Assembly (NCBI GenBank): GCA_028534125.1
Contig: CM052816.1
Location: forward strand, 90,956,001-91,020,000
DNA length: 64,000 nucleotides
Source: Lama glama
Lineage: Eukaryota
Direction of reading: 5' to 3'
The translations under genes were made by a program, and so were the position numbers. Position 1 is the stretch's first letter, and every line of letters begins with the position of its first letter. Shown here in pieces: positions 1 through 64,000 of the stretch. The notes below the pieces were generated by a model that was given only the letters and a program-made list of their open reading frames with translations, did not search any database and was not told the DNA's origin.

Positions 1-1644
1 GAATCGATGACTTCCCTGGTTGTAAAGACACCGTTATTTATGTATCACTGTGAAGCAGCACTGCCTGCTTAGCCAGAACACCATGCTGTCCTGTCACCAG
101 GCGCTTGCTTTTTGCTTTGCAAGAGGTATGAAATGGTTGTCATTCTTCCACCACAAGTACTTGCTTCACTGATAACTCAGTGACACCTTGGCACTCTGCT
201 TCCAGGTCTTTCTGCGGGTGAAATGACTTTCTGTTCCACTGACAAATCTAGAGAGAAGCAGTTAGACCACATTTAAAGCAGTGCGAGGAGTTCCAATAGT
301 GCCTGTGATTTTCAAAGACAGTGAAAAGCTGTGATGAAATTCGTGTCCATCCAGGTATGGAATTATGTCATGGTGGCTGTTCGGACGTCAGTGAGCCACA
401 GACACATCCGATTTCAGGCATATTGAGAGGGGAATGTATTTGCATTAAGAATTGGTGAAATGTGGTCTGTTTATCCCCTTTAAATGAGACACGACACGGA
501 TCATCCTCCCTTTTCCTAAATAATCCTGAGGGACAGAGAATTGACTCTTTCCTTGCACCTTAAGGCAGAGTGTTTTTTTTTAAGCTTTTACTATTTATGG
601 GAAAGGTCTTAATCATACTAAACGAAATCTGCATTTCTGCATCTTCCATTCGCTGGTTTTCATCCCATCATTTGAGATTAAAGTGAAATGTCAGATACTC
701 ACTCAGAGTGTGTCAAATATTTTTTAAACTCTTAATAAGAATCCATTTCTCTGCTCTAGTAAACAGCCTCCTGTGCAAAATTGTATCTCGGAAATTTTCC
801 ATCACACATCAGCACATTAAGCTGCAGTATCTCCAGTCTCCTGCGGGCAGCTGGGTTTGGTAGAGTATCACCTTATTACTGACTATGCTCATCTCATTCA
901 TGTTTCTTTTTTTCTTTTTTCCTGCTGCTTTCTCTGCAGCTGATTTCCCACAGCTGCATTTCCCACTGCCCCACCTGCCCCCTGCTGCCCTCTGCACATT
1001 CTCAGGGTTGCCTGTGGAGCTGTGGTTAACTAAGTCATTCGTTCGTGCCCCACGCCAAGGGCACAGGCAGCTCTGCTCCACGCCGGCTGAGACATGGGGT
1101 GCAGGGTGCCCTAGTCTGGCGCATCCTGAGACGCTGGGGTCCTGCTGGTGTGGGAGGGCTGTTGCGCGGCCACCCAGGTGCAGGGCCAGTAAAACAATGG
1201 CCTGAGTTGGAAATAGATCAAAGGTGTGTGCCATGGTGTCTGTCCAGCCTCTTGTCACTCAACAGTCCTGTGACCTTGGGATCAGTTCCAACTCCCTAAA
1301 GTGTTTGAAGTGACAGTGCCTGCTTAGGGGAGCAGTTGTAGGTCTTAAAGGAGGTGACATGGGCATGGACCAGCCACACTTCACTATATGAAATACTCCA
1401 TACTTGCACGATGTGTTTGGGGCAGAAAATAGGCCTACTTCATCCTCACAGTTTAACTCCCAATTTAAGCTGAATCACAGGAAAATCTTTATAAGACTGT
1501 TACCAGAGCTTTTCCTTTTTGAGTTGAATTTTAAATCAGATACCTTTAGCGATTTGTTGTAACTAGCTGTTGCTGCTTTTTTTTTTAATTTCCTTTAGTC
1601 TTTGACATGGATATGGGATGAACAGCTTTATGTCAATTTTTTTA

Positions 1645-1725
1645 TATTAACAGACTTAATTTTTTAGAATACTTTAAAATTTAGAAAAAATTTCAGCAGA
1701 GAGTTCTCGTGTCACTCTCGCCTCC

Positions 1726-1782
<57 letters not shown>

Positions 1783-1935
1783 TCCCCTGTTATTAACACC
1801 TTGCATTATGTGGTACATTTGGTATCATTAGTGAACCAATACTGATCCATTATTATTAAAATCCAAAGTTACCATGAAGGGTCCGTGTGTCCTAAGAGTC
1901 TGTGAGTTTTGATAAATTACTGGCATGATGTGTCA
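1645..1935 (-). mobile_element. Old L1 3'-end fragment (L1MC/L1MB-like), interrupted by the CA repeat
   Basis: ggtacatttggtatcattagtgaaccaatactgatccattattattaa resembles antisense L1M 3' UTR (from memory). Confidence 0.6.
1727..1779. repeat. (AC)26 microsatellite
   Basis: Uninterrupted AC run. Confidence 0.98.
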
Positions 1936-2520
1936 AATTGCCAGATGTTCATAACCTGTTGGCAATACTTGTGAACATTTTTTTCCAGTAATATTTTTTA
2001 AGAACAGGGTAGTTTCTGATTGCCTGGCCATAGGGTGAAGATTGAGAATGACGTTTCTGTGGCACGGATAAAATCTGAATGAAACTGCTTTATAGAGAAG
2101 AGACTCCGTGGGGAAAAAAACAGAGGAGAGAGCATAGGACAACCCGGGAGCGAGGACTTTGTGGAACCATATGGATACCAGACTCTGGCTTCTCCTTTCA
2201 TTCACTTCCTCTTACAGCCTCTTGGGATGATTCCACTCCCTCTGCATCCTTACTGGAAAATGCCCACCTGGCATTCAGTATTTCTTAGTTTCATAATTCT
2301 TTCTGTCTGACTGCCACTCCTGTGGCCTCTTCTCCTATAACTGGGGCACTCCTTGCCAGCATCTTTGACTTTTGAGAGCAGCACATACACACAACCTATA
2401 AAAAAAAAAAAAAGGCAGCTCTGTCTTTTCAGGAAATTTCAGTAGAGGAAGCATTAAAGCTACCATTCTTCTCCCTAAACGAAACAATTGCCCTGAACCC
2501 CTCAGTGGTCGCTCGAATCC

Positions 2521-2544
2521 TGTTTACTGAGTTGTTATGGCAAC
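2521..2544. promoter_or_regulatory. Forkhead motif TGTTTAC next to X-box-like GTTGTTATGGCAAC
   Basis: TGTTTAC at 2521-2527; X-box at 2531-2544 with an intact ATGGCAAC half. Confidence 0.4.
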
Positions 2545-5429
2545 TATTCAGGCGCGCTATGCAAAGACCGGGATAAATAGCCGTAAATGAAGCTGGGTTT
2601 AAGGCAGGGGGGTGGTGTTCTCAGGGTGGACTTTCCAGGGTCACAATGAAATTGCTTGGCTTTGTCCTGGCGTGGTTTTTTTTTCTTTTTAATATTAGTC
2701 ATCTTTTAAAATTCAGCGTCTTGGGACATTTCAAATGGCTTCCCACTTTTGCTGGCACATGTAAGGTGCTTTCTTTGCTCCTGCAGTCAGAAGTATCTTC
2801 AGCAATTGCCATCCCGCCAGCCTCGCCAGGCTGGACTTCCTTTCAGTAGAATCAGGAATGAATTAGGGAAGCAGAGCCCAAGACACCACATAAAAGACCG
2901 GGAACACCAGCAAGCCAAAGAAAGCCCGTTTTTGTGTCTGTCAGCTCAGATGCTTCTGGCCCGGACTGCTAAAGATGCAGCCATTTACAGTGGACAAAAA
3001 CTGAAGGGGGGAAAAGAAACCCAAGGTAGGGATTTTTCTCTTATTTGCACTGCTTAAAAGTTTCATGTACCTCACAATGATTGCAGTAATGTAAAATTTG
3101 GCAGAGGAGTTTTTTAAACCTGAGAAAAACAGCTTTTGCCGTCTCTCTGAGCAGCAGAAGTGTTTCGTTTCTGAACAAATGGGTAAGTGCTGATTTTAAT
3201 TGCGTGTCCACGTTTGAACTGCTAATACTTTGTAAGAACAAAGGCTGTAACCGCTTGGATAAGGCGTTGATAATGCAATGTTATTTTTGGTGTGGAATTC
3301 ATCTTTTATAGGAAAAAGCATTTTTAATATTAGGTTGCAGTGGGAAATGGTGAGAGGTGGTTTCCTTTGTTTGAATTTATGTCAAAGAATTCTTCTTTAA
3401 AAGCTTCCGTGCTACAGTGTTGCAGCTTTTTCTTTGCCTTGTACTTTGTTTATATGAACCTTTACGGAAATCGGCACAAGAATCAGCATCTTTTTAAGCT
3501 GCATTGTGAACTGGTTTGTGCACAAGTATGGAAGTGGGGGAAATTACAGGAGTTGAATGGTCACCTGTGGAATATCATGTGCTAGTTTCACACAAGCGTG
3601 AACCTGCCAATATTTTACAGTCTGCCTGGAGAAACCTGATGAGGCACTTTTTTGCTGAGGTTCCCCAGAGCAGAAGTCCCCAAAGAAAGAATAAGACTGT
3701 CTGATATGCTAATCTCTGCCTCAGCCTCCGCTTGAATGTGTTCAGCTGATGGCTATTCAGTTGCTAAAAGTGCCCTTTAAGGGAATAAGTGTTTTAAATG
3801 TGAAGGCGGTCTTTCATATTAAATTGAGTTACATTTAAAAGAAACAGAATAATAATGTGGCTGACTGCCACTTAGCTAAATCTGTTTTCAGAGCAATAAA
3901 AACGCATGTTAGAACATTTTATTTTTACCATCAGTTTTTTTTTTCAGTCTTAGGGGTAATTAAGCTGACATAAAATTAATAACCGTCAAAAGAGAAAAAT
4001 GGAGTATGAGTCATCTTCGGGAAAGTGCCTGACATTTCTGTCTCTTTCATGGTGTTAAAATCCTGGATTTTCTCACCTGTATTTCTGTCCTTAAATATAT
4101 GGACCCCTAGTTCCAGAAGCCTGTTGTTATTTGCAGGGAGGGAACACTCACTCTCTGATGAGTAGAGTTTCACTCTCCCTGATGAGTACCATGGTTGTGG
4201 GGGAGGGCACATTCGCTTACTTCCCACCTGCGGGGTGCCATCTGCCAAGATGGGTAGACATTTGCCCCTGTGCCCAGAGTGGCCTATAGCCACAGCTCTG
4301 TCGCCGCAGCCCTCCTGCTGTGCAGTTTTACTTCGGCCAGTCTCGATGAACTTCTTCAGTAGCATCCAATCAGAAAGCTGCCCAGTCCAACGTTTGAGCC
4401 AGTCCCAGACCACCCATCAGCAATATGCAGACTATAATTGTGTATGTGTGTGTGCGCGCGCGCACTTGTGGGTTCTAGCCTGAGCGGCTCTGCATTAACA
4501 TTTTCACAGGCAGCCCTCTTAACGTGTGATGTCTGTTAGTGACTTTGTTGTAAAACTCACCATCGCTCACCCAGCATCTGTACAAAGGACTAATTATAAA
4601 AGCCATTGTTACCCTCAATGACTCCGGAGCAAAAGGTCTGGGTTCTGGAGACTAAAAAGTGGGAACTGGTGCTGGATTGCAGTGTGGTGCTTGGGTTCAG
4701 AGTCTGACCGTCCCTGGGTTTTCTCACAGCCCTGGAGGAAGCTGCTCTGCCTCCTTAGCATTTCCCTGTGTTGGCCTTTCACCCTGGGCAGTTCCCCTTC
4801 TCCTTCCTCAGGCCAGCTCTGTCCCTGACACTGCTCACTGTAGTAGTATTTTTCAGTAACTATAATAAAAACATATCGCAGTAGTTACTAGGTTTCGCCT
4901 GCACCCCTCCCCAATGTAAAGGCAATACTTACTGATTATAAAGTATTTGGAAAATATGCAAAATACCAAAAAAATTACAATTTTAAATTACAGCTACCTA
5001 TATTTTTACCACCTAGAGACAGTCCTGTTTACATTTTGTTGCATATATACTCTTTTCTCTAAGGTGGGCTCATAGTCTACCTCAATTAAGTAACTCACTT
5101 TTTTATTAATTTAATATATCTTAGAACATTCCTGTGCTTTCTTCGTGACGGTACAGAATTGTCAGTGGCTGTGGTGTCAGATTTCTATTATTGGATGATT
5201 TCCTTTATTTGTTGTTGTAAACAATGCCCCTTGCTGTATTATTCATATGTGTAGACACTTGTGCTCATTTAAGACTGTTTCCTTGAGGTAAATTCTCGGA
5301 AGTTTATTTGCTGAATCAAAGTGTGCACATTGTTATGACTTTGTGTACCCGTACATGTGGCCAACTTGCCCTTCAATGTGGCCAACTTTGCCCTTCAATA
5401 AGGCCAACAATAACACGAAAAGTTTTTGT

Positions 5430-5570
5430 GATGTACAACAATGGATTCAGAGCCTTACTATATAAAGAGCCTTTACAAATCAGTAAGAAAATAACAAATA
5501 TTTTAGTGGAAAAATGACCAAAACACATGAACAAGAAATTTGCAAAAGGTGTAATACAAGTGGAAAATAA
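5430..5570 (+). mobile_element. Old L1 ORF2 C-terminal fragment (L1ME-like), sense
   Basis: tatataaagagcctttacaaatcagtaagaaaa...gaaaaatgaccaaaacacatgaacaag resembles the end of L1 ORF2. Confidence 0.55.
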
Positions 5571-5572
5571 CC

Positions 5573-6060
5573 TGATTTGCATATGCTGAACCATCCTTGT
5601 GTCCCTGGGATGAATTCAACTTCATCATGTTGTATGATCTTTTTTATGTGCTGTTGGATTTTGTTTGCTAATATTTTGCTGAGGATTTTTGCATCTGTGT
5701 TCATCAATGATATTGGCCTGTAGTTTTCTTTTTGGTCGTGTCTTTGTCTAGTTTTGGTATCAGGGTGATGGTGGATTCATAGAATGAGTTTGGGAGTACT
5801 CCCTCCTTTTCAGTCTTTTCGAAGAATTTGAGAAGCACCGGTATGAATTCTTTGTATGTTTGGTAGAATTCCCCAGTGAAGCCGTCCGGTCCTGGGCTTT
5901 TGTTTGTAGGGAGGGTTTTTATTGCTGATTCTGTTTTATTTCTAGTGATTGGTTTGTTCAAGTGATCTGTTTCCTCTTAATTCAGACTTTGTGGACTGTA
6001 TGTTTGCATAAGTTTGTCCATTTCTTATAGGTTGTCCAATTTGTTTCTGTATAGTTGTTC
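5573..6060 (-). mobile_element. L1 ORF2 internal fragment (Z-region and N-terminal RT), frameshifted
   Basis: Minus-strand ORFs [17 protein letters not shown]...[15 protein letters not shown] and [44 protein letters not shown] are L1 ORF2 signatures. Confidence 0.93.
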
Positions 6061-6221
6061 ATCAGTCTTCTTGACTTAACTTTTTCTTGCCTCCCCTGGG
6101 ACCATATTCCACCAGTTTTCCTCTTGTGCTGTACAGGGTTCCTTCTCCCAGGATCCCATCTCCTTGTTAATACTCTTCATTGTATTCAAAAGTGTATTTA
6201 TTAATGTAAAAGAAAGGGGAG

Positions 6222-6380
6222 GTGGGGAGTGCTCAAGTGGTAGAGTGCACGCTTAGCATGCACAAGGTCCTGGGTTCAATCCCCAGTACCTCCTTTAAAA
6301 ATAAATAAATTAATAAAACCTAATTACCCCCCCCGAAAAAATAAAATAAATTTAACCAAATAAATAAATAAATACATAAA
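6222..6380 (+). mobile_element. tRNA-derived SINE (camelid Vic-1-like) with 15-bp TSD
   Basis: A-box gctcaagtggtagag, B-box ggttcaatcccc, A-rich tail; TSD TAAAAGAAAGGGGAG at 6207-6221 and 6381-6395. Confidence 0.9.
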
Positions 6381-6999
6381 TAAAAGAAAGGGGAGATGGG
6401 AGTGAATAAGAATTTGACTGGGCTCCCCCTTGAGCAGCCTTCTTTTCACTGTTCAGCATTTCCAAAGAGTCCATGCCCATTTTCTTATTTCTAATGCTAT
6501 GTCATGCAAGCTACCCTGGCCTCTCTTCTGCTGCAAGCTCCCAGGTACAGTTTTTCTCTGCCCTGCCTTCCTAATCCCCACCTCCACCTCCCAGCCCCAG
6601 GGCTGTGGCATCACCAGCCACCTCCTCCTTCCTGGCACTCTGACCCAACCTCTCCCCCTCCCTCCTTCCCCTGCCCCTCTTGCTCTTGACTGGCTCCCAG
6701 GATGGAGGCCTGGCCTCGGGTCTGGCCCTCACCTCCTCACCTGTGCTGTTCCTAAAGAAACTTGCACTTCTCTCCTTCTGCCCTCAGCCCAGGTGAGTAC
6801 CTTTCCACGGGGTTTTTCCCAGCCCAAAACACTCCTCTAAGCTTTGGACTCAGAGTCCAGTTTTGTAACTTGCTTTTTTTTTTCCCCCCTGGCTCTGCTT
6901 GGCCTGCATTTGACATTGAAATGTGCCCATAATTAAATTTCACATCCTTTTCCTTTCATCCCCTTTTTTAACCATTTGTTAGTTGATCAGGTTGGGGTG

Positions 7000-7200
7000 G
7001 AGTGTCTCAACCTTGGCACCTCTGACATTTGGGACAGGACAGTTCTTCACTGTGGGGCACAGTCCCATGCATTATAGGATGTTTGGCAACAGCCCTGCCT
7101 TCTACCCGGAGATGCCAGGAACAGCCCCTCTCCCCCGGTGTTTACAGACACCACCCACTGCCCCTCAGAGGGCAGAATTGCCCCTGGTTGAAAACCACTG
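7000..7200. mobile_element. MER20-like hAT DNA transposon
   Basis: Ends gtgtctcaacc ... ggttgaaaaccactg; internal cattataggatgtttggcaacagccctg resembles MER20. Confidence 0.75.
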
Positions 7201-10200
7201 GCTTAAGGTATCCATGCCGATTATTTCTTTGGTTTTATCCTTATTTTTCCTTTGCTCTTGATAAAAATGGCATCTACGGACGATGTAAGTTGTATCACAG
7301 CACTTGTTCCGGCTTTGAACCCTGTTGGCGCTGTTGCATAGATGGTGAAAATTGTATCATTTAACGTTTTTCAGAGGTATTGAGTCATTGAGTTAAACAT
7401 GCATTACTGTTTTCTTTCCTAGTAAATAGTACTAGAAAATTTGAAATTGGGGGGCCTGAGGGGGCACCCTGAATATCAGCGTGCCTTGCAGGATTACGTA
7501 ATCACTCCGTGCGATCCACTTTCTCAGATGAATGGCTGCCCTAGTTTCCGCCCCTCTGCAAGGATAAAGCAGCTCATTAAAGTGTGCCAGATGCCTCGTT
7601 TGTCAGTATTTCTTTTAAAAGGAAATACTGTTCAGCTTTGGAACTCTGTGACAGACTCAGCTTGCCTTTATGAAATGAAAGCGTCCCCACTAAAAAACAT
7701 GGCAGTATCTTCCCCTCTTGCTCCTCTCCACACTCACAGTGGTGAAAATCTCACCAGCAAACAAATGTTTTAGTTACTGTTTCATGACGCCTTTCAGAAA
7801 GTGTCCTTACATACAGGAAAATGAAGTGTGACTGTGCGCCATCAGTTGGGTTACTGAGATTTCAGCCTTCGAGTTTTAGGCACAGGATGAAGGGTTTGAA
7901 AAGGAAGTCTTTCAGGCAGACCCTGGTGTCGTTTTCGATGGGACAGTTTAATCAGGTTGTGGAGATATGTAAGTAGAAGACCAAGACGAGTTTTGCTGGG
8001 CAGGAGAAGCAAACCCCCGCCAGTGACTCGAGCCAAATGTAAAGCATCTTTGATATGTTGATTGTGGCTTGAGCAATTGCAGAAAGAAAATTAGCCTGGC
8101 TTGGCGTCTTCTCTTTCTTTCTCTTTAACTTCTTCTTTTCCTTTTGTTTGTGTTGGTATTAACTCTGAAATGTTGGCCTCTGTATTTGATTCAGTGACTT
8201 CATGGCATCAGTTCCAGTGAAGCTGAGACTGTTCGGTTTACACTGAGCTGAGGGCATACGGAATGAAAGCCTGTAGAGCCTTTTAGTCAGAGGCACCTTG
8301 CAAATTAGGGAAATGAGGTCCTGTGTGCAGGTGGAAGGGCAGGTTGGACCTGGTTGTGATGTCATGTGATACGGATTTCCAGGGTTCAGACAGACACAGC
8401 CTAGCCTGTTAATGCTGGTGGGGGGCAAATAATCAAAGGTGCAGAAAGGTACCCAAACCACACATTTCAGTGGAACTGACCATCCCATAGACCAGCCATC
8501 GTCTGTGGCCCGGTTGCATCAGCAAATGGGCCACTTCTGCTCAGGAGCGCCTGCTGTCCAGAGCCGTGCTGGAGGCATTTCCTGGTTTACACAAACTTGG
8601 GGCTCTGCCAATGTCGACAGAGTTAAAGCCTTTCCCTTCTCATGCTCTATTAAAAAAGAAAAATTAACTACAATACAATTGCCACTTGTTCTCCATTACT
8701 CACCTTTGCCTGCTCAGCGCACATCCACTCTCCTTGTTACAACACGTCGATCTAAAGTCCATAAATGATTGAGAAAGTGGTTTGGGAATATTCGAAGGGT
8801 TTTTAGCAATCGGCCCGGGTGCACAGGCTTTTCTGTTCTTTGTCCTGCTTTGGTGAACTGGTTGAAAACATAGATTGCACTCCATCGAGGGCTGTGGGGA
8901 CCATCACCCGCCAAGGATGCAGAGCCTTGAGGTGGTGCAGGTAGAGGATAGACCTGACTGCTTGGCGTACAGGGACAGATGGAGCAACACTCTTCAGTGG
9001 AATATTAACCATAGTGAGGCCTGGGTGCAGAAATGTAGGAAGGTATGCAGAAATGGAGAGAGCACTTCTGAATCATTTCCATTTCGGTTACTAAATCATG
9101 GCCTGGCCTCAGATCACAGTTGACGATGCCAAAACATTGATGGGGGGATATGTGGATTTAGACCCGGGAAGCTTTTTGAGAGCATTCACCAGCGTCTGAC
9201 GTACCATAGCAGTGCTTCTAAACAACACTGGCCTGGACCCATGGTCTCGTGGCCCAAATCACCAAATTTCACCTCTAATTCAAACCTTACCCCATCCAGC
9301 CCAGTCACTCTGTAGCAGTCAGTTAACCTTTTTCTACATGTTCCAGGGCTAATGGCATAAGACTTTCACAGTTCTCAAGGGACAAGTTGATTTTGTTGCC
9401 ATTTGCTAGTGAAGAAGGGAATCTGTCCTTCAGGCACGGTAAAATAAACAGGATTGTGAAACAGGTTCCCCTTTCAGCATGTCTGGATTAAAATGATGAG
9501 CGAAGATGTTATCAGGAGGCTGTGTATCATGGTGGACTGAGCGAAGTTTTATAAGAAATGCTGGACTCACTGCCTCTCACCAGCCACGTGATGTTGGTCT
9601 GTCAAGTTCTCTCATTTGATGGAGTGAGGATAGAAGTCACCATTTTTAGGGTGATTACAAGGTTAACCGTGACCCAGCCTGCAAAACTCCCAGCTCAGAC
9701 CCTGGCACGCACTGGCCACTGATGGTCGTGGTGGCTGATGAGTAATACTGATCATATTTATGAGTCTGGAAAGAGGCAGTATGTGTGTGTTGGTGGAGCC
9801 CTCTGACACGGCTCTCCCAGCACAAAGAGGTGTTCATTTCCTCTCGTGACTCATCTTTTGAACTTACCACTTACTCAACTCAGTAGCACGTCCTCAGAAT
9901 TTACAAAGGACCTGCATCCACCTGGGGGAAGATGTGTGGAAAGACAAATTCGTGGGAAAAGTATTGTCATAATCCTGAAAACTGCTCTTTAATCCAAGAG
10001 TGAACAACGTGGTCAGTGTTAAGTGAAGCAAGTAGGATCACTAAAGGAAGTGCCTGAAACATGTTGTTCTAAGGACGGATGAGGAGAAAAAGTGTTCTGT
10101 GGTCGTACATACGCTTTCTGTTTCCTATGTATTTCTTGGATTTGGGGTCATGTTCTCATTGGGCCCTTTCGCCAGGCTGCCGGAAAAGAGGAGCATCCAG

Positions 10201-13200
10201 ATTTAAGCTTCTTGAGCCACACAACTAGAAGCCTGGCCTCCTGGTGGTCTGGCTCTGTGATGCTGGGACACCAGCAAGAGCCAGTCCTGTCGGGGCCCCA
10301 GGGATGGGAATAACCTGGCCTTTGAACACCGCCTGACCTCCTGTTTCCTAGCAACTTCCAACTGCGCAGCGGAATATTTTGTGGTGTTCCTAATTTATAC
10401 TTCGTGGATACTGGCTGTGTCTAAGGCTGGCTAATTTCCCATTATGACTTGCAGACAACCACTTTAATACATGAATAAGCAAACCAAAGGACTCCTAGGC
10501 AGCTGCACCCACCAGCACCCCGTTGTCACCAAGCCCTCATTTTCCTTCGGGAAAGTGGAATTTACCAAGGACTTGTCAATATGGTATCACATCTCTCAGG
10601 GCAGATGGCGCTGAACAGTTTTCAAGTAAAATTCCCCATTTGATTTTTTTTCTGATACCCCATCCTGTGTTCATGAATATTGATAAATCAGCGACATCCT
10701 TACGGTTCTTTCAGGCAGATGTGAAGGGGTAGCTGATGAGATCGGGTGATTTCTCAGCCTTCTTCCAGCTCTCAGATGACGTGAACCTGATAAAAATCAC
10801 ATTCTTTCTAATATTTAACATCTTTGGGTTTTGACTCCAATTTTTCTGAGTTGCTATTTTTATTTTCACACATTTTAATGACATAGTTCAAATTCCTCGG
10901 TCCTAACTTGGTTTTTCTATTTATTTGTCTCTAAGAACGCTTGTTTTCTTCTGCATCCTAATTTTTTTAAAAGGAAACGTTTGGGGAGCAACAAGTATGG
11001 TGGATGATCTCCAGTTTCTAGTGGATCAGGAGTTTTTTGGTCCCTGAAATTCAGAAACTTTAAAGCCAGAAACCACACAGGTGTATTGTCCAGATTATTA
11101 TCTGTACATTGACTTATGCTAGCATGGTGGCATGTCTCAGAACTACTGATGTAACGCCGTACGAATAATCACTCTGGCTGAATATTACATTCTCAGTTTG
11201 ACAGATTTTCCTGGGCGTTGGTGGATGTGTGGCTCCGGGGCACATGGCTCTCCTTCCTCTTCCTGCTTGACATTTTCTCCCTCAAATACCCTCATCACGT
11301 CGACAAAACTGGGTGACTGTGCAGGCGACACCATTCAGTTCCACAGCTATTTCAGCATTTCCATGACTGAGTGGAGCCTCCTTGCCAACATGGATAGAGA
11401 CTGACAGCTGCCCTCCTGATTTGTGTTTCTGGACATGGTTTTTTTCAGAGCCAGTCGGAATAGAGAGGACCCTGACCCATTCAATACGGTGGACCAAGAG
11501 GTGGAAATTGAACAGCGATGAATAAAGAGGGATTCAAGTTTAGTTTAGCAAGAGAAAGAGGGTTTAATTAGATCAAAATGGCAGCAGATTAGCCCCAAGA
11601 CGGAGGCTGGTCTGAGGATTTCCAGATGGGATTTGTGCTAAGGTTTGGACCTTCTGTTGGCTTGACCGTGTTTTGTGATCTGATTTAGAACAAATCTCTT
11701 CACCTTCCTTCCCTCTCTCTCGGTTTTTCTCTGTGTTTGTCTGAGGATCTCTTTCAACACATAGCAATTGACTCTCAGGATCAATTTTTTAAAAAAAATC
11801 TTGAACCATTGAATGCCTAATTTTAAGCTTCCATGACCTATTCAGAATTGTAAGTTTCCTGTCCAGCTGCTCTCTCGTCCCTCTGTTGTTTTTTACTCCT
11901 TCATTTGCATGAACTTCTTCCTTTTCTTCGCATGGACCTCTGTGCCCTAGTTCCTCTTGATCATGAACCCACCTCAGGATTTCATTATTTTCTTGCCTAG
12001 TTGGATTCATTGGTAAACCTTTAATTTTTTTTTTTAATTTGAACACAGCATACATATTGTGAAGAGTGCTCAAATCTCAAGTGTCCGGCTTTGAGTGCCC
12101 ACAGTGGGAGCCCATACATCCAACTAACTCCCAGGTCTGGAAGGAGATGTGAGCCACTTAGTCATGGACATGCGGCATCTGTAAGATACTTGTCTCACTG
12201 ACCTTGCCTCCCTCCAGATAGACGTCCTTGTCTTAGGTGTTCTCCGCTCTCTGATGCCACAGTGTGCTGGACGATTTTGAGAAACATGCTTTGAGGGAGT
12301 CTAGTGCCCATTTGCACCAGCCTTGGAGGAGGAGACCTCCCTGGTCTGGCCTCCGTCCCTCGAAGCCTTCCCGCATTCCTGAACCTGATGTCAGCCCTCC
12401 CACTCTGGCACGTGACCTCACCTCGTCAGCCACCAGAGGCCTGAGAATATCTGTTCTCAGCCAACTCGCCCGCCCTCTTCTGCGGCATCCTATTTCTTCT
12501 CTCCCTCTCTTTGTCAGGACCTCACTGCTCCCTAAAAACCACCCCGTCCCAGGTCTCCTGCCTATTTGGCTGTTTCTGATGAGGCCACCGTGTTGTGGTT
12601 CTCGCTGTGGCCACAGAGCCTGGGTTCATGCCTTCTGTCTTTGATTCTGCCTTCTCTGACCTAGACTGGAACTTGACCACAGCTCTGTGATGTCTGTATG
12701 GCTTTGGCATGATACACCAGCTTATGTTGCCATCGCTGACCTCTGCTCCATTGCTCATTTGCCCTCTGGGTATTTTTGCGGCTTACGGTACTAACCACTA
12801 TAGAGCTTTAAGCTACACACCAACCTTGTGTTTCCACCAGGGATCTTGGTGTTTCTGGAGTCTAAGCCCCTTCCCTGCTGGCGCCCCCTCCTTCTCAGGG
12901 ATGATTCTTTCCTTTTTGGCAGGACTTTTTCCTATGTTACACACACGCTTCCTACCCCCTCAGTCCCTCTTTGGGCGGACCCCCAAATTTTCAGTGACAA
13001 GACATAAAATAACTCAGCGAACAGTGACCTACACAGCGTATAACTACATATGAGGGCCGCATTTTATAAGAAGCATTTGTTTAGAGGCTCCACAGTATCA
13101 GAACTTTGTATCGATGAATCTGCAATTCCTTTGGCCCTTCCTCAAGGTTGCAAAATGGCTGCCAAAGTGGCAGCCATCACATCTTCACAGGACATCCTTC

Positions 13201-13666
13201 AGTTCTTTCAACAGATAGTTTTTGAGTATCTGTGTGCTCTTGGGTGCATCTCTGCACAAAGCAAACAAAGGCTTTGGCCTCTTGGAGTAAATATTACCCC
13301 CGAAAGGAATCAAGGCTGGGCCAAAAGGAGCAGCTCTCCTTTTATTAGGAAGAAAAAATGTCAGTAGATTCGCCTTACATCTCCCTGGTCGTGGCTTCTC
13401 TGCTTGGTTCTAAGGCCAGCCTAGGGCCTGTGGCCGAGCTTCATTCCACAGGAAGTTAGGAGAATGAATATCTGGCAAAGGTGAATGGGTATGCAGGGTT
13501 GACTTACAATGATCTCGTTCCCAGGACAGCTGCCCTGAGTACAGTGGGAGCTCCACCAACAAGGGGTGGGTTCATGGGCTCCCCTGGAGAATAAAACTTT
13601 AGATGAGGAGTGCAGGGGCTGAAGATGGAAATAGAGAAATACAAAAACGTTTGGGTTTAAAAAACA

Positions 13667-13755
13667 TTTTTTTTTAGTGGAGGTACTAGGAATTGAACCC
13701 AGGATTTCACTCATGCTGAGCACGTGTTTCTGCCATTGAGCTATACCCACCCCCT
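13667..13755 (-). mobile_element. Vic-1-like SINE
   Basis: Poly-T then ggaggtactaggaattgaacccagg...gagctatacccacccc, the reverse complement of the 6222 element head. Confidence 0.85.
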
Positions 13756-15725
13756 CAAAATGTTTGGAGTGTGTCTTGTGTACAGTTCGGAGAACTTTTA
13801 ACAGATGCGATATCAGATTTTCTGAATAGGCACTTTATGCTTGTAACAGGTTTCAGGAAGGATTTCGATAAATAAACATTCCTTATCTGTTGAGCCTGAT
13901 TTGATGTTAAACAACAGAAAGGGAAGTAAGTTGAGTACTTCGTGCAAAATTAATAATGTTGTAAGAACAGTAGATTTGTATACCCATGGTTGTCAAGAAA
14001 TTTCTCATAAGCATTACCCAAAATTGACATTGGTACCTTCTAGAGCAGCTCTTCTCAAAATACATGTGGCAAAAGAGAAGTTCTTTGCTTTATTGCCAAT
14101 TCTTTGTGGAGTGGTACTTTTGAAAAACAGAATAAAAATGATGTGGCCATGTCATATTACTGTTAAAGTTCCTAAATGCTTACTCTCACTATCGGTGTCC
14201 ATCGCATCATGGACTGGCGCCTGTCACAAGCTGCATTTGGAGTCACATGCTCCTGGTTTTCCTACAAGACGGAAGAGCACAGAATCTAGACATAGGTCCT
14301 AGTGTGTGCCAGTCACGTGACCTAGGACCCGGCGCTCAAGTTGTATCCGATTCACGTCCTCTGTGTGTGTCATGGAATAATCTTCCTGGCTGGCCCACTT
14401 GCTTTAATAGGAGTTCTTTGAGATTTAATTAAGGTGATGAAAGTCCCTTGCAGAGAATCACCCATATTTAAATATTAGATACCATTATTTGTCGCTTCGC
14501 TTTTAATTCAGGAAGGAAACCATTGCTTCCTTTCAGTGTTGAGAATTAAATGCCAGCTCCACTTTTTTAGCCAACCAGGGGTCCCTTGTTGCAGGAACAC
14601 TCTGCCTTCTGTCTTCCCCAGGTGAGTAGCAGGGGGCGACCAAGGGAAAGCACCAGGTGCCTGGTCCCCAAGGGGGCCTGATGTACAGGTGCAAAGACCA
14701 GTCACTTTCTGTAGGGTTTCCTGGCCCAGGGGAGGCAGAGTGGGGGTGTCTGCCTCTGTTGTAGGCAGGAGAGGAGGCGGAACCCCAGCAGTGAGCAGTG
14801 TTCTGCACGCACAGCGGGCCAACGAGGGGAAGAGCCGCCAGAGCAGCAGGTGCGAGGGCCCTTGTTCAAAGCAGGAAACCGGAAAGGAATAAGAATGGAA
14901 GAAAGAAGCCATGGAGGAGGGGGGCTTGTATTCTTCTAACTCAAGGAAGCATTCGACCAAACGTTAAATACATGTGGTTTTCAGGCCATTGGTGGGGTTT
15001 GGAAACAAGTATGTGACGCGGTCACAAGGGCGGCTAAGACTCAAAAGAGGAAACGTCGTGCGGACCCAGTTAAAGGCAAAGTGCCTCGACTGAACTTGGG
15101 GAGCTGTTAGCTGTAGCCTTTCTAAGCGTTCACTTGCCAGGCTTGGGGGGAAACGGATGAGGATGTGTGTGTTCCCATTTTGGCCTGTTGAGTCTAACTT
15201 GATTACACATTCCCCCAATGGTGCTCTATTTCATCATTACTTTAGGTGCTGAAGATGCTGGGTGCAATGGCTTGTTAAAAGTAAAACAAATTCAGTGTCC
15301 TCGGAATCTTCTGGAGTGACTTTGGAAACGAAACAGGTTTATTAGGCAAATGAAATTACCATATTTTGAGAGTCATCAGGTGGCTGTTTCATCCTTTATT
15401 TGAAGTTAATGGAAATTCTTCACATCTAATTTTTTTGGTTAGAGTCATGGGCCTCATGAAAACTATTCATGAGGTCTCTTCTGTTTCACATTATTTGTGT
15501 GAGGATTGGGTTTCATATTTGAATAACGGATAATGTGTTCAATGAGAAGTAATGTTTGTGATTTGTCCCTAGGTAAGCCTTGTATTTAAATAGTCTGACA
15601 GTTCATTTGTATAAAAGATGCTCCGAGTATCAAACAAATGCAAGTAGAAAGGTAATGTTAAGCTTTGTTGTTCTTTCACTCTCCGAGTCCTTGCAGAGCC
15701 AGAGGTTCAGCCTAGTTTATTAGAG

Positions 15726-15985
15726 CAACGCTGTCCAGCAGAAATAAAACATGAGTCATGTATGTAACCAAAATTTTTCCAATAGCCACATTTCAAAGTG
15801 TAAAAAGAAATTAGTCTTTGTGAAATTAGTTTTAATAGTATATTTTAGCCTAACAAATCCAAAGTGTTACTTGACCACGTAATAAATTCCAGAATTATTA
15901 ATAACATATTTTGCATCTTATTTTTCCCTGTTGGTTTCTTAAAATCTGGCCTATAATTACCTTTAAGACACAATTCAGTTTGCAC
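15726..15985. mobile_element. MER33-like hAT element
   Basis: caacgctgtccagcagaaata...tttttccaatagccacatt...gtgaaattagttttaata. Confidence 0.6.
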
Positions 15986-16011
15986 TGTTTCCCTGACTTT
16001 CATTCTCCAAC

Positions 16012-16180
16012 ACAGGTGCTGGCGACCTTTTTCTGTAACTGGCAAGATAGACAATATTTTAGGCTTTGCCTCTGTCACGTGAAAGCAGTCATAATGTGTG
16101 GCAGTGTTCCAATAAAACTTTACTTACCAAACAGGTGGCAGGCCGGATGTGGCTCCAAGGCTGTCCTTTGCCAACCCCTG
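16012..16180. mobile_element. MER58A-like hAT element, internally deleted
   Basis: caggtgctggcgacc...aatattttaggcttt...gttccaataaaacttta...tttgccaacccctg. Confidence 0.7.
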
Positions 16181-16434
16181 CATTAACTGAATGTATTGTC
16201 TCATTTGAGTTTTAATCCTCAGAAGTTGATTTCTGTTTTGGCTTACAGTCTGCTACCAATATAACTATTGTGATGAATTTCATTCAGGAATATTGAGGGC
16301 AAATGTTCCGGGAAACAAACTCCATTGTTAAATAATGAATACTCTGGAAGGGCAGGAACGTCCCACCCCGCCTCCTGAACTTGCACCTTGCAGAAGAGCA
16401 GTGTAGCTAGCAGTTCTGGTGCAAGCTCAGCCCT

Positions 16435-16610
16435 CACTCTGGCCTGGCTCTGACTCGGAGGAGCTGTGTGACCCCAGATAAGTTAATTGACCTCTCTGTG
16501 CCTCAGGTTATACCTCTGTCAAACAAGGATGATGTTGATCTCTACCTCAGAGTTGCTAAAATCAAATAAAAGGGAGCATTGTAAAGTTAGCACAGTGCAT
16601 GGCACGTGGT
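16435..16610 (+). mobile_element. MIR SINE fragment
   Basis: MIR core gctgtgtgacc...ttgacctctctgtgcctcag...ctacctcagagttg. Confidence 0.65.
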
Positions 16611-16673
16611 CCTTGTACCTGTGAGCCTTCATCATTACTGCTGCTGCCACTGCTCGTGCTCATAGTGTTAGTA

Positions 16674-16718
16674 CCGCCGCCGCCGCCACCGCCACCACCA
16701 CCACCACCACCACCACCA
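16674..16718. repeat. Compound (CCG)n(CCA)n trinucleotide repeat
   Basis: ccgccgccgccgccaccgccaccaccacca... Confidence 0.9.
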
Positions 16719-18799
16719 TAGACTCATGAACACAGTCTAATATGGGCACCAGAACAGAAGCACATCAGCCACCAGGATCACAGCAGCTACTCACACAGCG
16801 TCACTGTGGACTAGAATTTGTGGGTAAGAAGAGGAGCTGCTTCGTTCTAGGGAGGCTTTGGCAGAACCTGCAGGGATTCTGATGTTAGGAGAAGTGGGTG
16901 CCGGCCGCTCCTCTGTCTTGGTAACTGCTGTGTGATGTGACTCAGATCACTCCCGTTCCTTGGACCTGTGAAAGATGAAGATGCTGGTGGCTCCCCTGCC
17001 CACCTCCCAGGGCGGGAGAGGTGAGCACACGACATGTGGAACGTACGGTGCCCTGCAGGTGTTAGCTGACAGCATTTCCTGAGTGGTTGCCTCTCTTCGC
17101 CTCACGTCACATGTTTCATTTGATCATCATGGGCTGATTTAATTCATAGGGTGGTTGTAAGGATTAAGAGACACTTGGAGAGTGTTTTAATTCATTGGTG
17201 GAAACATAGTCACTATTGAGTGAGTAGGGAGCTGCTATGTTCATTATTAAATTACTTTGACACAGCCTTTTATCATAACCTATCCCTTTAGGGTTCTGAC
17301 CATCATTTGGACTAGAAATATTAAGTGACCTTGTTACACAGTGTGACAGATAAACTGCCAGCGTTCCATGGTCTAATGCAGGAACATAATAGAAAATGGT
17401 CAGAATTAAATTGCTAGTTGGAGCCTTCTCATCAGTAATCAGTTTGACTGATTAAAGTGTGGAACTGATACTGACACTTTGTAAGAGCTGGGAGCCCGGG
17501 GGTCCGTGGTGTAATCATTTCATAGAACAAGAGCCTGTCTCACACGTAGGGCATGTTGGGAATCACGTTTCTTTAGAGGCAGGGCTTATACAGCTTCACC
17601 CTGGAGCGATCGCCTTCCTGTTCTCTGGGCTCCTGACTGCTGGCCATCAGAAGTACAGGACCGCATTCACTCTGAAACAAAGAGGATTCTTGGGGGGCCA
17701 GGGATGGAGGTGTTGACAGGAAGTGCTCTGGCGTGGGGGCGCCATTATTCCGCTTTATTTCCTTTCATTCAGCAAAAGCTAAATAGAAAACAGCAAATAG
17801 CAGAAACAACCTAAATGGTCCTCCGCAGGGAGCTGATTAAACGCATTCTGGTAATGACATACTGTGCGGCTGTGAAAAACACAGGCGATCCATGTGTCCT
17901 AACAGGGAGCGCTCCAGGATTACCTTGGGTGAACAGAGCAAAACATTGAATATGTTTTCATTTGCCTTTAAAAAAAAAAAGTGTGTTTATCTGTGTGTGC
18001 ATGTGCATGTCAGTATACATGCACACCCAGTCCTGCGTTTACACGTGCATAGAATACGATGACTGGAAGAAAACCCAGGAAACTGGCAAGAGTGGGTTTC
18101 TCCAGGAGAGCTGTTGGGTTTTCACTGAATATATTCTATTTCTGGTTTTAAAAAACCCACTTTTCCTGCATTATTCTCTCGTTGAATGATAGCTTAATGG
18201 AGAAAACAAAACAACTTTTCTCTCCCACTGTCTTTTACATCTGTCCTCATTAAACTCTGTGCTGAAAAGTGCCTTCATTACATCTTGAGCTGAACTATTC
18301 CCCATAGAAACACATTCCAGTTGTGTCACATAAGTAACTGAAAACACAGGTGGGGATTGATTGAGCTGTGTTTTGGGCTTGTTCTCTAGAAGCACATTTT
18401 GAGGACTCCTTGGACCTTGTGACTGGCATCCTTAAGAGTTGAGGTTAAACCAGCATCAGATTTGGGTTTTCCAGCTGCTGTTTTCATGACAGTAAATCAA
18501 CTCTAGTTGGATAGAATTAGTTTTATTAAGGTTTTCTTCCACCATCCGTTTATTCAGTTGTTCTATTCCCGTATAGATGTATAGCGGTTTCAGAATTGCT
18601 GGTCCATATGCGGGGAAACAACTTTATCAACTACAAAACCATACTCATCACATGGGACTCCTTTTGCCTTTAAGTCTTAAGACTGAAGAGACTCCATGTC
18701 CAAAGCTACTTGAGTTGCAGGTTTCCCCTGAGTCCTTCAGTGATGTTGTTTCACACATTTGTAACACATTCAGATTCTTTTGTGACCATCTGAGTGGTT

Positions 18800-20130
18800 T
18801 CCTGGGATCCTCCGAGGTTCATTCTTTTGCTGTAAAATTTTGCAGATTTGGACAAATGTATCATGTCACGCACCCACTGGTACAGCATCAGGTGGAACCA
18901 ATCTGAAATTTCCCGGCGCCTTACCTGTTCAGCCCTCCCCCGAGCTCCTAGCAACCTCTCATCTTTCTACCATCTCTATGGCTCTGCCTTACTCAGAATA
19001 CCATGTAATTGGAATCACATACATAGTGTATGTCTGTTTCAGAAAGTCTTCTTGCACTTAGCACTATGGATTTAAGATTCTTCCAAGTTTTGGGGGGGCT
19101 TGAGAGCTCTTTTTTAAAAAAAATCTGAATAATATTCCATTGAATGAATGTACTACAGTTTCTTTGTTTACCAACTGAAGGGCATCATGGTTGCTTCCAG
19201 CTTTGGATAATTATGAATAAAGGCTATGCTTTTGTGTGAGTATAAATGTTCAACTTAATTGAGTAGGTACAGTCAGCCTTCCTTATCCAAGGGTTTCACA
19301 TCTGGGAATCCAACCAACCTCAGATCAAAAATATTCAGGGGGAAAAATTTCCAGAAAGTTCCACAAAGTGAAACATGAATTTGCCATGTGCTGACAACTA
19401 TATGCATAACAGTTACATTGTATCTATAGCTATCTATGTAGCATTTACGTTGTATTAGGTATTGCAAGTAACCTAGAGATGATTTAAAGTATCCTGGAGG
19501 ATGTGTGTAGGCTATATGCAAATACTGCACCATTTAATGTAAGGAACTTGAGAATCCATGGATTTTGGTATCCCTGGGGTCCTGGAACCAATCTCCCATG
19601 GATACAAATGACTGTATCCAGGACTGTGGTTGCTGGTTGAAGTGTTAAGACTATGTCTAGCTTTAAGAAACTGTCTTCCAAATTGGCTGTATCACTTTGC
19701 ATTCAGCCAGCTGTGAATTAGGGTTCATGTTGCTCTGCATCCTTGCCAGCATTTGGTATTTTCAGTTTTCTGTATTAATCATCCTCACAGGTGTGTGGTG
19801 GCATGTCACTGTTTTCATCTGCAGTTTCCTAAGAGAACCGATGCTGTCTCTTTCCACATGCCTCTTAGCCATCCCTGTAGATTCTTTGATGATGTGTCTG
19901 CTCAGATCTTTTGTCTGTTTTAAAAATCGGGTGGTGTTTTTGTATTATTGAGTTTCAGGTATGCTTGATGACAGTCTTCTTCCAGCTATGTCGTTTTCAA
20001 ACATTTTCCCAGTGTGTTGCTTATCTTTTCATTGTCTTAACAGTGTCTTTCACAGAGAAGTTAATTTTCATGAGATCCAACTTAGCCGTTTTTCCTTTCA
20101 TGTGCTGTGTTTTTGATCTTGTTTCTAAGC
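18800..20130 (-). mobile_element. Old L1 (L1MB/L1MC-like) 3' fragment, split by the MER2-like insertion
   Basis: Antisense L1 3' sequence (ggttgcttccagctttggataattatgaataa; ttggctgtatcactttgcattc) continues on both sides of 19270-19614. Confidence 0.75.
19270..19614. mobile_element. MER2-like TcMar-Tigger MITE, 345 bp, TA target duplication
   Basis: TA|cagtc ... gactg|TA inverted termini; internal agtaacctagagatgatttaaagtat...ggctatatgcaaatact. Confidence 0.85.
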
Positions 20131-21646
20131 CATGGCCAGACAAGTCCATTGAAACAACTGTAAACAGAATCACGCTTTTATTTACACAGTACAGTCGGTT
20201 ATGTGGGTACGTATCTGAGGTTCAAGTCCAGTGGTCGGCAATTTAGTGAGAAATTCTTAAGATTCAGCTCCTGCCCTGAAGAAATTTATACTCTAATGAG
20301 GGATTCACATGGATGTGTCTGGTGGATATAAAAAAAAAATACATGCCAAGAGGAAGAGCATGGTCAAGATCAGATGGTACCAGTTGGATGCATCTGGAAC
20401 AGTTTTATTGGGGAGGGAGTATTTGAGAGACCCCGACAAGATCCATGGAACTCAGCATTTAAAAGATAGTGGGTGAGCATTTCAGGTGGAAAAGCTGGCT
20501 TCAGCTGAGAGGTAAAACAGGAGGTGGAGGTTTTAGTCAACAGCTGGACTTACCTCTAATTTGACTTAGATGTAGAGTACGTTGTGGGGGTGTATTGACT
20601 GGGAAGGTAGGTTGGAGCGTATTGTGAGGGCCTCGAATGTGAAATGGAAGCCTTTGTCTTAATTTGGCGTGTATTGGGAGTCTGTGAACAGGGCTATGAT
20701 ACGGCGAAGGCTGTGCCTTGGAAGGATTTCATGTGCACATGTCTAACCAGTTATGTTCAGAGTTTTCCTTTCTTGTGAAGTTGTTAGGGTTTGTGTGGAT
20801 CTGAGGTGAGCACTGCAGTTTCCACCTGTAGCAGAGCTTGGATTTCCTTGCTTTTTGATCCTGCTCAGCCGGGAGTGGGGTGGTTTGAAGGCTGTACTTG
20901 GTGAGTGAGAAAGTTCCACATTCCTATGATCAGACCCCCAGGACAGTGACAGCTTTGGCCAATCACATAACCACGTTGCTCCAGTTCCTCACCTGGGACG
21001 GGGTTGCCTCTTCTCCTGGGGAAATGTGTTTGTGCCTCTTTTCTCAAAATGTGAAACTTAGCAAGTAGCGACAATTGTGCCAAATGTTGACCAGCCCGGG
21101 AGTGAAATGACTGAGGTAAGTACAAAGAACCTTTGTCGATAGTTTAATTGGCTTTTATTTACTTTCCGTTTGAGGTCAGTCAAGGTCTGTTGCTGCTTTA
21201 GTAACCATGCTTTTGAAAACTGTTCAAAGCATCAGAAAACTGTCTGATACTTATTTAACTGCTTTTGAGAAGCTGATGCAGCAAAGACAGCAAATAAAGA
21301 TTCAGAGTCCTCATGTCTTAATTTTTTCATTAATTACTAAGAGGTCAGGACAAGAGTCCTGTCAGCATAGGGCCGCGAATGATATGTTTTTAGTGGAACA
21401 TTGTCGACTTTTGGTAAACTCATCTGTAATTTTTTGCCACTTAAATTTGATGAAGGGTTATCAAGCTGTTTAAAATTTGTTTGCTTGTTTGTATTTAAAG
21501 GTTGAATTAGGGTAAAGATATGTCCCATAATCATAATGCAAATACAGATATACCTAATATATCAGATTCTCTCTGTAATGCTAGTAGCTCTCCCATTTCA
21601 AAATGTTTACTTGTCAAAATGAAGACTCATGTGATGGTTTTACCCC

Positions 21647-22146
21647 NNNNNNNNNNNNNNNNNNNNNNNNNNNNNNNNNNNNNNNNNNNNNNNNNNNNNN
21701 NNNNNNNNNNNNNNNNNNNNNNNNNNNNNNNNNNNNNNNNNNNNNNNNNNNNNNNNNNNNNNNNNNNNNNNNNNNNNNNNNNNNNNNNNNNNNNNNNNNN
21801 NNNNNNNNNNNNNNNNNNNNNNNNNNNNNNNNNNNNNNNNNNNNNNNNNNNNNNNNNNNNNNNNNNNNNNNNNNNNNNNNNNNNNNNNNNNNNNNNNNNN
21901 NNNNNNNNNNNNNNNNNNNNNNNNNNNNNNNNNNNNNNNNNNNNNNNNNNNNNNNNNNNNNNNNNNNNNNNNNNNNNNNNNNNNNNNNNNNNNNNNNNNN
22001 NNNNNNNNNNNNNNNNNNNNNNNNNNNNNNNNNNNNNNNNNNNNNNNNNNNNNNNNNNNNNNNNNNNNNNNNNNNNNNNNNNNNNNNNNNNNNNNNNNNN
22101 NNNNNNNNNNNNNNNNNNNNNNNNNNNNNNNNNNNNNNNNNNNNNN
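21647..22146. other. Assembly gap (500 N)
   Basis: N run. Confidence 1.
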
Positions 22147-22784
22147 AATGCTACAATATAGGGCACATTCTCTGCCTGGATTCCATCGTAGTCTTTTTCC
22201 CAAAGAAGTTTCCAGCTCATCCCTTTGAGAATTACAGCCTCTGGAAATATGGCCCTGACTTTATAACATATCTGTAGGGAAATACAGTTCAGTGCATACA
22301 GGTCTGGTCCACATGCTAGCTTTTGGGAATGCAGAGCTCTTTGAGCTTTAATTGTTTGATTTAAGCCAATATTAAAACTGATTTGAACAACTCATTTAGC
22401 CTTGCTCACTTCCAGTTTCCTCATCCGCAAAACGGAATAATATTACTCATCTAACCCACCCCATTGGGTCTCTGTGCTCAAGTGCTGTGTGAGTTGAAGG
22501 CTTCCTGTGGGTACCTTGCACCCCTAGACAGGAGGACCTGGTCCCTGCAAGGCTGCCAAAAATCATTTGAAATTCTCTGTGTATAGTCAACAGTAGACCT
22601 TTGAGAGTAGAACAGTAAAATTCTTCTTTTTTAAAAAATTATTATTTTTAAGATTATGTATCTTATGGTTGTTACCTTAGACTGTAAAAATAATAGGTGC
22701 TCCTTATAGGAACTGAGACCTTTGTTGATTAACTATGAAGAATGATTCAAAAATTAAGGCAAAATAAAATACCTGGTTAACAAC

Positions 22785-22872
22785 TTTTTTTTTGAGGAGG
22801 AGGGAGGTTATTAGGTTTACTTATTTTTTTACTTAAATGGAGGTACTAGGACTTGTGCTATACTCTCCCCAC
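22785..22872 (-). mobile_element. Vic-1-like SINE with internal deletions
   Basis: Tail and ggaggtactagg present, B-box and middle missing; flanked by ttaaca on both sides. Confidence 0.7.
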
Positions 22873-24110
22873 CTTAACACTGACTGTTGAGAATTAAGTT
22901 TAACTTTGAGCTTCCTGGCAGCCAAGGCAAAGGGGGAAATACAATGCACTTTTCTACTGTGTTTTCTCTTTTAATCACTGTGTTTATTTTCTGTTTATTT
23001 TATCTTTCTTTAATCCCTTTTGGCATAAGGTACATAAGTAAGTTACGGTGAGTTACAGCAGTCATTTACAAATGTAGAGTCAGATATTTCTTCTAGAGAA
23101 TAATTTTCTCCCTTCATATCAAATTTTTAAAAAATTGATCTCATAGATGCATTTCAAGTGATAGTATGTAGCAGTGGATGATGACAGAGTGAAATAAGTC
23201 AGTTCTCAGCCAGCCCTACCTCCTTGTCTGGCTTGTTCTCTGCCCTCCGAATGACAAACAGAATGTGTGGTTCTCTTCAGAAGACTCCAAGGCGTGGAGA
23301 TGTTCTCACCTTAGTAATGGTGCTGGATTTCCCCAGTTTCACCATCACCCCTAATTTGGTTCCAGTCCCTGTAGTGCTTAACATGTGTGTGACCTGCCAT
23401 CAGAGAACAGGGAAGTTTCTTCTTCCCACAATCCTGGCTGGCCCCCGCCGGACCCCACCAGCCTCTGGGTGGTAGATGGAATCCCCCCAACGCCCAGGCT
23501 CTTCTCAGGATCCTGGGTTGGTTTCTGTGAGATCTCCCAAATGCTGAAAAGCATTAGAACTTCACTGGCCCACAGATAATGAACTCATTTTATTTTCTTT
23601 AATTAAATAAGCACAGGTTGAATGTGCCCTTGCCATGGACAGATGACCAGTTCCAAGTCCACTGTCACACTTCTAATTGTCTCCGTGCAACACTGATGAC
23701 ATTACGGAGAGCTAGGTAGTGTTCGGGGTAAGCAGATTCATGAATGCATAAATGCATTTCTTTCTCTGCATTGTAAAGCACCTCCCCTGTCCTGTGTCTC
23801 TGTTTGTCAGCACCTCTGTTGCCCTTTATTTAGATTTTAAGCTGCAGAAGCGTAATTTAAGCTGCAAAAACCGTAATTGATTTTTGTGGTGGGCTTAGCG
23901 TGCTCTGTTATCCATCATTTGTTTTGTCTAGGCATTCTAAAATCTTATTTTTTTCAAATCAGGGGGGAAAGTGCTTGTAATTTTTTGGTAGAATTACATT
24001 ACCTGAAGCTAAATATATTTAATCCCATCTCTAGGTTGCAAACTTTCTCTTGCATCCATCCCTTTTTGTCTGTTTTAAATGCCCCTGTGTCAGGCTGGTT
24101 TTTACAGTAC

Positions 24111-24566
24111 TTTTCTTTTAAAGCTTTATTGACATAGAAATCACATACATACAGTTGACTCACTGAAAGTGTACAGTTTCAGCGGTTTTTCGTGTATTCA
24201 CCGATACGTGCAACCATCACCTCACGCACTTAGAACATTTTCATTACCTCAAAAAGAAATGCCCTTACCTCTTGGCTTGCCACCCCTCTGTATCTGCGTC
24301 CCCTCCACCAGCCCTGGGCAGACACCTCTCTACTTCCTGTCCCTGTAGATTTCCTGTCCTGGACCTTTCATATGAGTGGAATCATGTAACACGTGGTCTT
24401 TTGTAACTGGCCTCTTTCACTTAGTATAATGTTCTCAAGGCTCATCCATGTTGTAGCCTGTATCAGTGCTTCGTTTTTTATGGCCAAATAATACACCATT
24501 GTGTGGACATGTGGCATATTTTGTTGACCCACTCATCAGTTGATGGACATGTGGGTTGTTTCCACT
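24111..24566 (-). mobile_element. L1MB-like 3' end
   Basis: gctttattgacatag...aagtgtacag...gtgcaaccatcacc...catccatgttgtagc...gatggacatgtgggttgtttccactt. Confidence 0.8.
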
Positions 24567-25604
24567 TTAAAGTGCCCTTACAGTGGCATCTCCCCTGGTC
24601 TCTGCTTCTCTTCCCCCCATTTCCACCCTATACCATGCAGGACTTCTAGAATCTATCCTGTGTTTGGGTTTTTGTTTGTTTTTTTTTTTGTAAAAATACT
24701 ATTATTTAAATGTCTTCAAAGACATATAGTCATATAGAAATTTTTCACATTGTATATGTATGATTATTTCCTTCTTTTAGTGGAGTCAAATTTCCCCCTG
24801 TTTTTCTTAGCTTTTTCTTCTTCCCACCCCTCATAGCAGTGCCCCCCCCAACTCAAAGCGACCTGGCCTGTCTCCTCCTATCCTTTTCTGTGCAGGTGTA
24901 TTTAGAGGTATATATTCATGGACGTGTACATAAACAGAGCAGGTGGGTTTTTTCGATGGGGTCATGTTTGATTTACAGCAAGATTGTTATACATACTTTC
25001 CTGTGTCTTGTTTTTCTGCACCTTGCAAAAGGCTTGGGGAGTTAACTGGTGCGTCTTTAATTTGGTCTTACTTTTTAATGACCGTGTAACATTTTGTGAT
25101 ATGCATGATACCAAAATATACCCAGCTATTTCTCTTGTCCTGGTTCTAGTTTTGCTGCCGCTGACAAGGGAATCCTTCTTCAGCACAGCTCTGATCCCCG
25201 GTGGGGAGCTCTTGATCTAGTGGCATCAAACTTGAGTGTGGTGGCCACTGTCACCCTGGGTCCCTCCCTCCCACCTCTGTTCTGTCCCAGACTAACTACC
25301 AAACATGCCAGCTTCTTTTTTCTGACTCTTGGCTTTTGTACATGCTATGTTCTCTGTGTAGAATGTCCCTTCCGCTCCAGCAGAGAATAATAATTGTGAG
25401 AGTCCAAACTCTGGGTCAGACCTGGGTTCAAATTCACGTGCCCCATACTGCCTCAGTACTTTTCTTTCCTTCGTGGTCCCAAGGAACATAATTTTGATTT
25501 TCAGCATGGTTTTATTTTAGGCTGTCTACTATAGAAGTGATGATGCTTGGCATACTTGTCGCCTTCCTGAATCTCAGGGTCCTTGGAAGCAGAATCAGCC
25601 CTGT

Positions 25605-25951
25605 GAGGCTATGCATCTAAAGGGGCGGAGGGTATAAGGGAAATCTCTGTACCCTCCTCTCAATTTGCTGTGAACCAAAAACTCCTCTTTGAAAAAAAAA
25701 AAAAACTGTGGAGACAGTAAAAATATGACTGGCTGCCAGGAGTTGCGGATAGGTGGAGATGAGTAAGCAGAGAATTTTTACGGCAGCATAACTGTATGAT
25801 GCTTTGATGGTGGACACGCCATTACACATTCATCAGAACCCACAGAATGCACAGCACCAAGAGTGAACCCTAAAATCAGCTATGGCCTTTGGGTGATTAT
25901 GACATGTCTGTGGAGCTCCATCAGTTGTCTGAATGTCCTGCTCTGGGGATG
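25605..25951 (+). mobile_element. L1MC-like 3' UTR fragment, two parts in apparently swapped order
   Basis: Terminal part with poly-A (25605-25705) precedes the part that normally lies upstream (25706-25951). Confidence 0.7.
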
Positions 25952-26597
25952 AGGGGGTTGAGTTCAGACAGAGAAGAATCCATCCCTCCCCACTTTTTTT
26001 TTTTTTTTTTTGCCCTGGATGTGAATCACAAGATCTTGGCACCTAGTAGGTGTTCAATAATTTAAAATTCAGTAACTGGATAAAGACCAGACTCCTGAAA
26101 CTATAAGTGCCCCGGTTTATGGCTGTTTCTTCCAAAATCCACCTATCTGTCAGCCATCAGAATTTCACTGTTTGACACTGCAGGCAGTCTTTGAAGGGGG
26201 AGCTCCAGTTCTGGAAAACTGGTCACCGGTGGAGACTGGAGTGCATGAGGGAAGTTTAAAAGGCCACATGCCTTTAAGTTGTGACTGGTCCAGCCTCCAG
26301 CTGTGTCATCTGTGAACATTAAATTCACCCAGAAGAAAAGGAAGTTGAAACTAAAAAGAGCCCCACCAATGGAAATACAGGACTCCTCCCTTGTGATCGC
26401 CCTGTGCGTTGCCCAAGGCGACAATCTGCCTATAGATCCCCCTTCCCCTGGTTAAATTTCTGTGAAGGGGCAGAAACACAGTCACAATGGGAGCCTGGAA
26501 AGAGTGGCCACTCCTGGCGGCTCCCTCCCTCCCTCCCCTCCCGGGCTGTATGAAATCCTACAACCACACCACACTAATTAGCCCGAGAATGGAAGGG

Positions 26598-26611
26598 GTT
26601 GCCATGGCGAC
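26598..26611. promoter_or_regulatory. RFX X-box motif GTTGCCATGGCGAC
   Basis: 13/14 match to the palindrome GTTGCCATGGCAAC; a second X-box-like GTTGCCCAAGGCGAC at 26408-26422. Confidence 0.5.
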
Positions 26612-28169
26612 CGAGCACTTTTTAAAGCACAGGAATGGTGTTCATTATTGTTCAGTGTCTTTAGCTGTGGCGAAAGGTCAGGGTGGCAGTTGCTTTCCAT
26701 ATGAATTTTGGCCTGAGAGCCAAACCGAAGGTGGAATGTTCCTCGGAGGGACTGGAGATGGTAAGTGCGGCCGAACTTTTTGGAGGGGGTGTCCCTTTCG
26801 TAATATTTTTTTAGGGTGTTTTAATAACCAGTGCCAAGCTAAGGAATTGTGCAAACTTTGTTAAATAGAGACTGGAAGAAAAGGAGCAGGGGAAAACAGC
26901 AGGGGTCAGGAATGGTGAACGTTTGAGAGACTTGGAGAGGTTTTTTGCTTTATTTAAAAGGTCTTTGAGCATCAGATGATGAGACGTGAAATGCGTTAAG
27001 TTTCTCTGATTATGAATTTAACAACATTAACTAAGTCTGATGCTTAATTCCCTATTTCTTTTATATTCTCTCTCTACTAGTCTTTTGTGGGTTGCTGTAG
27101 TTCAGATTATATTCCCAAATAAATCTAACAGTAGCATTTTAACCAAATACCTTCAGAACAGTTGCTTCTGTTTTCTTTTTTTTAATCCAAAGATAAGATA
27201 GAAGAGTAACCAAGGCTAATTTTTCCATACTTTTCTGTTTTTCTTTCTTGTCCAAGGAGATTTGAAATAATCAAGACTAGAAACCAGTGAGCCACAATTC
27301 TTCGGCTATTTGCCCTAATGTATTGGCTACATTCGGGGTGGTATACTGCTGAGCAGAGACAGTTTGACCACAGTGTTTCATAGGAGAAATCAAATATGAG
27401 AGAAGTCGTCCTGCTGGAGATGGTGGTAGCTCTTCCATCAAACATTGTGAGGGAGATTTATAGAGTGTTCTTCAAATTCATCTTTTGCTTCAAGAAAAAA
27501 AAAAGTGCAGAATAACGTGGCTTTCAGCTTGCTTTTGTGTTAATGACTGTGTTTTTAAGGCTCTCAAATTTAAACTACGTTTTAAAAATGTACTTATGTC
27601 CTAGGGCGCTGTTTTTCAGTTGTTTTATACACAGTTGTGTAGGATCATAAAATACAAATTAACTAAAGAGAATGGGGTGTTCAGATTGAAAAAACACAGA
27701 TCACTGCTCAAGAAGCCACAAGTGGGAAATGACCTACTTTGGGGCTTTACTCCGAAAAGACTCTTGTCCTGTTAGTAATGCCAGTTTGTTTGGCAACTGA
27801 ACAGAGAAAGAATACGTTTCAGAATGTTAAGTCTTGGTTTGATTTCCTCTGGCTTGCATTTGTATATTCTGGGATTGATTGATTTCATGATCAGAGTATG
27901 GAGCAAATTTCTGGAAATCGGGAAAATTAAAATTCTTTTTCATTTTTGTCTCTTTTCTCCACTTGCAAGCTCTCCTCCTCTCCCCACCCCACCCCCACCC
28001 CTGGCGCAGAACCCCTCCCCCAGCTCTCACTGGGTCACTGCATTCTTCAGCTAAAAAAAATGCCTGGAAATTGAAGTTTAAAAAGTAAATAAGGTGATAT
28101 TTGTATGACATTTCAGATTCTTTGGAAAACATAGCATTACAAGTGATGGTTCATTTATGATATTTGTAA

Positions 28170-28445
28170 AATAGTCAGAAAGTTGAACCTGGCTATTAAT
28201 AGCAAGGAATTATTGGTGTCTTATAAGATATGATAATAGTGTTGTGGTTATATTAAAAAAATGATTCTGATATGTTTATGAATGAGATGGTGTGATATCT
28301 GGGACTTCTCTCAAAAAAATCCAGGGGCAGGAAACAAGTGGGCTTGAGGATGGAGCAGGATTGTTGCTGGTTGTTGAAGCCAGGCTATGGGTACACAGGA
28401 TGAGGTTGGTTTTCTATTCTGTATTTGTGTGTAGGTTCAAAACGT
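28170..28445 (+). mobile_element. L1ME-like 3' fragment just upstream of exon 20
   Basis: atgataatagtgttgtggttatatt...atatgtttatgaatgagatggtgtgatatctggga. Confidence 0.5.
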
Positions 28446-28513
28446 GTGTGTGTGTAAAACAGTGGTAAGGGTGTCCTGTTAACCTTGTCTTCTCACCTCT
28501 TGGCGTGTTTCAG

Positions 28514-28638
28514 ATGCCCGACCAGTTTGACCAGGCGGTCGTGGTCAACCAGCTGCGGTACTCGGGGATGCTGGAGACGGTGAGAATCCGGAAAGCGGGG
28601 TATGCGGTCCGGAGACCCTTTCAGGATTTTTACAAAAG
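28514..28638 (+). CDS. MYO10: MYO10 exon 20 (human numbering): motor SH2/SH1 helix, [42 protein letters not shown]
   Basis: tttcag|ATG acceptor; 125 nt; ends AAAAG|gcaaga (GC donor); myosin motif [18 protein letters not shown]. Confidence 0.95.
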
Positions 28639-31600
28639 GCAAGATGGAGCTGCATAGGCCTTCTTCCATTGCAAAGGGATCGGGGAAGGAATTGTGGCAA
28701 AAGGTGACGCCGGGCGTCCTTCTGTTGCAGGTATAAGGTGCTGACGAGGAGTGTGGCCCTGCCCGAGGACGTCAGGGGGAAGTGCACGGCCCTTCTGCAG
28801 CTCTATGACTCCTCCAACAGCGAGTGGCAGCTGGGGAAGACGAAGGTACAATTTTAGAGAAAGAACAAGTGTGCTGTCAAGTTCCCTGGGAGACAGTAGA
28901 GTTGAGTGTTCTGTGATCACTGCCCACCAGTTGTTAACATTGAGAAGATGCTTGTGGTGTCGTGACCACCATAATCCTTTGTCCTCCCAACAGTTAATGT
29001 TTTATTTGAAGTCCTTGACTCTTGAGGATTCTGCTTTCTTGGGGACAGAGGAAGCATGGGATCCCAAGTGCTTCATTCAGTCAATCAACAGATCGTTGGC
29101 TGATGGGTGGCTCAGTGCCTTGGGGGAGCTGGGCAGCCTCTGGAATCTGAGAAGTGAGACCCCAGACCTTTTACATTATTCAAGTGCTGCATGTTGTCCC
29201 TGCATCTCTGTACTGAGTAGAAGACTAGCAAGTAGTCTGAAATCCTATAGGTTGCCCAAAGTCCAGTCCAGAAAGCCAAGTGGAAATCCAGCGTTTGAAC
29301 ATGCCGCTGTGACTGAGGCCTTGACCCCTTAGTTAAATGGTGGCATCAACAGCAAAATTATCAGTAAAATTGGCCATATGATCTCTTCTCCCTACATCAG
29401 GAGCTGCCAAAATCCTCATCTGGGGTTCCACACTTGTTTCCACAGCCACCTCCAGTGTCTTATCACACAGGAGAGGCAGAAAGGCAGGCAGCTGGGGGGT
29501 TGGCCTGTGAGTGTACAGATGTCGTTGAAAGTAAGAGATGTTCCTTGTGCCTCTTCCCCCTGACCCTACAAGTAGCAATGCAGCATCAGAGAAGTAGCTT
29601 AAAGTTTCTGCTCAAGTTATGTTGTTTTTAACCAAGGAGTTTCTTTGGTTGAAATAAAGAAAGAGAGAGAGAGAGAGAAAAGGAAGGAAGGAAGAAAGGA
29701 AGGAAGGAAGGAGCGAGTAATGGAGGGAAGGAGAAAGACTCGTAACTGGCAGTCGGAGTGTCTTCATTGTAGAGCTGCTCTGATAAAATGCCACAGACTG
29801 GGTGGCTGAAACACAGAAGTTTATTTCTCTGGTCTCTCTTCCTCCTCTTATAGGGGCACTAATCCCATTGTGGGGCCCCACCTTCCTGACCACATCTAAA
29901 CCTAATTACTTCCTAAAGGCCCCACTTCCAAATACCATCAGATCGGAGGTTAGGGCTGCAGCATAAGAAAGGGGGAGGAGGGGCAAAACATTCAGTCCAT
30001 AACATTGGTGTGTGATCAGTGACAAGTATTGAGGCATCATCTGGGGGCCACTCAGCAAGAGAGGGTATATGATGGACGTACTTTTCTGCTCTTGAAGGAT
30101 TCCATCTGGCCAGGGATTTGATATATGAATGTCTAATAGGGTAGAGATGGCTTGCAGAGCTATTGTATTAGTTATCTATTGCTGTGTAACAAACAACCAT
30201 GAACTTTGCGGCCTTAAGGGTACATGTTAATTATCTCATAGTGTCTATGGGTCGGGGGTCCAGGCACAGCTTAGCTGGTCCCCCACAGTCTCCAGAGCCT
30301 GGCAATCAGTGTCAGCCAGGGCTGCATTCCCTCCTGGAGCTCTGGCTTCTCCTCCAGGCTCGTGTGGCTCCAGAATCCAGTTTTTTGTAGTTGTAGGACT
30401 GAGGTCCCTGTTTTCTTGCTGACTGCCTTTCGCAGCTTCTAGAGACCACTCTCCACTACACTCCTTACCACATGACTCCCTCCCGGGTCCTCCCACAACA
30501 TGGCAGTTCACTTCTGCAATGTCAGCAGGAGAATCTCTTGCTCCAGTCTCCTAAGGTGGAGTCTTGTGTAATGTCACATATTCACAGAAGTGACAGCTCA
30601 TCGCCTTTGCCGTGATCTGAGGCCAAGAAGGAACTCATAGGTTCAGCCCACATTAGTAGGTTAAACAAGGGTGGAACCCACTGGGGGTCACCTCGGGCTG
30701 TGTCCTCACAGGTTTATAGGCCTCTCAACCTGGAATTCTCCCCGCTCCTAGTTTAGCCAACTCATCCTTCAGGTCTCTGCTTAGATATAAACTGTGACAG
30801 GAATCCTTTTTGACATACTGCATTGCACCCCACACCCAAAAACTCACCCCCACACTGGGTTAAGCCTCCTCCTCTGTCATCTCTATTTTCCTATTTTCCA
30901 CCCATTGTAACACTTAACACTCTGTCCTGCCATCTTGGCATCTCCTGGTGACTTGTCTACAGTCGCCCCATAGAAAATGTGGAGTTAACTGTTGGTTCTT
31001 CTACACAAGTGCACATAGGAGCTCAGTCTTCTACACAGTGCACATAGTGGAGCTCAGTCTTCTACACAGTGCACATAGTAGGAGCTTAGTCTTCTACGCA
31101 GTGCACATAGTAGGAGCCCAATCAATGTCTGCTAAGTGCTAAAAAAAACTGTAAGGGGATGGCACAAGATCATTGTTTAGTCACTCAAGGGAAACTGTCT
31201 AAAGAAGTTGGCTCAAGTGGAGTTCTAGGCAGTATAATACAGGCTGCTCTGATTTTTTTTAATTGAAAAGATACTGCATTCTCTGTAAACTGACAGTCTC
31301 CTTCTGTCTCACTGCCTTACACAGTGGAGTAACATCAGAGATCGTTACGACTCACCCAGCCAACAACCAGTCTCTTTGCTGAGCTCTGAAGAATCAATCC
31401 AACTTTACTTACAATTTACATTATGGAAATCGGGCCCCAGCAAGGCTTGAAACTGGGTGTGGCACAGGGGGATACAGAGACATAAACATGTGGGGATTGT
31501 CCTCGGTTTACTCAGTTCCTGGGAGATAAGATATCCCGGACACCAGATAAATTATACAGTGTAATCTCTTGAAGGAGTAAGGACACAGGTTCTCAGGAGA

Positions 31601-34600
31601 GAGCTCACTGTGAATTGGAACAGAAATGATCAGAAAAGTATTCAAGAAAAAGAAATCTCTTTAAAGAAGAAATAATTTTCACTGGTGGTAAGTTGGAAGT
31701 AGAAGTAGGAGGGAAGGTTTTCATTTCACAGAAATATCAGAAAGTAAATGTCAACATTGGAACATTTGAACTGTGTCCGCTAAGTGCTTTGACCTTGACC
31801 AGCATTTGACTTTGTTACTCGCTAGCAGTGTTTTGGTCAGTGTTGCTGCCCGGTGGTCTTTGCATTTAAAACCTTAAACCTCTAATGAGTGTCTGGATCT
31901 CCTGGTAAAGAGGTTTCCATCACATGTAGCGGGGCGGGAGGCGGGGGAATGGGGACAGCACTGTAGTCAGCAAGTTAAACGTGGCGCCAGATCTGAGTTC
32001 ACTGGCTTAAATAAAACATATCTAGTCCTTGGAAGGCAAGGATTCGTATCTGCTGAGGAAGCACCCCTGGAAGAAGCAAGGAGGCCCGTTTGAGCCTCCA
32101 GAGCAGCCCTAGTGGGAAGTCCTGGTGAATTTCCCCACTGAGAAGCCGATTTTAGGGTGACGGAGGTGAGCAGCCGCTCGCCTCTCTTCCTGGTTTTCAC
32201 TTTGTCCCTTGCCTCCTGACTCCAGCACATTCCACTTTTCTCATCACCTGGACTGCTCTGCCAGACCTCATTTCCTCTGTTCTAGGACAGCAAAGCCTGC
32301 CAGAGGTGTTCTAAAAAGTCATCTTAACTAGGATACTCCATAGGCTCTCGAGCTAAGGAAAGGATGAGGAAAAGTCACAGCAGGTTGTTCATGATGGATA
32401 TTGAGTCAGGTCCGTAGAGCAGCCCCGAGTGGGCACAGCCCTTTCCTAGCTGCTTGGTGGTGCCCGACAAGGGCGGCCCCTCCACTCACAGCAGCTGGAT
32501 CACACTGACTCAACCTTGGCTGCGTCCTGGGAACACTGGGGGCATGGCAAGGGACACCAGTGAGCTGGGAGAACTGGCATCACTTCCCCTGTGTCACTGC
32601 ATAAATTCCGGTGGATGTTTTTAATGGAGCCAAGTCAGGTCTCTGAAGCATTTTGCTCCATTGGTCTGCCCTTCCGGTTACGGAAAGAGAATCTACATAA
32701 AGTAGCTGAAATAAATCTAACAGCAGAGCAGAGAGCTCTCTTTGTGGACATGAAACTAAAGCAGGTATTTCTCTGATTCTGTCCAACCAAGACCATCTTT
32801 AGACTTTGATTAGAATCGACACCTTGGTTTCGTGTTGTCACCACCATCACTACTCTTATTCCAGATTTGACTTCATTACTTTTTCTTTTAAACACTAACC
32901 AGAGCAAAAAAGCATTAGAGTAAGATCCTTAATACCAAAAAATCATCTCGAGGAGAAGTTTAAATACTTCTTTGAAGTCTAGTCTTGATGAAAATTGCTT
33001 CTGCTCCATGGTTCTGGTAGAGATTCATATTTCTGAAAACTTTTTATCATTCTTGGACAAACAAGTTTTTACACTTGTAGCTTCTGTGTTTTACATTAAA
33101 TTTTTTTCTTTTTTCTTTTTTTTTGCTAAAGATACAGTGTCTTTATGTATCAACAGAGCATATTAATTGCAGTTATAGAAAGAGCATTGTATGAAAAGTT
33201 TTTCCAGGAGAATTATTTGTGGGAGAGTTTCACAAATGGTCAGGGACCCACAGGAGGAGTAGGTAAGGCTTCCGCGAGTCACATGGTGCTAAGATTCTTT
33301 ATTTGCTTTTTTTGCCCAAGAGACAGAGCAGAGAGTCTGGAAAAATGTGCCCTCAAGAGAACATAATGCATCATCATAGGCCAGAATGACTCACAGGAGC
33401 CATAAATCAAGAAATCATGAGTGACGGAGTGTGTCATTTAACCCCCTGCTAGTGCCTCCAACTGACCATTAATAGAAAAGCATAAAAATATTTGAAACTA
33501 GGTTTTGTTTTTTTTTTTGTAAGGACTAATTCAAAGTTATGCAGGCATCACATTGGCAATTACAAAATTGAAAGCCACCATGATTGAGGGAGGGTCTCAA
33601 TATTTTCATACCTTTTCAAATATTAGGAGTTCTGATACAAAGTGCCAGTTACCAGACACACTTACCTTATACAAGTGACAAACATAGGACTGAAGCCCAT
33701 GCCAGAAACCAGCCAGCAAATAGCTACAATCTATTTAGTCCCAATTGCAGTTTCCTTGCAGTAGCTGAACCGAGACATAGCTTAAATGATTCCGTTCTAA
33801 TTTCAGTTTATAGAATCACATTCTTAATGTCAGTTTTTTAATGTGCATTATTTTTGAGGCCAAAATGCTTTGATCATAATCACTTTACAAGCATGAAGGG
33901 AGAGTTTCCATGTGTTGGCAAAGCAACGTTTTACAAATGTCTTGGATTTTTTTTCCCTTCCCTCCCTTTCTTTTCTTCTTTTTTTTTCCCCCAATATAGA
34001 ATATTGAATATTGAATATAGAATATGTTACTTAGACTTACTGAACTATTTGTCCTGACCCATAATGAGATAAGTGTTTATAAACTTTGACAGCAGTTTCA
34101 CATTTTATGCCTGTTGAACTAATAATAACTGGAAAAAATGCAACTTTTATTTTATATATCCTTTTGGTGTTTTTCTTTCAATAATATATTTTTACTGTAT
34201 TTTACGAAGGTCTTAGTCAATGATAGATGGGAAGTTCAAAAAGAAAACATCCTTTTGCCATCAAGAATATGAGATTCCCTGTGCTGGACAGCATGGCCCA
34301 GTGTGTTTGAAGCAAATTGGAGAGAGAAAAAAGCCTTGTCCCCAAGCAGGGATCTCTGACTCAGAGAAGCCATCCCTGTACCAGCCATGTCCTTTGGTTG
34401 TGACATGTCACTTCCTCCTGGGCAGGTCTTCCTTCGAGAATCCTTGGAGCAGAGACTGGAGAAGCAGCGGGAAGAGGAGGTTACGCGGGCAGCCATGGTG
34501 ATCCGGGCCCACGTCCTGGGCTACTTGGCGCGGTAAGAAGCCTGCAGAGGGAAGGCGGCTTCCCCAGTGTGTGTCGCCGGGTGAGGTGGCCCCCGGCCAT

Positions 34601-37600
34601 TTGCTTCCCTTTAAAATGGACCTGGATGGGCTAGGGTCAGGAGCCGGCTAAGGAGAGTCCCAGGTCAGTGCTCCTGATTAGCGTTGCCAGTGCCTAGTTA
34701 GCTTGACCTGGCCAGAAAGTAGGAAAGGGGGCTCCTTGTGACCCAGTTAGAGCAGCGACATCGGGACTGGACCAGGATACGTAAATTGTTGACCTCATTC
34801 CCCTTGGTCGTATATTGAAGCCACAGGCAGCTTGCCCGTTGACTTTGGCGTGGTCCCACTGGGTCCACAGCGGTCCCCTGTCCAGCGTTTGCTGAATGAG
34901 GCAGCCTCTTTTCTTGTGCGTGTGAGTTCTGTCCACCTCTGCGGACCAGCAGGCCCCCCTCCCCAAACCCCTACATGTTACAGGACGTTACATTTTCTCA
35001 AGTACAAAGCCGTTCTGCTGTGGCGAATCCTTTTCTTTTGTCCTCCTCAGAAACAGGAGAAGATATCAAATCTCTTGGTTCTGTTTACAGCCCAACTTCC
35101 TGCCAAGACTTTTCAAAGTCAGCGTTAGGGGTGATGTGTTTATTTCGCCAACATGATGATAGGGTCTTGCTTTAGTTTTGTTGTTGTTACCCTTTTGTTT
35201 TTCTTCTGTTTTGTTTTGCCCAAGAGGACCTCCTTGTGGGCTCGCTGTAATGAGTCTCTGTAATGAGCGTTTCAGTCCCAAACGAGGTCCTGTTCTCGTC
35301 TTGTAGCGTTAACGTAAACTCATTTGGGGAGCTCAAAGGAAGCCTCGTTACCCCCCCAGTTATTCTGTTGCGCTGTTTCTGTTCTCATTCTCAGAAAGCA
35401 GTACAGGAAGGTCCTTTACTGTGTGGTGATAATACAGAAGAATTACAGGGCGTTCCTTCTGAGGAGGAGATTTTTGCACCTGAAAAAAGCAGCCGTGGTT
35501 TTCCAGAAGCGACTCCGAGGTCAGATCGCCCGGAGAGTTTACAGACAGCTGCTGGCGGAGAAACGTGCGGAGGAGGAAAAGAGGAAACAGGAGGAGGAGG
35601 AGCAGAGGAAGCGCGAGGAGGAGGAAAGGTATGGTAGCTTTCTTACTTGGATGAAACAGACAGGAGGACGCCTTTGGAGTTTCATGCTCAGTACCCGACC
35701 AGCCGTGCAGCCGGAATTCCCAGTGATTGCTGCAGACCCTGCCGTTTGAAACAGTAACTCTTGGGGGCTCAGATAAAATTCCTTGGCAGTGCTGAAAACC
35801 CAGTTCTGTGTATATCTTTATGCCCAGAATAAGTATATCGCTGAAGGAAGAGACTCCAGCTGTCCTTCATGCTTTTTAAGTTGTCTTTTGTTTAAAGTTG
35901 TATTTTGTTAAAAAGTTAGCTCTCTGAAAAGTGGTTCTAGGATTTTTTTTCATTACTTTCGTTTATTTTCACTGTCTTTTTTCTTGACCATTTTTAGAGA
36001 AAGAGAGAGGGCACGAATTGAAGCTGAGCTCCGCGCCCAACAGGTGAGGATTACCATGATCCTGTCTGTCTGTTACCTTCCCACTCCAAACACTCTGACT
36101 CAAGTATTCAGAACAAAAAAAAAAAGACGTGGGAAGAAGGATTCAAAACTGAAAAAAAGATGTAGGAAGAAGGATTCGAAACTAAAATAAAGATGCAGGA
36201 AGAAGAATTTTAGAGGAGATGTTTATGCTGCAATTTCTAACCCATTACATTTGGGTAAAAATGTGTGGATGCCTGAGAGTTCAGTGTGAACCATGAGGGC
36301 GTGATTTCTCTAAGCCAGCATAACCAGTGTGTTGGTTTGCCTGGGCTGCTGTAACACAGGACCACAGCCCGGGTGAATTAAGCAATAGAAATTGTCTCAC
36401 AGCTCTGCAGGCTGGAAGTCTGAGATCAGTGTTGGCAGGGTTGGTGTCTTCTGAGCCTCTCTACTCAGCCTTCAGATCCTTGCTGTGTCCTCATGTGGTC
36501 TTGCGTCTGTGTACGTGCTTCCCCGGTGTCCTTGTGTGTGTGTCTCAGGCCCCTCCTTTAACAGGATACCAGTCACACTGGGTCAGAGCCCTGCCTCAGG
36601 GCCTGATGGAACTTAACCAACCTCTTTAAAGCCCTGTCTCCAGATCCGGCCATATTCTGGGTCCTGGGGATTGGGGCTCCCACATATCAGTCTAGGGGAG
36701 GGAGGAATGCAGTTCGGCCCTGAACGGCCACATCACATCACAAAGGAGGGGTGCTGCCTCTGCTCTCACTCCTGATGCCTCCTGACCTCGCCCTTCCTCT
36801 CCATCCAGGAGGAGGCAGCGAGGAGGCGCCAAGAACAGGAGGCCTTGCAGGAGAGTCGGAGGAAGGCCGAGCTGAGCCACGAGCTGGAGAAGCAGAAGGA
36901 GAACAAGCAGGTAGAAGAGATCCTGCGCCTGGAGAAGGAGATCGAGGACCTGCAGCGCATGAAGGAGCGGCAGGAGCTGTCCCTGACCGAGGCCTCGCTG
37001 CAGAAGCTGCAGCAGCTGCGGGACGAGGAGCTCCGGAGGCTGGAGGACGAGGCCTGCCGCGCGGCCCAGGAGTTCCTGGAGTCGCTCAACTTCGACGAGA
37101 TCGACGAGTGCGTGCGCGACATCGAGCGCTCGCTGTCGGTGGGCGGCGGGGCGGCAGCCGAGGGCGCGGCCGGGGGGAAGCCCAGCTTCAACTTCAGCCA
37201 GCCCTACCCTGAGGAGGAGGTGGACGAGGGCTTCGAGGCTGACGACGACGCCTTCAAGGACTCGCCCAACCCCAGCGAGCACGGCCACTCAGACCAGCGC
37301 ACGAGTGGCATCCGGACCAGCGACGAGTCCTCGGAGGAGGACCCCTACATGAACGACACCGTGGTGCCCACCAGCCCCAGTGCCGACAGCACCGTGCTGC
37401 TGGCCCCCTCGGAGCACGGCTCCTCCGGCGGGGAGCCCACCTACTGCATGCCCCAGAACCCCGGGGGCCTGCCCGCCCCAGACGGCGACTACGACTACGA
37501 CCAGGACGACTACGAGGACGGGGCCATCACCTCCGGCAGCAGCGTGACCTTCTCCAACTCCTACAGCAGCCAGTGGTCCCCAGACTACCGATGCTCCGTG

Positions 37601-40600
37601 GGCACCTACAACAGCTCGGGGGCCTACCGGTTCAGCTCCGAGGGGGCCCAGTCCTCGGTGAGTACCCTCCGACCTCCTGGGGCTCGGGCTCCCCCACGCT
37701 GGGGTGGAAGTCGTCTGTCATCCCTCCCCTGTTGCACCATCCTTTGGATGAAGACAGCCCCGGTAGGCCGGGCCAGGATTCCAAAGTCAGGCTCTTCGAG
37801 ATGGTCTTAAGCCCCTTGCTCTTGCCAAAAGCATTCACATTAGTAAGTGGAACTTGGTGCCTGTTGTAGGCTGAGCTGCATTTTGCCCAAAGCTTAAGAA
37901 AACTGGCATTTTCAGTGGAGACTTTGTGTCTGTTCTGGCTTTGCAGCATGTTGAGAAATGAGACCCACCCTAAACTGGAATTAGACTCGCCAGGGGCACT
38001 TTGGAGAACTTGCCTGACAGTAGCTTCACTGTCCCACTGCAGGACGCTGCATCTTGTTCTGCTTATAAGGGAGGAACCTATAAGGGCTTCCGCTGGCTCT
38101 TTTCAGCTTCTGGATTTATTTATAGTTTACTTTTATTTCTTCCCGTTGACCGTGCATGAAATACTCAACTTCCTAAGACTCGAGATATTTCTAGCGTAGT
38201 TAACTGAAAGGGAATTAATTAACTCTTGTATGGTTTGATTAAAATTGTACACTTAAACAGCAGTGTTGTTCTTAGAATACAGAGTTTTAGGATTAAAGCG
38301 TGTCTCTTATGTATCGAGTCAACTGACCATTCAGCATCGAAAGTCAGTATTTTGTAATTCTGAATTCTTCTGATGATCACACTCCATTGTAATGTTATGA
38401 ATTGGCCTGTTGCTTGTCTTTTTTTTTTTTTTTCAATGTTGATCTGTGCTGGGCATTTTCATTGCTTGTTTTCTGTTCTTTTTGCTTACGATTGGCACGC
38501 GCTCTCCTTCTGGTCCAGTTTGAAGATAGTGAAGAGGACTTCGACTCTCGGTTTGATACGGACGATGAACTGTCCTACCGGCGGGACTCTGTGTACAGCT
38601 GTGTCACGCTGCCTTACTTCCACAGCTTCCTGTACATGAAAGGTATGACCTGCAGCCACCTCTGCCCTGGGGGCAGGGGTAGAGGGATGGGAAGCTGAGG
38701 CTGACGGAGGGGGACTGGGAAAGTCATGATACGTGCCCCTTCCCTGGTGTGAGGTCACGCTAGGTGGATGGAGGATGCCATGGTGGTGGGACGTGGGCCA
38801 CCTGACTGGATCATGCAGGGCCTGGCCTTGACTCTCCTCATTTGGTGTGGTGTCAGGACAAAGGGTCTGTACCCACTGTCACCATTTGCAGCCCCCTCTC
38901 TCTGTTATCTCTCACGTCTGTGCTCTTTTCCTTCCTTCCTACATCTTTTTCTCTTTCTCTCTCACGCACACGTGCAAACACACACGTGTTGTTGCTGGAG
39001 TTGATGCAACCCATTATGATGCTGAAACTGCATTTTCCCCTCCACAGGAGTCCTAGAGAACATAGAGGGATATCTTAGACACAAGGAAAAAGTAAAGATC
39101 TGAGAGGCCGCTACACCTAGCTTAAACTACCTACACACCTACTGTCCATCCCACGCTCATGATGAGAATCTTAATTGTATTTTTTCATTGCAGTTCAACT
39201 TCGAATATGCTGTATTGAACTTTAATACCTGGGGACACTCCTTCTGGGAAAGTACCTAAGGACTACGTACTTAGCCTTATGCATGTTTTTGACCCTGACT
39301 TCCAAGTCAGTGACAGGGTCATGAGAAACCGTACTCATCACCTGTTTTTGGTAGGAGTTTTACGTGGGTCATTGAAAGAGGGGCTCACCTGATTTCTCAC
39401 CCGGCCCTAGACTGCATGAGGGGAGCGAGTCCAAGTCCTGGGGACGGGGCAGAGGTAACAGGAGCCTTCGTCTCCCAAGGGTTCAAGTCGTTAATGTTTT
39501 CTCCAACCCCTTTCTTCACTTTCTTTTCTACTGCCCTCTTTCTTCATTCCCTTTTCTTTTTCTCCTTCCCCCACAAAAACCTTTTTATTCTGTTTCCTTT
39601 CCCTCTGCTTCTCTTTTCTGTTGGCATGTTTGTCTTTTTTCATATCTCTTTTGTCCTTAATATTTTTTTCTGTTCTTCATCTTATGTTTTTGTCCTTTCC
39701 CTTTTTTGCCTTTATTCAACATCTGTCTAGCTACTAACATCAGTCATTTGCTTTTCAAAGTTCTGCTGTTCTCAGCCTCACATTCCCAAGGTGCTCATGG
39801 AAACCTCTCCAGGTTTGTTTTAGGGGAGATCTTCCTACTGGCCAAAGTCACTGGTTGATGGAAATTCTTATAGGAGCATTGAAATGAAAAAGATTGAGAA
39901 ATTCTAACCAAATAATTGTTCATTGGATGAAGGAAAAAATGTAATCACAAATCAGAACCTAATAATCCAATAAGTATCTAATCATAGCACTTTAAGATTT
40001 TCTCATGCATTTCTCAGAATAAATGTAAGCTTTTTATTACTCATGTATTTTCCTCTCCCCCTAATTAATCTAGTTCCCTACGTCAGCTTAAAAATTCCCT
40101 GTAAATCACTCTTATTTATAATGTATGGCATTCATTTATTACATAATTGATTAGAACAAGTAAAATTAGGAAAAAGTAAAGGTAGATTCAAAACATTAAA
40201 ATCTCAAGATTAAAACATTAAAAGCTTAAGAAGGTAAGTAAGTAAATTCTCGGCAAATTCATCTCTTGATTAAACAAGTGATTGTGTAAATGCATCACTG
40301 TTTAATCTTTGATACATTATCATTTAATGTTGAATAAAGCCTTAAAGTTGTGACAAAAAGTTTCAGAGAAACCAATGAGGAGGAAAATCTAACCACCAGA
40401 TTACATTTAATGAGCATGAATGAGTTTGCACCAGCCAGATAGCCTACTAAAGGTGTTTACAATCCGGAAATTAATAGCACTGATGAAATTCCCTAGGTGA
40501 GATATGAAGAGAGCACGTGGAATTGGGGAGGGAGGGCTGGGAGTGAGTCCCATCAATCATACTCTACTACTGGTGAGGGTGGTGGTGATGCCTGCTGTAA

Positions 40601-43600
40601 CCTGTGTCTTTGAAACAGCTGTGAATAACCTTTATCATTTAAAGGCAATAAGTTAATAGGATAACTTTGTACTACGGTTTCCTCTTGGCTAGCTCTGAGT
40701 AGCCTAGATTAAAGCCACAAATCAAAAAGGGGAAAAATAAGTCTCATGCCGGTAGTCCCTGGCAAAGTTTGCTGTTTGCTAGGAAACAGCTCTGGCGCTT
40801 GGCGTGACCACAAAGACCTCTCTGCTAGGTGAGCAGGAAGTGCTGTAGATACAAGAAAGGGTAGGAGTCAGCTTAAGTCAATGAAACAAGTGCGCCCTGC
40901 AGTGCAGGCTTCTTTTGTTCCCATATGAAGTGTAGATCTATAATAATCATTGAAGCATCATTGAAAAAACTAATCTGAGAAGGTCTGTTTTACCTTTATT
41001 TCTATTCTGTCAAAGGAAAGCATTTTCTTTATACTCACTTTTGATATCCACGTTTAAATGTCCTTTATTTTTATTACTGGCTGATCAAAAGAATAACTTG
41101 TGGACAGAGATGGCAGTGTTTTTCAGTGGATTCATTAAAACAGATTTTTGAGTGATGGTGGTAAGATGTTACTCCTGAGTGTTCTTGGGGAATCTAGAAT
41201 ACTAAAGTAAAATTATCCTGCTGGAAGAGTATTAGAAATATTTTTTTATGTTGTAATAAATAACATCTGTATACCTTCCTCTTGACCAAAGTTTTCCACT
41301 ACATAAATTAGTTAAATTCTCCTTTTTTAAGGTCCTATGCCAGTTTGGTTTGGACTCTTACTTTGTTCCATATTCTAAATTTTATACCTTACATATATAA
41401 ACCATTTTCAGATGATGATGCTTTTCTTTGAAAAGGNNNNNNNNNNNNNNNNNNNNNNNNNNNNNNNNNNNNNNNNNNNNNNNNNNNNNNNNNNNNNNNN
41501 NNNNNNNNNNNNNNNNNNNNNNNNNNNNNNNNNNNNCATGAAATGGTTCAACCCGTGCCTCCCCCTCCCCCCCCCCCCCGCCTTGCCTCATCCCGGGGCT
41601 AGAGTATCAGCCCATTATTGGTCTTTCTGCTTTCAGCTAAGTGAGTAGAGGTTGCTTTGGAAATAAGGGTTCTTGGGTAATCCAGCCAAGCCAGTGTGAT
41701 CCCTGCCCAGCGCTTCCTGAACGCAAGCCAGCAGGGCCGTCATCCGTCGCTAGGGGGCGTCTGAGGGCGGGTCGGTTGGGGCAAAGTTGAGGATGGGCTC
41801 CATCTTGACACCTCCCACTGGTATCATCCAATTTGACGGGCTTTTCTTAAACCCCTCCCTGCCCAACTCTGGGAGCAGGTGGCCTGATGAACTCCTGGAA
41901 ACGCCGCTGGTGTGTCCTCAAGGACGAAACCTTCCTGTGGTTCCGCTCCAAGCAGGAGGCCCTCAAGCAAGGCTGGCTGCACAAGAAGGGCGGCGGCTCC
42001 TCCACACTGTCGCGGAGGAACTGGAAGAAGCGCTGGTTCGTCCTCCGCCAGGCCAAGCTGATGTACTTCGAGAACGACAGCGAGGAGAAGCTCAAGGGCA
42101 CCGTGGAGGTCCGGGCGGCCAAGTACGTCCACGAGCCCTGGTCGGGGTGCTGGCGGGGCTCGGGGCTGCCCCAGCCTTTCTGTCCTCGCGTGCACGCAGT
42201 TGGGGGCAAGTGCTTGGAAGCAGGAGAAGGGAGGAGGTGTTCAGTGAGTCCGCCTCACGCGCTTCTGCGGCTTGAATTACGAGGAAGCTGGGGAAGTGAG
42301 ACTGCATCTGTGAAAATGCACTTTTTTGTGGTTAACGCAGACATTCTGCTCGTGTTTGTAAGGGGCTAGTTGGACACAGAATGAGCCCTTGAAAGTGCTG
42401 ATTGGCTGGGAATTGTGGCGGGGATATTGAGCGTGGGTTGAGCACCTTCTTGTGGGTCAACTACCACTTTCAGTTCTTCCCCACGCCCCACTGTGGCCAA
42501 CAGATAGATGGCTGGACTGGGAGCAGCCAGCCAGTCTAGAGCTGCATTGTGAAGTGAGTCATTTGTCGTCCACCTGAGTTTGATAGACCAACCTCTCTGT
42601 ACCCATCAGAGGAGCAGAGCTGGTGTCTGAATCCAACCCACCCCCTTTTCCTGCCACCTTCTTCTACAACCAAAGCATTGAACTATGGAGTCCTGTTATT
42701 TTTATTAAAAATTCAGTAAGGTTTTCAGAAAATACTGAGAATTTCGGGGCAGCTGGTTTTCTTCGGTAACCAGATACTAAGCATAAAATTTGCGTGGGGA
42801 TAACACATAGCCCCACTCCACTCAAACTGAACAACTATACCTATTTAGAAAACAGGTTAAAAAAATCAGCTTTGAGAGAGCACATTAACCCCTGAAGTCG
42901 TGAGACCTGAGAGTGACATATTGTTTCTTACTCAGCTGGCATCAAAGACTTTAGAAAGTGATTCATTGAAAAGTGGAGGGTGAAATCAGGGGGGAAAGTC
43001 TTCTGTGTGTTTAATTTTAAGGACAAATAATGAAGTGTCAACAGCAGGGTCCTTTCCCAGGCTGCCCCTTGGGGTTCCTTAGAGACCTTCTTCTGTAGGA
43101 AGATAAGACTGAGGATTTGAATCTGAGTCCTACACCTTATTTTTGTTTGTTAGTTGATTGGTTTTTAATTTATTGGAGTATAGTCAGTTACAATCTGTCA
43201 ATTTCTGGTGTACAGCATGTTTTAGTCATACATATACATACATATATTTGTTTCCATATTCTTTTTCATTATAGGTTGCTACAAGATATTGAATCTAGTT
43301 CCCTGTGCTATACAGAAGAAATTTGGGGTTTTTTTAAATGTATTTTATATATAGTAGTTAATATTAGCAATTCTTGAACTCCCAGTTTATCCCTTCCCAC
43401 CCCCTTTACCCCTGTTAACCATAGATTTGTTTCCTATGTCTGTGAATCTGGTTCTGTTTTGTATATAAGTTTGTTAGTGTCATCTTTTTTCTTTTTTTTC
43501 CTGGATTCCACATGAGTGATATCATGTGGTATTTTTCTTTCTCTTTCTGGCTTACTTCACTTAGAATGACAATCTTCACATCCATCCATGTTGCTGCAAA

Positions 43601-46600
43601 TGGCATTATTTTATTCTTTTTTATGACTGAATAGTATTCAATTATACACACACACACACTCACACACACTCTCACACACACATACTCTCACACACTCACA
43701 CATACACACCACAGCTTTTTTATTACAGTCTTCGGTCGGACATTTAGATTGTTTCCATGTCTGAGTCCTACATGTTTTTACTGCTTAGCACAGCTCTGTT
43801 CCCCCAACCCTGCACACCGTGATGGTCCTCTTTACTCACCCCATAGGAGGCAGCCACAAATGCCAGGAGGCTGAGAGACAGAGAAAGGCGAGGTATTGAA
43901 TTTCATCATGTAAATTTCGTGTACGTGCCTTTTGCTGCTTAATAAAGCCCTGTCCTCCAGGTGTTTTATAAAAATTAAAGAGGTAAGGAAGTGTTAGCTG
44001 TTGGTCACATTCTGTAGAGGAAAGGCAGTGAGTTGTTAAAGTTTCATCACAGTAAGATTTTTTTTTTGTCATTTTATATTTTGAAACGTCTTATTATAGA
44101 AAATTTCAATCCTATGCAAGTGTAGATGGGAGACCAGAATGAAATCCGTGTGCTCATTGCCCAGCTTTCAGTCGTGTTTTGTTCGTGAGCCCACTCGGCA
44201 GTGCTCCCCCTACAAACCACATTTTTTTAAAAGCAAGTCCTGACATCATATAATTTCATTTGTAAATATTTAGTGCGTACTTAAAGATTAAGACTCTTTT
44301 TAATACATAATCACAGTATCATTATGACACTTTTGGTGGGGAGGGGGTAATTAAGTTTATTTTTTAATGGAGGGACTGGGGATTGAAGCCAGGACCTCGT
44401 GCATGCTAGGCATGCACTCTACCACTGAGCTACACCCTCCTTGCTCATTATAACATTTAAAAAGGAACGTGAACTGCTTATATCATCCAAACTCCAGTCA
44501 TTGCTCAGATTTCCCCAGTTGTCTTATAACTGGAGGTTGTAGTGTACTTGTAGACTTGAGTTGGTTTATTTCTTCAAATCAGAATCCACATAAGGTTTAT
44601 AATTTTTAACTGATTGATAGATCTCTCAAATCTTTTTAAATTTATGTACTCCTCCTTTATCTTTTCTTCCACTGACCATCTATTATTGAAGATGCTATGT
44701 CGTTTATTTATCCTGTAGCTTCCAGACTGCGTTTATCAAGGCCAGGACAGTATCATCACTCCCCCGTCTCCAGGGGAGCTTTTTCTAAATGCCAGTCCCT
44801 GGGCTCCACCCTAAAAAGTCCCGCCTGGGTTTTCTGAATGTTTCCCAGGATCCTGATGGACCTCTGTGGTTCAGAACCACGGCCTTACGGCTCCATCATA
44901 GTCTCACCCCCTCATTTTACACATAAGGCCACTGAGTTCCTGGGAGTCAAAGTGGCTGGTCCAGGATAACATCGTCTGGGCAATTTCCCCCCGAGATTAT
45001 TGTCCTCTCCCATTGGCTCCAGTGCCAGATACCTGGGTGATCTCTCCCCATTAGGGTCACCTCTCCTTCCGCTCCAGAAAGGCATTATTAGACTCCTCCT
45101 TGAATCCTGATCTTCTTGGTTTTTATAAGGTGTTTTATCTCATCTCAGTGATTCTAGCTAAAATGTCATATGAGAATTTATTTTCGAACCTGGCTGCTTA
45201 TTATTTTAGAGTGAAATAAGTATTTTACCATGAATAGTCGTACTGCTTCAGCTGTCAAAGCCAGGTGGCTCTGTCCCCAGCACCCTTCTTCATCAGCTCT
45301 GTCACCACCTCTGGTCCGATCCTAACCACTGCTTGGGTTTTGCCCTGATTGTGTTAACGTCATGCACTGATTTTAAATCTCCAGTGTTGCTCAGAGAGTG
45401 TTCGGATGAGATCAGGGTGGAATGGAGATCTAGACACACCCAAATCCTGCTTTTCACCCCAAATCCCCTGATGGAAATAATGAATATGCCTGTAGCAGGT
45501 TGAGTCAAAGGTGTCCGCAGATGCCTGAGACCTTGATGGGAAGCTGTGATGAACCAGGGAAGGGGCGCAGGCCGGACTGGCTGCCTGGGGAGGGGGCGCT
45601 TTCTGGTTAGAGGACTGAGTCAGGGGAGGGGCACGCACAGCAGGGGCCGTGGCGCTAGGGCCTGAGCTGGGGTGGGGCTAGGGTGGGCCAGTGGGGAGAG
45701 AGAGGGGCCCCTCCCTAGAAAAGTCAAGGACTCCCTCACACACACCCAGCAGCACCCCCTTTCAGGAGCAGAGAGGAGCCTAGCTCCCCCCAGGGCCACG
45801 GAGATCTTCACCATTTCTATAAGCAAAAGATCCACTCTAGAGCTTCGGTATCTGATTTTTCAGTTACAGTTTGCACCTCGATCATCAGTTTTGTGACATT
45901 TCTTTCCCCACCCCTTGTTAAGAATTCTGTGTTCCTGACTGGCGTTTGGTGCCCGTGTTCCTTTGCAGGGAGATCGTAGATAACACCAGCAAAGAGAACG
46001 GCATTGACATCATCATGGCTGATCGGACCTTCCACCTGATCGCTGAGTCCCCCGAAGACGCCAGGTGAGGCGCTGTGCTGGGGACTTTGTCAGAACTCCA
46101 TCCTCACTCCTCTGCAACCTGGGTGTCACACAGACCACTGTCCAGCCTGCCAGCTCTGAAAAGGTTTCAGTCGATTTTCTAGTCGAGTATTTCTGTTAGG
46201 ATGGTCAAAGAACGGAGAGTCGTCAGAGATCGATGTGCTTGTCTCCTGGGCAGTCTTTCACTGGGCAAATGCATCCAATGCAGTAAGCACCCAGATTTCC
46301 AGCTTTGATGCCCCTGGACAGACCGCTTGTTACTTCCATTCAGGTTTTATTGTCACTAGCAGCATATGTAAACTGGGCAGCCCCACGCAGCTAAAAGCCG
46401 CCCGCGGGAAGCTTCTGAGCTTTGAAAGAGAGCAGCTTCTGTTTGCATAAGGGTTAAAAAAGCAGGAACATTCACCACCGGCTGTTTAAATATATGCTGG
46501 TGTTGTGGCATTTGGAGGGCACTTAAGGTCTTGATACTGAAGAATTCAGTTGGTTAAAAGAGCAAGTTAACACTTAGGGAACTCACTCTCTGTCTCAGGC

Positions 46601-49600
46601 AGTGTTCCAAGATGCTTCCCATATATGAACTCATTTAATTCCGACAGCCACCCCCCAGGGTAGTGGTATTACTGCTGTTATGCAAGTTTACAGAGTAGGA
46701 GACTGAGATACAGAGAAGAGGTGGTATAACTCATAAAGGAATGCAAGCTCAATTCTAGTGAACGGAGGCACAAAGCGTCTTAGGTTCCTTAAGGAGCTTA
46801 AATATTTGAGCTCCAAGGACAACGGTGTCCCTCATCGGCTGGGGCAAGTTGTGTAAGTTCTTCCGACCTCAGTTGCCATCGTGGTGCTGAGAAGTGGCAC
46901 AGAATTCCGGAGAACGGGGTCAGACAGTGGAGCATCTGTCTCGTCTGTCCCTGCTGCTGCTTGAGTCTGTAGGGTTACACTGGAGGTGCCTGTCATCCAC
47001 TGTGCGCAGTGCCAGAGCACACCTTCCGTTTTATGAGGGTGGCACCCCTCTGCCTGTGTTCTTCACTTCACAGCTCAGAAATTAGAATCTTCTAGTGGGT
47101 TCTCGGGGGCCTTTACGACTCTTTGCCCTTTGGATGTTTCTGTTGATACAGCACCATGGCAGCAGCATTAAGGGCAAAGAAAATAATTCTTCCCATGGGA
47201 ACAGACTAAAACCCTGCTTGGATCCATAAATTATGACACAAACTGGAAAAACAAGCAAACCTGGAATTAGAGCCCCATCATTCCGTCTGGGACTCCTCGG
47301 GACCACGTGTATTTTTTTGCGGTCCAGGAAATGCCCACAGCTTTTCAGTTGAATTACAAGCCCAGCGTTTGGCAGCTGTCCTGTCTGTCTTGTGCCATAA
47401 TCAACCTGCAAAATTGAACATTTGGAGTCTTTTAGTCAAGGACTTTTTGCCCCGGCCAGTAGAACACTTTTTTTTTTCAAATTTTAATTTTTAATTGAAG
47501 TATAGTCAGTTTACAGTGTGGTGTCCATTTCTGGGGTACAGCACAGAAATTCAATTGGAACACATTTTTAAAACTCCCTTTTCAGATTCTGAGCTGTACT
47601 TGATTCAGGAGGAGAGAGATGTAGATTTAAGGGGGTCACCTGGGCAGATGGAAAGCAAAGCCAGTTTTATTCATTTGTGTGTCCCGTCCCACGTGGCCTG
47701 CATTCTGAATGTGTGTGTTGTTCAGCATTCCATTTGGGATATTTTTAAGCTTTATAAAGCAATGACTGAAGCCTTGCCTTTGGATTAATCAGAATTGATG
47801 AACAAATTCATATTAAGATGTTTCCCTTGGTTTCTGTTCGAGTCAGTGTATGTTGAGTATTTTCAAACTCTTCGTGACACCTTTCTCATGCAGGAATTAC
47901 AGGAGGTAGATTTTTTTGCTTTGCTATAAATAACTTATACGACTTATCTTTATATATATGTATATATAGGTATTAACTCTTTACTTAAATACCTTTATAT
48001 ATAGGTATTACCTTGTTACTTAAGTACCCTGTTATATACCAAGTACTTTTTCCTCTGCCTCAGTTACAGGAGTGTTTGTATATATATGTCTGATCAGCCC
48101 CCTACCAGAGACAGAGCCCTAGCATCTCTCTCACACTTGGTACTTCTCACTTGTTACAGTCGCTTAAATGTATAGATGAAATGACGGGTGGATGGAATTC
48201 ATGGTCATGTTCCTCAAGCATGTATTGTGTCTAGTTGCATCATGACTTCTGTTCCACTTGACTTTTCTAGAGTTGACATGCTCTCGTTTATTATTGGATT
48301 CTGAGGAGGCTGAAAGTATGGAAACTCATTTGAAATGAAGGTAGAAGAGTTCTCTGGGCAAAATAATTTTCTACCTTCTATTTCAGAAAATTGTTTTCTA
48401 TTTCCAGCTCTCCTGAGGTTTTATTCGCTTAAATAGAAATCCTCTCACATGGTTGGAAACCCCATCCTGGGAATGGGTCGGGAGAATGGACATCCAGGGT
48501 CATTCTGAGATGAAGCTCTTACAGTATTGGCCTTCTTACCTGATCATTTACTTTGAAAAAATGAAAAGACACTTGAATGTTCCATAGGTTATGTATAATA
48601 TCTTCAGTAATGATCCTTGATCTAAGTGTTTGGGGCAGAACTGAGGATTTCCTTTTTTGCTGCCAGTTTCTCTGGGAACTCATCATCAGTAAGTGTCTGT
48701 AAAGGTCTGTGGGGCCAGAGGAAAGGCTTTTCCATGGATCTGAAATTGCATCCAATGGTCCTTAAGGAACTTTGGCTGTTTCTTCTAACTTTGCTCCTTG
48801 GTAGTATGAAACCCAAGTTTACCCATGAGGAGTAGGCAAATTAAAAGCAAAGCTGCCCAGAGGAGATGTCCTTTTCCCAGAGAGCGTGGAGAAGGGCATC
48901 ACTGTTTCACACATGCAGAAGAGGGCCACTCTTGACAGCCGCTCTCTCCTCCCCACAGCCAGTGGTTCAGCGTGCTGAGTCAGGTCCACGCGTCCACGGA
49001 CCAGGAGATTCGGGAGATGCACGATGAGCAGGCAAACCCGCAAAACGCCGTGGTGCGTGAGCATCGGTGGTGGGGAGGGGGCGTCCCGAGGAGGGGGAGG
49101 GGACTGGAAATATCTGGACAAGTTTTTAAAAAAAGAAGTAATAGCATAATAATTAAAGACAGAAACAGGAATATTGTGGTTAAAGATCATGCAGAAAAAT
49201 GGAGTAAATTACAGAAGATTATAAATCATAATAGATGACAATTCTTCCACCTCAAACCAAAGAGCCAAACAAAAATATCCCAATCTTTATGAAACTGGGG
49301 AAGCACATTATACTTTCCTTCAAAGGATTTAGTGAATTCTAAATCGTAATCTTCTGTCATCACTCCATCTCAGACACATATACAGTCACAAAATCTATTT
49401 TAGAAATAATTTTATTTTCTCATCAGTATAAAAGTTCAAGACAGATCGTAGTGTAAATCAGAAAATATATATGATTGAAAGAGGTTCGTAAACACCCTTT
49501 GCTGAAAGAATTTTAAGAACAAGACAGATTCATTTACAATTTACTTAATGAGTGAAGTGTATATTGCCCTGTCTAGAGGCCGTTGGTACTAAGTAACAGT

Positions 49601-52600
49601 CGGGGGGGCCATTTGCAAAGTAACTATTACTTTGCAGTTGACACAAAAAGGAGTCTTTTTTGTTTGCCTGTTTACAGAGTCGTAATCTAGGGGTGTTACC
49701 ATGCTGTGCACTGTCCTTGAGTGGTTCTCTCAGTTTCTCTGCTTTCGCTCTTTTCCAGGGCACTTTGGATGTAGGGCTGATCGATTCTGTGTGCGCCTCA
49801 GACAGCCCCGACAGGTAAGCTCAGATGAGACTTTCCACAAAAGTGGCTCCTCATCGCCTGCCTGTGCCCACAGGCGTCTGTACGCCGGGTGTGAAGTGAT
49901 TCTAGGCTGCATGTTCCTACCTGGTGAACCCCAGCGAATCAGAGGCTTCCTTCTTGGTACCCGGTTTGACATCCTCCTACACCATCTTCCTCTCTGGAGA
50001 TCTCTGGAGTGCCAGGGGAAGACCATGGAAACCTAATTTAGACAGTCATCCAGGAATGAACTCGGGCTTCATGCAAGAAGAAAATGCCTGTATCCCAGCG
50101 CGGGAGTGGGTGTAGTTCCCCTTTCGACACTTGAATAATGAATTTGAAAAGGATTTTGACAGCAGTTTTTATGCAGAGTATTCATAAACAAAAACACAAG
50201 CATTTATTTCCCTGGATATGTCCACTTTATCTGGGCTCTGAAAAGAGCATGTTTGGGGTTTTGTTCTTTGAAGGCAAATCATCTTCGGCGATGGGCTCAG
50301 GAGTCCAGGTACCCAGTGGCCCTTGTCTTTATCATTCTCTCTGTTTTTGTTTTGCTGCTTACGAATTCTGAGTTCGAATCGAAGTTGACTTCTGCCTTCA
50401 ATAACATAGCTTTAGAAAGACATTCAAATGATCAACAAAAATAGTATCTCCTGGTTTGGATGGGAGTCACGCCAACCGTTGACAAAGCTCTTCTGAACCA
50501 TAGGTTCTTTGTTCCTTGTAGTCACCCAGTACCTTCTTATACCTGACTCAGGAACCTTTTAACACGTGTGTGTCATGTGAATAATCAAAGCCCAAGTTTT
50601 TGTTCTAACAGTCAATTTCCCATCTGCCTCGCTCTTCTCCTAAACCCATTCCTGCTGGCAGACCAGGCAGGTAGTGATCCCTGCTGAGAGCTTTCCATCC
50701 CTCCCCAGGCTTTTCTCTCTTACTCAAGTGCCCACCTTTCTCCCTTCCCAACTATAGAAAAATCTTGTTCTTATTTTTAAGGAGCGCCAGTCCGTCCCCA
50801 CTCCAGTCCTGTTAATCTTCCTTTTCCTCGGACTTCTGCAGCACTTAACTTCAGTTTGAAAACTTGCAAGAAATTGTCAGGAGCTTCAGTGATTAAGAAT
50901 TAGTATGAGCAAGGGCTAAGAGAGACTCAGGGCATTGCCAGATACAAAGAGATGCTAGAGAAAGTAAACTTCCATTTTTATGTTATCCCTGATCGGGAAA
51001 TGCACTCTCATCAGATTGCTTTGAAAAAAAAACAGATCCAGGTGGCTCTTTGAGCCAGACATAATCAAGTGTATAAGATGTTCCACTTACACCTATTTAC
51101 TGATCTTCTGTTACTGGTGTCAGACGTTTCGTTACCAACCCACAGAAATATTATCCAAGGCCATACCCAGAGGCAGAAAGAAATTTCCCTTGGAGAGGCA
51201 TCAAAAAAAAATTTTCCCCTGCGGTCACCTTATTTAGCCTTCCCGGAACCGCGTGTCATCTGGAAAATTTTGCAGTGAGATGTTTTCCCTTCCAGGACCT
51301 TCAGAATATGTGGCTCCAAGTTGAAAGGTTAATGAGGCAGAAAGTAAAACCTGCAGAAAGGAGCCAGGTTTGCCTCCACATAAAATCCAAATAGCCCTGC
51401 CATTTTTTATCCCCGTGACCCAAAAGCCAGGAAACAGGCATTTAGTCTTGGTTCAGGCAGAGGTGAGGACTTCAGCGGCGCTCAGAGGTTTGGCTTCCTT
51501 CTCGCCCTGTTGCTCAGACCCAACTCATTCGTGATCATCACGGCCAACCGGGTGCTTCACTGCAACGCCGACACGCCGGAGGAGATGCACCACTGGATAA
51601 CGCTGCTGCAGAGATCCAAGGGGGACACCAGAGTGGAGGGCCAGGAGTTTATAGTGAGAGGTGAGGCCACCGAGGCTCTTCTTCCGTATGGGGTCCTATC
51701 TCCATCTCCACAGATATCTGCTGTGGTTCCATTTTGAGCCACTTTTCTGGGTCATTTTTATTCCTTTTTTTTTTAAATTCAATAGTGTGTTTTTTTTTTT
51801 GTTTTGTTTTTTTTTAAGGAGGAGGTAATCAGGCTTGCTTATTTATTCTTTTAATGGAGGTACTGGGGATGGAACCCAGGACCTCGTGCATGCTAAGCAC
51901 GCACTCTACCACTGAGCTAATATCCTCCCCCCCAATTTTGATTCTTAAAATTGTTAAAAATCGTCAAATACGAAATGACCGTGGCCATTCCTAGCAAATG
52001 TAACTGTAAGCACTGCGTAAATTATTACCTGGTTGGTGATGTTTTTCTTCCTAGTTTTGAATGTACCCTTTCATCTCTCTCTCCAGGGTGGTTGCACAAA
52101 GAAGTGAAAAACAGCCCGAAGATGTCTTCCCTGAAACTGAAGAAGCGGTGGTTTGTGCTCACCCACAACTCCTTGGATTACTACAAGAGCTCGGAGAAGA
52201 ACGCCCTGAAACTGGGCACCCTGGTCCTCAACAGCCTCTGTTCAGTCGTCCCTCCGGACGAGAAGATCTTCAAAGAGACAGGTAAGCAGGGCGCTGTGCT
52301 CAGGACTGGCTGGGCCCGAGGCTTGCCCCATCCAAGCATGGGGTCCAGGTTTGCTCAGAGCAAAGGAACAGGAGTTCTGCCTGGAGCATGTGCATCTTTC
52401 GCCACAGGGGGATTTATCTTCTTGCTTCATGGTTAGCTCTATGAGCACTTGGTGTGTAAACTGTAGGAAGGAGGTCTTGATTTATTGAGTTGCAGGGAGA
52501 TTCTTGTAAGGGCAATAAAATGTCACCAGACAAAGGTTTTCCCCCAAGCGTTATTTTTCTGTGCTGTGCCTTTGTCTTTCTCAATGTTGTACCACAAGCG

Positions 52601-55600
52601 TCCTAATGCAGCCTGAAAAAGGTCATCCTGACAGTGACCGTAACGCAGTAGAATAAAAAGCAGTCTAAGCTTCATGTTTTTCCCTTTGTTATTATAAAAG
52701 ATGTTTCTAGATTGTTTGTTTTGATTTTTGTCGCTAGCTGTAATTGTGTGCTTTTTTAACATAGTCCATTCAAAAAGAAATTCGTGCAGTTTTTAATAGA
52801 GTCACGTCATTCCATCTCACAGCTGGTCTCTGAACACAGAAACGGCTTGCTTCACACAGACGGGAGTCTCCTTTGAAGGGAGACTCTTAAGGAAGGAAGA
52901 GAAGAGACAGGAAGGGAAAAGGAGAGTCAGAAATCTGAAGGAAGAGTTTTCACTCTTGTTCCAGAACCTTGAACAGGACTTTAGTTTATACCTGGTGGTT
53001 CTTTTAAAGCAGATATTAGTTATAGATTTGATTCTAGGCTTATCATTTTAATGTTTGTCTTTCCCTCTCAAGTGTAAACTCCACATGTCTTTGGCTACCT
53101 CGTGCAGGGCTGGCACGTGGAGGAAGTCAGCAAGTAGCTGTTGAATTAAATAATAAAGGGGCTCAGGTGGAGATGACGTGAGCACTGGCGTTCTGGGACC
53201 CCAGTACAGGAACGCCTCTTGGTCCCCAAGGTTAAGGCTGGTGTGTGTGTGTATGTGTGCACCACTCTCACAGGCTACTGGAATGTCACCGTGTACGGAC
53301 GCAAGCACTGCTACCGACTCTACACCAAGCTGCTCAATGAGGCCACCAGGTGGTCCAGCGCCATTCAAAACGTGACCGACGCCAAGGCCCCGATCGACAC
53401 CCCCACCCAGCAGCTGATTCAGGATATCAAGGTGAGAGGAGCCCGGCTCCCCGGGGTGGTTCATAGCCGCTCACCGACTCTCACCCTTGGAACATCATGA
53501 TGTCAACATTGGTCAGGCTTCGTTTTCTTCCTGTAATCAAAACTAACTCTTCATTAACTGTGTCTTTGTGTATCCCGGCTTTTAAAAATCTAAGTGCTGG
53601 ACTGCAGGTGACACTGGATGCTAGAAATATCTTGTCTCTGGGGAGGTGTTAGATGTTGCCACTGAGGCAGCCGCGGTTGTTGGGCTGTGCGAGCAGAGGA
53701 CAGGGGTCTACAGTTGGGGTGTGGGGCTCCCCATCACAGGGACGTGGTGTGATCTGTGTTGGGGATGACCTGCTGTGTCACGGGCTCTTCTTGTGCTCAG
53801 GTTGGGGACCTTCTAGGAGGAACACAGTAGTTCTGCTTTTACTCTGTGCTTTCTAGACCACACAGGTAGGTTTGCGGAGAGCCCAGGTTGATCTAGGAAA
53901 CGTGGAGTCCTCATCAGGTGCCTCTAAACTGGCAGAAGCCCCCAAAGCTTTGGACCGACATTGACTTTATTAAATTGTAATTTCCTGTTTATAAAGATCA
54001 GTTGCTCAGTAAGTGTTTGTTGAATGACTGAGTGAACAAACGAACGATTAGACGGCGGCTGCGAACCAGGGTCACCGCGCTCGTTCTCCAGGGGTGGAAA
54101 CAGAGACACGGGGCTTTCTGGGTGCGCTGCACACACAGCAGGTCCAGCCCTGCTGCAGAAGCAGGTGGAGGGGATTATTTTTACTGCTGTTCCTCCAAGT
54201 AGGCAGGTTCCCTACACAGAGGAAAGAGCTGGAGCTGTGACAGAAGAGACGCCAGAATGGTAGTGAGGCGGGTGTTTATTGACTGATGTACATCAAAGAA
54301 AGTTAACTAATCGGATCCAGGAGGCAAACTGTGCCTTTGTAAAGGTGGGGAGGGTCTAATAGATCGGGAGTGTATGATTTCCCACCAAATTCAAGTCAGC
54401 CTCTTAATTCCAAAATGATACATTTTCTGGGTATTTGGAGCCAAATTCCAGCAAGTCAGTTCTCCTACAAACCGCAGAGCTGTCCATGGACCCAGGGCAC
54501 TTGAAACTAATAATGTCATTTCTAGTCTCAAATTAATTTTTCCAAAGCTTTCTTGTGAGAAGGGAGAGAAAACAGCACATACCAGCTGAGCACACTTTCT
54601 CTTCAAAGCTGTATCTTATCTACCCTTTTATTTACTAATTCATTGGAAATCAGACATTAAAAGAATAAATAGAATTTTTAAATATGAAACAGTTGCTTCT
54701 TAAGAAATGAGACAAGTTGCCCTAAGTAAGGCTGCACCAGTTTTTTAATTAATTTAGACTCCCCCCCCCCCCGGTTTTCGATTGGGTGTTACTGAATAAG
54801 TTTCATAGTGGAAGCGAAATTCCCGCAGTAAAATGACTCATCGCCTCTCCCCCAGCTTTTCTGTTTATTTAAAGTTCTAAAAGGGACTTTGGCTTTTTCA
54901 GATCCCACATTAATGTTTTAGGAACTTAAATACATGATGAAATTCTCTGCAAGGAGCTCTCAAATTTCAGGAGTGAGAAAGGAGGCTCATGGACGAGCAG
55001 TCTCAACTGATACTAATGTGTCGTTTTCGGGCAGAGAATACAGAAGACCCGTGAAAGAACTAGCAAACTATATTTTTAAAATGAATTATAGATAAGGATG
55101 ACATGATGTGGCCAAGCGATTCATGGCTAAATAATTAGCAAGAGAAGCTTAAATGAACTTTTTTGAATATACATCATCTCCAGAGGAAAGACTTTTTCCA
55201 ATAATGTGGGGAAATATATGCAAATGTATGAGAGAAAGGGAATGAGCTATGTGAGGAAAATGTGTGTGATTCGTCTTCAAACATGGCTTCTGGGTGTCGA
55301 AATGATTAATGCTGGATTAATCCATCTAGTTCCCCCACCATCCCTAGGCTACTGATGTTTTGTGACTTGTGAAAAACATCCACATGCAGGAGAATGCAGT
55401 GTCCTTGTTCCTTTCCGTACATCTTTTGCAGTAAGCTCGTGGCCTTTCTCTAACGGCTCCTTTATTCTCCAGGAGAACTGCCTGAACTCGGACGTGGTGG
55501 AGCAGATTTACAAGCGGAACCCTATCCTGCGCCACACCCACCACCCCCTGCACTCCCCGCTCCTGCCCCTGCCCTACGGAGACATAAACCTCAACTGTGA

Positions 55601-58600
55601 GTCTCCAGTTCCGCCCGGACCCGGGACACTGGGGTGCACTTTCCCCGTCACCTCGTGAGCTCAGTCACATTCGCATCTGTGGGTTGTGGTGATGCCAGGG
55701 TTGTTGCCTTAAAGAAAGTGCCGGCACTGCCCGTGAGCTCAGAGTAGCCTTAGCATCCCAGAGAACCAGATCCTAACCATCATCTTGCCTTCCAAGTGTG
55801 GACCCTGTCTGGCAACAGACAAGCTTTTAAGCATTTTGCACAGTGAAATCGTTCAGTTCCTTGCCCACCTCCATGCAGCTGATTCGGGGTTCCCGGGACA
55901 CATGGTGGGTGCTGCATCACGGCCTAGCTCCCGTCCTCATTCCTTCCTCTGGTCTGCTGCTCGGAAGACACCTTCCCCGAGCCCCTCACGTGACTTGTGT
56001 TTGTTTCCCTTTTCCCAGTACTCAAAGACAAAGGCTACACCACGCTGCAGGACGAGGCCATCAAGATATTCAATTCCCTCCAGCAGCTGGAATCCGTGTC
56101 TGACCCCATCCCCATAATCCAGGGCATCCTCCAGACGGGCCATGACCTCCGGCCGCTGCGAGACGAGCTGTACTGCCAGCTCATCAAGCAGACCACCCAG
56201 GTGCCGCACCCGGGCAGCGTGGGCAACCTGTACAGCTGGCAGATCCTCACATGCCTGAGTTGCACCTTCCTGCCGAGCCGGGGGGTCCTCAAGTACCTGA
56301 AGTTCCACCTCAAAAGGTACCAGGGGGCCGGGGCAGCGCTGTTCGCACGGGCAGTGCAGTGGATCACTGTTCAGATGATGCAGATCTGGAACAGAAGACC
56401 CCTGGTGTGGGTCAGGCTCCTGGGTCCCCTGAGCAAGCTTGCAGCCATCCTTTTTCTCTCTAAGCCGTGCAAGGCTGTCCAGAGACCCGGTCACTCTTGG
56501 TGTAATGTCCTGATGTGTAGGACATGGGATGAATTTAGTTACCACTACCCTATATAAACAAGGAGGGGAAAAAAGCTTGGATATTTGTTCCAAATCAAAC
56601 AGGTGGAAACAGTCTGATTCAGTCTGATTAATGTTGGAAAAGCAGTTTTCACCCAGTGGTACGAGGCAGAGGGCTCTTTAAGCACAAGAGCGCGGCAGAG
56701 GCCAGCTGTCAACAGTTGCTCCAGTCGTACGTGGGCTCTTCGGTCTTTAAGGTGGTTTTCTTTCTTTCTTTTGTTCTCTGTCTTTAGACTAAACCTTCCT
56801 GGGATAAGCTCAGGCAGTGGCTGGCACTTGCTCTGTTCATCATGGGGACACGTCGGCTGTGCTGGCCTGCAGCACGTTGAAGCTGCCTGGCTCCCCACTG
56901 CCAGCCATCCTCAATCCGGCAACTGACAGTTAGTGTCTGTCTCCTAGGGTCCGGGAACAGTTTCCAGGAACCGAGATGGAAAAATACGCCCTCTTCATTT
57001 ACGAATCTCTTAAGAAAACCAAATGCCGAGAGTTCGTGCCTTCCCGGGATGAAATAGAAGCTCTGATCCACAGGCAGGAGATGACGTCCACGGTGTATTG
57101 CCACGGCGGAGGCTCCTGCAAGATCACCATCAGCTCCCACACCACAGCCGGGGAGGTGAGGGAGGGCGCTGTTTGATGCCTGACTGCCTGTGTGCTTAGG
57201 ACAATTGTGTGCAGTTAGGTTGGCTCCTGTGCCTGGTTGTGATTTGTATAGGGCAGCTGCTCAGTTAAACGAGGAAACAGACCTAATCCTGCTAATCTGA
57301 GAAGCAATTGAAAATCTAGTAGAGATTGTGGACCCTGACTCAGGTACACCCTCTATGATGAGGGTTTATCGTAACACTTCTGCAGTGGAGTGTTTCTGTG
57401 TGCCACGCAAAGACCTAGAATGCTGGGTCAGGTGGACACATTATTTTCTTTCTTTTAACATTTAAACAGTATTATAAAACCAATTGGCTAAAAGGAATAG
57501 TTCAGTAAAACCCAGAAAAGCTGGTGTAGAAGAAACATTGGTGAAAGTCACCATGAGTTCATGAGGTTGTTGGACAAAAGGGCTTCAGTTTCCATGTAAA
57601 CCCTCCTAGTATGGGTTTGCAAGAAACAGGCCCAGCCTCTGTCCCTACCGGTGGCAAATGCTGGGCCAGTTCTTTGTGGCAAGGAAGAGAGAGAACTGAT
57701 GCCAGGAGAACAAGGGAAAACAGCACCTTTGAAATTTCACCCCTGACAGCCTTAGGAGGCTGCCTGGACCCTCACTTTGGCTGGCAGCTCCCTCTGGGTT
57801 CTGATGAAGGCACATTCTAGAACCACAGCTTCAGAAGCTGAAGACCTTGTGTTTTCCAGGTGGTGGAGAAGCTGATCCGAGGCCTGGCCATGGAGGACAG
57901 CAGAAACATGTTCGCACTCTTTGAGTACAACGGGCACGTCGACAAAGCCATCGAGAGCCGGACCATCGTGGCCGATGTGTTGGCAAAGTTTGAGAAGTAA
58001 GTTCCCTTCCAAGTGCCAGCAGATTCAAGAAGGTTTGAACTTCTGTGCCATTTTTGCCTTTGGTGCACATTTGAGTGGGCCTTATTTTGCCCATGTTGAA
58101 GCATATTTAATTTTTCACCTCCCCTTGTTGCCTGTTTTCCTTGATTCCTAGATGGAGCTCCCATCTCAAACAGGGTTCAGCATTGTTTGTCTACCCCATT
58201 CTTTCTGTTGGTCCCCTGTTGTACCCACTGTCTTGGAATTCTCTGATTCTAGGTTTTCACTTGTCATTAGCTGGAGTAGACAGAAGCCAGTTAATAAACT
58301 CTTCCAACCACATTTTGTATCTCTTGGACCCATAATATTTTATTAATGGCTCTCATGTCCCCCTAGTAGCACAAAGTATATTCCTACTCAGTATAAACAC
58401 AGCCTCCCTAATATTCATGTTAGCTTTTATAAATATTGTAGTTTGAGAGTTGGTAAAAGGAATGAAGTAATAGGTGTTGTTTTTCTTTGTATGGATCCAG
58501 CATCACGCTTGGCTAGGGCTAACTAGACTGGGACACGCAGAAAAGACTTGTTGGCGCAGTTTAACTGAAGGCTGCCTGTTGTCAGATAAAATCAGGATGA

Positions 58601-61600
58601 AAGCATGCTTTTCACCTCTGGGTAAACAGCTTAGCAGGGAACTCTGAGAAGCCTCACTCTTCCAGCGTGTCCTCTCCCTCCCTCCCACTCCACACGCTCT
58701 GCTCTCTGAGCACAGACAGACTGAAGCCTTAGAGAGAACACACCGTACAAAGTGAACTCCCTGTGGGTCGCCCGTGGCCCATGTCTTGTTTGGCTTTCTG
58801 AGTCTCCCTCTCGACTTCTGTCTAGGCTGGCTGCCACATCAGAGGTAGGTGACCAGCCCTGGAAGTTCTACTTCAAACTTTACTGCTTCCTGGACACGGA
58901 CAACGTGCCAAAAGACAGCGTGGAATTTGCCTTTATGTTTGAACAGGTAAGTGGGACTCTGGTTCCTCTGCAGGACAGTAGGGCTGAAACCTGTTAATAC
59001 CCTTCTTACGTTAACCGCTGGTCCTTCCAAATCACGTATGGGAGTAGATTTCCTGGCATGGACAGGGTCGGCTGCTCTTTTATTCATTTGTAGAATGAAA
59101 CTTTGACACACACTATTTGAACTTCTGTACCAGGAACTTCTGGTTGAGGGTGGAGGGGGGACAATTAAAATAAAATATATGTGTTAGATGGTATCCGAGC
59201 CAGGGAGAAATTTAAAGCAGCAAAGGGGGGTTGGGGTACAGTTTCTTGGGAAGGTGGCCTTTGAGAGCGATCCTGATGAAATAAGGGAGCAAGCCAGACA
59301 GGCATCCTGTTAGAGCCACAGTGTCCGGCCCATAAAGCCGCTGCCCGCCTCCTTGCAGGCCCACGAAGCCGTCATCCACGGCCACTACCCGGCCCCAGAG
59401 GAGAACCTGCAGGTCCTCGCCGCCCTGCGGCTCCAGTACCTGCAGGGGGACCACACACCACACGCCGCGGTCCCGCCTCTCGAGGAGGTGTACTCGCTGC
59501 AGAGGCTCAAGGCCCGCATCAGCCAGTCCACCAAGACCTTCACGCCGTGCGAGCGGCTGGAGAGGAGGCGCACCAGCTTCCTGGAGGGGACGCTGAGGCG
59601 GAGCTTCCGGACGGGACCCGTCGTGCGGCAGAAGGTGGAGGAAGAGCAGATGCTGGACATGTGGGTCAAGGAAGAGGTCTCCTCCGCTCGAGCCAGCATC
59701 ATTGACAAGTGGAAGAAATTCCAGGGAATGAGCCAGGAACAGGCCATGGCCAAGTACATGGCCTTGATCAAGGAGTGGCCTGGATACGGATCCACGCTCT
59801 TTGATGTGGAGGTGAGGGCTGGCTGCTGCATTTTCCGACACGAGGGGGCACCTGAGTCAGTGTGACCATGGTCAAGTCCAGAGGGAGGGAGGGCCGGGTG
59901 GGACGGGACACTCTGCACTCTCACCCTCTTTTGTTAGACACCCCCCCCCAATTTTATCCTTAACAACCTCCCAGCCACCCACCCCAAGTTTTTTTCCTCC
60001 TTTATAGTAAATGCTTTTGTAACGTTAGAAGTGAGTGGAAAATTAAGATGTCATCTATTCTTAAATAACTTCTAACTCTTCCTTATACCAGCTATAGACC
60101 CAATAAAAAAAGTGCTGGTAAAAATCTGCATTAACCATTTTTTAGAACAATGTACCTAAAGTCAAATTTGGGGTATACTTGGATTTTACTTTTTTATTTT
60201 TTCCCGTGACTGTTTGCAGGGAAGAATTTCTGTTACACAATTGGAATTTGGCAAAATTAGCATCAACCCAGTACTGATTTCATATGTGTATATTTACATA
60301 CATGCATATTTTAAGTAGGCTATTTACTGAGAGAAAATCTTATTAATACTCTAGATCAAGGCTTAGCAGACTACAGCACAAGGGCCAAATCCTGCTTGCC
60401 TTTTTTTTTTTTTTTTTGAAAATTAAGTTTTACTGGAACACAGCAATGCTCATTCTTTTATGCATTTTTCTCTGCTGCTTTCACACTCAAACAGCAGAGT
60501 TGAGTAGCTGTGCCAGAAAGCACAAAGCCTAAAATATTTACTACCTGTCCCTTAACAGATGTTTGTCAACCCCTGGTTTAGATGAGCGTGTGTTTTTCTA
60601 ATGACCATAGTCATTCAGCATGTTATCTGACAACTTTTAAATGAGGCTTTGTAAAAAATCTAAATATTTATTGTATATTCTAAGATCCTTTCATGACTTT
60701 TCATTGGGTGCTGTCTTTGGGTTGGTTAATTCTGTTACATTGGTTTTTAAGTATAAATCAGATGCTTGGTACCAGAACCTCGTCATCTCAGAGTCACCAA
60801 TGTGGATCCTTCCTGATTCCCATCGCCTTGTGTTGTCATCCCGCACATCCAGGCTCCTATTTTCCTCCACTGATCTGTGCAAGAAAGTCCATTGTTAAGC
60901 CAGTGAGATCAACCACCATCTACACAAAAGCTCATTGCTGGTTACTCAGCACAGATGTGGAGAATTTTCCCCTGTGATCCTGGATTTTGTATTTGAAGAA
61001 TAATCACTCAGGACAGGATTGGAGGCAGAACTAGAGACAGAAGAGTAGCCTGGCTGGGGGATCATTGTTGAGTTCCTTGGCTGTAGCCACCCCTGTGTAG
61101 CTAATTCAGATGGCCAGGAGGGTGATGATGTGGAGAGTCCCAACAAGATGCTGGAATTGACCACCGAGATCCCCCCATATGCACAGGCCTGATCTGCCAG
61201 TCAGAAATCAACCAAGATAGCTGAAGAGATACCATTTCTCCTGTTTCAGTTCCCCTGGCGTAAATACACATTGAATGCCTTCAGTACGCTGTGCAGAGGG
61301 CTTGATTTAAAGCCTGTCTTGTGGCCCCTGTGTTCTGTTTCTGGTCTAACTCTTAACAATCACTCTTGCCCCTCAGTGCAAGGAGGGCGGCTTTCCCCAG
61401 GAGCTCTGGTTGGGCGTCAGCGCCGACGCTGTCTCTGTCTACAAGCGCGGGGAGGGAAGACCCTTAGAAGTCTTCCAGTACGAGCACATCCTCTCCTTTG
61501 GGGCTCCCCTGGCCAACACGTACAAGATCGTCGTCGATGAGAGGGAGCTGCTCTTTGAAACCAGTGAGGTAAGAGGCAACTCTTTTGTCTGTGACCTGGG

Positions 61601-63178
61601 CAAAATAGAACAGTGGCACCTCACGTCCTGGAGCCTTTGACCAAGTGATTTTATTTGGGTATTTCGCTTTAAGACATGAAAATACAGCATGCAGGTCCCT
61701 TCTCAGCTGCAGGTCTGTCCTAGGCCCAAACCTGATAACCCCAAAATTCTTCTGTATACCTTTGCAACAGAGAAATTTGGTTCCCTTGTATCAGGTGGGT
61801 CTTACCTTTGGAGGAAAAAAAGAAAAAGGGAAATGATATATAGAGATCCAAAAAAAATTACATAGTTTGGCAAAAAAGCCAAACTAGACAAGTGGATCAC
61901 AGCCTTGAGACTAGGATCTGATGGTGTCCACAGAGCAGGAGGGAGAGAGGGCAGACCATCCTGGGCATAGCTAGTTCTAGCTCACAGTAAGTCACAGAAC
62001 ACCTCTATGTATGTATGCCATCCACATCAAAGCTCAAGATGTAATAATGGTAATAATACACGAAGCCTGTTGAGGTCTCCACCCAGGGAGCTGCCGGCAG
62101 GCAAAGGCGGGAGATGAGCATGAATCACACGCTGCTCGTTGGGCTGATGGCGTCAAGTGAGGGCGAGGAGGTGGTAGGAGGCCGTGATCAGACCAAGGAT
62201 GCAGGCAGGGACAGGTGCGGGTAGACAAGGCTGGCAGCAGATGTGCAGTGAGGTGGAAAGAGGTGAGGGCCTTTGACTGGAGGGTCCCAGGCGCCAGGCT
62301 GCTGGGTTTGGTCAACCCTAGTGGACAATAGGGAACTGCCCTGGGACCTTTGATGGTGACATGATGTGTGACAGCAGTGCTTTTACAAACAGTGATGTGG
62401 GGTGAGATTGGAAGGGAAGAGAGAACAGGGGGATGGCGGCCAGGTAGGACGTCTTCACAGAGATCCAGGCCAGCCATCGGGAGGGACGGGCCAGGAGAGG
62501 CGACAGTGGACACTGACCGCATCGTGAAATAGCTCTTTGCGAGCACATAGCTGGCAGGGAGCAGAACTGCGCATGTGGGGGGGGGCGGTGGCGGGGAGAA
62601 GGGTGCGGGCTGGGGTTCGCACCTTAGTTCTGTTTCTCCAGCTGCATCATGAGGAGCTGACCAGCACGATGTGATCCAGTCTTTAAAAGCTGTGCTTGTG
62701 GGCTCTGTCGCTGACCCTTTGAGCTGGAACAGTAATCCCGGCCCTAATCATACCAACACACTTAAGCGTCATCGGGTGGGAGCTTTATTTTACGTGCAAA
62801 ATCTCACAGTTTTCCATCAGGCAACCACCAGGTGGCAACGTCCTATTTGGCAAAGCCAGGATTCCCTTTCTCCCTGCCTAGGAATAGGGGAAGGCAGCTG
62901 ACCTTTTGGCTTCATGCGCACGCAGCCTGCCCCGTGGATTCACACGGCGGGCTACCTACTGGCTTTTGCTGGGAGGACGGGTTGGTCTGCCGAGGTCGGG
63001 CTGAGGCCGTCTGGTTGACAGGCCCCCGCAACCTGCAGAGACTCCTGACCATGTGCCGACTCTGCTTCCCGGGCAGGTAGTGGACGTGGCCAAGCTCATG
63101 AAAGCCTACATCAGCATGATCGTGAAGAAGCGCTACAGCGCGTCGCGCTCCGTGAGCAGCCAGGGCAGCTCCAGGTGA
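28514..63178 (+). CDS. MYO10: Myosin-X (unconventional myosin 10), 3' part of gene: 22 coding exons, 4221 nt spliced, 1406 aa from MPDQFDQ to SSQGSSR*
   Basis: All 22 exons have AG acceptors and GT (one GC) donors, and intron phases match throughout. The translation gives motor end-IQx3-SAH/CC-PEST-PHx3-MyTH4-FERM, diagnostic of myosin-X. Confidence 0.98.
28731..28845 (+). CDS. MYO10: MYO10 exon 21: converter, [38 protein letters not shown]
   Basis: ttgcag|G acceptor, AAG|gtacaa donor; 115 nt; WQLGKTK converter motif. Confidence 0.95.
29656..29735. repeat. Purine-rich (GA)n/(GGAA)n tract
   Basis: gagagagagagagag...ggaaggaaggaagaaaggaaggaaggaagg. Confidence 0.85.
29758..30004 (-). mobile_element. 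MLT1A/B-like MaLR solo LTR, internally deleted
   Basis: ccacagactgggtggctgaaacacagaagtttatttctc...aaaggccccacttccaaatacc...cattcagtccataaca. Confidence 0.75.
30164..30710 (-). mobile_element. MLT1E/F-like MaLR solo LTR
   Basis: tgtattagttatctattgctgtgtaacaaac...caggcacagcttagctgg...; TG...CA ends. Confidence 0.7.
30997..31117. repeat. Minisatellite, 4 x 30-32 bp (tcttctacacagtgcacatagtaggagctcag)
   Basis: Units start at 30997, 31027, 31058, 31090; sits in an L2-like 3' end. Confidence 0.9.
34426..34532 (+). CDS. MYO10: MYO10 exon 22: end of converter and IQ1, [36 protein letters not shown]
   Basis: ggcag|GTC acceptor, CG|gtaaga donor; 107 nt. Confidence 0.95.
35395..35628 (+). CDS. MYO10: MYO10 exon 23: IQ2, IQ3 and start of SAH helix
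   Basis: ctcag|A acceptor, AG|gtatgg donor; 234 nt; [12 protein letters not shown] and [14 protein letters not shown] motifs, then E/R/K-rich helix. Confidence 0.96.
35998..36043 (+). CDS. MYO10: MYO10 exon 24: SAH helix, [15 protein letters not shown]
   Basis: Long polypyrimidine tract + ttag|A; CAG|gtgagg donor; 46 nt. Confidence 0.93.
36106..36210. repeat. 3 x ~33 bp tandem repeat (attcaaaactgaaaaaaagatgtaggaagaagg)
   Basis: Three diverged copies about 60 nt after the exon 24 donor. Confidence 0.8.
36328..36727 (-). mobile_element. MLT1B/C-like MaLR solo LTR
   Basis: gggctgctgtaacacaggaccacag...ctcacagctctgcaggctggaagtctgagatcagtgttggcagggttgg. Confidence 0.75.
36809..37657 (+). CDS. 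MYO10: MYO10 exon 25: SAH end, antiparallel coiled coil and PEST region
   Basis: atccag|GAG acceptor, TCG|gtgagt donor; 849 nt; [23 protein letters not shown] coiled coil; acidic S/P-rich PEST; CpG-rich. Confidence 0.97.
38519..38642 (+). CDS. MYO10: MYO10 exon 26: end of PEST, start of PH1a
   Basis: tccag|TTT acceptor, G|gtatga donor; 124 nt; [41 protein letters not shown]. Confidence 0.96.
41437..41536. other. Assembly gap (100 N)
   Basis: N run. Confidence 1.
41879..42122 (+). CDS. MYO10: MYO10 exon 27: PH1a and N-half of PH2
   Basis: agcag|GT acceptor, AA|gtacgt donor; 244 nt; WKRRWCVLK and GWLHKKGGG...[11 protein letters not shown] motifs. Confidence 0.96.
43135..43759 (-). mobile_element. 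5'-truncated cetartiodactyl-type L1 3' end with 13-bp TSD
   Basis: TSD TCTGAGTCCTACA at 43122-43134 and 43760-43772; minus [37 protein letters not shown] is the L1 ORF2 C-terminus; internal CA-rich tract. Confidence 0.9.
44331..44444 (-). mobile_element. Vic-1-like SINE, inserted in an older L1 fragment
   Basis: ggggattgaagccaggacctcgtgcatgctaggcatgcactctaccactgagcta; near-TSD tcattatgaca / tcattataaca. Confidence 0.88.
45969..46064 (+). CDS. MYO10: MYO10 exon 28: PH2, [32 protein letters not shown]
   Basis: ttgcag|G acceptor, AG|gtgagg donor; 96 nt. Confidence 0.95.
47468..47556 (-). mobile_element. Very short L1 3' terminus, same type as the 43135 element
   Basis: Poly-T then ttgaagtatagtcagtttaca...atttctggggtacagca; gaacac on both sides. 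Confidence 0.7.
48959..49052 (+). CDS. MYO10: MYO10 exon 29: PH2 C-helix and linker, [31 protein letters not shown]
   Basis: ccacag|C acceptor, GTG|gtgcgt donor; 94 nt. Confidence 0.95.
49759..49814 (+). CDS. MYO10: MYO10 exon 30: PH1b start, [19 protein letters not shown]
   Basis: ttccag|GGC acceptor, AG|gtaagc donor; 56 nt. Confidence 0.94.
51518..51660 (+). CDS. MYO10: MYO10 exon 31: PH1b, [47 protein letters not shown]
   Basis: ctcag|A acceptor, G|gtgagg donor; 143 nt. Confidence 0.96.
51765..51933 (-). mobile_element. Vic-1-like SINE
   Basis: T-rich tail then ggaggtactggggatggaacccaggacctcgtgcatgctaagcacgcactctaccactgagct. Confidence 0.9.
52087..52281 (+). CDS. MYO10: MYO10 exon 32: PH3 N-half
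   Basis: ctccag|GG acceptor, G|gtaagc donor; 195 nt; GWLHKEVK...[17 protein letters not shown]. Confidence 0.96.
53274..53431 (+). CDS. MYO10: MYO10 exon 33: PH3 C-half
   Basis: tcacag|GC acceptor, AAG|gtgaga donor; 158 nt; [31 protein letters not shown]. Confidence 0.96.
55473..55596 (+). CDS. MYO10: MYO10 exon 34: lead-in to MyTH4
   Basis: ctccag|GAG acceptor, T|gtgagt donor; 124 nt; [36 protein letters not shown]. Confidence 0.95.
56019..56316 (+). CDS. MYO10: MYO10 exon 35: MyTH4
   Basis: tcccag|TA acceptor, AG|gtacca donor; 298 nt; [13 protein letters not shown]yTH4 signature. Confidence 0.97.
56948..57155 (+). CDS. MYO10: MYO10 exon 36: MyTH4 end, FERM F1 start
   Basis: cctag|G acceptor, GAG|gtgagg donor; 208 nt; [13 protein letters not shown]...[21 protein letters not shown]. 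Confidence 0.96.
57860..57996 (+). CDS. MYO10: MYO10 exon 37: FERM F1
   Basis: ttccag|GTG acceptor, AA|gtaagt donor; 137 nt; [22 protein letters not shown]...[10 protein letters not shown]. Confidence 0.96.
58826..58946 (+). CDS. MYO10: MYO10 exon 38: FERM F1/F2
   Basis: tctag|G acceptor, CAG|gtaagt donor; 121 nt; [29 protein letters not shown]. Confidence 0.96.
59359..59811 (+). CDS. MYO10: MYO10 exon 39: FERM F2
   Basis: ttgcag|GCC acceptor, GAG|gtgagg donor; 453 nt; [12 protein letters not shown]...[23 protein letters not shown]. Confidence 0.97.
60357..60575. mobile_element. MER58A-like hAT element
   Basis: gggccaaatcc...gttttactggaacacagc...cagagttgagtagctg...aagcctaaaatatttacta...tttgtcaacccctg. 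Confidence 0.75.
61377..61568 (+). CDS. MYO10: MYO10 exon 40: FERM F3
   Basis: cctcag|TGC acceptor, GAG|gtaaga donor; 192 nt; [16 protein letters not shown]...YEHILSFG. Confidence 0.96.
63077..63178 (+). CDS. MYO10: MYO10 exon 41, coding part: [33 protein letters not shown]
   Basis: ggcag|GTA acceptor; TGA at 63176-63178; FERM C-terminal helix. Confidence 0.96.
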   Translation, partial: VVDVAKLMKAYISMIVKKRYSASRSVSSQGSSR

Positions 63179-64000
63179 AGGCGGCCGCGAGCCCACGTGA
63201 ACTCAGCGTCTCCCCGCGCCGCCCCTGGTCACGAGTGCTCAGCCGGCGCTGGCGCCTGGAGCCCGAAGCGGGGCTGCCCAGGCTTCCTGGAAGCCCCTCG
63301 TTGGAGGGAGGTGTCTCGGGGACCTTTCGCCCTGTCCCCGCCAGTGATCGTGCATTAAGCTGTCAACCTTAACCCGATTTCCAAAGCTTTACTTCTCTTA
63401 GATGACCCAGGCCTTAAAAAGAGAGGAAATGAAACCCACGCTGCCACCAAAGCAGCCAGAAGTGCCTTAACTTGTGGAACAAACGCTAATCCACCTTAAC
63501 TGTGCTACTGAAGGGAGATGCTAACCCCCCTTCTGGGGGAGACTGACTAAGCTTGGGGGTGGGGGGACAGCATTTATCCATCACTTCTGCACTAACCTCC
63601 CAGCCTGATTTCCCCTTGGCGGGAAGGTGAGGGAGTGGGGGGAGGGGGCGGAGGGAGAGCGAGGGGACAGTCTATTTTAGTTGGAGTGCTGCGGGCAGCC
63701 TTCCTCGCGGGGACATGCAGTAACTTTTTCTCTTTGTCTCATCTTTTAAGTGTATGTGCCTGCCTGTGCATGCATGTGTTCATAAACCCATCACTTTAAT
63801 CACTGTTCCACGAGCATTGAAAGCAAAGGGAAAGAGGATGTGCAATGGTGTAACGTCTACATCTGAGTGGTTCAGCATAAGAGTCGTCACCTTTCCAAGG
63901 TGGTTTTATTAAAAAACCAGAATCCTGGATTTTCCTGTCTTCGCTGTATTTCGAAAGCCCCATTTTGAGTCAACTTTTGTTTTACAGGTAGCAACATCTG
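63179..64000 (+). other. MYO10: MYO10 3' UTR (probably continues beyond window)
   Basis: Directly follows the stop codon; free of obvious repeats; has miRNA seed matches and an ATTAAA at 63908-63913. Confidence 0.85.
63462..63469 (+). promoter_or_regulatory. miR-124 seed match GTGCCTTA in 3' UTR
   Basis: Exact complement of the miR-124-3p seed region. Confidence 0.55.

What the first reader, a model, noticed from the sequence alone, without database searches (positions are those of the whole stretch)
26400..26766. Candidate RFX-driven first exon of headless MYO10 with an in-frame 20-aa N-terminal extension
Seen: a repeat-free block 1.75 kb upstream of exon 20 has two X-box-like sites (26408-26422, 26598-26611) and ends in a strong donor, GAGATG|GTAAGT (26760/26761). 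An ATG at 26701, after an in-frame TAG at 26662-26664, opens MNFGLRAKPKVECSSEGLEM, which ends exactly at the donor in phase 0 and would join MPDQFDQ in frame. Known: headless Myo10 transcripts start within this intron and are enriched in brain; RFX factors are active in neural and ciliated cells. Inference: this is an internal promoter, and the isoform may have its own N-terminus. The 26701 ATG has weak context (C at -3) and out-of-frame ATGs lie at 26604 and 26736.
Basis: partly seen in the sequence, partly recalled or inferred. Interest (0 to 1): 0.7.

Follow-up and report, generated by a model that had tools for sequence, protein, structure and literature searches.

The report
Likely RFX promoter of headless MYO10
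This stretch of a mammalian myosin-10 gene holds two RFX-type binding motifs and a splice donor, and is likely the counterpart of an already annotated mouse start exon for the motor-less 'headless' protein; RFX factors likely bind it, while the proposed 20-residue extension is probably incidental.

Summary
Both X-boxes, the donor and the open 20-codon frame lie where stated, and the X-boxes are the only two strict matches in 64 kb.

The exon is very likely not new. A mouse headless Myo10 transcript starting ~29.5 kb into intron 19 is described as adding 'a single M' before M644 (PMC5725431), which fits an exon ending ATG|GT. Eight rodent annotations start MM-P.

The RFX link gains outside support. 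Mouse ependymal ChIP-seq (PMC7498320, Table S8) lists RFX1 peaks whose spacing matches the three published headless start sites within 264 bp (415 of 200,000 random trials). The peak matching this exon is also bound by RFX2 and RFX3. Binding is inferred from spacing; driving is unshown, and Myo10 is absent from that paper's Rfx-knockout DE table.

The extension is poorly supported. It is in frame in 3 of 4 relatives and frameshifted in one. It is 75-85% identical, about like read-through of the flanking intron, versus 39-41 of 41 for exon 20. Rodent models lack it, and its ATG is weak.

No read or TSS evidence was obtained for this species.

The parts
26408..26422 (.). X-box 1 (imperfect palindrome, one base longer than X-box 2)
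   Evidence: sequence
26598..26611 (.). X-box 2, one mismatch from the recalled canonical RFX palindrome and the best site in the window. It contains an out-of-frame ATG (26604) in strong context, which argues that the start site lies downstream of it
   Evidence: start-site position inferred
26620..26760 (+). Inferred alternative first exon of headless MYO10. The 5' end is unknown (a TATA-like TTTAAA lies at 26621); the 3' end is fixed by the donor
   Evidence: orthology to mouse XM_006520024.3 as described in PMC5725431; seal gene model P0109 joins the same exon to exon 20; motif
26701..26760 (+). Open 20-codon frame MNFGLRAKPKVECSSEGLEM with a weak start (C at -3, A at +4); its ATG is the last half of a CATATG palindrome (26698-26703)
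   Evidence: relatives
26736..26738 (+). Out-of-frame ATG (G at -3) opening a 13-codon uORF that would end at 28528, overlapping the M644 start after splicing
26758..26760 (+). Exon-terminal in-frame ATG (G at -3); gives the MM-PDQF start seen in 8 rodent annotations
26761..28513 (+). Inferred intron, GTAAGT...TTTCAG, 1,753 nt
28514..28638 (+). MYO10 exon 20 (starts at M644; ends at a GC donor)

Best explanation
This is likely the most downstream internal promoter and first exon of headless MYO10, likely bound by RFX1/2/3 at its two X-boxes, and predicted to yield mainly protein starting at the exon's last codon or at M644 rather than a 20-residue-longer form. Shown here: the motifs, donor and frames. 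Shown in mouse by others: a headless transcript of this type (an NCBI prediction, cited in print) and RFX peaks in Myo10 intron regions. Inferred: RFX dimers on the X-boxes help start transcription just downstream of 26611. The short exon is spliced 26760 to 28514. Scanning ribosomes mostly pass the weak ATG at 26701, some are lost to the out-of-frame ATG at 26736, and most start at 26758 or 28514. The product is the motor-less Myo10 tail, described as a dominant negative or scaffold. The 20-codon frame is a by-product of a conserved regulatory exon.
For: 1) PMC5725431 introduction: mouse headless starts lie ~8.6, ~13.9 and ~29.5 kb into intron 19, and the last adds a single M before aa 644. 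In 1-28513 only two ATG|GTRAG sites exist, and 26758 is the only ATG|GTAAGT.
2) Of 66 held proteins (out of 322) whose M644 motif lies in the first 80 residues, 8 start MM, all rodent models.
3) The donor-flanking sequence is conserved: seal model P0109 ends the same peptide in M and joins exon 20. Unnamed contig ORFs P0241 and P0242 read M-V-S across the donor.
4) PMC7498320 Table S8: RFX1 peaks at +130,289, +135,809 and +151,453 from the Myo10 TSS fit the three starts with a spread of 264 bp; an equal or better fit arose in 415 of 200,000 random trials. RFX2 (+151,459) and RFX3 (+151,550) share the last peak.
5) The implied start of intron 19 (+121.85 kb), added to a recalled mm10 Myo10 TSS near chr15:25,622,500, falls ~0.5 kb inside the exon-19 deletion that begins at 25,743,874.
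6) The extension shows 15, 16, 17 and 17 of 20 identity. Flanks read as protein show 13/17 and 6/14 downstream and 7/9, 7/9 and 3/6 upstream; exon 20 shows 39-41 of 41 in 10 of 11 placentals.
Against: No junction, CAGE or expression data for this species: no reads could be laid, and no genome is held.
Orthology with the mouse exon rests on the ATG|GT ending and position; no mouse DNA was aligned.
The peak-to-TSS match is post hoc, uses distances rounded to 0.1 kb and one recalled coordinate, and a 60-kb range that I chose.
Myo10 appears in the held part of the PMC7498320 supplement only in Table S8 (7 of 7 hits), not in the Rfx-knockout DE table S1; the file was cut in storage. Gene-level counts could hide a promoter-specific change.
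No non-rodent MM-start annotation was seen, though cluster lists show at most 15 members (of up to 834).
The extension's ATG and frame are intact in 3 of 4 relatives.
Confidence: 0.72

Rival explanations
1. One reading: the same promoter, but the ATG at 26701 is a real, selected start and gives a headless isoform with its own 20-residue N-terminus in this lineage.
For: The frame is open from ATG to donor in the window, seal P0109, P0241 and P0242, each exactly 20 codons. An independent gene model (KAF3828798.1) chose this start. If transcription begins after 26654 it would be the first ATG met.
Against: P0243 reads ...SLE-DGKCS, the donor sequence in a shifted frame, i.e. one extra base before the last ATG (single unnamed contig, could be an assembly error). 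Eight rodent models start MM. Identity is about that of the flanks, with radical changes (K/E, G/R, P/L/Q). The start context is weak. Only 1 of 401 long hits (best 120 listed) and 0 of 30 short hits carry the peptide. The search that found the relatives favours open frames. The seal model is computational and matches exon 20 at only 30 of 41. F-H-M is kept in 3 of 3 relatives with upstream sequence, so the ATG may be held as part of a CATATG E-box (bHLH preference recalled, untested).
Confidence: 0.1
2. The exon is real but RFX occupancy is incidental or only modulatory; other factors (for example neural bHLH proteins) drive it.
For: Myo10 is not among differentially expressed genes in Rfx-knockout ependymal cells in the held supplement text. 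RFX1 and RFX3 have 7,440 and 9,318 peaks, many without effect on expression. This overlaps with the best explanation, which claims binding more firmly than driving.
Against: Two near-consensus X-boxes lie 190 bp apart, and RFX peaks recur at the spacing of all three mouse starts; all three factors bind two of them.
Confidence: 0.3
3. The block is an intronic RFX enhancer with a fortuitous donor, and is not used as a first exon in this species.
For: No transcript evidence was obtained here. No CpG island.
Against: The donor context is kept in 4 of 4 relatives and matches the mouse and rodent MM-start models.
Confidence: 0.1

Closest known systems
Mouse headless Myo10 transcript XM_006520024.3 (start ~29.5 kb into intron 19; PMC5725431, PMC6041326)
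   Same: First exon within intron 19, spliced to exon 20, ending in an in-frame ATG that adds one Met before M644.
   Different: Here an upstream in-frame ATG (26701) could add 19 more residues; rodent models do not show it. Use in this species is untested.
X-box promoters bound by RFX1/2/3 (PMC5838959, PMC7498320)
   Same: Imperfect inverted-repeat motif within 500 bp of an inferred start site; closely spaced double sites are described at a minority of co-occupied promoters.
   Different: The target is an internal promoter of an actin motor gene, not a ciliary gene. No paper linking RFX to headless Myo10 was found; the link sits only in a supplementary table.
Other headless Myo10 first exons (mouse ~8.6 and ~13.9 kb; NM_001353141.1, NM_001353142.1)
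   Same: Same intron, same downstream protein.
   Different: Those are 5' UTR only. Their likely counterparts lie elsewhere (candidate at window 2531-3182).

Membership tests
Headless MYO10 alternative first exons | Lies in intron 19 of MYO10, upstream of the M644 exon | tested here: met
   Exon 20 identified by 113 hits, nearly all MYO10; exon-19 motifs absent from 1-28513
Headless MYO10 alternative first exons | Conserved splice donor compatible with the exon 20 acceptor | tested here: met
   conservation seen through protein read-through in 4 relatives, not by DNA alignment
Headless MYO10 alternative first exons | Spliced transcripts joining the exon to exon 20 in this species | tested here: inconclusive
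   no reads could be laid
Headless MYO10 alternative first exons | Capped 5' ends (own TSS) | not testable with these tools
   no CAGE or 5' RACE data available
RFX target (X-box) promoters | X-box motif near the start site | tested here: met
   consensus recalled, TSS inferred
RFX target (X-box) promoters | RFX occupancy in vivo | tested here: inconclusive
   mouse RFX1/2/3 peaks at +151.45 to +151.55 kb match by spacing; no absolute peak coordinates or sequence seen; no data for this species
RFX target (X-box) promoters | Expression falls on RFX loss | tested here: inconclusive
   Myo10 not found in the gene-level DE table of PMC7498320; promoter-level data not available
Conserved coding N-terminal extensions | Frame kept across orthologues | tested here: not met
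   frameshift in 1 of 4 relatives; absent from 8 of 8 rodent MM models
Conserved coding N-terminal extensions | Protein-level constraint above flanking non-coding DNA | tested here: not met
   75-85% versus 76-78% in the best-aligned flanks (43-50% in P0242) and 95-100% in exon 20; small sample, no codon-level test
Conserved coding N-terminal extensions | Initiation or peptide evidence | not testable with these tools
   needs Ribo-seq or MS

The most novel reading that the evidence does not exclude
RFX1-3 are the dedicated switch for headless MYO10. X-boxes at each intron-19 promoter turn on the motor-less, filopodia-antagonising isoform in neural and ciliated cells (about 0.45 for this part alone). 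In addition, this promoter makes a 20-residue-longer isoform with its own behaviour in some non-rodent mammals. The probability given is for both together.
Probability: 0.07. Interest if true: 0.55.

Novelty: new member of a known kind. Interest (0 to 1): 0.3.

Why it matters
I found no paper naming what switches on headless Myo10 in brain (the key J Cell Sci, JBC and promoter papers are not held). If RFX factors do so through X-boxes at its internal promoters, the neural and ciliogenic RFX programme would directly control a natural antagonist of filopodial Myo10. That can be tested with existing Rfx-knockout RNA-seq by counting first-exon junctions. Mice that lose one upstream headless 5' exon keep normal brain headless protein (PMC6345916), so a downstream promoter such as this one may matter. 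The exon itself is already annotated, which caps the interest.

Tried and rejected
Read evidence: 24 runs were listed, but none could be laid. Their word shares are not used as evidence.

Own genome: none held, so exon 19 and the intron length could not be seen.

Mammalian orthologous DNA: the metagenome scan gave 15 loci, none with DNA similarity to this block (best match a 29-base low-complexity hit), and the closest was only 88% identical over exon 20.

Extension in annotated proteins: only P0109 among the hits and the cluster members. P0122 (1,438 aa) looked like a candidate by length but starts in exon 19.

Absolute RFX peak coordinates: not in the held text of the PMC7498320 supplement (cut in storage). 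Myo10 was not found in the supplements of PMC5838959 (5 files) or PMC4498915 (4 files). A coordinate search found nothing relevant.

Raines 2012 (PMC3408153) is not held. PMC7439406, PMC4539528 and PMC8902710 gave nothing on this exon.

Earlier scan findings: none.

Rejected: CpG-island promoter; the 3183 donor as source of the MM start, since its ATG is one base out of phase.

No folding was attempted, because a 20-residue peptide would not be informative.

Full report
Observation. The window holds the 3' part of a mammalian MYO10 gene. Exon 20 (28514-28638) translates as MPDQFDQ..., and its 113 protein hits are nearly all myosin-X. Exon 19 is not in the window. Every coordinate in the finding is right. 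With a recalled X-box consensus, 26408-26422 and 26598-26611 are the only two strict matches in 64 kb; a pair within 250 bp arose in 0 of 200 window shuffles and two sites in 0 of 5,000 local shuffles (pattern chosen after seeing the sites). The donor is good but not rare: 4th of 1,738 GT sites on a recalled matrix, one of 8 GTAAGT in 1-28513. The block is not a CpG island.

The exon is probably already known. PMC5725431 (passages) states that mouse headless Myo10 starts ~8.6 kb into intron 19. NCBI predicts two more starts at ~13.9 and ~29.5 kb, and the last 'adds a single M preceding aa 644-2062'. That requires an exon ending in an in-frame ATG at a donor. In 1-28513 only 3347 and 26758 read ATG|GTRAG, and only 26758 has the full GTAAGT. 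Of 322 proteins held, 66 have the M644 motif within their first 80 residues: 33 start at it, 8 start MM (all rodent models: Nannospalax, Arvicanthis, Perognathus, Jaculus, Peromyscus, Meriones, Alexandromys, Ictidomys), 1 carries the extension and 24 have other leaders, mostly intron read-through. Orthology is inferred from this ending and from position; I could not align mouse DNA.

RFX. PMC7498320 (passages, supplement rows and contents list) is ChIP-seq for RFX1, 2 and 3 in mouse ependymal cells. Its Table S8 assigns Myo10 five RFX1 peaks (+104,465, +110,725, +130,289, +135,809, +151,453), two RFX2 peaks (+130,236, +151,459) and three RFX3 peaks (+110,619, +130,293, +151,550). The last three RFX1 peaks fit the three published start sites with one offset, spread 264 bp. 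The next-best triple spreads 4,924 bp, and 415 of 200,000 random sets of five peaks in 60 kb did as well. The implied start of intron 19, +121.85 kb, added to a recalled mm10 TSS near 25,622,500, lands about 0.5 kb inside the deletion that removes exon 19 (25,743,874-25,753,469; PMC6041326 passages). So RFX1, 2 and 3 likely occupy the mouse counterpart of this block. The window shows the same pattern: a second strong X-box (2531-2544) with a downstream GTAAGT donor (3183) lies 24.1 kb upstream, where mouse has its other triple-bound peak 21.2 kb upstream. Against 'driven': all 7 Myo10 hits in the held supplement are in Table S8, none in the knockout DE table S1. The file was cut in storage, and gene-level counts would be dominated by full-length transcripts. 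I found no paper stating an RFX-headless Myo10 link, but subscription papers on headless Myo10 are not held, and unseen supplements may bear on this.

The extension. A full scan with the 49-residue frame 26665-26811 returned 3 relatives, all ORF calls on unnamed genomic contigs, and the exon-20 search gave a seal gene model (P0109). Three of the four keep 20 codons from MNF to the last M (15, 16 and 17 of 20 identical). The fourth, P0243, reads SLE-DGKCS, which is the donor sequence shifted by one base, so its MNF start is out of frame with exon 20 (one contig, error not excluded). The same ORFs read on into the intron and back into the leader at 13 of 17 and 7 of 9 (P0241), 7 of 9 (P0243) and 6 of 14 and 3 of 6 (P0242). 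Exon 20 is 39-41 of 41 identical in 10 of 11 placental proteins, the exception being the imperfect seal model at 30 of 41. The peptide is thus conserved roughly as a conserved non-coding block would be, not as MYO10 coding sequence is. The search also favours open frames. No other annotated protein carried it (cluster lists are partial). The ATG has C at -3 and A at +4; it is followed by an out-of-frame ATG with G at -3 whose 13-codon frame would overlap M644, then by 26758 (G at -3) and 28514 (A at -3 after splicing). F-H-M is kept in all three relatives with upstream sequence, so the ATG may persist as half of a CATATG E-box (recalled motif, untested).

Mechanism, with status. Shown: motifs, donor, frames, donor-flank conservation. 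Reported in mouse: a predicted MM-start headless transcript, and RFX peaks. Inferred: RFX binds the X-boxes and helps start transcription just downstream of 26611. RFX peaks centre just upstream of start sites, and an earlier start would include four out-of-frame ATGs, three in strong context. A ~100-140-nt exon then splices to exon 20, and leaky scanning gives mostly MM-PDQF or M-PDQF headless Myo10, described as a dominant negative or scaffold. In tm2 mice, which by PMC6345916 lose the 5' UTR of one upstream headless transcript, brain headless protein is unchanged (section read); PMC6041326 says the first exons are intact, so the two papers disagree. A downstream promoter could therefore carry much of the expression.

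What is missing. No reads could be laid and no genome is held, so transcription of this exon in this species is untested. The metagenome scan found no mammalian locus.

Verdict. A real and conserved element, most likely the orthologue of an annotated headless Myo10 first exon (about 0.88). RFX occupancy is likely (about 0.8), RFX dependence is open (about 0.45), and a functional 20-residue extension is unlikely (about 0.1). The new content is the RFX link, assembled from a published supplement. Interest 0.3.

Noticed in passing
window 21107-21121: ATG ACT GAG|GTAAGT: an M-T-E leader ending in phase 0 at a strong donor (3rd of 1,738), 7.4 kb upstream of exon 20. It matches annotated headless starts MTD-MPDQF (Urocitellus XP_026249413.2, P0249) and MTN-MP (Cavia XP_023419523.1, P0303). 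Likely a further headless first exon, not among the three described in PMC5725431. No strong X-box nearby.
   Followed up: partly
window 2531-3188: Strong X-box GTTGTTATGGCAAC (2531-2544) with donors at 3026 and 3183 downstream, 24.1 kb upstream of X-box 2. Likely counterpart of the mouse headless start at the +130.3 kb RFX1/2/3 peak.
   Followed up: partly
window 28636-28731: Exon 20 ends at a GC donor (AAAG|GCAAG); the 92-nt GC-AG intron leads to exon 21.
   Followed up: no
window 7078-7090 and 7285-7290: A weaker X-box-like site 4.5 kb after 2531, with a GTAAGT at 7285. Could correspond to the weak mouse RFX1 peak and middle start site; not tested.
   Followed up: no
window 14101-15200: The most CpG-rich 300-bp stretch of the intron (15 CpG, o/e 0.77, at 14801), near a top-scoring donor at 14622. 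Could be a young repeat or another element.
   Followed up: no
window 21647-22146 and 41437-41536: Assembly gaps (500 and 100 N).
   Followed up: no
mouse Myo10, PMC7498320 Table S8: A further RFX1+RFX3 peak at about +110.7 kb, upstream of intron 19 by the inferred offset; outside this window.
   Followed up: no
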